Below, piece by piece: positions 1-64,000 of a stretch of DNA of 64,000 nt. A model generated the notes under the pieces. It ran no database searches. It was given only the letters and a program-made list of their open reading frames with translations, and was not told where the DNA came from. Origin of the DNA: Scyliorhinus canicula (Eukaryota); contig NC_052155.1 of assembly GCF_902713615.1 (NCBI RefSeq), positions 161,113,828 to 161,177,827 of the forward strand, given 5' to 3'. Position 1 is the stretch's first letter. Every line of letters begins with the position of its first letter. The position numbers were made by a program, and so were the translations under genes.

Positions 1-59
1 TCGTCCCAGCTCAGGGCCGTCAGGCAATCTTAACTGATTTACATCACGGACACCCAGGG

Positions 60-1329
60 GTGTCTAAAATGAAGATGCTAGCTCGAAGCTACGTTTGGTG
101 GCCAGGTTTGGACAAAGACATAGCAGCCTTGGTACGTCGGTGCCAGGAGTGCCAACAGGGGCAAAGAGTGCCACCAGCGGCACCATTGCACCCGTGGGAA
201 TGGCCAGGCAGACCGTGGACCCGCCTGCATATTGACCACGCCGGCCCTTTCATGGGCTCAATGTTTTTGGTGATAGTGGACGCCCACTCCAAATGGTTGG
301 ACATCCACCGTGTAAACACGCCAAGCACAGCATCGACAATTGAAAAGCTCAGGGCCTCGTTTGCAACACATGGACCTCTGGAGGTATTGGTGTCGGACAA
401 CGAAACGGCATTCACAAATGGGGAATTTGGAAAATTCCTGAAGGAAAACGAAGTCCGTCACATCAAAACGGCCCCTTACCATCCAGCGACAAATGGCCTG
501 GCAGAGAGAGTGGTCCAGACACTTAAAAGCGGGACTCAAGAAGCAGCCGGCAGCGTCAATAGACACAAAGCTCTCCCGCTGGCTGTTTGATTACAGAACC
601 ACACCGCATTCCACAACGGGCATACTGCCAGCTGAACTCTTAATGGGAAGGCGGCTGCGAACGAGGCTGAGTCTCCTTTTCCCAAATTTAACGGGGAAAG
701 TGGAGAAACATCAGGAGGCCCAACGCAGGGGGCATGATAATAGTCGGCAGCAGAGACATTTCCAGGTGGGGGCACCGGTTTGGGACAAGAATTATGGGAA
801 TGGACCAACGTGGGTCAAAGGCACGGTAGAGTCCCAAACAGGGCCCATATCCTATGAGGTTTCAATAGGAGGTAAGGTGTTGAAGAAACACCTAGACCAA
901 ATAAGGGCAGCGGAACCACACCTGGAGGCAGGCGAAGCAGGACCGCCTCAAGCTGGGATAGCCCAAACGGAAAGGATACCCACACCCCAGCCCCGAGCAA
1001 TTTCTCCAGACCCCGTCATCCAGTCATCAGAGTCGGAGATGGACACACTCGACGAGGCTGCCGCGACACCTCTCCCCGAGGAGGAGGAAGAACAACTTCC
1101 AAGGAGGTCGTCAAGGAAAAGACGGGCACCTATAAGGTACACCCCGCCCACTTCGGAGAACGACCCGGCGAACGACACAGAGGTGACAGATCCAGACATG
1201 AGAAGCAGGAAGAAGCTCAGAGGAATGCCAGCTGGCAGGAATTCCTTGGACCTTGGGGGGGGGGAGGGGTGTAATGAACTCCAATTGGCTTTATTAGTTG
1301 GCCAATTGGAGTATGAGCTCCCTCAATGA
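60..1329 (+). pseudogene. Frameshifted Gypsy integrase coding region
   Basis: Two overlapping ORFs together give a continuous rve-type integrase plus a low-complexity C-terminal tail. Confidence 0.85.
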
Positions 1330-1470
1330 TAGCTCATTGAGGGGGCCCAAATAATGACCTGTGTAGGCTTTGTGAGCCAGTCTTAAGGTGACTGGACTGC
1401 TAGCAGCACTGTAATATCGTTATTGTAAATAAATATTGGTGTGGTGATGGAACTCCTGCGGATTACTACA
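1270..1470 (+). repeat. Gypsy 3' LTR (~201 bp)
   Basis: TG...CA termini directly after the G-rich PPT; AATAAA near 1428. Confidence 0.8.
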
Positions 1471-1603
1471 ATAACAATCTGTTACTGTAAATCCCAGAGT
1501 CACAAGTAAGGTTAAGACAGTTATGGAGAAAGTAAGAAATTAAGTTTATAGCCCTAGTATAGTTCAGATGCTGTGCGAAACGGTATCAAAAAGAAAGAAA
1601 TAA

Positions 1604-1815
1604 GGGCAGCACGGTGGCGTAGTGGGTTAGCACTGTGGCCTTACAGTGCTGAGGTCCCAGGTTCCATCCTGGCTCTGGGTCACTGTCTGTGGAGTTTGCA
1701 CATTCTCCCCATATTTTGTGGGTTTCGCCCTCACAACCCAAAGATGTGTGGGGTTGGTGGATTGGTCATACTAAATTAGCCCCTTAATTGGAAAACATGA
1801 ATTGGGTACTCTAAA
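1604..1815 (+). mobile_element. tRNA-derived SINE (HE1/V-SINE-like)
   Basis: A-box (GGTGGCGTAGTGG) and B-box-like head, followed by the core shared with many other copies in the window. Confidence 0.8.
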
Positions 1816-1989
1816 TCCGATTTAACTCCCCCCGCCCCCCCCCAAAAAAAATATAGCAAATAAACCCAATTGCTGGAAGGCGTTGCAAATTTTGGATGGC
1901 CACGCACAGTTACTTTCTAATAAATGTCCGAAGGTGGGTGGTGTGTGTTTGGGCTCCACGCAGGTAAACTAACTGAGAAACTCCACCAC

Positions 1990-2366
1990 ACAGAAGCGGT
2001 TCATTGATAAATCTCCGCCGAGCACGCCCCCCGCCAGCGCCGCGTTCCATTTTCGAACTGTCAGCGTTGTGGCGTCAGCTTGAGTGACACACTGAGCCAC
2101 CAATGAACGCCCGAGAGCGCTGGGGACGCGCGAGTTGCTAATGAGAAGGAGTCGGAACGAGGGCGCTGGGGCCGGCTTGAGATATCGCTGGCTTTTGCCT
2201 GAGCTTGGCACCGGCCGCACAAAGTTCTTCCAACATGGCTGAGAACAAGGAAGAGGAGGTAAAGAAGTATTACCGGCTGGAAGAGCTGAATCAGCACAGC
2301 AGCGGGAACAGCGCCTGGATCAACATTCACAACAAAATCTACGACGTGACCACCTTTCTGGAAGAG
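1990..2366 (+). promoter_or_regulatory. CpG-rich promoter/first-exon region of CYB5A
   Basis: Local CpG/GC enrichment, GC-box-like CCCCGCC at ~2029-2035 and CCAAT at 2100-2104, directly upstream of the ATG at 2235; no clear TATA. Confidence 0.6.
2235..2366 (+). CDS. CYB5A: Cytochrome b5 exon 1 (MAENKEEEVKKYYRLEELNQH...IYDVTTFLEE)
   Basis: ATG in good Kozak context (AACATGG); typical b5 N-terminus W.x.IH.K.YDVT.FLEE; donor GAG|gtagtt, phase 0. Confidence 0.95.
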
Positions 2367-3859
2367 GTAGTTTGTGCCCAGTGCCCCTGATTCCACTTAA
2401 ATAAATGTTACGCAACTTTGTCATTAACTCCTCTCTTAATTCAGTATCCGACGCAATGCCCCCCCCCCCCCCCAAGTTGACCGCAGTGTATAATGTTCAA
2501 CAAGTGTAAACTTTCTCAATCGACAGCTTTGCTTCTAACATGCATTTATTTGTAAAATTGCAGTTTAAATACTTTTCTGTTAGTGTGCCTGCAACCAGAA
2601 AGTACTTGGCCGCTGTGTCCTTTGACTTTTGATTGCTCACCAGAGTTGGCGCTTGCAGGAACATGCACGGTAGAGTTTGTGAACCCTGGACCTTTTACTG
2701 GTCTCGAATGTAACTTGTGTTTCAGCACTGCCGAGTTCAATAGGCTCCTTTGGTGCTCCTTCAGTATAGATTCCTTGCCACATAATTTTGCAACGTTAAA
2801 GTATCTCTAGTTATACATAAGATTTGCTGTTTTAGATTTGATGGCCTCGGGTAGAAAATCAGGTGAACCTGTTTGTCTCTTATAGAATCCCTCTAGTGTC
2901 GAAGGAGGCCATTCGAGTCTGCACTGACTCTTTGAAAGAGCACCCTACAGCCCCAGCCCTATCCATGTAACCCCCACCTAACCTTTTGGACACTAAGGGG
3001 CAATTTAGCACGGCCAGTCCACCTAACCTGCACATCTTTGGACTTCCATTAAACTCTTCCATTTGAGTAGTTGAGAGATTTCACTCAGCTTGGGAGTACT
3101 TTCTAGCAGAGGTTCTCTAGGATCTTGAAAACAACCTAATGCTTACCTATATCTTTGCTGATAACTTTCTGTATCCCTGACAGGAAACCCCTCCCTGCCA
3201 TCCCATGGCCCAGTTTTCCATTCCTACTCTTTGAGATCTTTCTCTTCTTCTACCCCCCCCCCCCCCCCCCCCCATATCCCCACGACAGGCTTTTTCACAT
3301 TGCTTCAGACATACCCATTGGAGCCAGCAAGCTGCACCAGTATGTAACATTTTAGATGTTTTTGTAATGGACAGTAAGACATCACATTTGTGATGTGCAG
3401 CATTTTTAAAAATCGGGCCCGTTCTAGCAGAACATTGTTTTTTTAGGATTGTCAAAGTAACCAGTCTTTTGCCGAGCCGACCAAGAATGAACTCATTCTA
3501 TGATACCTGCTGAAAGCACCAGTTTGGGTCATTGCATTCCAAGTGATTGCATACAGCATGTTGCATAATACGAAGAAGACTTTACACCATGCTAACTTCC
3601 AAACTGTTTGTAAATGACCGCTGCAACTGTCTTTTGATTTGTTGACCTGCACGATGGCAGTTGTTTGCAGAAGCCTTCCACAAATTGCTATGTGTTTTGT
3701 AATTGGAGGGTGTTCTGAACTTAAAATGTATTACCAAAATGTCCATTTGCATGCATTTGAGTCGGATATTAAATTCTGAGCCTTTTCCGCAGAAAGCAAT
3801 GCTTCTAAACAAATGAACAGTAAAGAACTGCCGTCCCATTTACATTGAGATAAAAGGAA

Positions 3860-4074
3860 AATACTGCAGATGCTGGAAACTTGAAATAAAAGCAGAAAAT
3901 GCTGGGTAAACTCAGCAGGTCTAGCAACATCTGCAGAGAGAGAAACAAAGTTAACCTTTTGGATCTAAACTATCCTTCTATGGAAGGTCCTGCCTCAAGC
4001 ATTTGTAACCGAACTGCTAACTCTGTTTCTCTCCACCGGTGCTGCCAGACCTGCTGAGTTTATCCAGCATTTTC
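3860..4074. repeat. Penelope-like terminal repeat arranged as an inverted pair (hairpin)
   Basis: Arms at ~3895-3954 and ~4018-4074 are imperfect reverse complements (AAAATGCTGG.TAAACTCAGCAGGTCT / AGACCTGCTGAGTTTATCCAGCATTTT). The same repeat recurs at ~14538, ~40860 and ~52025. Confidence 0.6.
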
Positions 4075-4395
4075 AGTCATTTACACACAGATATTTATTC
4101 ATGTAACTCTGCCCGAAGCTATCGCTGTTTGTGAGAGGAGAGTAAGAAAAATAATGCACTTCATTGTTTCTGGGAAGCTTCCCACAAGCTTTTCTCCTAG
4201 AATTTCTCTCTTTATCCATTTCCATATTCAAGTGACTAGGGCCCTTTTGTGACAGCATAACCTTTAAAGTGATGCTTATGCTTGATTCAATCGGAATGGG
4301 ATGAGTTAGATTACATAGTGACATTTATCAGCCAGCTGTTGGAAGGCCGTAAACTGACCTCTGTTTAAAAAAGAAATGGTGCTATTTTCCACCTT

Positions 4396-4717
4396 GAACA
4401 TAGAACATAGAACAGCACAGAACAGGCCCTTCGGCCCTCGATGTTGTGCCGAGCCATGATCACCCTACTTAAACCCTCGTAACCTGTATCCCAACAATCC
4501 CCCCATTAACCTTACACTACGGGCAATTTAGAATGGCCAATCCACCTAACCCGCACATCTTTGGACTGTGGGAGGAAACCGGAGCACCCGGAGGAAACCC
4601 ACGCACACACAGGAAGGACGTGCAGACTCCACACAGACAGTGACCCAGCCGGGAATCGAACCTGGGACCCTGGAGCTGTGAAGCATTGATGCTAACCACC
4701 ATGCTACCGTGAGGCCC
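4396..4717 (-). mobile_element. Full-length young tRNA-derived SINE with CR1-type tail
   Basis: Near-identical to the copies at 15145, 15622 and 53986; tail of TTCTATG repeats. Confidence 0.85.
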
Positions 4718-4922
4718 CGTGCTTCAAGCCCTGACACTTGGTGCTCTTTTTGATCAATAGGGAGAAGCCATCATGTCCAGGAATATTTTCAATGCGACCC
4801 CTGCTCAAGGTCATTGCACTATTGGTATTTCTGGTGAATTCATAATCACATCTGGCTTTTACAGCACATGAATAGGTTGGCAAGGAGACCATGGTCCCGG
4901 TTTCTGTTAAGGCGTTTGAAGT

Positions 4923-5380
4923 CGGGTGGCATATTGGTTAGCACTGCTGCATCACAGTGCCAGGGACCTGGGTTCAATTCTGGCCTTGAGTGACTATCTG
5001 TTTGCACTTTCTCTCTGTATCTGTGTGGGTTTCCTCCAGTGCCCCAATTTCCTCCCACAGTACAAAGATGAAATGAAAAATGAAATGAAAATGAAAATCG
5101 CTTATTGTCACAAGTAGGCTTCAAATGAGGTTACTGTGAAAAGCCCCTAGTCGCCACATTCCGGCGCTTGTTCGGGAAGGCTGGTATGGGAATTGAACCG
5201 TGCTGCTGGCCTGCCTTGGTCTGCTTTCAAAGCCAGTGATTTAGCCGTGTGCTAAACCAGCCAGGTTAGGTGGATTGCCCATGCTAATTGTCCCTTGGTG
5301 TCCAAACAGAAGTGGGGATAGGGCGTGGACCTGGGGAGGATGCTGTTTCAGAGGGTCGGTGCAGACCTGCTTCTATGATT
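4923..5380 (+). mobile_element. tRNA-derived SINE interrupted by an antisense short SINE-like insert (~5068-5262)
   Basis: SINE head at 4923; the body resumes at ~5263 (GGTTAGGTGGATTG). Confidence 0.6.
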
Positions 5381-6204
5381 CTAAGTCAGTTTGTACAGGT
5401 AGGAAGACTGTGCTGTCTCTTGTCTTGTCTACTGGAATCTTTTATGCACCGACCAGCTGCAGAATGGGCAGAATTCATCTGACATTGGTCGCAGAAATGA
5501 TTTTGAGCATGTTCCTCAATTAATGAATTTGACCTTCACAGAATGATTTAGGCAGATTGTTATTTCATTCAGATTGGCCTATATGTTTTGGGAATGTTAT
5601 TTAATCCTCCCATCGAACTTCTGTTTGTTTTCCAGCAATCAAAGATTCCTTTGCAACTTAGTGACTTGCGCAAGTTTTATTGCTGGCAGTAAAAATAATT
5701 CACACCCTTCCCCAAATTGGGCAAAATATCAATGCCGACAGATGATGCCTTTACTCCAGACTAATATATGTGATCTTTGTCATCTTCCTACTGCATTCCC
5801 TTGAAAAGGAGGCTCAGAAATAGTACTTGTGATGTGAGCTCAGGGAGAGCCCTCCCTTGAGCTCAGCAAGGAGCAGTTATTCTGTTTTTTTCTTGATTGG
5901 GATATAACTGATAAACTGCTTCAGCTCACTGCATTGTGCAGAGCTTTTTCTCTTTGGTACATGTGATTTTTAAAATACTTCAAATGTTTTAATGTCACTT
6001 TTGTGGGACGTGGAGCTTATTGGGAAGACCCGCTGTTTGTTACACTTAAGAAGGTAGCCGAGAGTCATCTTGAATCAATGCAGTCTATGTGATTTTATAC
6101 AACTGTGGGGTCTGCTGGCTTATTTCACACTGGTAATGAATCTGAAATTTCTTTGGACCGTCTGTTCAATAGTTTAAAGTTGACTCCATATTATAATCTT
6201 TATT

Positions 6205-6690
6205 TTTTTTAATAAATTTAGATTACCCAATTATTTTTTCTAATTAAGGGGCAATTTAGTGTGGCCAATCTACCTATTCTGCACATCTTTGGGTTGTGGG
6301 GGCGAAACCCACGCAGACACGGGGAGAATGTGCAAACTCCACACGGACAGTGACCCAGAGCCGGGATCGAACCTGGGACCTCAGCGCCGTGAGGCAGCTG
6401 TGCTAACCACTAGGCCACCGTGCTGCCCTATAATAATCTTTATTATTGTCACAAGTAGGTTTACATTAATACTGCAATGAAATTACTGTGAAAATCCCCG
6501 AGGTCGTCACAGTCTGGCGCCTGTTCGGGTACACAGAGGGAGAATTCAGAATGCCCAATTCACCTAACAGCACATCTTTCAGGACTTGTTGGAGAAAACC
6601 GGAGCAACCGGAGGTAACCCACGCAGACGGAGAACGTGCAAAGTCCGCACTGACAATGACCCATGTGGGAATCAAACCCGGGACCCTGGG
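6205..6690 (-). mobile_element. Two tandem antisense tRNA-derived SINEs
   Basis: Reverse-complement SINE cores at ~6205-6428 and ~6430-6690. Confidence 0.7.
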
Positions 6691-7015
6691 TAACAGTTTA
6701 TGATGTTATTTTAGCAAAGGTGTGAGCAGCAGATTAAAATAAAGTATAACTGAGAATTGTAGCCTGTTATTTTCCTTTGAATGGAAGGTGTGACCCAATT
6801 CCCATTCCTTCTCCTCATGTCTCCACCTGCCTGGTGTCCTTCTTGGCACTTCCGCATTTCATCACCCACTATGCTAAATCCCAGAAAGCAGAACAGCGGG
6901 GGAAATAAAAACATTCAGTCATAGACACAGCAATTTGTTTTGTTCAGGCACTGGCCTTCAGTTTCCATTTATCTGTTTTTCGTCCTTTTTTGTTTGTTTT
7001 CATGGTTTGATAGAA

Positions 7016-7366
7016 GGGCAGCACGGTAGCCTTGTGGATAGCACAATTGCTTCACAGCTCAAGGGTCCCAGGTTCGATTCCGGCTTGGGTCACTGTCTGT
7101 GCGGAGTCTGCACATCCTCCCCGTGTGTGCGTGTGTTTCCTCCTGGTGCTCCGGTTTCCTCCCACAGTCCAAAGATGTGCAGGTTAGGTGGATTGGCCAT
7201 GATAAATTGCACTGTGTCCAAAATTGCCCTTCGTGTTGAGTGGGGTTACTGGGTTATGGGGATAAGGTGGAGGTGTTGACCTTGGGTAGGGTGCTCTTTC
7301 CAAGAGCCGGTGCGGACTCGATGGGCCAAATGGCCTCCTGCACTGTAAACTCTATGATATCTATGA
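7016..7366 (+). mobile_element. tRNA-derived SINE
   Basis: GGGCAGCACGGTAG head, GGTTCGATTCC B-box, conserved core. Confidence 0.8.
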
Positions 7367-7525
7367 TACTGCAAACCACCAATATGCAGATGAGTTCAAA
7401 CTGTAATTCAAATTTATGCTCAACATACTTTTGATAAATCTAAAGTCATTTTTTTTCTTTCACATGATTTGAGCATTGCGGGAAAGGCCAGCATTTGTTG
7501 CACCTACCTAATAGCCTTTCAATAT

Positions 7526-8165
7526 AGCGTAGGCAGCCCTTTGGGATCAAGGAAGACTTGTTCCGGTTCAATGGGCTCTGAAATGGCTGACGAGTACAAT
7601 GCATGATCTGCAGATTTGTGCCACATGTTGGGCAGGTTGTGCTTGAAAGGTTGGATGGACAGGTTGTTAGGTAAGTGGGGAGGTTTGTGCTCTCCCTTCC
7701 ATTCCTCGACTTTGCCTTTGCACGTTCCCAACAAAGTCTCTCAATGTGATTGATGCCTTCCTGATTGAGAATTTTCCATTTTCCCCACAAAGCAGAGTGT
7801 TCCATGACTCAGCTGCTCTGTCTAACTTCAGGGATGCTTTGAGGGACATCCTGAACGTGTTCCTACTGTTCTTCTGGGAGTCTTCAGCCATGACGAGTCC
7901 CGATTAGAGTAGTTGCTTCGGGAATCCAGTGTCAGGCCTATGAATGACTTCCTTTCCAGTGAAATCGAATTTGAGTGATTAGTGCCCCAATGTTGAGCAA
8001 GTTGGCTTGGGAGAGGATGCTACTATTAGACCACCTTTCTTGCCACTGGATTTGAAGAATCGTGCAAAGATATTGCTCGTGGTACTTCTGTCCTTTGCAA
8101 TGCCTGCTGAATGTTGTCCAAGTTTCCAAAGTATATAAAAGCATGGGGATATAAAATATAATCCA
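7526..8165 (-). mobile_element. Degenerate RTE-clade LINE 3' fragment
   Basis: Minus-strand translation LLYTLETWT...LCTILQIQWQER.SNSSILSQAN...ALITQIRFHW matches the RTE RT C-terminal pattern. Confidence 0.7.
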
Positions 8166-8884
8166 GCAACTTTCGTAGTAAACGGTAATCTAGCAAAGTT
8201 CAATGCTGAAAAGTAATAAAAGGGAATTTTATTTGATTACATTTCAACAATGTCCAAAAGAGTGTGCATTCTACAAATGTGGAGAGAGGTTGTAGGCAAT
8301 TCTTAATCCCAACTCATTCTTGTTTTTCTCCTTTTTTGTCCCCTCCACAATTAGCAATTTGTTTATAGCACATTGACGGAGTGGGTGTGGAAAGGATATT
8401 TCCTCTTGCAGGAGAATCTGGAACTAGGGGTTGCTCACCGTCCATTTAAGACAGAGATGAGAATTTCTTTTACCTGAGGATCGTGAGTCTTTGGAACTCT
8501 CTCTTCCTCAAAAAGTGCTGCAATCAGAGTTTTTGAGTATTTGTGAGGCAGAGGAGATAGATTCTTGATAAGCAACAGGACGAAAGGTGATCGGAGGTAG
8601 GCAGGAATGTGGCGTTGAGGTTACACTGATCAGCCACGATCTTGTGTAATACTGTAGCAGGGCAGGCTTGAGGGGCTGGGTGGCCTACTCCTCGTTCATA
8701 TGGTCGCATGCCGGAATTCAGCAGGTAGTTGAAAGCAGTGTTATTTTTGCCCAACAGTAGGTTTGGAAAAATGGTTAATTTAACTCTTTCAATGCCTTGC
8801 CCCTCAAAATAGGAGCTGGAGAAGGCCATTTGGCCCTTCGAGCCTGCTCCGACATTCATTATGATCATGGCTGATCATTTTTTT

Positions 8885-9480
8885 TTCCATTTACGGGATG
8901 TGGGCATCTCTTGTTAGGCCAGTATTATTGCCCATCCCTGGTTGCCCTTCAAAAGGTGGTAGTGAGTTGCCTTCTGGAACCGCTACAGTCCTTGAGGTGC
9001 AGGTACATCCACTGTGCTATTAGGGAGAGAGTTCCGGGATGTTTCCCCAGCAGCAGTGAAGGAATGGCGATATATTTCCAAGTCAGGGTGGTGAGTGACT
9101 TGGAGGGGAACCTCCAGGTGGTGGGGTTCCCAGGTATCTGCTGCTCTTGTCCTTCTAGATGGTAGTGGTCGTGGGTTTGAGAGGTGTCTAAGAAATCTTG
9201 GTGAGTTACAACATCTTGTAGATGGTACTCAGGGCTGCCATACTTTGTCGGTGGTGGAGGGATTGACTATTTGTGGAAGGGAGAGCAATCAAGCGGACTG
9301 CTTTGTCCTGGATGGTGTTGGGCTTTGTGAATGTTCTTGGAGCTGCATTCATCAGGCAAGTGGAGAGTATTCCATTACATTCCTGACTTGTGCCTTTTAG
9401 ATGGTGGACAGGTTTGGGGGGGGGGGGGGGGGTCAGGAGATGAGTTACTCGCTGTAGAATTCCTAGCCTTTGACCAGCTC
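8885..9480 (-). mobile_element. LINE 3' fragment (abundant repeat, clade uncertain)
   Basis: GGGATGTGGGCATC...TGCCCATCC terminus recurs at ~51715; degenerate RT C-terminus on the minus strand. Confidence 0.5.
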
Positions 9481-9734
9481 AATAGACTAATCCTGTTTCT
9501 CCCCCCCCCCCCCCCCCCATATCCTATAAAAACTCATATCCTCTTTAAAAACCCATATAATTACATTATTGCACATTGTTGGAGCTACATGTGAACAAGG
9601 TGAAGTAAGGGCAGCAGTCAAGTGAACCAATTTGCTTTTTAATGATAAACAAGTAGATTCACGTCCCTGACATGAGCTGTTCAAGATTCCAGATTATTTA
9701 ATTGAATTCAAATTTACAAATTGCCACGCTGTGG

Positions 9735-11385
9735 AAAATGGAGGCGTTGTAATCTTCCAAAATTCTCTGCATTCTGAAAAGATCCCAGTGGATTGGAAAA
9801 CTGTAAATGTAACGGCCTATTCCAGAAAGGACGTAGGTAGAACCAGATTGGCTAGCACCTGTCGTTGGGGAAAATGCTGGTATCTATTATTAAGAGAGTA
9901 GTAGCAGGACATTTAAAAATCACAGTACAATCTAGCAGGGTCAACATGGTTTTATGAAAAGGAATTAATGTTAGACAAATTTATTGGTGTTCTTTGAAGA
10001 TGCAACAAGCAGGTTGAGTAAAGGCGAGCTAGAGGATATGGTATATTTGGATTTCCAAAAGGTATTTGAGAAGGTGCCATATAAATGGTTACTATACACT
10101 GTGATACAGTAGTCCCCCGTTATACCGCGCTCCGCAATACCGCGGTTCGCGATATACGGCGGGGGGGCTTATGGACCCCAACTGTCAGCTTCCCTCTCCG
10201 GATCAAAGTGCCGGCCGCTGAAGTTGACACTGCCGGCTGATTGTGGCGGTCAGAACATATTTTTGAAAGGCAATCCTTTCCTCCAGTTTGGTGAAACCCA
10301 CCAGAGTTCCTGGTAAGTTTCTGTGGGTTTCCCTCTGGAATAACTCCCAGCCTCATTCTGTGGCAATCAGAGAGCTTGTTTTAATTAGATCCACGATGGG
10401 GGTTTTAAATTTATTTAAAAATCTACGCATGTGCTTCCCATTGTGAAAGCAAGGCATGAAAAATAAGATTCAGACAGGCCCTCGGCAAAAATGAAAGTAA
10501 TAAAATGGAAGAGAGATGGCCTGAAGTTGCTGAACTCTACTTCTGATGTTTTGCAGTCAAATTTGCAGATGATACAATGATAGGAGCAAGTGGTGAGGAT
10601 ACAGAGTCTACAAAGAGATGTAGATCGGTTAAGTGCGTGGACAAAATGTGAGGTTGTCTACTTTGGATGGTGAGACTGCAGAAAGCTGCGGCGCAGAGGG
10701 ATCTGGGTGTCCTTGTCCATGATTCAGAAAAAGGTAGCATGCGTGTACAGCAAATAATTAGGAAGGCAAATGGGATGTCGGCCTTTAATGCAAGAGGGAT
10801 GAATTTAAACAAAAGGAAGTCTTGTTATAACTGTATGGGACATTGGTGAGACATTACTTAGATGGGCAGGGTGTAGTCCTGGTTGCCTTGATATAGGAGC
10901 AGATTGCATTGCAAGCAGCTCAGAGAAGGTTCACCACATTGATTCTCGGGCTGAAGGAGTTTTTCTTATGATGAAATGTTGAGGAGGTTGGTCCTATACT
11001 CTTTTGAAGTCTAGAAGAATGAGAGGTTATCTTATTGTTGCATTAAAGATTCTGAGGGTCTTGACATGGCCGATGCTGATAGGCTGTCTTCCCCCTGTGG
11101 GGGAACCTGTAACTTGACAAACAGTCTCCAATTTAAAATGGCGACGAGGAGGAATTTGTTCCCTGGGGATCATTTGTCTTCGGAATTCTCGCACCCAGAG
11201 AACAGTGCAGATTGGGTCATTGCACATATTCAAGGCTGAGTTTGACAGATTTTGGATAGATCAAGTTAATTTGAGGAATATGAGGGCAGACAGGAAAATG
11301 GCGCAAGGCCACACTATCGGATCAACCATGACTTTATTGAATGGCGGAGCAGGCTCGAGGGGCTGAATGGCCTAATCCTTGTCCT
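9735..11385 (+). mobile_element. Degenerate CR1 LINE (RT region), interrupted by a DNA transposon fragment
   Basis: Remnants of the LDFQK.F.KVP, KFADDT and QRDLGVLVH motifs; CR1 3' end AATGGCGGAGCAGGCTCGAGGGGCTGAATGGCCTA. Confidence 0.8.
10107..10545 (+). mobile_element. pogo/Tigger-like (Tc1/mariner) element fragment
   Basis: TA followed by CAGTAGTCCCCCGTTATACCGCG, resembling Tigger7/MER44-type termini; second TIR not found. Confidence 0.55.
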
Positions 11386-11798
11386 GCTTTGTCGGAATAC
11401 CAGTTCTGCAACGTAACCACTGTGCTACTGTACCTCCACTGTTATCCAGGATATAGTGGAACAAAGAGGATGGCAGTTATCCCATTGGAAGTTTCCACCT
11501 GCTGTTGTTAAATTTGTGATGGTAGTGGGAATTTTGAATTAAACTTCTCGGGTCTGGCAAGCCTTCACTTTCTTCCAAGACCACTGAAGTTACTAACTTG
11601 TTAATGCAACCCTTTGGCAAAAGGCCTGTTTGATTTTGTGCAACACATGTTAAACCTGACAGCTGACTTGCATTTGCAAATATGACTTCCCTGCATATAC
11701 TGTTTGTGCAGCTTACTTAATCTACAGCAATCAGTTTACAGTCAATGTTTAGAGGTTTGTTAAACTGTCATGTGATGATCAACTGCCCTCGACCCGCT

Positions 11799-11882
11799 GG
11801 AGGGATTCTCCGTTACGCCGGCGTGGCACAGTCCCACGTCGCTGGCAAACCTCGGGCGCCGGCTAAACGGAGAATACCGCCC
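11799..11882. mobile_element. Very short Harbinger-like MITE
   Basis: Inverted ends GGGATTCTCCGTT / AACGGAGAATACC of the same TIR type as the larger MITEs. Confidence 0.5.
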
Positions 11883-12229
11883 AAGAGCTCCAAACTACTG
11901 TAATAACCCCACACAACGCTTGGAACCATGATTTATTAATAAAAGCCTCAATTGAAAAACCACAGGGAAACCCCACAGTTCTGCCCAAACCTCAACTGTT
12001 TCAACTGCAACCCCCTCAGGATTAAGTTGCTGCACTGAGCGTTAAACCTTAGCCCCAAAATCCCTCTGATCTGACAGATACATACAACTCCCCACATGTT
12101 TGGTCCTTCCCGGTGTGAGTTGTAGGCCCATGAATCAGGTTGTCCCTTCTCCATTCTCCGTCATAACTACAGTGCCAGACCCAATGGTCTTGGCCCTTAA
12201 AATATCCAAGCATATTTCCTGGAGACAGT

Positions 12230-12380
12230 GGGCGGGATTCTTCAGTCCTCCAACCGCATGTTTCTTGGGACCGCACTGATCGTTGGTGGTGGGATTCTAT
12301 CTTCCTGCCGCTTGTAGCCACCCCGCGCTGCTGGGAAATCGGTGGACGGGGGTATGCTGCCAGCAGGAGAATTCTGGTCA
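12230..12380. mobile_element. Short Harbinger-like MITE
   Basis: GGGCGGGATTCT...GGAGAATTCTGG ends; body resembles 59551-59739 in reverse. Confidence 0.55.
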
Positions 12381-13449
12381 TTCACTTTAGATGATTGGTA
12401 CTTAACATCTTTTTAATGCCTTCATTCTGGATCCTACCTTGGTCCAGGTAAACCCATTCATCACAATGCTACAGTGGACCCCATCCAGGTGTGATATCTC
12501 TGGCTCACAAGTGGATTTGTATCTAATAAAAGTCAATTTCTCCTTGTTGATTTTTGTTTGTAAAGTGGCTGATGTCTGCGGCCATCAGCAATGATGGCCT
12601 CTCAGTTTCTTTAATTAGATTAACTGATGGCGAGATGATGTCCCAGTGTCTTTACCTAATGTCAGCTTGGATTCGGGATTGACATGCTTTGGCGATTAAC
12701 TCCATACAGTACAACCTGCCTCTCTGTGAGGTTTCCCCCTGATAATTTGCATGTTTTATGTGCATGAAGCTTCCAGGGTTTCATATTTAGTAAAAGTCCA
12801 GCTGGAGGGATTCCGATCCGACGTGACTTTGTGAATTTATAGTATTCTAGGTACTGGTACAATGTGTATTGGGGTCAATTAAGAAAGAAAAAGTAAACTT
12901 GTTTTTATATACCGATTTTGTTCAGAGGACGAAAAGAAGAGCATTTCTGTACTTGTGGTGATTCAGTATTTGACATCACATGACTGTCTCAATTCCTTTT
13001 ACCCACCATTGGTAACAATGTCTTCAGCTGTCTAGGTGTTAAACTCTGAAATTCCCTTCCTAAATCTTTTTACTTCTCCACCCCTCTCTTTAGCACGATC
13101 CTTATTACCACTTTGTTGACCAACTGTCCTAATAGCCCCTCCTTTAGCGGGTATCAGTCTTCATCTAATTACACACTACACACATATGAAGTGCCTCGGG
13201 ACCTTTTTCACTATGTTAAAGACACTGCATAAATGCAAGTAGTTTATGTTATTTACCTACCGACCCATTGTGAATTTTTAAAAACAGTGTGCGTAGATCT
13301 GAGCCTCTGAATGACTGCCGCCTCTTTGGCTCCCCATTAGATATCCGCCGCATTGAACACCACTCCAATTTTGCAAAAGGATGCAATTTGCATTTAGCAC
13401 ATGGTACAGTAATGGGAAATAATTGACTTTATGTATAGATGTCCCAAAA

Positions 13450-13760
13450 GGCTTTCTAGCCAATTAAGTACTTTTAAAGTATCGAGAAATCTGGCAGCCA
13501 ATTTGCGGATAGCAAAGTCCCAACGAGATACATTGCCAAATAATCTGTTTTGAGGGACAAATATTGGTCTGGAGATTTGGGGGGGGGGGGGGGGGGGGTT
13601 GAAATCTCCCATCCTCCTCTTTTTGAATAGGCCATAATTTAATATCTAATCCAAAAGGCAACACTTCCTCAGTACTGCACTGCTGTGCCAGCCTACGTTT
13701 TGTGCTCAAATTTCTGGAGTTGTATTTTAATCCATAACCTTCTGATTTCCTGAAGGTGGG
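13450..13760 (-). mobile_element. DeuSINE-like (SacSINE1/AmnSINE-related) old SINE
   Basis: GGCAGCCAATTTGCG...GCAAAGTCCCA and CCTCAGTACTGCACTG...CAGCCTA...TGTGCTCAA motifs; similar segments at ~29335-29570 and ~58940-59160. Confidence 0.5.
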
Positions 13761-14299
13761 ATTGCCCTCGGAGGTAAGGGCAAGTTAATAAGGTTACATG
13801 GTAATATTTAAGGCTGAGTTCTCTCATTTGTTTCCTTATGCCAGTGTGTAATGATAATTTTCGTTTAGAATGATTCGAGATCTTTGTAATTGTTTTGAAA
13901 AAGTGTGCAGGGAGCTGATGAGGAAAACTGGATAAAATGTAAAAGTTGATCTTAAGATTGGCGAAGAACCAGTTAAGTGTTGTTTGAGAGGAACATTTTT
14001 TTTTTCTCCAGCTTCAATAACTTAAACCTTCGGAAGTGTAACAAAGGCCGATATGTTCTCCTTGCTGGTGGCTTTTGGCTTGATGCTTGTAATGTCCGAA
14101 GGATATAAAAACTATCTTCTAGTGAGAGGGTAAAACTGAACAATATTTGGGGCCTGTCAGTGCTCAACTTGGCTGGCCTGCCCAATAACCTATTTGCGTG
14201 CAGGGAGAAAAATATTGCAGAAATGAATATTACCTCATGGAAACCCCCCAATTTAAATCCCACTTCAGTCCTGGAATTGAATCAAGAAACAATTTGTTT

Positions 14300-15144
14300 G
14301 AAATAGCTGGCTTGGAATATAACGTGAAAGAATGTGAAGTTATCCACTTAGGTAGGGAAAACAGTTTTTCTTAAATGGTGATCGATTAGGAATTGTTGAT
14401 GTCCAAAGGGCCCTGGTTTTCTTGTTCATAAGTCACTGAAAGCTAACATGTAGGTATAACAAATAGTTAGGAAGGCAAATGACACATGACCCTTTATTGC
14501 AAGCTGATTAGAGTACAGAAGTCGGGACGTCTTGCTGCAACAAAAACAGAAAATGCTGGACAACCTCCGCAGGCCTGACGGCATCGGTGGAGAGAGAGAG
14601 ACCGGAGCTAGCTTTTTGAATCCGGGGGCAGCTTTGGCCTCCATACCCAAGGGAAGATATATTGGCCGTAGAGGTTGCAGCAGATGTTCACCAGACTAAT
14701 CCCTGGCAGGATTGCTCTGTGAGGAAACATTAAGGAGGTTGGGGCCATGTTCTCCAGAGTTTAGAATGGCAGGTGATCAATGAAGTGTACAAAATTCTTG
14801 CTTGGGGGGAGGAGTGGGGGTGGGGGGGGGGGGGGGGGGGGGGGGGGAAAGGGGTCTAGAATCGAGGGATACGGTTTCAGAATATGAGTTAAGCCAGATA
14901 GGGCCAAGATGAGGACTTTCTTCACTCGGAGAGTGCTAAGACTTTGGACCTCTCCACCCCAGAGACTGTGGCGACTCAGTCATTGCGTATGCTCAAATCG
15001 GAGGTTGATAGATCTTTTGGATACCAGTGACATCCAGGAATATGGGAACCGTGCAGGAAAATGGTGTTGTGCTAGAAGATCAGCCAGGATCGAGTTAAAT
15101 GGCAGAGTAGGTTTGACGGGGCAAATGGCCTACTCCTGCTCCTC
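14300..15144 (+). mobile_element. Degenerate CR1 LINE 3' fragment
   Basis: CEVIH.GR and RTFFT.RV..LW remnants; CR1 3' end AATGGCCTACTCCTGCTCCT. Confidence 0.7.
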
Positions 15145-15475
15145 TAGAACATAGAACAGTACAGCACAGAACAGGCCTTTCGGCCCTCGATGTTGTGCTG
15201 AGCAATGATCACCCTACTCAAACCCACGTATCCACCCTATACCCGTAACCCAACAACCTTACTTTTTTAGGACACTGCGGGCAATTTAACATGGCCAATC
15301 CACCTAACCCGCACATCTTTGGACTGTGGGAGGAAACCGGAGCACCCGGAGGAAACCCACGCACACACGGGGAGGACGTGCAGACTCCGCACAGACAGTG
15401 ACCCAGCCGGGAATCGAACCTGGGACCCGGGAGCTGTGAAGCATTTATGCTAACCACCATGCTACTGTGCTGCCC
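15145..15475 (-). mobile_element. Young tRNA-derived SINE (antisense)
   Basis: Near-exact reverse complement of 15622-15953. Confidence 0.85.
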
Positions 15476-15621
15476 ACGTTCCTAATTTATCTAAGACAGA
15501 TAGGTAGTCAGACATGTGTGTCAAAATTAGGTAAATTTTGGGAGCATATCCAAAGTTCCATAAGTATCAGTGCTTCTCAGGCAATCATGGCAATCTTTCT
15601 AGAACCTAAAACGTCATTGCT

Positions 15622-15953
15622 CAGCACGGTAGCATGGTGGTTAGCATAAATGCTTCACAGCTGCAGGGTACCAGGTTCGATTCCCGGCTGTCTGTGTGGC
15701 GTCTACACGTCCTCCCCGTGTGTGCGTGGGTTTCCTCCGGGTGCTCCGGTTTCCTCCCACAGTCCAAAGATGTGCGGGTTAGGTGGATTGGCCATGCTAA
15801 ATTGCCCGTAGTGTCCTAAAAAGTAAGGTTAAGGGGGGGTTGTTGGGTTACGGGTATAGGGTGGATACGTGGGTTTGAGTAGGGTGATCATTGCTCGGCA
15901 CAACATCGAGGGCCGAAGGGCCTGTTCTGTGCTGTACTGTTCTATGTTCTATG
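15622..15953 (+). mobile_element. Young tRNA-derived SINE (sense)
   Basis: SINE body with a TTCTATG tail; TGCTCAG direct repeat at both junctions (possible TSD). Confidence 0.85.
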
Positions 15954-16165
15954 CTCAGTGTGAAAGTAGCTGATTACTTCAGTTTGGATTAGTGAAACTG
16001 AGGAGCTTATTTATATAGTGCCTTTAAATAAGTTGCTGTTTCAGAAGTTGCATAGAATTAGACTTGTGTATAATGTGATCTGGTTACCTGAGCTTCTTTC
16101 TTTTTAGTTAATTTTTTGTAATTATGATAATTTTGTTTTGCTGGATTGAGTTGCATGCATCTTAT

Positions 16166-16355
16166 GGTTTAGTTCAGTTGGCTGGACAGCTGGTTTGTGA
16201 TGCAGAGCGAGGCCAACAGCGTGGGTTCAATTCCCGTACTGGCTGAGGTTATTCATGCCTTCTCAGATCCTCAGGTTAAATCACCACCAGTCAGCTCTAC
16301 CCCTCAAAGGAGAAAGCAGCCTGTGGTCATCTGGGATTGTGGCGACTTTATCTTT
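16166..16355 (+). mobile_element. Second tRNA-derived SINE family
   Basis: tRNA-like head (TAGTTCAGTTGG...GGGTTCAATTCCC); the 3' part CTCAGGTTAAATCACCACCAGTCAGCTCTACCCCTCAAA is repeated at ~49040-49120. Confidence 0.65.
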
Positions 16356-16440
16356 TACTTTATTCGATGAACCACTGTGATATAGTAATGCAAAGACTTT
16401 GAACTCTGTTTTTATTATCATCTTTGTTCAGATACTGATA

Positions 16441-17183
16441 GGGCGGAATTCTCTGCTCCCGCGAAAAATTGGGAAGGCCGTCGTGAACTCGGCCGAGTTT
16501 CACGACGCCCTCGGCGGCCACACCTCTCACCTTATTCACCCCGACCCGGAGGGCTAGGAGCGGCGCTCCGTTACTCTCGGGTGCCGGGCCTTGACGCTTG
16601 CGAGAATGACGCGACAACGGCGCCTAGGTGACATCAGCCGCGCAGGTCGGCCGGCTCCAACCCGCGCGTGCGTGGCTGAGGTCACTTCGGCTGACGGCTC
16701 AAACCCGCACATGCGCAGTTGCCGTCTTCCCCTCCGCTGCCCCGCAAGACGTGGCGGCTTGATTTTGCGGGGCGGCGGAGGGGAAAGAGTGCGTCCCTTT
16801 GAGACGCCGGCCCGACGTTCGGTGGACACCGATCGTGGGCCAGTCCCCTCCCGAGCACGGCCGTGGTGCTCACTTCCCTCTCCACCCCCCACAAGCGTCA
16901 AACCAGCGTTTGCCGCCATGTTCACGACGGCAGCGACCAGGTGTGGTTCACGAAGGCAGCGACCCGGTGTGGTTGCCACCGTCGTGAACCGGTCGTGAAC
17001 GGCAGGCCGCTCGGCCCATCCGGGTTGGAGAATCGCCGGTCGGCGTGAAAAACGGCGAGCGGCGATTCTTCCGAGCGGGATGGTGGGAGAATGGCGGGGG
17101 GGGGGGCGCCAGGGGGGCGTGTCGTGAGTCGCCCGGCCCTCCCGCGATTCTCCCACCCGGCGTGGGGAGCGGAGAATTGCGCC
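16441..17183. mobile_element. GC/CpG-rich Harbinger-like MITE
   Basis: ~19-bp TIRs GGCGGAATTCTCTGCTCCC / GGGAGCGGAGAATTGCGCC; ATA(G) duplicated on both flanks; no transposase. Confidence 0.8.
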
Positions 17184-19283
17184 ATAGTGTAGCGAACTGT
17201 GTATTTTGGAAAAATGAGTCTATTTCATATTTTAACGTCCTCTGCTTGTAAGAGTTAAATAGATCAGAAAGTACAATACATTTCAAATTTAAGTGCATTT
17301 GGAAAGTCTGTACAAACTCGCATTTAATTTGTCTTGAATTAAATGGCTTTTACTCACTTCACACTTTATCACATTGCCTTAGTAGGTCGAAGTTCAAACC
17401 TCTTTATCTAGTTAAAAATTAATGATGTTCCTTTCCTTATTCCCAGATGCAGTGAATGGAGAGCAAGTGTTGTCACGCTGGCTCAATCAGTGTTGTGTTA
17501 TCATCTTATGAAATCATGCTGGGCTCCATCTTTTTTAAAGGACTTTTATTCTAATAGCTGGTTACTTTGATAGTTTTTAAAATTATAATGCTTTGCTTTC
17601 ACAATGATCCATAATCAGTCGGATCCTATTCCAGATCATGTCCAGACAGTTATACTCGTGGATAAAGGGGGCGTTGTTAGTTCAGATCCAGTCTCCGCAT
17701 TAACGTCCAAGATGCCGGATCCACGTTCTGCAGATTTGAATTACACAAAATAGAACATAGAACATACAGTGCAGAAGGAGGCCATTCGGCCCATCGAGTT
17801 TGCACCGACCCACATTAAGCCCTCATTTCCACCGTAACCCAATAACCCCTCCTAATCTATGGCTCCAGATGAAAATGTCTTGAGACAACAAGACCTCATT
17901 CTTTCAGAATACCAATCCTACTATCTTCCCACTGCAACATTTGAATATTTCCTCTTAAATGACTGTAATGTCCTGATCGTGACCACAAGCGTTCAGATTT
18001 CTACTTACAAATACGGCTTATTATTGTAAAAGCAAAGGCAATAAACAGATTTTAAACTCAATTCACTTTTGATAGAGTGGAACATGATTCCTAAGGAAAC
18101 ACAACTATGCTTGAGTATTCAATTTCAAATGTTTTATTTATTTTTTATTTTGCAGTATATTTTGCAGGGGGGGGGCAGGGGGGTGTCTAAGACTCTGTTG
18201 ATGCTTGAGATTATTTTAAGTTTATTATTGATTGTTGAAGGATCAACTACAGTTGTGTTTGCCTTAACGTAATGTAGAGTACCAGAAAAGTTAATATTTA
18301 TCACTGATTTTGAAATGCTTAGTAATGGTCCTTGGGTGAACATTGATTTGTACTTCAATAGGTCGGAGTTTGAACTTGTTTAATCAGGGTGCTGAGATGT
18401 TTCAAAGGCGTGTTGTTTTTGATACTTACAACCTACCCTTTACCCAAAACTTATCTAGGTTTTCAGATTAAATCAACAGTTCATTAGCGGAAATATTTTA
18501 GATTTGTTTATTACCCTTCCTTCCATTTGTTTACTTGAGCTCTTCAGGATGTTTTGATGTTTTTGCACCAGTGCTAAATTTTTTGACAAAATTATTTTGA
18601 ATTGCCGGTTTTCAAAGTGACCATGTTTGAATAGTTCTAGTGACGTCGAACTCCATCTTCTCTGCGCCGTAACCTTTTCCTTAAAGAATGTTTAAAATTG
18701 ATTTGCGAAAGCAACTTGTTTGTGCAGTTGTTTTTTTTTTTAAATTGCCAATTTTAACTGACCCCTTTTTTTTATTTGTGTAGAGACAAGAAGGGTTTTG
18801 AGTAAATGTTTACAGAATTGAGGGAGAGGTAACCTGGGTTTGGAGGGACCATTGGATGGCAAGAACATGTCGGCTAAAGGGTCAGTCGCCAATGGTGACT
18901 GAACAATGGGGTAACTAAGTACACACTGGCAATAGTAAAATTATAGGTTGGAATTCTCCAGCCACCTGTTCCCGTCAGCAGGGCACCCCCACCTGGAGGT
19001 TTCCCGTCGGCGTGGAGTGGCTCACAATGGGAAAAAAGAACAAAGACGAACAAAGAAAAGTACAGCACAGGAACAGGCCCTTTGGCCCTCCAAGCCTGTG
19101 CCGACCATGCTGCCCGTCTAGACTAAAATCTTCTGCACTTCCGGGGTCCGTATCCCTCTATTTCCATCCTATTCATGTGTTTGTCAAGATGCCCCTTAAA
19201 TGTCACGATCATCCCTGCTTCCACCACCACCTCCTCCAGCAGCGAGTTCCAGGCACCCACTACCCTCTGTTAAAAAATAAAAC

Positions 19284-20991
19284 ATGCCTCGTATTGGTCC
19301 TTTAGAGGATGAGAAGGGAGTTTTAATAATGGGAAATGAGGAAATGGCTGAGGAACTGAACAGGTTTTTTGGGTCGGTCTTCACAGTGGAAGACACAAAT
19401 AACATGCCAGCGACTGATAGAAATGAGGCTATGACAGATGAGGACCTTGAGAGGATTGTTATCACTAAGGAGGTAGTGATAGGCAAGCTAAAGGAAGACA
19501 AGTCTCCTGGCCCTGATGGAATGCATCCCAGAGTGCTAAAAGAGATGGCTAGGGAAATTGCAGATGCACTAGTGATAATTTACCGAAATTCACTAGACTC
19601 TGGGGTGGTCCCGGTGGATTGGAAATTAGCAAACGTGACACCACTGTTTAAAAAAGGAGGTAGGCAGAAAGCAGGAAATTATAGGCCAGTGAGCTTAACT
19701 TCGGTAGTAGGGAAGATGCTGGAATCTATCATCAAGGAAGAAATAGCGAGGCATCTGGATAGAAATTGTCCCATTGGGCAGACGCAGCATGGGTTCATAA
19801 AGGGCAGGTCATGCCTAACTAATTTAGTGGAATTTTTTGAGGACATTACCAGTGCAGTAGATAATGGGGAGCCGATGGATGTGGTATATCTTGATTTCCA
19901 GAAAGCCTTTGACAAGGTGCCACACAAAAGGTTGCTGCATAAGATAAAGATGCATGGCATTAAGGGTAAAGTAGTAGCATGGATAGAGGATTGGTTAATT
20001 AATAGAAAGCAAAGAGTGGGGATTAATGGGTGTTTCTCTGGTTGGCAATCGGTAGCTAGTGGTGTCCCTCAGGGATCCGTGTTGGGCCCACAATTGTTCA
20101 CAATTTACATAGATGATTTGGAGTTGGGGACCAAGGGCAATGTGTCCAAGTTTGCAGATGACACTAAGATGAGTGGTAAAGCGAAAAGTGCAGAGGATAC
20201 TGGAAGTCTGCAGAGGGATTTGGATAGGTTAAGTGAATGGGCTAGGGTCTGGCAGATGGAATACAATGATGACAAATGTGAGGTTATCCATTTTGGTAGG
20301 AATAACAGCAAACGGGATTATTATTTAAACGATAAAATATTAAAGCATGCCACTGTGCAGAGAGACTTGGGTGTGCTAGTGCATGAGTCACAGAAGGTTG
20401 GTTTACAGGTGCAACAGGTGATTAAGAAGGCAAATGGAATTTTGTCCTTCATTGCTAGAGGGATGGAGTTTAAGACTAGGGAGGTTATGTTGCAATTGTA
20501 TAAGGTGTTAGTGAGGCCACACCTGGAGTATTGTGTTCAGTTTTGGTCTCCTTACTTAAGAAAGGACGTACTGGTACTGGAGGGTGTGCAGAGGAGATTC
20601 ACTAGGTTAATCCCAGAGCTGAAGGGGTTGGATTTATGAGGAGAGGTTGAGTAGACTGGGACTGTACTCATTGGAATTTAGAAGGATGAGGGGGGATCTT
20701 ATAGAAACATTTAAAATTATGAAGGGAATAGATAGGATAGATGCGGGCAGGTTGTTTCCACTGGCGGGTGAAAGCAGAACTAGGGGACATAGCCTCAAAA
20801 TAAGGGGAAGTAGATTTAGGACTGAGTTTAGGAGGAACTTCTTCACCCAAAGGGTTGTGAATCTATGGAATTCCTTGCCCAGTGAAGCAGTTGAGGCTCC
20901 TTCATTACATGTTTTTAAGGTAAAGATAGATAGTTTTTTGAAGAATAAAGGGATTAAGGGTTATGGTGTTCGGGCCGGAAAGTGGAGCTGA
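19284..20991 (+). pseudogene. CR1 ORF2 reverse transcriptase (5'-truncated, one frameshift)
   Basis: KSPGPDGMHPRVLKE, NYRPVSLTS, QHGF..GRSCLTNL, LDFQKAFDKVPH, GVPQGSVLGP, SKFADDTK, RPHLEYC. Confidence 0.93.
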
Positions 20992-21087
20992 GTCCACAAA
21001 AGATCAGCCATGATCTCATTGAATGGCGGAGCAGGCTCGAGGGGCCAGATGGCCTACTCCTGCTCCTAGTTCTTATGTTCTTATGTA
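19292..21087 (+). mobile_element. Young 5'-truncated CR1 LINE
   Basis: 451-aa RT ORF continues after a single frameshift (~20634) to the stop at 20991; 3' UTR and TCTTATGTTCTTATG tail. Confidence 0.95.
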
Positions 21088-21337
21088 CCTCGTAGACAGT
21101 CAGAGCCTTTTTCCGCGGGAGGAACAAACCATTACAAGGGAACATAAATTTAAGGTAAATGGTGGAAGATATAGGGGGGATGTCAGAGGTATGTTCTTTA
21201 CCCAGAGTGTAGTGGGGGCATGGAATGCACTGCCTGTGGAAGTAGTTGAGTCGGAAACGTTAGGGACCTTCAAGCGGCTATTGGATAGGTACATGGATTA
21301 TGGTAGAATAATGGAGTGTAGATTCATTTATTCTTAA

Positions 21338-21560
21338 GGGCAGCACGGTAGCATTGTGGATAGCACAATTGCTTCACAGCTCCAGCGTCCCAGGTTCGAT
21401 TCCGGCTTGGGTCACTGTCTGTGTGGAGTCTGCACATCTTCCCCGTGTATGCGTGGGTTTCCTCTGGGTGCTCCGGTTTCCTCCCACAGTCCAAAGATGT
21501 GCAGGTTGGGTGGATTGGCCATGCTAAATTGCCTTTAGTGTCCAAAACTCTATGATAATC
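21338..21560 (+). mobile_element. tRNA-derived SINE inserted in a CR1 3' fragment
   Basis: Same subfamily as 7016; flanked by CR1 3' sequence (21094-21335 and 21565-21633). Confidence 0.75.
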
Positions 21561-22115
21561 TATGATTAACCTAGGACAAAAGTTCGGCACAACATCGTGG
21601 GCCGAAGGGCCTGTTCTGTGCTGTATTTCTCTATATTACCTCTATATTACATCTCCTCTAAACCTTGCCTCTCGTACCTTAAACCTATGCCCCCTAGTAA
21701 TTGACCCATCTACCCTGGGAAAAAGCCTCTTGCTATCCACTCTGTCTACGCCCCTCATAATATTGTAGACCTCTATCAGGTCACTAAATCCCAACGACAG
21801 GCCATTGACAGGCAGCGGGAGTAGAGAATCCCGCCGCCAGTGAACAGCGCGCTGCAGAGAAGCACGCGGCTGGGGGAACCGGAGAATCCAGCCCATTGAA
21901 TACGGCCATGGGGGAATCTGGAAAGGAATTTGAGAATTTTGAGGTCCATTTCGCACGAACGGGGAGAATCGGGTGACGGGAAGTTGACACTTTTTTAGGT
22001 GAAGAAAAATGATCAGCTTACCAACTGCTTCGTATGCTTGTCAGTTGAATGCAAAGTGAAGCAGCCTGACAATTTGTATCTGGTCTTGTTTCGCTATAGT
22101 TTGTTCCAGTCTGTC

Positions 22116-22738
22116 ATAGAATCCCGGCAGTGCAGAAGGAGGCCATTCGGCCCATCGATTCTGCACCGACCACTCGAAAGACCATTCTATACAGGCCCAA
22201 TCCTCACTCTATCCCCACCTAACCTTGGGACACTGGAGCAATTTAGCATGGCCAATCCTAAACTAACCTGCACATATTTTGGACTGTGGGAGGAAACTGG
22301 AGCACTCGGAGGAAACCCACACAGACACGGAGAGCATGTAAACTCCACACAAGTCGCCCATGGTCTGAATCGAACCCTGTCTTTGAAAGTTTGAGAAGGA
22401 CGTATAAGGACACATAGAACCATAGAATTCCTACAGTGTAGATGGAGGCCCATCGAGTCTGCACTGTCCCTCTGAAAGAGCACCCTATGTGGCCCACTCA
22501 CCCGCTCAATCCCTGTAACCCCACGTAACCTGCACATCTTTGTACACTTGAGGGGCAATTTAGCATGGACAATTCACCTGCACATCTTTGGACTGTGGGA
22601 GGAAACCGAAGCACCCAGAGGAAACCCATCCAGACACTGGGAGAGCATGCAAACTCTACACAGACAGGCACCCAAGGATGGAATCGAACCCAGGTCCCTG
22701 GCGCTGTGAGCCAGCAGTGCTAACTGCTGTGCCGCCCA
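22116..22738 (-). mobile_element. Two tandem antisense tRNA-derived SINEs
   Basis: Reverse-complement SINE cores at ~22116-22380 and ~22416-22738. Confidence 0.7.
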
Positions 22739-23479
22739 CATGTGTAAGATGCACCCTCCAGATGTTTGTATGCACCTGGATTCAAGTTATTTGGATCACT
22801 TATGACCAGCACCATTATGCCCCAGAGAACAGCTCTATTGTTGGTTGTCTTCTGCATACACAAGTGGTGTTTATAAATAACACAGCGCAGCACTGCTTTT
22901 AAATGTTACAATCATGGAGCTGTGTGGGTTTTTAAACTATCCCCATCTCAGACTGTCAGTAAAGTGTGCATCTCAAAACGTCCCCATCCATTCCCCCCCC
23001 CCATCCCAATGTCTCAATGAAAGCAAGAGGATTTGGATGGGTACCGTATCTCTGACTAAGCGTGGAAGGGCTAGACTAGGTTAAGAAAAGTTGAACAGGG
23101 TAGTGACAGTTGATGATGGAATCAGAAAATCTGACATCGCTTTTTTTTTTGTCAGAGTATCAGTATTAAAAATTAACCAGGACATGCTGTTTTTAATCTA
23201 AACTATTGAATCATGACTCTGGCCCCTCCGTCTTTCCACATTTCCCAATTCCGAAATGGCTAAAGAAATTCCTGGACCCCTGGAAATTCTGCCGTGGTCT
23301 GTTGCGGTTTTTTTGTTTTTGTTTCCAGCATTTCCTACTTGTTTGCCATTTATTTCAGTGATAGAATGTTGAGTATGCGCCTCGAGTTGCAGTTCCAATG
23401 TCCGCGTGAGTGTGTTCTCACTTGGAAGCCGATGGAACAGCAATGGCAGGAGTTTTTAGTTATTTGGGAAGCACAACAG

Positions 23480-25475
23480 AAATTCATCCCAAGGAGGAGG
23501 AAACATGTTAAGGGAAGGATGAGGCACTGCCTGCCGAGGGAAGTCGGGGACGGCGCAACATAAGCAAAAGAGAAAGCAAACAATGTGGCGAGGATTAGTG
23601 GGAAGCTAGAGGATTGGGAACACTTCAGAAGCGAACAATTGTAAAAAGCAGTATTGGGGGGGGGGGGGGGGGGAGGAGGAGAGACGATAATGAGTGTAAG
23701 CTAGCTAGTAAATAAAAGAAGATGGCAAGAGTTTTGTTTCGATTCGATTATATAAAAGGTAAGAGAGAGAGGCAAGAATGGACATTGGACCACTGGCAAA
23801 TGAGGCTCCAGAAGTAGTAATGGGGAACAAAGAAATGGCCGCGGAACTGAATCGGAACTTTGCATCAGTCTTCATGGTGGATGACACCAAGAGAGTTGGG
23901 GTAGAGATGAGTGTCGTGGTCATCACTAAGGGGAAGGTGCTGAGGAAGCTGAAAGGTCGGAAAGTAGATAAATCACTCGGACTAGATGGACTACACCCCA
24001 GGCTTATGAAGGAGATTGTGGAGGCATTGGTAATAATCATTCAGGAATCTTTGGTGTCAGGGAGGGTCCCAGGGGACTGAAAAATGGTTAATGTAATACC
24101 CCTGTTTAAGAAGGGAGGGAGGCTGATGACTGGAAATTATAGGCGCCTTAGCCTGACTTCGATTATTGGTATGATTTTGGAGTCCATTATTAAGGTTGAG
24201 ATTGCAGAGTAGTTGGTGCGTGGTAAAATAGAACTGAGTTAGCACAGCTTCCTCAAGGGGAGGTCATGCCTGAAAAATCTGTTAGACTTCTTTGAGGCGG
24301 TAACGAGGAAGTTAGACAAAGGAGAGCCAGTGCATGTGATGTATTTGGTTTTCCAGAAGGCCTTTGAAAAGGTGCCATCCAGGAGGCTGCTAAATAAGAT
24401 AGGAGCCCATGACATGGATAGAGGACTGGCAGAGGCAGAGAAGGGAGATAAAAGGGTCTTTTTCAGGATGGCAGCCGGTGACTAGTGGTGTTGTGCACGG
24501 GTCAGGGTTGGGACCAGTATTATTCACAATATACATTAACGATACAGAAGTAGGAACTGAGAGCATTGTTGCCAAGTTTGCAGATGATACAAAGATGTGT
24601 AGAGGGTCAGGTAATGTTGAGGAAGTGGGGAGGCTACAGAAGGACTTTGACAGACTCTGAGAGTGGGCAGCAGATAGAATATTACAAGGTGGAAAAATGT
24701 AAGGTTTATGCACTTTAGAAGGGAAAATAGAGACACAGATTATTTTCTAAAGGGGGAAATGCTTCGGAAATCTGAAGCACAAAGGGAATTCAGAGTCCTA
24801 GTTCAGGATTCTCCTTAAGGTTAACATGCAGGTTCAGTTAGCAGTTTGGAAGGCAAATCAATGTATTCACTTTGAGAGGGCTAGAATACAAAAGCAGGGA
24901 TATACTGCTGAGGCTGTATAAGGATCTGGTCAGATCCCATTTTGGAATACTGTGAGCAGTGTTGGGTCCCGTATCAAAGAATGATGTACTGGCCTTGGAG
25001 AGGGTCCAGCGGAGGTTCACAAGAATGATCCCCGGAATTAAGGGCTTGTCATATGAGGAGCGGTTGAGGACATTGGGTCTGTACGTGAAAGAGTTTAGAA
25101 GGATGAGGGGGATCTCGCTGAAACTTACAGAATACTGAGAGGCCTAGATAGAGTGGACATGGAGAAGATGTTTCCAGTAGTAGGAGAGACAAGAGCCCAA
25201 GGGAACAGCCTCTGACAGAAAGGACAAACCTTTAAAACTGAGGTGATGAGGAATTTCCTTCATCTGTAATCTGTGGAATTCATTGCCGCAGAAGGCTATT
25301 GAGGCCAAGTTACTGAGTGTTTCTAAGACAAAGATAGATAGATTCTTGATTAGTAAGAGGATCGGGGGTTATGGGGAGACGGCAGGAGAATGGGGATAAA
25401 AAAACATATCAGCAATGATTAAATGGCGGAACTGACCCGATAGGCCAAGTGGCCTAATTCTGCTGTTAAGTCTTA
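23480..25475 (+). mobile_element. Degenerate CR1 LINE (ORF2)
   Basis: Fragmented ORFs with IGPL.NE..EVVMGNKEMA.ELN, DGLHPR, WQPVTSGV and AKFADDTK; CR1 3' end. Confidence 0.88.
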
Positions 25476-25937
25476 TAGTAATAGGCTGTATATCCGAGTG
25501 AGGCAAAATGGGATTCCTCCTCCAGTAATCAGCTTGTACGGTGCAGTTCAGCTGGTTTCGACTTTGCTCATCAGCTTTTCCAGTTATCTGGATTGTTGTG
25601 AGACCTGATGCTAAATCCTTGGTGGGAACCTGATTGAGATGCTGAAGAAGAACAGGAGAGGGGGGGAAACTGGGAACATTTCTACCAATGTGACAGAAAT
25701 TAAATGTGAATACAGGAAAGGAACAAGTCAAGAATTTCTCCAGTTTTTGAGGATTGAGCAGTTCACAATCACTTTGCCATCTGTAGCTGTGTGATGTTTC
25801 CAGTCATCTTGACGGACTTTTTTTTTCTGAAATTGAGGAATGTTCCTTTTACATTTTTGGATACAGGTGCATGCATAAATAATACAGCTCACTCTTCCGT
25901 TTAAATTGTCAACCTTGAATCTTTTTGTGTCTTGCAG

Positions 25938-26066
25938 CATCCAGGTGGCGAAGAAGTGCTGAAGGAGCAAGCCGGAGGCGATGCTTCAGAAGCTTTTGAT
26001 GATGTTGGACATTCTAGCGATGCACGAGAAATGACCAAAAAATATCTCATAGGAGAACTTCATCCT
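25938..26066 (+). CDS. CYB5A: Cytochrome b5 exon 2 ([43 protein letters not shown])
   Basis: Acceptor cttgcag|CAT, donor CCT|gtgagt; 129 nt; contains both axial heme histidines. Confidence 0.97.
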
Positions 26067-26454
26067 GTGAGTCCTGTAATTACTGCTATATTTGTTTTTG
26101 TGTTAGGAACTGGATAATGCAAAGTACTCCTTCAACAGAGAGCTTGGCTAAGGAAAACATGTTCAGTAGAGCCTCTTTCTACTCTGCCTGTAGCAAGAGT
26201 ACAACATCATATTGGTCAGTGCATTTAACAGGCGAAATGTATCCACCTAAATGACCCCTCCTATAAATGGTGAGCTCCGTACTTCAATTTTCTCCCAAAT
26301 GGCAGCTTGGGACATATCAACGTCCAAGTTTGATATTCACTCCATGGCCTCTGTGATGGATAGTGAATAAAAACACTTGAATTTATTTATGACTGGACAT
26401 GCCAGAGTGCTTTGTCTAGTGGATTACTTTTGATGTGTAGCAATCATTATAATG

Positions 26455-29332
26455 GAACGAAGAACAAAGACAATTACAGCACAGGAACAGGCCCTTCGGC
26501 ACTCCCAGCCTGCGCCGATCCAGATCCTTTATCTAAACCTGTCTCCTATTTTCCAAGGTCTACTTCCCTCTGTTCCCGCCCATTCATATACCTGTCTAGA
26601 TGCTTCTTAAATGATGCTATCGTGCCCGCCTCTACCACCTCCGCTGGTAAAGCGTTCCAGGCACCCACCACCCTCTGCGTAAAAAAACTTTCCACGCACC
26701 TCTCCGTTAAACTTTCTCCCCCTCACCTTGAAATCATGACATCTTGTAACTGACACCCCCACTCTTGGGAAAAGCTTGTTGCTGTTCACCCTGTCCATAC
26801 CCCTCATAATTTTGTAGACCTCAATCAGGTCCCCCCTCAACCTCCGTCTTTCCAACGAAAACAATCCTAATCTACTCGACCTTTCTTCATAACTAGCACC
26901 CTCCATACCAGGCAACATCCTGGTGAACCTCCTCTGCACCCTCTCCAAGGCATCCACATCCTTCTGGTAATGTGGCGACCAGAACTGCACGCAGTATTCC
27001 AAATGTGGCCGAACCAAAGTCCTATACAACTGTAACATGACCTTCCAACTCTTGTACTCAATACCCCGTCCGATGAAGGCAAGCATGCTGTATGCCTTCT
27101 TGACCACTCTATCAACCTGCGTTGCCACCTTCAGGGTACAATGGACCTGAACTCCCAGATCTCTGTGCACATCAATTTTCTCCAAGACCCTTCCATTGAC
27201 CATATAGTCCGCTCTTGAATTTGATCTTCCAAAATGCATCACCTCGCATTTGCCTAGATTGAACTCCATCTGCCATTTCTCTGCCCAACTCTCCAATCTA
27301 TCTATATTTTGTTGTATTCTTTGACAGTCCTCCTCGCTATCTGCAACTCCACCAATCTTAGTATCATCTGCAAACTTGCTAATCAGACCACCTGTACCTT
27401 CCTCCAGGTCATTTATGTAGATCACAAACAACAGTGGTCCGAGCACGGATCCCTGTGGAACACCACTAGTCACCCTTCTCCATTTTGAGACACTCCCTCC
27501 ACCACTACTATCTGTCTCCTGTTGCCCAGCCAGTTCTTTATCCATCTAGCTAGTACACCCTGAACCCCATACGACTTCACTTTTTCCAACAATCTGCCAT
27601 GGGAAACTTTATCAAACGCCTTACTAAAGTCCATGTATACGACATCTACAGCCCTTCCCTCATCAATTAACTTTGTCACTTCCTCAAAGAATTCTATTAG
27701 GTTTGTAAGACATGACCTTCCCTGCACAAAACCATGCTGCCTATCACTGATAAGTCTATTTTCTTCCAGATGTGAATAGATCCTATCCCTCAGTATCTTC
27801 TCCAACAGTTTGCCTACCACTGACGTCAAGCTCACAGGTCTATAATTCCCTGGATTATCCCTGCTACCCTTCTTAAACAAAGGGACAACATTAGCAATTC
27901 TCCAGTCCTCCGGGACCTCACCCGTGCTCAAGGATGCTGCAAAGATATCTGTTAAGGCCCCAGCTATTTCGACCCTAGCTTCCCTCAGTAACCTGGTATA
28001 GATCCCATCCGGTCCTGCGGACTTATCCATCTTAATGTCTTTTAGAATACTCAAAACATCCCCCTTCTGTATGACAACTTGACTGAGAGTATTTAAACAT
28101 CCATCCCTAGCCTCAACATCCGTCTTGTCCCTCTCCTTTGTGAATACCAATGCAAAGTACTCATTAAGAATCTCGCCCATTTCCTCTGAGTCCACGCATA
28201 AATTCCCTCTTTTGTCTTTAAGTGGGCCAATCCTTTCCCTAGTTACCCTCTTGCTCCTTACATACGAATAAAATGCTTTGGGATTTTCCTTAATCCTGTT
28301 AGCCAAAGATATTTCATGACCCCTTTTAGCCCTCTTTATTGCGCGTTTGAGATTCGTCCAACTTTTTCCGATATTCCTCCAAAGCTTCATCAGTTTTGAG
28401 TTGTCTCGATCCTATGTATGCTTCCTTTTTCATCTTGGCTAGTCTCACAATTTCACCCGTCATCCATGGTTCCCTAATCTTGCCATTTCTATCTTTCATT
28501 TTCACAGGAACATGTCTGTCCTGCACTCTAATCAACCTTTCCTTAAAAGACTTCCACATTTCAAATGTGGATTTACCCTTAAACAGCTGCTCCCAATCCA
28601 CATTCCCTAGCTCCTGCCGAATTTTGTTATACTCTGCCTTTCCCCAATTTAGTACTCTTCCTTTCGGACCCCTCTTGTCCTTGTCCATGAGTATTCTAAA
28701 ACTTACGGAATTGTGATCGCTATTCCCAAAGTAATCACCGACTGAAACATCAACCACCTGGCCGGGATCATTCCCCAATACCAGGTCCAGTATGTCCCCT
28801 TCCCGAGTTGGACTATTTACGTACTGCTCTAAAAAACTCTTCTAGATGCTCCTTACAAACTCTGCTCCATCTACGCCTCCAACACTACACGAACCCATTC
28901 AATGTTGGGGAAGTTAAAATCTCCCATCACAACCACCCTATTGCTCCTACATTTTTCTATAATCTGTCTGCATATTTGTACCTCTACTTCATGCTCGCTT
29001 TTGGGAGGCCTGTAGTAAAGTCCCAACAATGTTGCTGCACCCTTCCTATTTCTCAGCTCCACCCATATTGCCTCAGTGCTTGAATCCTCCATCATGCCCC
29101 CCTTAATCACAGCTGTGATATCATCTCTGACGAGTAATGCAACTCCTCCACCCCTTCTACCTCCCTCTCTATCCCTCCTGAAGCATCTATACCCTGGGAT
29201 ATTCAGTTGCCAGTCCTGCCCTTCCCTCAACCAAGTCTCAGTAATACCAATAGCATCATATTCCCAGGTACTGATCCAAGCCCCAAGTTCATCTGCCTTA
29301 CCTGCTACACTTCTCGCATTAAAACAAATGCA
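26455..29332 (-). mobile_element. Near-complete CR1 ORF2 (APE endonuclease + RT), antisense to CYB5A
   Basis: Four overlapping ORFs (28871-29371, 28326-28778, 27470-28390, 26607-27545) with ITETWL, GDFN, SDH, FADDTK and RPHLEYC; about three frameshifts; 3' tail near 26455. Confidence 0.95.
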
Positions 29333-30474
29333 CCATGGAGGCAGCTTGGCAGCCACAGCAAGGTCCCACAAAGAACAATGTGATTAATGATCCAATGATC
29401 TGTTACTTTTACTGATGTTTTTTGAGGAATAAATGACTGTGCCACTGAGAAACCTTTTCCATCCACCTAAGAGGGAAGAAAGAGCCTCTGTTTAATATTT
29501 CATTTGAGAAATGGCACCTCCAACTGTGCAGCACTCTGTGTAGTGGAGTCTCAGCCAAACCCACAACAGTAGATGCCATTCTTTGGAGAATAGTGGTTCA
29601 TGGTTTGCACATAAAAACTCATAATGCTCTCTGTCATCTTCTACTTATGTAACATGCGGTTGGAGCTTGCAAGTGTGACTGTGCCTTGTGAAGCCAGGAG
29701 TTTTATTCGTGAGTCCATGATCAAGCCTTGATTCTTGACCCTGTTTACTCCCTGGGTCGGTACTTGCTTTTCGGTGAGAGTTCTGAGGTTTTGAGAGATC
29801 TACCTGCTGAGCAGAAGGGATTCCTGGACTTAAGACAACACCTTTGAAACATAGTCATCGGTGTCTACAGCACAGAAATGGCCCTTCACATGTACGCCGG
29901 TCAAAAACCATTACCTCCATACTCTCATCCCATTTTCCAGCACTTGGACAATAGCCTTGCCTTCACAAATGCACATCTAAATACTACTTAAATGTTCTGA
30001 GGGTCTCTGCCTCTACCACGGTTTTCAAGCAGTGCGTTTCAGACTCCCAGCATCCTCTGGGTGAAAAAGCTTTTCCTAGCATCCCCTCAACCTCCTGCCC
30101 CTTACCTTAAATCTATGCCTCCGGTTATTGATCCTTCCACTAACTGGGAAAAGTTTCTGCCTGTCTACTCCACCTATGCCCCTCATAATTTTATACATCT
30201 CAATCATGCCCCCCCCCCCCCCCCCCCCCCCCATTAATCGCCTCTGCTCCATGGAAAACAACAATGTCCATCTAATCTCTCTTCATAAAACTTTTCAGCC
30301 CAGACAATATCCTGATAAATCTCCTCTGTAACCTTTCCAGTGCTATCACATCACTCCTATGATGTGGATTCCAGAACTGCACACACTACTCCAGCTGTGG
30401 CCTGTGGAGTTCCAGCATAACTTCCCTGCTCTTCCTCGGCTAATAAAGCCAAGTATACCATATGCCTTTTTTTT

Positions 30475-30690
30475 TCTTGTTTTTTTTTTAATTTAGTGTA
30501 CCCAATTAGTTTTTTTCCAATTAAGGGGCAATTTAGTGTGTTCAATCCACCTACCTTACACATCTTTGGGTTGTGGGGGCGAAACCCACGCAAACACGGG
30601 GAGAATGTGCAAACTCCACACGGACAGTGACCCAGAGCCGGGATCGAACCTGGGACCTTGGCGCCGTGAGGCAACAGGGCTAACCCACCC
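30475..30690 (-). mobile_element. tRNA-derived SINE (antisense)
   Basis: Same subfamily as 6205-6428. Confidence 0.75.
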
Positions 30691-31070
30691 ATATGCCTTC
30701 TTAACCAGTGCCTTCTTAACCCATGTATCTACTTGTCCTTTGCTACCCTAAGCGATTGGTGTACATGCTCACCAAGATCCCTCTGATCCTCAGTGCTTCC
30801 CAGGGCCCTGTTGTTTATCATGCATTCACTTGCCTTGTTTGTGCTGCCCAAGTGCATCTCCTCTAAATTATCTGGATTGAATTCCATTTGTCTCTGACCA
30901 GCCCATCTATATCCTCCTGTAACCAAGGCTATCCTCCTCATTATTTACCACCCACAAACTTTCGTATATCTAAGATATAGGCAAGCAACCACGGGCAAGC
31001 AATGATGGATTGGAGCAAAATGTTTTTGTTTGACTTACTCACTCACTACAGACTATTCCCCGAAGGGTCC

Positions 31071-32277
31071 TGTAGAAGTCAGGTATTTTAAATACACTTA
31101 ATATAGGTAAGAAGACTGTTTAAGACAGAAATATTAAATCCCAGTTTTAAAATGAAAGAAATATACAACTTCCAAACTCAGACATGTGTTTGGGAAAAAC
31201 AGAACCACTGATAAAAACATCACATTCTTTCAAGGGCAGCAGCAAAATCCCATGGATTTTAAGGTGGTATAATCAAAGGACCCATTGTTTTGAATTCTGG
31301 CCACTTGTGATAACAGCCTGAACCACATTCCATAACGTATGCAAGCTGAAACATTTTAAACTGTGTCAAAATACAGTTTCATTTATATTTTCGAAATAAT
31401 AGTATGATGAGATGACATAATGTTTTAATTGTTGCAGATAAGCAACAATTGGAAGTGGCGTTGCATTGGGAGGATGGACGGCTTGTTATCAAATCAAATG
31501 TGTTTTGAATATAGTTTAAACCAATTAGGATTATATTGGGGTGTGATCGGATCGCTTAAGACAGATACCAAAGAGTATATCCATGGATAATTTGGCCACC
31601 ATTTTAAGACTAGAGACAAGAGACTAGAAGGCAAGAAGACAGACAAGTCAGAGAGACAGACAGAAAGACACAGAGAGAAAGAGACAGGAAAGAGACAAAG
31701 AGAACAAGGCAGAAAGAGAGAGAGAGAGAGAGTAAAGGAAGAGAATTAGAAAAGAGTTCTGTATTCCTATTTCATTTTCATACTTTAACTTCAGCCGTTG
31801 ACTTTTAAAGTTGTGTTCAGGCTATTGTCTCAGAAGATAATTCCTGTGATTCTTTGAAGAAAATCAAATTGTCTACAAACTACCTTTTAAATCATTTTCA
31901 AGTTGTAACCAATGAACTTCAATAAAACAATTCTTATTTGCACCTGACAAGTTTTTAACTTGAATTTCTACTGAGTTTCAGCAATGTCTCACCAACAACC
32001 GGCAACCGTAATTTAAATAAAACTGGATTCAAATCCTAAGATATAACACTTGAAATCCTAAGATACTACAATTGGCGTAGTCGGGCAGCGGGGGAGGAGT
32101 TCTGATTCGACCTTTGGAGAGGTTCGGAAAGCTTCGTGAGAAATCGGAGGAGGAACAGGCGACGACTTGAATTTCTACTGAGTTTCAGCAATGTCTCACC
32201 AACAACCGGCAACCGTAATTTAAATAAAACTGGATTCAAATCCTAAGATATAACACTTGAAATCCTAAGATACTACA
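31071..32277 (+). mobile_element. Internally deleted ERV-like/LTR element: 5' LTR 31071-32070, tRNA-Ser PBS, 94-bp internal remnant, terminal 113 bp of the 3' LTR
   Basis: TGTAG...CTACA termini; TSD GGTCC at 31066-31070 and 32278-32282; TGGCGTAGTCGG at 32073-32084; 31958-32070 identical to 32165-32277. Confidence 0.88.
32073..32090 (+). other. Primer-binding site complementary to the 3' end of tRNA-Ser
   Basis: TGGCGTAGTCGG(GCAG) lies 2 nt after the LTR end and matches the start of the Ser PBS consensus TGGCGTAGTCGGCAGGAT. Confidence 0.8.
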
Positions 32278-35050
32278 GGTCCCCCGATCCTGGCCCACAC
32301 TCGGGTTGGGGTATTTATCTTGTTGGGCACCTTTGCCCCTCATCTAGGAAGATCATGCTCTGGTGAGACCATAGCCTCAGGTTGGGTTACAAAGCGCTGC
32401 CCCCCCCCCCCCCCCCCCCCCCCCTTTCAAAGCTGAAACATCCCCCATTCCGATGGCTGGAGGGTTCTGCTCCTTGGACCGTTTGCCTGGGGCTGCCTTT
32501 AGGGGTGTCTGTTGTATCATGTAATGGACTGGGGAGTGGCGTTTTCAGGCTGACATTCCGAGTGGAATGAACTCGCTGGGGCCAACGAATGGCCCCAGGT
32601 TTACGGCAACCTCGGTTGGTTGAGTTTCCATGTCTGATTCCTGGTCTGAGGTATCAGCTTCCCACATCTCCAATCCGCGGGGCAAGTCACTCTCAAAATA
32701 TTGCTATGGCAGCTGCGCTGGAGGAAGAGGTACCACTGCTCTTGGGATCTCGGGGTGGTCTTTGAGGACCTCCTGGGTCCGGTTCCGGAGGTGGTCCAAG
32801 TGCCTGTTTGACTCTTTCCCTTGTCCTCGTACTGAGTAACAGACCGGTCCCGACTGTTTCACCGTGACACCCGGAATCCACAGCGAAAAACTGCATGTAG
32901 ACCGTGTCGCATGCGGCAAATTCCCAGATCTGTCTGATTGCCTCGTGTCGGGGTGCTCTTGCCTGTGGCAGACCTTCACCCCAATGTCCGGCACGACAGG
33001 GTTGTGTGCACAGCCAACGTCCCACCAGTAGCTCGGAGGGTGCTACCATGGTGGTGGAGTATGGTGTGGTATGGTAATAAAACAAAAACAAGGCCTATGG
33101 GGAACCTGAGGTTTGTTTTACGCATGCCCATCTCGAAGGTCTGCACGGCTCGCTCACCAACCCATTGGATGACTGGTGGTAAGGTGCCGTCTTGCATGGC
33201 GGACGCCATTTGTCTGCAGGATATTCTGAGCTGGTAAATGCCGTGCCGTTGTCCGACACTAAAACCTCTGGGATTCCATGGACGCTGAAGGTCTGGCGGA
33301 GCTTCTTATTCGCGAACTGTGATGTTGTCGTCATCTTGCAGTGGATGTCTAACCACTTCAACTGGGCATCCACTATTAGCAGAAACATTGAGCCTTGGAA
33401 AGAGCCAGCAATATCTATGTGTAATCATGACCACGACTGGCCCGTCCACTCCCACGGGTGGAGGGGTGCCGCATGTGATGCTCTTGGCACCATGTGCATT
33501 GTCTTGCCAGAGCTTTGATGCCAGCTTCGATCCATGTCACGCGGTTCAACGTCATTTTGTAGCCCCCGCACAACCTGACTGTTCCATCAGGTTTCATCAC
33601 TGGAACTATTGGCGCTGCCCAATCAGCGATCTGCACTGGGTAGATGATCCCTAAATGCTCTGATCGGTCCAGCTCCACATCCACTTTCAGCTTCACGGCA
33701 TAGGGAATGGGGTGGGTGTGAAAGTACTGCGGCTGGGCCGTGGGATGCACAAAAATCTTGGCAGCAGTACCTCAGATGCTCCCGAAACCTTCCTTTAATA
33801 CTGGTGGAAATTTCGCAGGCACCGCATCTGGCCCATCAGAGCACATCTGGCACAATTGCTGCCAGTCCAATCAGAGGCGCTTTAGCCAATATCGGCCTAG
33901 CAGGCTGGGGCCCGTCCCTCGGACTACCACCAATGTTAGATTTGCGGATTGTCCCCCTTACTCCATGGGGACCTCTGAAGACGCCTCTGATTTCTAACAG
34001 CTCACCCTTGTACATTGCCAGCCTTGTCTTGTAGCTCCGAATATTGGATACCCGAAAGAACATTGTCGAATGGGTGTCTGCTTACCATGGGCATTTCAGT
34101 CCCGGTCTCCAACTTGTGAGGATTGGGACCCATTTAACCAACTTGGTCAGATGTGACGACCCCTTAACAAAACCATGCTGACTGTCCTTGATTAATCCCT
34201 GCCTCCCCAAATGAAGATTAATTTGGTGTCTCACAATTGCTTCCAATAGTTTCCCTGCCACTGAGTTAGACTGACTGGCCTGTAGTTCCCTGGTTTATCC
34301 CTTCCTCCCTTCTTGAATAATGGTACCACATTGGTATCCTCTAGTCCTCCGGCACCTCTCCTGTGGCCAGAGAGGAGTAGAAAATTATTTCCAGGGCCCC
34401 TGCTATTTCCTGTCTTGGCTGACTCAGCAGCCTGAGTTACATTTCACCTGGCCCTGGAGATCTGTTTACTTTTAAACCTGCCAGACCACTCGGAACCTCT
34501 CCCAGTCTGCGTTTAGTTCTTGTTAATCACAGTGCTTCTCCCCGATTTCTGTACCTACGTGGCCCTTTCACTAGTGAACACCAACACAAAGTATTCATTT
34601 AGATTCCTACGACTTTCAGCTTCCACACACAAATTAGCACTGTGGTCCTTAATGGGCCCTACTCTTTCCCTCGTTATCCTTTTACCTTTTAATGTATTTG
34701 TGAAACAACTCTGGATTTTCCTTTACTTTACCTGCCAGAATACCTTCATTTCTCATTGTTGCTCTCCTATTTTGCTTTTTAAGTTCTCGCTTGCACATTC
34801 TAAACTCCTCTAAGGTTTTTTCGTTATGAACCTTCAATATCTGCCGTAAGCCTCCTTTTCTCTCCTTATCCAATGCTGTGTATCCCTCGATATTCAAGGT
34901 TCACTGGATATGCAAGTCCCACACTTTTTCTTGATTGGAACGTGTTAACCTTGTACTCTCCCTATTTCCGTCTTGAATGCGGCCCACTCTTCTGTCACAG
35001 ATTTGCCTAAAAATGTCTTCTCCGCGCCCACTCTGGCCAAATAATAATCC

Positions 35051-35457
35051 GGGACGGAATTCTCCGACCCCCCCGGGGCCCACCGATCCGCGAGCGGGCC
35101 TGTGCCATGGGGGCACTCTTTTTTTTTTTTTTCTTCCGCTCCCGCCATGGCCTTCACCATGGCGGGGGCGGAAGAGACCCCCTCCCCTGCGCATGCGCCG
35201 GTATGACGTCAGCAGCTGCTGACGCTCCGGCGCATGTGCTGACTTTCACCGGCCGGCAAAGGCCTTTTGGCCCCGGCTGGCGGGGCGCCAAAGGCCGTTC
35301 GCGCCGGCCGGCGGAGTGGAAACCAGTCCGGCGCGGGCCTAACCCCTAAAGGTGCGGAGAATTCCGCACGTTTGGGGAGGCCCGACGCCGGAGTGGTTCA
35401 CGCCACTGCGTCCCGCTGGGACCGCCCGCCCCGCCGGGTAGGGGAGAATCCCGGCCC
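35051..35457. mobile_element. GC-rich Harbinger-like MITE inserted in CR1
   Basis: TIRs GGGACGGAATTCTCC / GGAGAATCCCGGCCC; CR1 sequence is continuous on both sides. Confidence 0.78.
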
Positions 35458-36124
35458 TGATCTTATTAAAATCGACCTTTCCCACCCCCACCGTAGTTTA
35501 GATCTGCGGCCCATCCTCATCCGTTTCCATCATAATCTTGAATTTAGCAGAGTTATGATCACCGTCTGCAAAATGCTCCCCCACTGTGCTTTGTTACCTA
35601 AAATTAAATGCCGGACTGCTCCCTCTCTTGTAGGACCTTCTATATACTGGCTTAAAAAGTTCTCCTGGATGCACTTTAAGAATTTTGCTTGCTCTTCTGG
35701 AGGTCTTCATTGGTATATAGTTCCAGGGTTCCTAGTTCTGTTTGATTATTGCTACTTTTCTTCTGACTGGCAGTGGTAAGATATGTAGAAGGTCAGGGAA
35801 CTAGGCTATACTTTAGAGGTCTCCCTTTTAACCCCTTTATTTTATGCTGTTTCAACTTTTCTAACCATTCCTTGTAGCCTACCACATTGATACTTTAGGT
35901 CAGTCTTTTTGTGAATAATTTCTAATGAAAACAAAGCCATTACATAGTAGGGTGACAAAATCTGAATATAATAGTCTGCCTTGATATAAATTATACAACT
36001 TCTGCCAATTTATAAGGGATGACTCTGTGATCGGACATTCCTTGTGCGAATGGCCTCTTTTTGAGATGCAGGGATTCGATAGATATATTACAACATCCTC
36101 CTTTCTTTTGGGCGACCTGCTGCC

Positions 36125-36295
36125 AGTGTTTAGCACTGCTGCCTCGCAGCACCAGGGACTTGGGTTCGATTCCTGCCTTGGGTGATTCTCTGTGTGGTGT
36201 TTGCACATTCTCCCACTGACAAAAGATGAACAGGTTAGGTGGATTGGCCATGCTAAATTTCCCCTTAGTATCCAAAGTGTTCGGTGAGGTTACAG
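36125..36295 (+). mobile_element. tRNA-derived SINE (partial)
   Basis: TAGCACTGCTGCCTC...GGTTCGATTCC...GGTTAGGTGGATTGGCCATGCTAAATT. Confidence 0.7.
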
Positions 36296-49494: not shown

Positions 49495-49932
49495 ACCTGA
49501 AACTTCAGAGAGTTGTGAACACCACCCAGTCCATCACACAAACCCGCCTCCCATCCATTGACTCTATCTACACCTCCCGCTGCCTTGGGAAAGTGGGCAG
49601 CATAATCAAAGAAGAGGGTTACTCACTCTTCCAACTTCTTGTATCGGGCAGGAGATGCAAAAGTCTGAGAACACGCACCAACAAACTCAAAAACAGCTTC
49701 TTCCCTGCTGTTGCCAGACTCCTAAACGACCCTCTAATGGACTAACCTGATTAATACTACACTCCTGTATGCTCCACCCGATGCCGGTGTCTAAATATTT
49801 ACATTTTGTACCTTGTATTGCCCTATTATGTATTTTCTTTTCATGTACTAAATGATTTTTTGAGGTGCACACAGAAAAATACTTTTCACTGTACATCAGT
49901 ACACGTGACAATAAACAAATCCAAATCCAAAA
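49495..49932 (+). mobile_element. Rex1/Babar-like LINE 3' end
   Basis: LQRVVNT.QSIT...LPSIDSIY.SRCL.K..SII and SGRR..SLRTRT..LKNSFFP; CAAATC repeat tail. Confidence 0.7.
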
Positions 49933-50653
49933 TGTTACAAGTGGTGAGTGGAAGGAACCTCCGTTGTAGAAATGAATCAAGTTAACAGGAACAAGTGAGA
50001 TAAAGAATCACAATCGCCTGAACTTTGCTTATGGCTTCGCCTCAATGATCAGAACAGAATTTTGTTGAATTCTCTCCCTGAGTTGGCCTTAATATTATTT
50101 TATTTTCCTGTTCTATATTTTCCGTCAGGAGATTCTGTTACCATGTGATGCAGCGGGGAGGGGTGAGCAGATAGGATAAAGGTTACGCCATATCAGAACA
50201 ATTCCCCCTTGACGGGTCAGTCCTATCCTTTTTGCATTCTCCTTATACCCTGTGCTAAAGTTTTGTTTGTTGATTTACTCCAGAGAATTGTACAGAATTG
50301 TAAGCCACTAGGAGAAAGTGAAGTCTTTGAAAATGCATACATGAATGGTAATTAAATACAAGTCTATGATGGAGTTGACATTGAATCAGTCAAAGCACAG
50401 ATTTCTTTTAACCGCTGGCCAGTTTAAACCGAAGTGCTACAGGTAAGAGAGTACTCACTTTTTTTACACAAGGTGATACCAGGTGCACTGGCCTAATTTT
50501 AATCTAAGGTATTTCAGGAGATGGAACCATTTCAATTTTTACTGCAGACAAAGTGCACATTCAATTTAAATGGAGGGAATATCCATGGACAGTACTTTTC
50601 ACTCTGAAGAGTCTCTGTATTGGTCAGTTGACACTCTTGATCTGAGACACGAG

Positions 50654-51494
50654 GGGCGGGATTCTTCGCTGGCTGACCCCAACATCGGGAAACGCAATTG
50701 TGCAGAAAATAGGTTCCAACACCAAAATCGTGGCGGCCGCCGATATTATGCCAAATCGCAATTCTCCATCACCTCGACAGCGGCGTCAATGCGGTCTGGA
50801 ATGCACGTACAGTAAACACCCTTAGCATATCATTAGCGGCCTGACCCGATATTGTCCGGGGGCTTCTCGATTCTCTGCCTCCAATGGGCCGGGTTCTCGA
50901 CGGCGCGGTTCACTTGTGCTTTTAAAAATCATGAAAGAGGCGCTGTGACTGATGAGGGAGAGATAGGGGAAAAGTCCAACATCACCATAGTTTGGTGACA
51001 GTTATGCCGCTAGCCGGGGGGGCTTCTGCCAGGGATGAGGTGGAAGGACACAACACTATTGCCATGGCCGGAAAGGTGGCCATGCAGCTGCATACACCAC
51101 TGACAGCCCACTGTGAACTTAGGCCACGGGTCGTATAGGTGCCCCCCCCCCCCCCCCCCCCCCCCAGGGCGCCCCCCTAGGCACCTTCTAGTCCCAGTGA
51201 CCCATCAGCGGGATGGGCGCACTCCAGCGCAATCAGTGCCATCTTGTTAGCTGGGATGAATGTGTGTGGGGATTGTAATGTGTATATGTGGCTGGAGCTT
51301 GTCAGCCTCCCGAGTGTCAATCATGGACCTGGCGAATCCTGCACCGTTTTTCATTGGAATTGTTTGTGTTCCACTTGGCGCCAGTGCTCATCCCTTTATA
51401 GTCGCTGAATCGGTCAAGGTTCGGCGCCAGTTGTGAAAGTCCACAAATCCTCCCTGGTGTCAACACTTAGTCTCAGGAACAGAGAATCCAGCCC
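50654..51494. mobile_element. Harbinger-like MITE
   Basis: TIRs GGGCGGGATTCT / AGAATCCAGCCC; GAG/AAG flanks. Confidence 0.72.
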
Positions 51495-52024
51495 AAGGTT
51501 CTATGTCAAATTAAGATGAGCGTTGCATCGAATGAAGTTTCTTGAGGGCATGTGGGGCCTGATGTCTTCTGTGCAGTGTTGATGTGTAAGTTCAGCCAGA
51601 AAGACATTTTGTCACAGTAGGATAAACAATCCCCCCTCACCTCGGAATTAGTTAACAGGGAAGTTATCATCACAAACATGCTGTGATATGCCAGCATTTC
51701 TTTTATTCATTAATGGGATGTGGGCATCGCTAGCTGGGCCAGCATTTGCTGCCCATCCAATTGTCCTTGGAAGTGAATGGCCTGCTCGGCCATTTCAGAG
51801 GGCATTTAAGAATCAATCATATCTGGTCTGGAGTCGGCCAAACCAGGTAAGGATGGTAGATTTCCTTCCCTAAAGGACGTTAGTGAGCCAGATGGGTTTT
51901 TACGACAATGGTTTCATGGCCATTTGAGTTGTAATTCCAGATTTCTATTGAATTTAGATCTGCCATGGTGGGACATGAACCCAAATAACCGGAACATTAT
52001 CCTGCATCTATGGATTACTATAAT

Positions 52025-52850
52025 AAAAGCAAATTATTGCAGATGCTGGAATCTGAAACAGAAACAGAAAATGCTGGAAAATCTCAGCAGGTCTGGCAGC
52101 ATCTGTGGAGAGAGAAAATTGAGTTAATATTTTGAGACCGTTGTCGTGTTAGGTACACTGGTATAACACTGGCTGCAACTGGATGCAGCTTAGATCAAAA
52201 TGATACTCCAGAATTTGATGTTAGTTCAATCAGGTTTATTGATCTAATAGCACAGTTCTCTGAGTTTGACTCTCTGCTAACTTAAGTGTGGTTACTCTGT
52301 CTGACTGAACCAGATTAGCTCTTAGCCACGTTGTGGAGGTGTGAGATTGTAACAACACCCTTGACTGACTCTCTAGATGTTCATCAGTGGAAAGAGGCAG
52401 AGTATAAGTGCTTTGTGTCTTTTATAGTAAGATCCCACCCCTGAGTGTCCTGCCTGCTTAATGGTCATGTCCTATTCTCTATGTCCATTAGCTGCTTGTC
52501 TGTGCCTGCCTGTGTATCATTATGTGTGTGTGTCTGCATATCATGACAACCGTGTCACTCTTCCTCAGAGTTAAATGAATGAAATGAAATGAAAGGTAGA
52601 AATGTAGGGATTATATACTTTGTAAGAGGTAGTGGAGCAGATGGGGCAGAGTAAAAGTCAAGAGATTGGCGGGAGCTAGGACAGATGGCAACAAAGATGT
52701 GTAGGTCACAAGGCAGAGGAAACATTAATGGCAAGAGAAGGTGCTGGTAGTTGCATAAAGGTAAGATATCAGAATGTGTTAATGGGAGCATAATCTCTGA
52801 ATTACTAGTCCAGTGACAAGATGACTGTCTGACCCCTCTCTCCACAGATG
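52025..52850. mobile_element. Penelope-like repeat remnant interrupted by a solo LTR
   Basis: TGCAGATGCTGGAATCTGAAACAGAAACAGAAAATGCTGGAAAATCTCAGCAGGTCTGGCAGCATCTGTGGAGAGAG; sequence continues after the LTR. Confidence 0.55.
52142..52548 (-). mobile_element. Solo LTR (407 bp)
   Basis: TGTCGTG...CATGACA inverted termini; 5-bp TSD ACCGT (52137-52141, 52549-52553); TATAAAAG and AATAAA on the minus strand. Confidence 0.85.
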
Positions 52851-53164
52851 ACCTCAATGAGAAAATTTAAAAAACAATAGTGGGTGGGGGAGGGTGCCGG
52901 TAGGAGGAAATAAATGAAATGCTTCTCTGATACTTTAGCACCGTGGCAACACTTCTAGGCTACAGTTTTCCCTTTGATTTTTTTTAAAAAACCATTTGCA
53001 ATTAGACTAATTTCTGCCTTCATTTTGATTTAATTTTAGGATATTTCTATTGTTCATCCCCACAGCTGCTGGCATTTTCTAACCCAATTGGTCATTATTT
53101 ATCATGCCTACACAGTGAGTTCTTGCAGTCTATTTGACTGGAGGACTGTCCTTACCTACCCTCC

Positions 53165-53780
53165 ACGCAGGTTGAGGGGTAACCTGATAGAGGTTCACAA
53201 AATTATGGATGGCATGGACAGAGTGTAGAGTCAGATGCTTTATCCCGGGGTGGATATGTCAATTATTAGGGGACATTTATTTAAGGTGCAAGGGGCAAAG
53301 TTTAGAAACGTGCGAGGCAGGTTTTTTTTACACTGAGGGTGGCGATTGCCTGGAACACGCTGCCAGGGAGGTGGTGGAAGCAGGTACGATTGTAGCGTTT
53401 ATGAAGCATTTTGACGAATACATGAGTAGGCTGAGACTAGAGGGGACGGCACAGTGGCGCCGTGGTTACCACGGCGCTGAGGACCTGGGTTCGATCCCAA
53501 CCATGAGTCACTGTCTCTATGGAGCTCACACATTCTCCCCGTGTCTGCATGGGTCTCACGCTCACAATCTAAAGATGTGCAGGGTAGGTGGATTGGCTAT
53601 GCTAAATTGTCCCTTAATTGGAAAAAAAAATAATTGGGTACTTTAAACTTTAAAAAAAAGGATGGGAATAGAGGGAAACTGATTCCGGAAGTGCAGGAAG
53701 TATTAGTTTAGACAGCCATCATGATCGGTGCAGTCTTGTAGGGCTGAAGGGTCTGTTCCTGCGCTGTACTGTTCCTTATT
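53165..53780 (+). mobile_element. CR1 3' fragment with an inserted SINE (~53442-53655)
   Basis: RLRG.LIEV.KI remnant; CR1 tail GGGCTGAAGGGTCTGTTCCTGCGCTGTACTGTTC. Confidence 0.65.
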
Positions 53781-53924
53781 CTTTCAGACATGCATACACC
53801 AGTAGTGACTGTAGGGTAGGATTCAGGAGCTGTCTGACCCTTCCCATGCCAAAGGCCTTGTAAAATTCAACTGCTTCCCAGAAATACTTAATTTTCGGAG
53901 CTCCACACAAGGTGTTGTCAAGAA

Positions 53925-54925
53925 AGTTTCTTTTAATATGTATTTTTATTAGAGTTTTCCATTGTTACAACAATATAACAATTTAGGCAGCACGGTAGCA
54001 TGGTGGTTAGCATAAATGCTTCACAGCTCCAGGGTCCCAGGTTCGATTCCCGGCTGGGTCACTGTCTGTGCGGAGTCTGCACGTCCTCCCCGTGTGTGCG
54101 TGGGTTTCCTCCGGGTGCTCCGGTTTCCTCCCACAGTCCAAAGATGTGCGGGTTAGGTGGATTGGCCATGCTAAATTGCCCGTAGTGTCCTAAAAAGTAA
54201 GGTTGGGGGGGGAGGGGGGTTGTTGGGTTACGGGTATAGGGTGGATACGTGGGTTTGAGTAGGGTGATCATGGCTCTGCACAACATTGAGGGCCGAAGGG
54301 CCTGTTCTGTGCTGTACTGTTCTATGTTCTATAACACCCCCTCAAAACAGATACAGTAGCATGATCAATGTCAGGAGGAAACCAACACAATTGGTTCAGT
54401 AAACGGTGCTTCCACATATACAAAAAGTAGGGAGGACAAGGAATAGAATGGGGGGGGAAAGAATAAAGCCATGAAAACCTGGCAAAGTGGTGCACACCCT
54501 TGCGACTAGTCTGTTAGAGGGAGAACCACATAACCTACAGGAAACCTTGTAAGAGTAAGTCAGACGCTACAGAGCCTGAGCAATTGAGGTAGGGGGCCTA
54601 TAGTTTTTGGGATGCATCCAATTTGGATCGGAGTATACAGGTTAGAAATTCCGTTGGGATGCAATCCATAATAAATTCATGCCAATTCTGAACAGAAGGA
54701 GGCTTATCGCTAATCCAAGAACAAAGGATATTCTTCCGTGCTGCAAATGTTTGGATATTGTACAGCCTTTTCTCATTGACATCAATTATCTTTTTGTCTG
54801 GGAGCCCCAGAACCAAGAACAAAGGATCAAATGCTAAGGCCGTATCAAATATCTTCTCAAGCCCTTTAGGTATGCCAAGCCAGTCGGATTTAGTTTCAAT
54901 ACGGGACCAGATACAATGTGCATAG
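53925..54925 (-). mobile_element. L1-clade LINE 3' fragment, with a SINE inserted at 53986-54332
   Basis: ORF 54598-55059 includes HCIWS....W......LEKIF...L.FDP..LVLG...AARKNIL..W....PP, typical of the L1 ORF2 C-terminus. Confidence 0.7.
53986..54332 (+). mobile_element. Young full-length tRNA-derived SINE
   Basis: Near-identical to 15622-15953. Confidence 0.85.
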
Positions 54926-54929
54926 TGCT

Positions 54930-55999
54930 CTGACACCCTGGGTGAGTGTGAGGTCAATTCCAGCCCCAAATGGAGTCCCAACACAAGTGAATTAACCAAT
55001 AATTTGGATAAAGTTTCTGAGATCTTTGGGCCTTGACTGTTCCAATGAGTTACAGGCACCAGATTTGTATGTGAAACACATCAACTGTTTACTTATAACA
55101 AAATTAGAGATATGACATGCAATAATTATAATGGATTATCGGCCAACACACACAAGAGGGAGGGGGAGGGGTAAAAGTAAGAGGATTAATATGAAATGGA
55201 ATCGTGTCCTTGCTTCATATGTTGAAGTTGTTGCAGCAGCAGGCTGTCCTGCCAGGGTATAGAGTGATTGAAACCACTGGTAGGATCACTAATGAGGATC
55301 CTCTGGCAGTAGGAGTCAGTCAGACCTCCCAGCTATAGGATTCCTTCACAGTCTCTGGCCTGTTTAATTCTCATTAATTTCCAACTCCACCAGAATGGCT
55401 TTTCGAAGACAAGAACAATGTTCCCCACACGCGATGTTAAAAGGGTTTTTCAACAACTGATCCTGCTTTCAGCTGGTGGCTTGTCTGGATTTCTTAAGAT
55501 TTTAGTTGTCGCCCCTTAAAACACAGTTGTAAGCCTGGGGTTTTACTCTTACCTGGTTTCCAGACTCACTAGAATGTCCTCCAGCTTTACTGAGGAGAAA
55601 ACAGAGTCTCCAATCGGGTGTTTGAGAGAGTTCACCTTTTCAGGGAGAGAGAGAGACTCAAAAGAGCCTCCTTCTGCTCTGAATTCAAAAACTAAAACTT
55701 GAAACACAGTCTCACAGAGGAAGGATCAATCCAGCAAAAAAACTGACCCCTCGGCACGATCCATTGATAAGGCCTGGCTTTCTGAAACAGTCTTTAGCCG
55801 ATAGCCAAGTCCATCAAGATGTATCAGCACTGATGCCAGACCAAGCACCAAATCCTGGAGTGTCTTTTTTTAATTAACGCTGAAGTCCATCTTAAAGGTA
55901 CAGGCAACTTTCTGTCCATGTACAAAAAGTTAAATAGCAGAACAGAAATTAAAAGGATAAAATGAGGGACAGGCGGGGATTGACAGGAGGATCCTTACA
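54930..55999. mobile_element. Probable solo LTR (~1.07 kb; left end not resolved)
   Basis: Non-coding block ending in CCTTACA with LTR-like composition; no TSD confirmed. Confidence 0.35.
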
Positions 56000-56304
56000 A
56001 CACACATTCCAACAGCAACACTACTCATGTTCATCATGATCAGAGCAAAGGAGACCATAAAACATAAACCTCTATTATAAGCAAGGTTGATTCTTCACGC
56101 AGGGATATTCTTCACACAGCCCTTGTGTCATACAACCAGCACAACATTAAAGACAGATGGAAGTCCCTGCCATTCTTAAGGTTAATAACTCACTGTAGTG
56201 CTAAATCATCCCTGTCAGAATGAAAAATACCAACACAGAATCAGGAAGGGATTATAATGACGAGGAATAAGGTCCAGATTATACAGTGAACTGCAGAATG
56301 TTAA

Positions 56305-57900
56305 ACCATAAGACATAGGAGCAGAATTAGACCATTGAGTCTGCTCCACCATTCAATCATGGCTGATATTTCCTCATCCCCATTCTCCTGCCTTCTCCCC
56401 ATAAGCCATGATCCCCTTATTGATCAAGAACCTAACTCCCATCAGGGTCTTTTTACCTTTGCGATTCCTCAACTCTACCCACATAGATTCTATGCCTTCT
56501 GGTCATATATCAATCCTTGCTGTTGATTTAACTTAATTCCTTACTAACAATGCAACCCTGCCCCCTTTGCCCATCTGCCTGTCCTTTCAATAGGACACAT
56601 ATCCTTGGATATTTAGATCCCAGCCCTGATCCCCTTGCAGCCACGTCTCTGTGATGCCCACAGCATTGTACCGGCCAATTTCAATGTGCGCAACAAGCTC
56701 ATTTACCTTGTTCTCTATACTGTGCGCATTTAGCTGCAACACACTCAATCATGCATTGGCCACCTCCCTTTTCACACTTGTCTCAGTCACTGTACCCTCT
56801 TACACTTTCCCCCTTACTGCTTTTTATTTCTGGCCCCGTCTTACCTCCCTCCGACTTCCCACATTGGATCCCATCCCCCGCCACATTAGCTTAAACCCTC
56901 CCCAAAAGTTCTAGCATGCATTCATCCTATCTATCCTGACATTCCTACTCTGACTAGCTTGTGGCATTGGTAGCAATCCTGAGATTACTACCTTTGAGGT
57001 CCTACCTTTTAGTTTAACTCCTAACTCCCTGAATTCAGCTTGTAGGACTGCGTCCCATTTTTTACCTATATCGTTGGTGGCTATGTGCACCATGACAGGT
57101 GGCTGTTCACCACCGCCCCCCCCCCCCCCCCCCCCGCAGCCGCTCAGAGACATCCTTGACTCTTGCACGAGGGAGGCAAGATACCATCCTGGAGTCTCGA
57201 TTGCGTCCGCAGAACTGCCTGTCTATTCCCCTTACAATTGAGTCCCCTATCATTACAGCCCTGCCATTTTTCTTCCTGCCCTCCTGCGCAGCTGGGCCAG
57301 CCACGGTGCCATGAACCTGGCTGCTGCTGCCTTCCCCTGGTGAGCCATCTCCCTCAACAGTATCCAAAGTGGTATATCTGTTTTGCAGGGAGATGACCGC
57401 AGGGGACACCTGCACTACCTTCCTGCTCTTGCTCTGTCTTTGTGTCATCCATTTTCTATCTCCTTCAGTAACTTTCACCTGCGGTGTAACAACTCGCTAA
57501 ACGTGCTATCCACGACGTCCTCAGCAACGCGGATGCTCCAAAGTGAGTCCATCCGCAGCTCCAGAGCCGTCAAGCGGTCTAACAGGAACTGCAACTGGAC
57601 ACACTTCTTGTACATGAAGGAGCCAGGGACAGTGGACGTGTCCCTGAGCTCTCGCATCGCATACGAGGAGCATGACACAGGTCTGGGATCTCCTGCCATG
57701 TCTTAAACCTTAGGTTAACTTATACAACTACAATTCCAAAAAACAAAGAAAAAAAAATATATACAAATGAAAAGAAAAACTACTTACCAGGAAATAAAAG
57801 CACCTCCTCCCCACCCAGCTTCGAATTCCCACCTAGCTTCAAATTCCCAAACTCACTCTTCGCTGTGTCTCACTCTGGCTGTGTCTTCTCTGGCTCACTG
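56305..57900 (-). mobile_element. CR1 element with 5' UTR, ORF1 (zinc finger/leucine zipper + SGNH esterase), start of the endonuclease and a 3' end; RT absent
   Basis: ORFs 57475-57699 (V.C..[C].M...C..L..L..R...LE), 57107-57478 (VMIGDSIVRG) and 56911-57168 (VHIATNDI, VVISGLLP); CR1 3' tail at ~56305-56430. Confidence 0.85.
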
Positions 57901-57904
57901 AGAA

Positions 57905-58850
57905 AACTCACTGGGAGTGAGTTAAAGTTGCTCTTTTTAAATTGGCCTGTTAATCCAAATTATTGACTTTCATGGAGTTCACAAAAGCTAAGGTTTTAGG
58001 CAAATTCTCGAATGTCTTGTCTAATGTCACCTAATGTAGCAGGAAACAGTAGGGCACTTACACTCCAGTGGTCTTCAGGCAGCAGCCAACTTCATCAAAT
58101 CCATTCCGTCTAACTGCCTCCTATACTCCTTGGCGATCCTTGAAGTTATGAAAACGGATAATTACCAGCTAGGGTCGTTGGTTGTCCCTAGGCCTCAGAG
58201 ATAAAGTTATGACATGCCCTTTCTACTTCAATGTTCCCACATTTGGTTTCTAAATTAAGAAGGCAGGGTAGCCAGCTCTCACAGAATTGAATTGTGATCT
58301 TACCCTCAGCTCCTTCAGGCAAACCAACAATCCAGACATTATTTTCCTGCCTCGGTTTTTCAGGTAGTTAGCTCATTCTGACATACCACTCAACTGCTTT
58401 TCCAAGGATTGTCAGCGAGCCTCTTTCAAGGAAGTTGCATTTTCGACAGTACTAATTCTCTCCTCCCCTTTGCCAAGACTTTTACCAGTATTCCATATTT
58501 CTATAGTAGGAACACTGGGATTTTGTGCTAACGGACTTCATGTCAATGACGTTAATAATATTAACAATCATCAGCTGTGCTTCCTTTGATTGTATCGGAT
58601 GGAGGGCCTGTTCCCTCACTGAGGGGTCATGTTGAGGATTCGGTTCCTCCCCAGTCACTCCTTTTTTGTTGACAATTTTCTTAATATTTCTTGCCATTTT
58701 GTCACCAACAATATTCCAGGGACTTAATATGGAGTTCTCACTCCTGGATTAGTTAAACACAAGCTGTGTGAGCGTGATAAATGAAAGGATTCTTGGCTGA
58801 GTAGCTCCAGGATTCACGGAAACACAGCTATTCCTGGCCTTGAAATCACG
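57905..58850 (-). mobile_element. Degenerate L1 ORF1 / 5' region
   Basis: Minus-strand remnants L.NR.R.NN..IVGLPEGAEG, IEVERA and RP..VIIRFHNFKDRQ. Confidence 0.7.
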
Positions 58851-59550
58851 TAACCTCCTCCCCCCCCCCCCCCCCCCAAGAAAGCATTCTAACTGTTTCA
58901 ACTCCGTCCCAAAACATACTTTCAATTACAGTTGAGGGCCTGGACACAGGGGGAAGTTTTCTTCTCTTCTTTAAACAGTGCAAAGGAGTCTTTAATGTTT
59001 ATTTGAAATGGGAAAAAGGACTTTGGTCTCATCTGAGGTACTTCATGGCTGGCAATGCAGAAGTCTCTCTTTATGCACTGGAATATACCAGCCTAAACTA
59101 TGTGTTCAACATCTGGAGTGGGGCTTCAAATTTCAATTCTCACTGAGGTGAGAGTGCTGGCCTCTTCAGAACTCAATGACGCCTGGAGAGTGGATAGTCA
59201 TTCCTCAGTAGAGTAAATCATCGACTTTATCAAATCGAACAAACATTCAAGTTGTTGATCCCTGATATATAAAGACTAGATTGCACTGAACTGTCTCAAA
59301 AGGACGTGATCCTAACTGGTATTCAGTCCTCGAAAAAGGCGATTCTATTGGATCGGAGTCTGCTGTCTTAAAATGATTCCTGGGAAAACAGTTATTCCCT
59401 TTAAGGAACAAATGAAGAATTCTGCTGCAGCATGAATACTAGAAGATTCGATGGTTATCAGGGTTTCAAAATATTCCAGAAACTAGATACAGGTATGAAT
59501 ATAATGGAAGGATCAAAGATGGACTGGAGGGTGATAAAAACACATCTGGC

Positions 59551-59739
59551 GGGCCGGAATTCTCCGGGCGTTCGGAGTCGCTTTTCCCGTTGGCAGTGCA
59601 CCCCCGCCCACGGGGTTCCCAGCGGCATGGGCTTCAAAGGGAAAACCCATTGACAAACCGACGGAAAGAGAGAATCCCGCTGCCAGCGAACGATGCGCCA
59701 TCGAGAAACACGCGGCCTGGGGACCGGAGAATCCAGCCC
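59551..59739. mobile_element. Short Harbinger-like MITE (~190 bp)
   Basis: TIRs GGGCCGGAATTCTCCGG / CCGGAGAATCCAGCCC. Confidence 0.75.
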
Positions 59740-59911
59740 CTGGTTTTATCAGCAAAAAGATTAAATTGACACCACATGAATGGGAATGCCCAAGGTAAAA
59801 TTAATCGCGTTTTAATTGTGACTGAAAGTATCATTAGGTGCAAATCGCCCAGAATGACGAAGTAGGATTTCTGAAATGACACGTGAAGAAGGTGGAGGTA
59901 ATAATGAATAT

Positions 59912-60833
59912 TGTAGCCACCGAAGTTGGCCATTCCCTAAATACAAAATTGAGGAACGCAAAGCATACAGGTTAAAATGGACAATGTTTGCAGCACAAGC
60001 AGGCTGCACCAAGCCAATGTGTATTCTGTCTGCTAAGAGAGCAGACAGCACCTAAACGAACATCCCACATACTAATGAGGCAATCTCCGAGGCAGTTAGC
60101 ATAGTAATGGAACGATCCCAGGGACAATGGACACAAATGGGGAAGTAACTGCAACATTGTATAGGATACCAGACACCCCGGCACCAGCGGGGTCCGAAAA
60201 CAAAGCACCTGAAAGCCCACCCAGTAGCCAAGGAACAGCCTCAGTATTGGGGGGATTCAAACATATCGATTGGGAAGGGACCCAATCGATTCCGAGCAGG
60301 TAAAAGGGTCCGCTCAAAGGGGCGCGGATCCCTGGGACCTATAAAAGACTGGTCCCACACTTAGTTCGTTCTCCTTGACCAGCCCTCCTCTCTGGACCAG
60401 CATTTCGACCAGCTTTGCCAAGAAAACCTTGAACGAGAGAGAGGAGAGGTTTGGGACAGCAGCAAGTAAGTCTCACAACGATCGCTACCAGAGATAAACA
60501 CTCCTGACCCCTTTTACCTGTACCACCCTGAAGTCTGCAGACCAGAGCAGAGCAAGAGGCCTTGTTCCCTGATCCGGCAGTTCCTTCGAGATAAGTATTT
60601 GTTTATATAGCGGTAGGAATAGTTTAATCCTCTTAGCGTGTGCATGGGTAGGATTATAATTGTATTATAATAAACTCAGTTGTTTGAACTTAGTAATTGA
60701 TGTATGGTTTTATTGCTTTGAACTTCACCTTGAAACTTGTGGCGGTATCTTAACGATACCTAGCGACTCTAGAGCTAAGTAACGAAACAGAGCCAAATTG
60801 AGTGTTAAGCACACTCACCCAGAATGAGCAACA
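59912..60833 (+). mobile_element. Solo LTR (922 bp)
   Basis: TGTAGCCACC...GCAACA; 4-bp TSD ATAT; TATAAAA at 60340-60346; AATAAA at 60669-60674. Confidence 0.88.
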
Positions 60834-60871
60834 ATATGAGCAGGTGACACTGGTCATAAGGAGTTAACCTT

Positions 60872-61820
60872 TGTTGCGCGTTTTACTGGAGTGTATTAAC
60901 ACGCCTCCGTTTAAAGGCCGTGTGCTTAACACTGCTATGGCTCTTTGTATGTAATTATGCTCAGGAGTCGCCAGGTGCCGTATTTAGACACCTCACAAGT
61001 ATATCAAGGTCAGGTTCAAAGTAATAAATCTGTACACCGATTAGTAAGTCCAAACGATTGATATTTATTATGACAAATATAATAAATACACATGCATACG
61101 CTAAAGAGACTAACTTACTTCTAATACTAAACAACTAAAATACTTATCTAGACAGGAACAGGCAAGGTCAGGGAGCAAGGCCTTCGTCCCGTTCTTGGTC
61201 TGCAACTCTCAGGTACTTAAAGTCGTCAGGGTCTAGCAAAGTCTGGATCCCGTAGCGATCGTTGTGGTGGCACTTACAGTTCGATGGCTGATACTCAACG
61301 GCCGGTGCTGAAACTGGAGTCAGGATGCGATGTAACGAGTCTGGGCCGGAGTCTGGAAGCAACAGACCGAACCATGTGCGGGGTCTACTTTTATAGGTCC
61401 CCCAAAGTCCGTGCCCCTTCGAGGCGGTCTTTTACCTGCCATGTATCGATTGGGCCTTTTCCCAATCGATATCTTCCAAACCCCCCAATCTGAGGGTCGC
61501 TTCTTGATGGGTGGGGCGGTACCTATGGTTCTTTGTGTTGGATACTATGGTGCCGTTCTGTCTGGGCGTCTACTCAAAAGTATCCATTCATACTTAAATG
61601 TTTCTATTGTGCGGGCCTGGATCTGGATCACCTTATTACTATGTAGATCTTGTTGCCATTTACACCTTTGGCTGACACTCTGCACCTGGCCACAAACTGG
61701 TTTCTGTACGTGCAGAATGCTAATTAGTCTTCTGCAAACTGCTTGTCCTTGCTAAGACTGTTTTCTCCCTGCAGCCTTAGCAGTTCTTTTGTAGCCCAGT
61801 GTCCATCTTAGGTGGCTACA
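60872..61820 (-). mobile_element. Solo LTR (949 bp), related family, opposite orientation
   Basis: On the minus strand TGTAGCCACC...GCAACA; 4-bp TSD CCTT; TATAAAA on minus at 61389-61395. Confidence 0.88.
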
Positions 61821-62094
61821 CCTTACAATAAATGTGTTAGATATAGGCTGTCATTGTGCAGTATTAGATAGTTCATGTAATTTAAGGTTGTGCAGGATAG
61901 GTTGGTTAAAATGTTATCTCAATTCACTAATTAACAATGATTGGGGTAAACCCAGGGAATATAAAATTACTATTTGTGCTAGCTTTGGGGCTGATCACAC
62001 ACTGAAGTCACTCAACAGAGTTGTAATCATGTCTAAATTTGCGGGAGTAAGCCATCTTTTCAGCATTGATGCAGCCTGTTATAAGATATATTTG

Positions 62095-62365
62095 ACTTAG
62101 ATGTATTGTCACGTGCACCGAGGTACAGTGAGAAATATTGTTCTGTGTCCAGTCCATGCAGATCAATGCAACCATGAAAAATAAAGGACATACGATAAAT
62201 GCACAATGTGAATAAATAGACATAGATATCGGTTGAAGCATAGAGAGTTAGTGCGACATAGTAGAGAAGGTGTGTGGAGTTCAGTCCATAAGAGGGTCAT
62301 TCAGGAGTCCGATAATAGCAGGGAAAAAGCTGTTTTTGAATCTGTGTTCTCAGACTTTTGTCTAT
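62095..62365 (-). mobile_element. Rex1/Babar-like LINE 3' end
   Basis: Reverse-complement similarity to 49670-49930 (TTCAAAAACAGCTT.TTCCCTGCT, CACGTGACAATA). Confidence 0.6.
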
Positions 62366-62744
62366 GTCGTTCTGTGAAAAAAAGATACAAATGAAGCTTG
62401 ACATGAAACACGATGAGGCAATTATTTTTGAAAATCAGGTGATCTGCAGTTTACCAAGTCAGGACATTCGTATCCCTTTTACAAAATCTATTGTTGCGAA
62501 TTAGAGTGTTGGACACGTATTTATCAGATGATAAGAATATGGGAGAAGAAAAATCAACTTAAAGGTGCATAGACAACTTGTCAAAGATTGAAAATCTTGT
62601 TAAACAATGTGCGTGTTTTGGTAAGGACTATACAAGGCTAATAGAAGTGATCACTGAAAATTGTAGAAATGTCAAAGAATTGGATGCAGGGAAAAAAGCC
62701 AGAAATGTTTTCATCTGACCTTTTTTGAACAGGTTATATAACTT

Positions 62745-63990
62745 GGGCATTGTTCTCCCATTTTGAGACTAAGTGTGCAAGCGAGGGACTTTGTTGGCGC
62801 ATGTCCCACCGACCAGAATACTGAGATCCAGTGCGAGATTCTGAGCTGAGAAGCTAATTAATTAAGCACAGGCAAGCTCCCATCCTACTATCTTGACAGG
62901 CCAGCAGCTAATTGGTCCACCCGCCCTCAGCTGGTGGGTTTGAAGGCCCTAGTGCCATATTTAACTACAAGTCCAGCACACTCATGTCGGTTTCTACATT
63001 CCATCTTCACAAGACTGTACAGAATGTCAGAAACCCAAGGGGGAAAAGGCTGCAAGTCTGAAGAAGAAGAAGTCTAATCCTCGATTCAACGACCTCCGCA
63101 CTCCCCTCCCCCTGATCCCATCACCTGCTCATGCCCGACTTGGACCTCAACGTATCTGGAGTCTTTGTGCTTCTCCTTCCAATAAACCTTTGCATCTCAT
63201 GCACTCCCTTGTTTGTGAGCTTTTCATGCAGCCTTGTTGATGTCCTGCTTCCCACCACTCAGTCTTCCCTCTGCCTTCCATTGTTCATCTTCTTCATCCA
63301 CCTCCTTGCCCCTCCTTGCCATCATGAACCCTTGCCTTTCCCCTCCCCTTCCAGATTACCCACCCTGTCTTCATCTGCCCACTCCCACCCCCCAGCCTTA
63401 CCTCACACTCTATCCCTGGTTGAACTTCAGACCTTTGTTGCTGTGGCTGCATGAGTCTTACAGCACCATTCTGTCCAGGTAAACACTGCTGTGTGGCACT
63501 ATAGGCAAGGGGACCCTTGTATTTTCCAACCCCAGGCACAATACTGATCCGACTCAGTGACGCAGGAGAATCCATGAGTCCAGCAGCACGATGCTGTCCA
63601 AGAAGACCAGTTTGGAGATGGAGGCAGGAACCGGTCTGCATGGCAGAGTGATGTACAGCGCATCAGGAGCAGGGCAGCACCATGGCAGAAAGTTATTGCA
63701 CTCACTCCAAAGTCTCTGGCAAGTGACGACCGCCCTTGTGCATGCCACCCTTCAGCAATCAGGTTTGATGCCAATGTAAATTCCCACTGGTGTGACGCAA
63801 TATTGAAAGGTCTGACAGGATGCTGATGGGCAGGCATTTTAATGATCATTCATGAGTTGCAAATAAATGCAAATCGCTTTTGCGCCATCTGCCAGTGTGA
63901 GAAATGACTGACCATTAACCCGCCATTAGGGGAATTGTATCAGGTTGAAATTTTGGCTCCCACCAGGTTCACCGTGTCCGCTCACTGATG
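62745..63990. mobile_element. Degenerate Harbinger-like element
   Basis: Left end GGGCA.TGTTCTCCC...GAGACTAAGTGT resembles the reverse complement of the 51463-51494 MITE end; interior degenerate. Confidence 0.4.
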
Positions 63991-64000
63991 AACCCATTGT

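What the first reader, a model, noticed from the sequence alone, without database searches (positions are those of the whole stretch)
31066..32282. Young, almost fully deleted ERV-like provirus with a tRNA-Ser PBS and 5-bp TSD inside CYB5A intron 2
Seen in the sequence: a 1,000-bp LTR (TGTAG...CTACA, 31071-32070) and a PBS (TGGCGTAGTCGG at 32073). Only 94 bp of internal sequence follow, then a perfect 113-bp copy of the LTR end (32165-32277 = 31958-32070), all flanked by GGTCC. This is neither a solo LTR nor a provirus: one deletion removed the coding region and most of the 3' LTR. Established: a Ser PBS with a 5-bp TSD is typical of class III (ERV-S/spuma-related) endogenous retroviruses, although some LTR retrotransposons share these traits. 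Inference: the identical LTR ends suggest a recent insertion (113 bp gives limited resolution), so an intact and possibly uncharacterised cartilaginous-fish retrovirus family may exist elsewhere in the genome.
Basis: partly seen in the sequence, partly recalled or inferred. Interest (0 to 1): 0.7.

Follow-up and report, generated by a model that had tools for sequence, protein, structure and literature searches.

The report
Copy-error stub of a shark retrovirus
This is a one-off 1.2-kb stub of a widespread, env-bearing catshark endogenous retrovirus, sitting in a CYB5A intron and likely made by a reverse-transcriptase template jump; its parent family groups beside the gamma-type retroviruses yet is predicted to make its polymerase by ribosomal frameshifting, which that group is not reported to use.

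Summary
Observation confirmed: GGTCC TSD, 1,000-bp LTR, tRNA-Ser PBS, 94-96 bp of leader and a perfect 113-bp U5 copy, in sense in CYB5A intron 2. The junction is single-copy, so this is no mobilised family. The parent is a real retrovirus family (gag, pro-pol, gamma-type env; 77 leader motifs, 294 exact U5 motifs; LTR pairs 0-1.9% apart). It is not class III as tested: YVDD, a Gag zinc knuckle, no dUTPase, and an RT clade shared with teleost ERVs that is sister to the MLV-containing clade (97/99). Walleye and snakehead viruses were not in the tree. A second, independent insertion has the same LTR-PBS-U5 layout on a 3' LTR, and such junctions are published for HIV-1, so a reverse-transcription jump is likelier than a later deletion. 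The 113-bp identity alone dates little. The unusual part is the family: pro-pol lies in the -1 frame behind A AAA AAC (27 of 30 copies) and a stem-loop, whereas gamma, epsilon, SSSV, ZFERV and SnRV are listed as readthrough viruses. The scan noted a reverse-transcription-born stub of another family in this genome, not this one.

The parts
31066..31070 (+). Left target-site duplication GGTCC
   Evidence: family TSD is 5 bp
31071..32070 (+). Complete LTR (U3-R-U5), TG..CA; 92-96% to family copies
31921..31926 (+). AATAAA poly(A) signal; places the R/U5 border just upstream of the repeated 113 bp (inferred)
32031..32070 (+). Locus-private 22-nt reiteration of the U5 tip (U5 end + CTTG + U5 end), also present in the 3' copy
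32073..32090 (+). tRNA-Ser(AGA) primer-binding site, genome type (12 nt perfect, then one extra G)
32091..32166 (+). Start of the family's 5' leader, cut off; last 2 nt (AC) are the junction microhomology
32165..32277 (+). Perfect 113-bp copy of the LTR's U5 end, with intact terminal CA
32278..32282 (+). Right target-site duplication GGTCC
25938..26066 (+). CYB5A exon 2 (upstream border of the host intron)
38946..38975 (+). CYB5A exon 3 candidate, 30 nt, AG/GT bounded (downstream border of the host intron)
   Evidence: exon size compared with recalled CYB5A structure

Best explanation
The element is a single, non-coding stub of an env-bearing catshark endogenous retrovirus that was likely born in this form when reverse transcriptase jumped between the U5 tip and the leader through a 2-nt match, and was then integrated normally. 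Most likely route (inferred): minus-strand strong-stop DNA stalled after about 113 nt, near the R/U5 border, and re-primed 96 nt into the leader instead of on the 3' R. The full left LTR then came either from the other packaged RNA's plus-strand strong-stop DNA or from later solo-LTR recombination of a provirus whose LTRs both carried the reiteration. A plus-strand jump onto the displaced minus-strand end is a variant that these data cannot separate. Shown: both ends are proper integrase ends with a 5-bp TSD; the stub lacks a PPT and a 3' U3-R, so it cannot regenerate itself (established retroviral mechanism). The parent family is a fish lineage on the class I side of the RT tree that primes on tRNA-Ser and is predicted to express Pol by -1 frameshifting.
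For: Exactly 2 loci in the genome have a PBS followed by U5 within 250 nt (control 0): the window and L202. L202 has its own TSD (GATAT) and carries 13 nt of PBS plus about 128 nt of R/U5 behind an LTR that is itself preceded by the PPT, so no deletion of a 3' U3 can explain it; its two U5 copies differ at 2 sites. Other fixed RT errors occur in the family: tRNA-Ser copied beyond the PBS in L038 and L190, an inverted U5 tip in L033, short U5-PBS-U5 reiterations in L014/L027 and L186. In HIV-1, 24 of 88 proviruses had an intact 5' LTR and a deleted 3' LTR (PMC9278108), and 7 of 395 deletions ended in U5, read as premature first-strand transfer (PMC12657518). Both breakpoints here lie within about 110 nt of a U5 end. 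Junction single-copy. Family anatomy; tree.
Against: The private 22-nt duplication is in both U5 copies and nowhere else. The minus-strand route then needs a parent RNA that already had it and is absent from this assembly, whereas a later deletion or a plus-strand jump explains it directly. In L202 the two U5 copies differ, here they are identical. 0 of the 29 other best leader hits and 0 of 28 further leader loci show a jump landing in the leader. 2-nt microhomology fits end-joining repair just as well. The inner junction was not seen in independent contigs.
Confidence: 0.7

Rival explanations
1. A full provirus integrated first; one later chromosomal deletion (microhomology-mediated end joining at AC) removed about 9 kb, from the leader to the last 113 bp of the 3' LTR.
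For: Explains in one step why both U5 copies share the private 22-nt duplication and are identical. Large internal deletions are common in the family (L174, L187, L188). A sense-oriented intronic provirus losing its internal part is plausible under selection (inference).
Against: Needs both breakpoints within about 110 nt of a U5 end (about 1% x 11% if random, my arithmetic). Cannot produce L202, which has the same layout on a PPT-preceded LTR.
Confidence: 0.2
2. The 207-bp leader + U5 piece is an assembly chimera between a solo-LTR haplotype and a proviral haplotype.
For: No listed contig bridges 32166/32167, and the window's T at 32115 was not seen in contigs of any of the 4 runs laid.
Against: Run X1 joins the private duplicated U5 end to the right flank exactly. 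The layout recurs independently at L202. Contigs drop rare variants in a multi-copy family, so their absence is no evidence.
Confidence: 0.06
3. The parent family is class III or snakehead-retrovirus-like (clade Huo) rather than class I-related.
For: tRNA-Ser PBS, 5-bp TSD and TGT..ACA ends are shared with XtERV-S (PMC8278194). Structure-based RT identity to an unnamed BFVD entry that I recall as SnRV (Q88285) is 38%, like WDSV 36% and a bat gammaretrovirus 38%. SnRV was not in my tree.
Against: RT clade sister to the MLV-containing clade at 97/99; AU test rejects grouping with foamy viruses plus the one YIDD row (p = 0.032). PDB scores: MLV/XMRV RT 428 bits, foamy 195, Ty3 160. YVDD, CCHC knuckle, no dUTPase.
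Confidence: 0.2
4. The stub is a member of a mobilised non-autonomous family.
For: None found beyond the retained LTR and PBS.
Against: Junction present once with up to 1 mismatch; no PPT or 3' U3-R to regenerate the left LTR.
Confidence: 0.02

Closest known systems
HIV-1 proviruses with asymmetric LTRs / premature first-strand transfer (PMC9278108; PMC12657518)
   Same: Intact 5' LTR; deletion running from the 5' part into the 3' LTR and ending in U5; integrated normally; attributed to RT strand-transfer errors.
   Different: Somatic HIV-1 there, germ-line fossil here; the stub here keeps only 96 nt of internal sequence and has a private U5 reiteration.
Class I fish ERVs and epsilon-like viruses (WDSV, SSSV, ZFERV; clade Mu of PMC6001957)
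   Same: PR-RT-RH-IN order, YVDD, MLV-type integrase C-terminus, CCHC knuckle, gamma-type env (CXXC, furin site, ISD, CX6CC); RT groups on this side.
   Different: Only 31-38% RT identity to the BFVD retroviral hits nearest it; own clade with carp, cod, Coilia, Astyanax and gar elements; pro-pol in the -1 frame rather than behind a readthrough stop; Gag has no Pfam hit and a long coiled-coil repeat region.
XtERV-S / ERV-S / ERV-L (class III; PMC8278194)
   Same: 5-bp TSD, TGT..ACA ends, class I-type env as in XtERV-S; Ser PBS (recalled for ERV-S).
   Different: Those have YIDD, dUTPase, no Cys-His motif and gag-pol readthrough; this family has YVDD, no dUTPase, a Cys-His motif and a frame change.
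S. canicula syncytin-like env loci (bioRxiv 10.64898/2026.05.06.723177)
   Same: Same species by homolog name; env with CXXC/CX6CC next to pol called epsilon-derived; Gag detected in only 2 of 21 loci.
   Different: Whether those loci are this family could not be checked (supplements closed). That paper reads missing Gag as exaptation; this family has a Gag that Pfam does not detect.
MMTV-type -1 frameshift signal (A AAA AAC + downstream structure; recalled)
   Same: Same heptamer in phase at the end of gag, 6-nt spacer, stable stem-loop.
   Different: MMTV is class II and uses a pseudoknot; here the signal is predicted only and sits in a class I-side lineage.

Membership tests
Retroviridae (vs Gypsy/BEL) | env with retroviral TM features downstream of pol | tested here: met
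   TLV_coat E 9e-17; CWVC, RKKR, ISD, CX6CC
Retroviridae (vs Gypsy/BEL) | RT groups with retroviruses, not chromo-Gypsy | tested here: met
Class III ERV-S/ERV-L | 5-bp TSD | tested here: met
   15 of 17 solo LTRs; 7 of 15 complete LTR pairs
Class III ERV-S/ERV-L | tRNA-Ser PBS (ERV-S; recalled) | tested here: met
Class III ERV-S/ERV-L | YIDD RT motif | tested here: not met
   YVDD vs Table 2 of PMC8278194
Class III ERV-S/ERV-L | dUTPase in pol; no Cys-His motif in Gag | tested here: not met
   no dUTPase hit; CX2CX4HX4C present
Class III / spuma | RT clade with foamy viruses or ERV-L/S | tested here: not met
   AU p = 0.032 against; ERV-L/S represented by one unnamed YIDD row only
SnRV-like (clade Huo) / ERV4 | RT clade with snakehead retrovirus | not testable with these tools
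   no named SnRV or ERV4 sequence could be fetched
Class I (gamma/epsilon) | RT groups with MLV-containing clade | tested here: met
   sister group, 97/99, SH-aLRT 99 in the 67-row tree
Class I (gamma/epsilon) | gag and pro-pol in one frame, stop-codon readthrough | tested here: not met
   -1 offset in 25 of 30 copies, A AAA AAC in 27 of 30; readthrough listed for gamma, epsilon, SSSV, ZFERV, SnRV
Epsilonretrovirus proper (WDSV/WEHV) | RT clade with WDSV; accessory ORFs | tested here: inconclusive
   36% RT identity to WDSV; WDSV not in tree; no extra ORF with a Pfam hit among those scanned
Already catalogued repeat family | match to a Dfam/Repbase entry | not testable with these tools
   libraries not held
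Non-autonomous mobilised ERV (TRIM-like) | many copies with the same junction; PPT and two full LTRs | tested here: not met

The most novel reading that the evidence does not exclude
The stub points to an undescribed, recently active retrovirus lineage shared by sharks and bony fish that is sister to the gamma/epsilon group but makes Gag-Pol by -1 ribosomal frameshifting, primes on tRNA-Ser, cuts 5-bp TSDs and carries a long coiled-coil Gag. The readthrough-versus-frameshift choice, treated as a genus-level trait, would then have switched at the base of class I, and 'Gag-less' catshark env loci might be ordinary proviruses of this family.
Probability: 0.4. Interest if true: 0.65.

Novelty: new variant of a known kind. 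Interest (0 to 1): 0.45.

Why it matters
The stub itself is a germ-line example of a reverse-transcription error class documented in HIV-1, and it warns that TSD length and PBS type do not classify fish ERVs. The larger value is the family: a young, multi-copy shark ERV in a deep fish clade with a mix of class I and class III-like traits and a predicted frameshift where its relatives use readthrough. That bears on how retroviral Gag-Pol expression evolved, and on claims of env exaptation in catshark that rest on not detecting Gag.

Tried and rejected
No RNA holder was listed for the stretch; this says nothing on expression. Contigs of X2, X3 and X13 gave no cover of the right flank; holes prove nothing, so insertion polymorphism is untested. 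IMG/VR held no relative. The Gag capsid model had pLDDT 43 and was not searched; the Atlas gave retroviral Gag look-alikes for a S. torazame homolog at 0.87-0.91, a lead only. Named SnRV, WDSV, ERV-S or ERV-L proteins did not come up, so the tree lacks them. The one longer teleost-type metagenome contig (L206) is internally deleted across the gag-pol junction, so frameshift conservation outside this genome is untested. Of 20 more divergent copies, 7 showed both knuckle and protease motif: 5 at the -1 offset, 2 at other offsets; the rest were too decayed. PBS type as a test against a plus-strand jump was judged weak: only 6 of 64 PBS contexts are tRNA-type (de-duplication by local context, imperfect). 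A spliced pol message was considered, because a pyrimidine tract + CAG follows the gag stop; the tract is weakened in the 88-89% subfamily while the heptamer stays, so it is disfavoured, not excluded. ERV-Spuma.0-Sca (PMC10699275) is foamy-like with no gag or env detected: a different family. Searches for ERV4 features found nothing useful.

Full report
Observation. Every stated feature is in the sequence: GGTCC at 31066-31070 and 32278-32282, a TG..CA LTR at 31071-32070, AT plus TGGCGTAGTCGG at 32073, and a 113-of-113 repeat, 31958-32070 = 32165-32277. The PBS pairs with the 3' end of tRNA-Ser(AGA) genes of this genome (43 motif hits; ARAGORN called tRNA-Ser(AGA) in 3 of the 4 loci scanned). 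Cytochrome b5 exons at 2235-2366, 25938-26066, 38946-38975 and about 42493-42575 place the element in sense in intron 2; the A/B assignment uses recalled exon sizes. Both U5 ends carry a 22-nt reiteration found only at these two places in the 4.22-Gb genome. In run X1 a 108-nt contig joins that reiterated end to the right flank without mismatch; no listed piece bridges the inner junction, and 348 pieces were not shown.

The family. The LTR search gave 1,654 candidates, of which 40 were scored, at 92-96%. Exact motifs count 294 U5 ends and 77 leaders (up to 1 mismatch). 15 of 17 solo LTRs among the 29 other best hits have an exact 5-bp TSD. An RT search gave 151 matches; 32 are full-length at 96-100%, and 11 of the 150 listed lie in stop-free frames of 1,150 codons or more. 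Two copies read across their internal region show gag, pro-pol (PR, RT with YVDD, RNase H, IN, MLV-type IN C-terminus) and env (TLV_coat; CWVC, RKKR, ISD, CX6CC); both are broken, with a stop inside gag and a frame break in env. Gag has no Pfam hit; it is 99% identical to a protein named for Scyliorhinus canicula and 69-80% to S. torazame proteins, which gives the host. Of 33 LTR pairs examined, 15 were complete in the fetched stretches and 7 had matching 5-bp TSDs; their K2P distances are 0, 0.003, 0.003, 0.005, 0.005, 0.011 and 0.019, two of them duplicates of one insertion. With the 2.2e-10 per site per year assumed for sharks in PMC4422223 (main text read), 0.003-0.019 is 7-43 My; with an assumed 1e-9 it is 1.5-9.5 My. 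For the stub, 0 of 113 only bounds divergence below 2.6%, up to 60 or 13 My. Its LTR is 2.1-4.0% from the 29 nearest.

Class. Pol scores 428 bits against MLV/XMRV RT, 195 against foamy and 160 against Ty3. A confident RT model (pLDDT 91.5) matched WDSV at 36%, a bat gammaretrovirus at 38% and foamy viruses at 25-26%; two unnamed entries that I recall as SSSV and SnRV gave 31% and 38%. In RT trees rooted on chromo-Gypsy rows the family forms a clade with carp, cod, Coilia, Astyanax and gar elements (100/99; 64% best identity), sister to the MLV-containing clade (97/99); an AU test rejects grouping it with foamy viruses and the one YIDD row (p = 0.032) (the careful tree used 35 of the 67 rows and LG+G4). 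WDSV, SnRV and named ERV-S/ERV-L were not available. Against Table 2 of PMC8278194 (sections 5 and 10 and passages read) the family fails YIDD, dUTPase and absence of the Cys-His motif, while sharing the 5-bp TSD. Class III is therefore not supported; SnRV-like remains untested.

Gag-Pol expression. Pro-pol lies in the -1 frame relative to the Gag knuckle in 25 of 30 copies, and A AAA AAC sits in phase just before the gag stop in 27 of 30. A stem-loop starts 6 nt downstream (-31 kcal/mol, z = -3.4, 0 of 200 shuffles). Three copies of a subfamily at 88-89% RT identity keep the heptamer, the offset and the stem but not the nearby stop codon. The pol frame has no Met before the protease site. A review lists readthrough for gamma- and epsilonretroviruses, SSSV, ZFERV and SnRV, and frameshifting for alpha, beta, delta and lenti (PMC13517186, passages); XtERV-S also reads through. 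The frameshift is predicted, not shown, and untested outside this genome.

How the stub arose. The junction occurs once, has 2 nt of microhomology, and 0 of 29 plus 0 of 28 other leader loci repeat it. A genome-wide pattern for PBS followed by U5 within 250 nt finds two loci, control 0. The second, L202, has its own TSD and carries 13 nt of PBS and about 128 nt of R/U5 behind a PPT-preceded LTR. That cannot be a truncated 3' LTR; it fits minus-strand strong-stop DNA jumping back to the PBS region. The family holds other fixed RT errors, including tRNA-Ser read beyond the PBS. The same classes are published for HIV-1: asymmetric LTRs in 26 of 88 proviruses, 24 with the 3' LTR deleted (PMC9278108, passages), and U5 junctions in 7 of 395 deletions (PMC12657518, abstract and Results read). 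I therefore put birth in reverse transcription at 0.7. Against the minus-strand route, the private reiteration in both U5 copies needs an unseen parent, while a later deletion (0.2) or a plus-strand jump explains it directly; these cannot be separated here. Artefact 0.06.

Novelty. I did not find this family described in seven paper searches, but Dfam and Repbase are not held. PMC10435555 screened this species; no shark order is among its 37 orders with invading ERVs, and its supplements name the species only in the species and run tables (sections 6-7 read; files 1-14 searched by word, one PDF unreadable). A 2026 preprint reports 21 env loci in this species with epsilon-like pol and Gag detected in 2 (part 1 of 4 and passages read; supplements closed); they may include this family. 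PMC4977317, PMC10699275, PMC12440569, PMC8672886, PMC6001957 and bioRxiv 2024.07.05.601823 were seen as passages only. An earlier scan note (e1-10291450, unchecked) describes a reverse-transcription-born stub of a different, tRNA-Phe family in this genome.

Verdict. A real, single-copy stub of a known error class, from a recently active and apparently uncatalogued fish ERV lineage on the class I side, whose predicted frameshift is the point worth following. Interest 0.45; new variant of a known kind.

Noticed in passing
L202 (G000:C3:226878547-226881140): Independent 2.6-kb integrant with TSD GATAT: LTR with an inverted gag piece, 67 nt of PPT region, full LTR, 13 nt PBS, about 128 nt R/U5.
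   Followed up: yes
L038/L203 (C1:60.60 Mb) and L190 (C7:63.04 Mb): LTR followed by 35-41 nt complementary to tRNA-Ser(AGA), beyond the 18-nt PBS; in L038 joined to the env 3' end. Direct record that tRNA-Ser is the primer; matches the delayed second-strand transfer described for HIV-1.
   Followed up: partly
L014/L027/L033 (C1:79.13 Mb): 6.1-kb copy with a 31-nt U5-PBS-U5 reiteration in both LTRs, a tRNA-type PBS, an inverted U5 tip and an inverted pol segment.
   Followed up: partly
L102-L161: 8 of 15 complete LTR pairs have no matching 5-bp TSD (one of these has identical LTR cores), suggesting recombination between proviruses or mosaic assembly; several matched pairs differ only at the U5 tip.
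   Followed up: no
C17:116-126 Mb (L003, L004, L016, L017, L028-L030): One insertion (TSD ACCAT, same flank) is present several times, as provirus and as solo LTR: segmental duplication.
   Followed up: no
L031:7034-8482 (-); P0130: Gag begins with about 400 aa of coiled-coil repeats; one copy is annotated as 'cilia- and flagella-associated protein 58-like', a likely mis-annotation.
   Followed up: no
L165, L166, L167, L170, L199: Several family copies hold inverted internal or LTR segments.
   Followed up: no
G000:C6:207.69-207.79 Mb: About 28 tRNA-Ser 3' motif hits spaced near 2 kb: a tandem tRNA array.
   Followed up: no
L206:2690-7676: Teleost-type relative in a metagenome contig with a gag N-terminus fused in frame to the pol connection domain, plus an env-like ORF: an internally deleted element.
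   Followed up: partly
window 442-1329 (+), 19281-20991 (+), 26607-29383 (-): Long open frames, probably LINE remnants in and near CYB5A; not examined.
   Followed up: no
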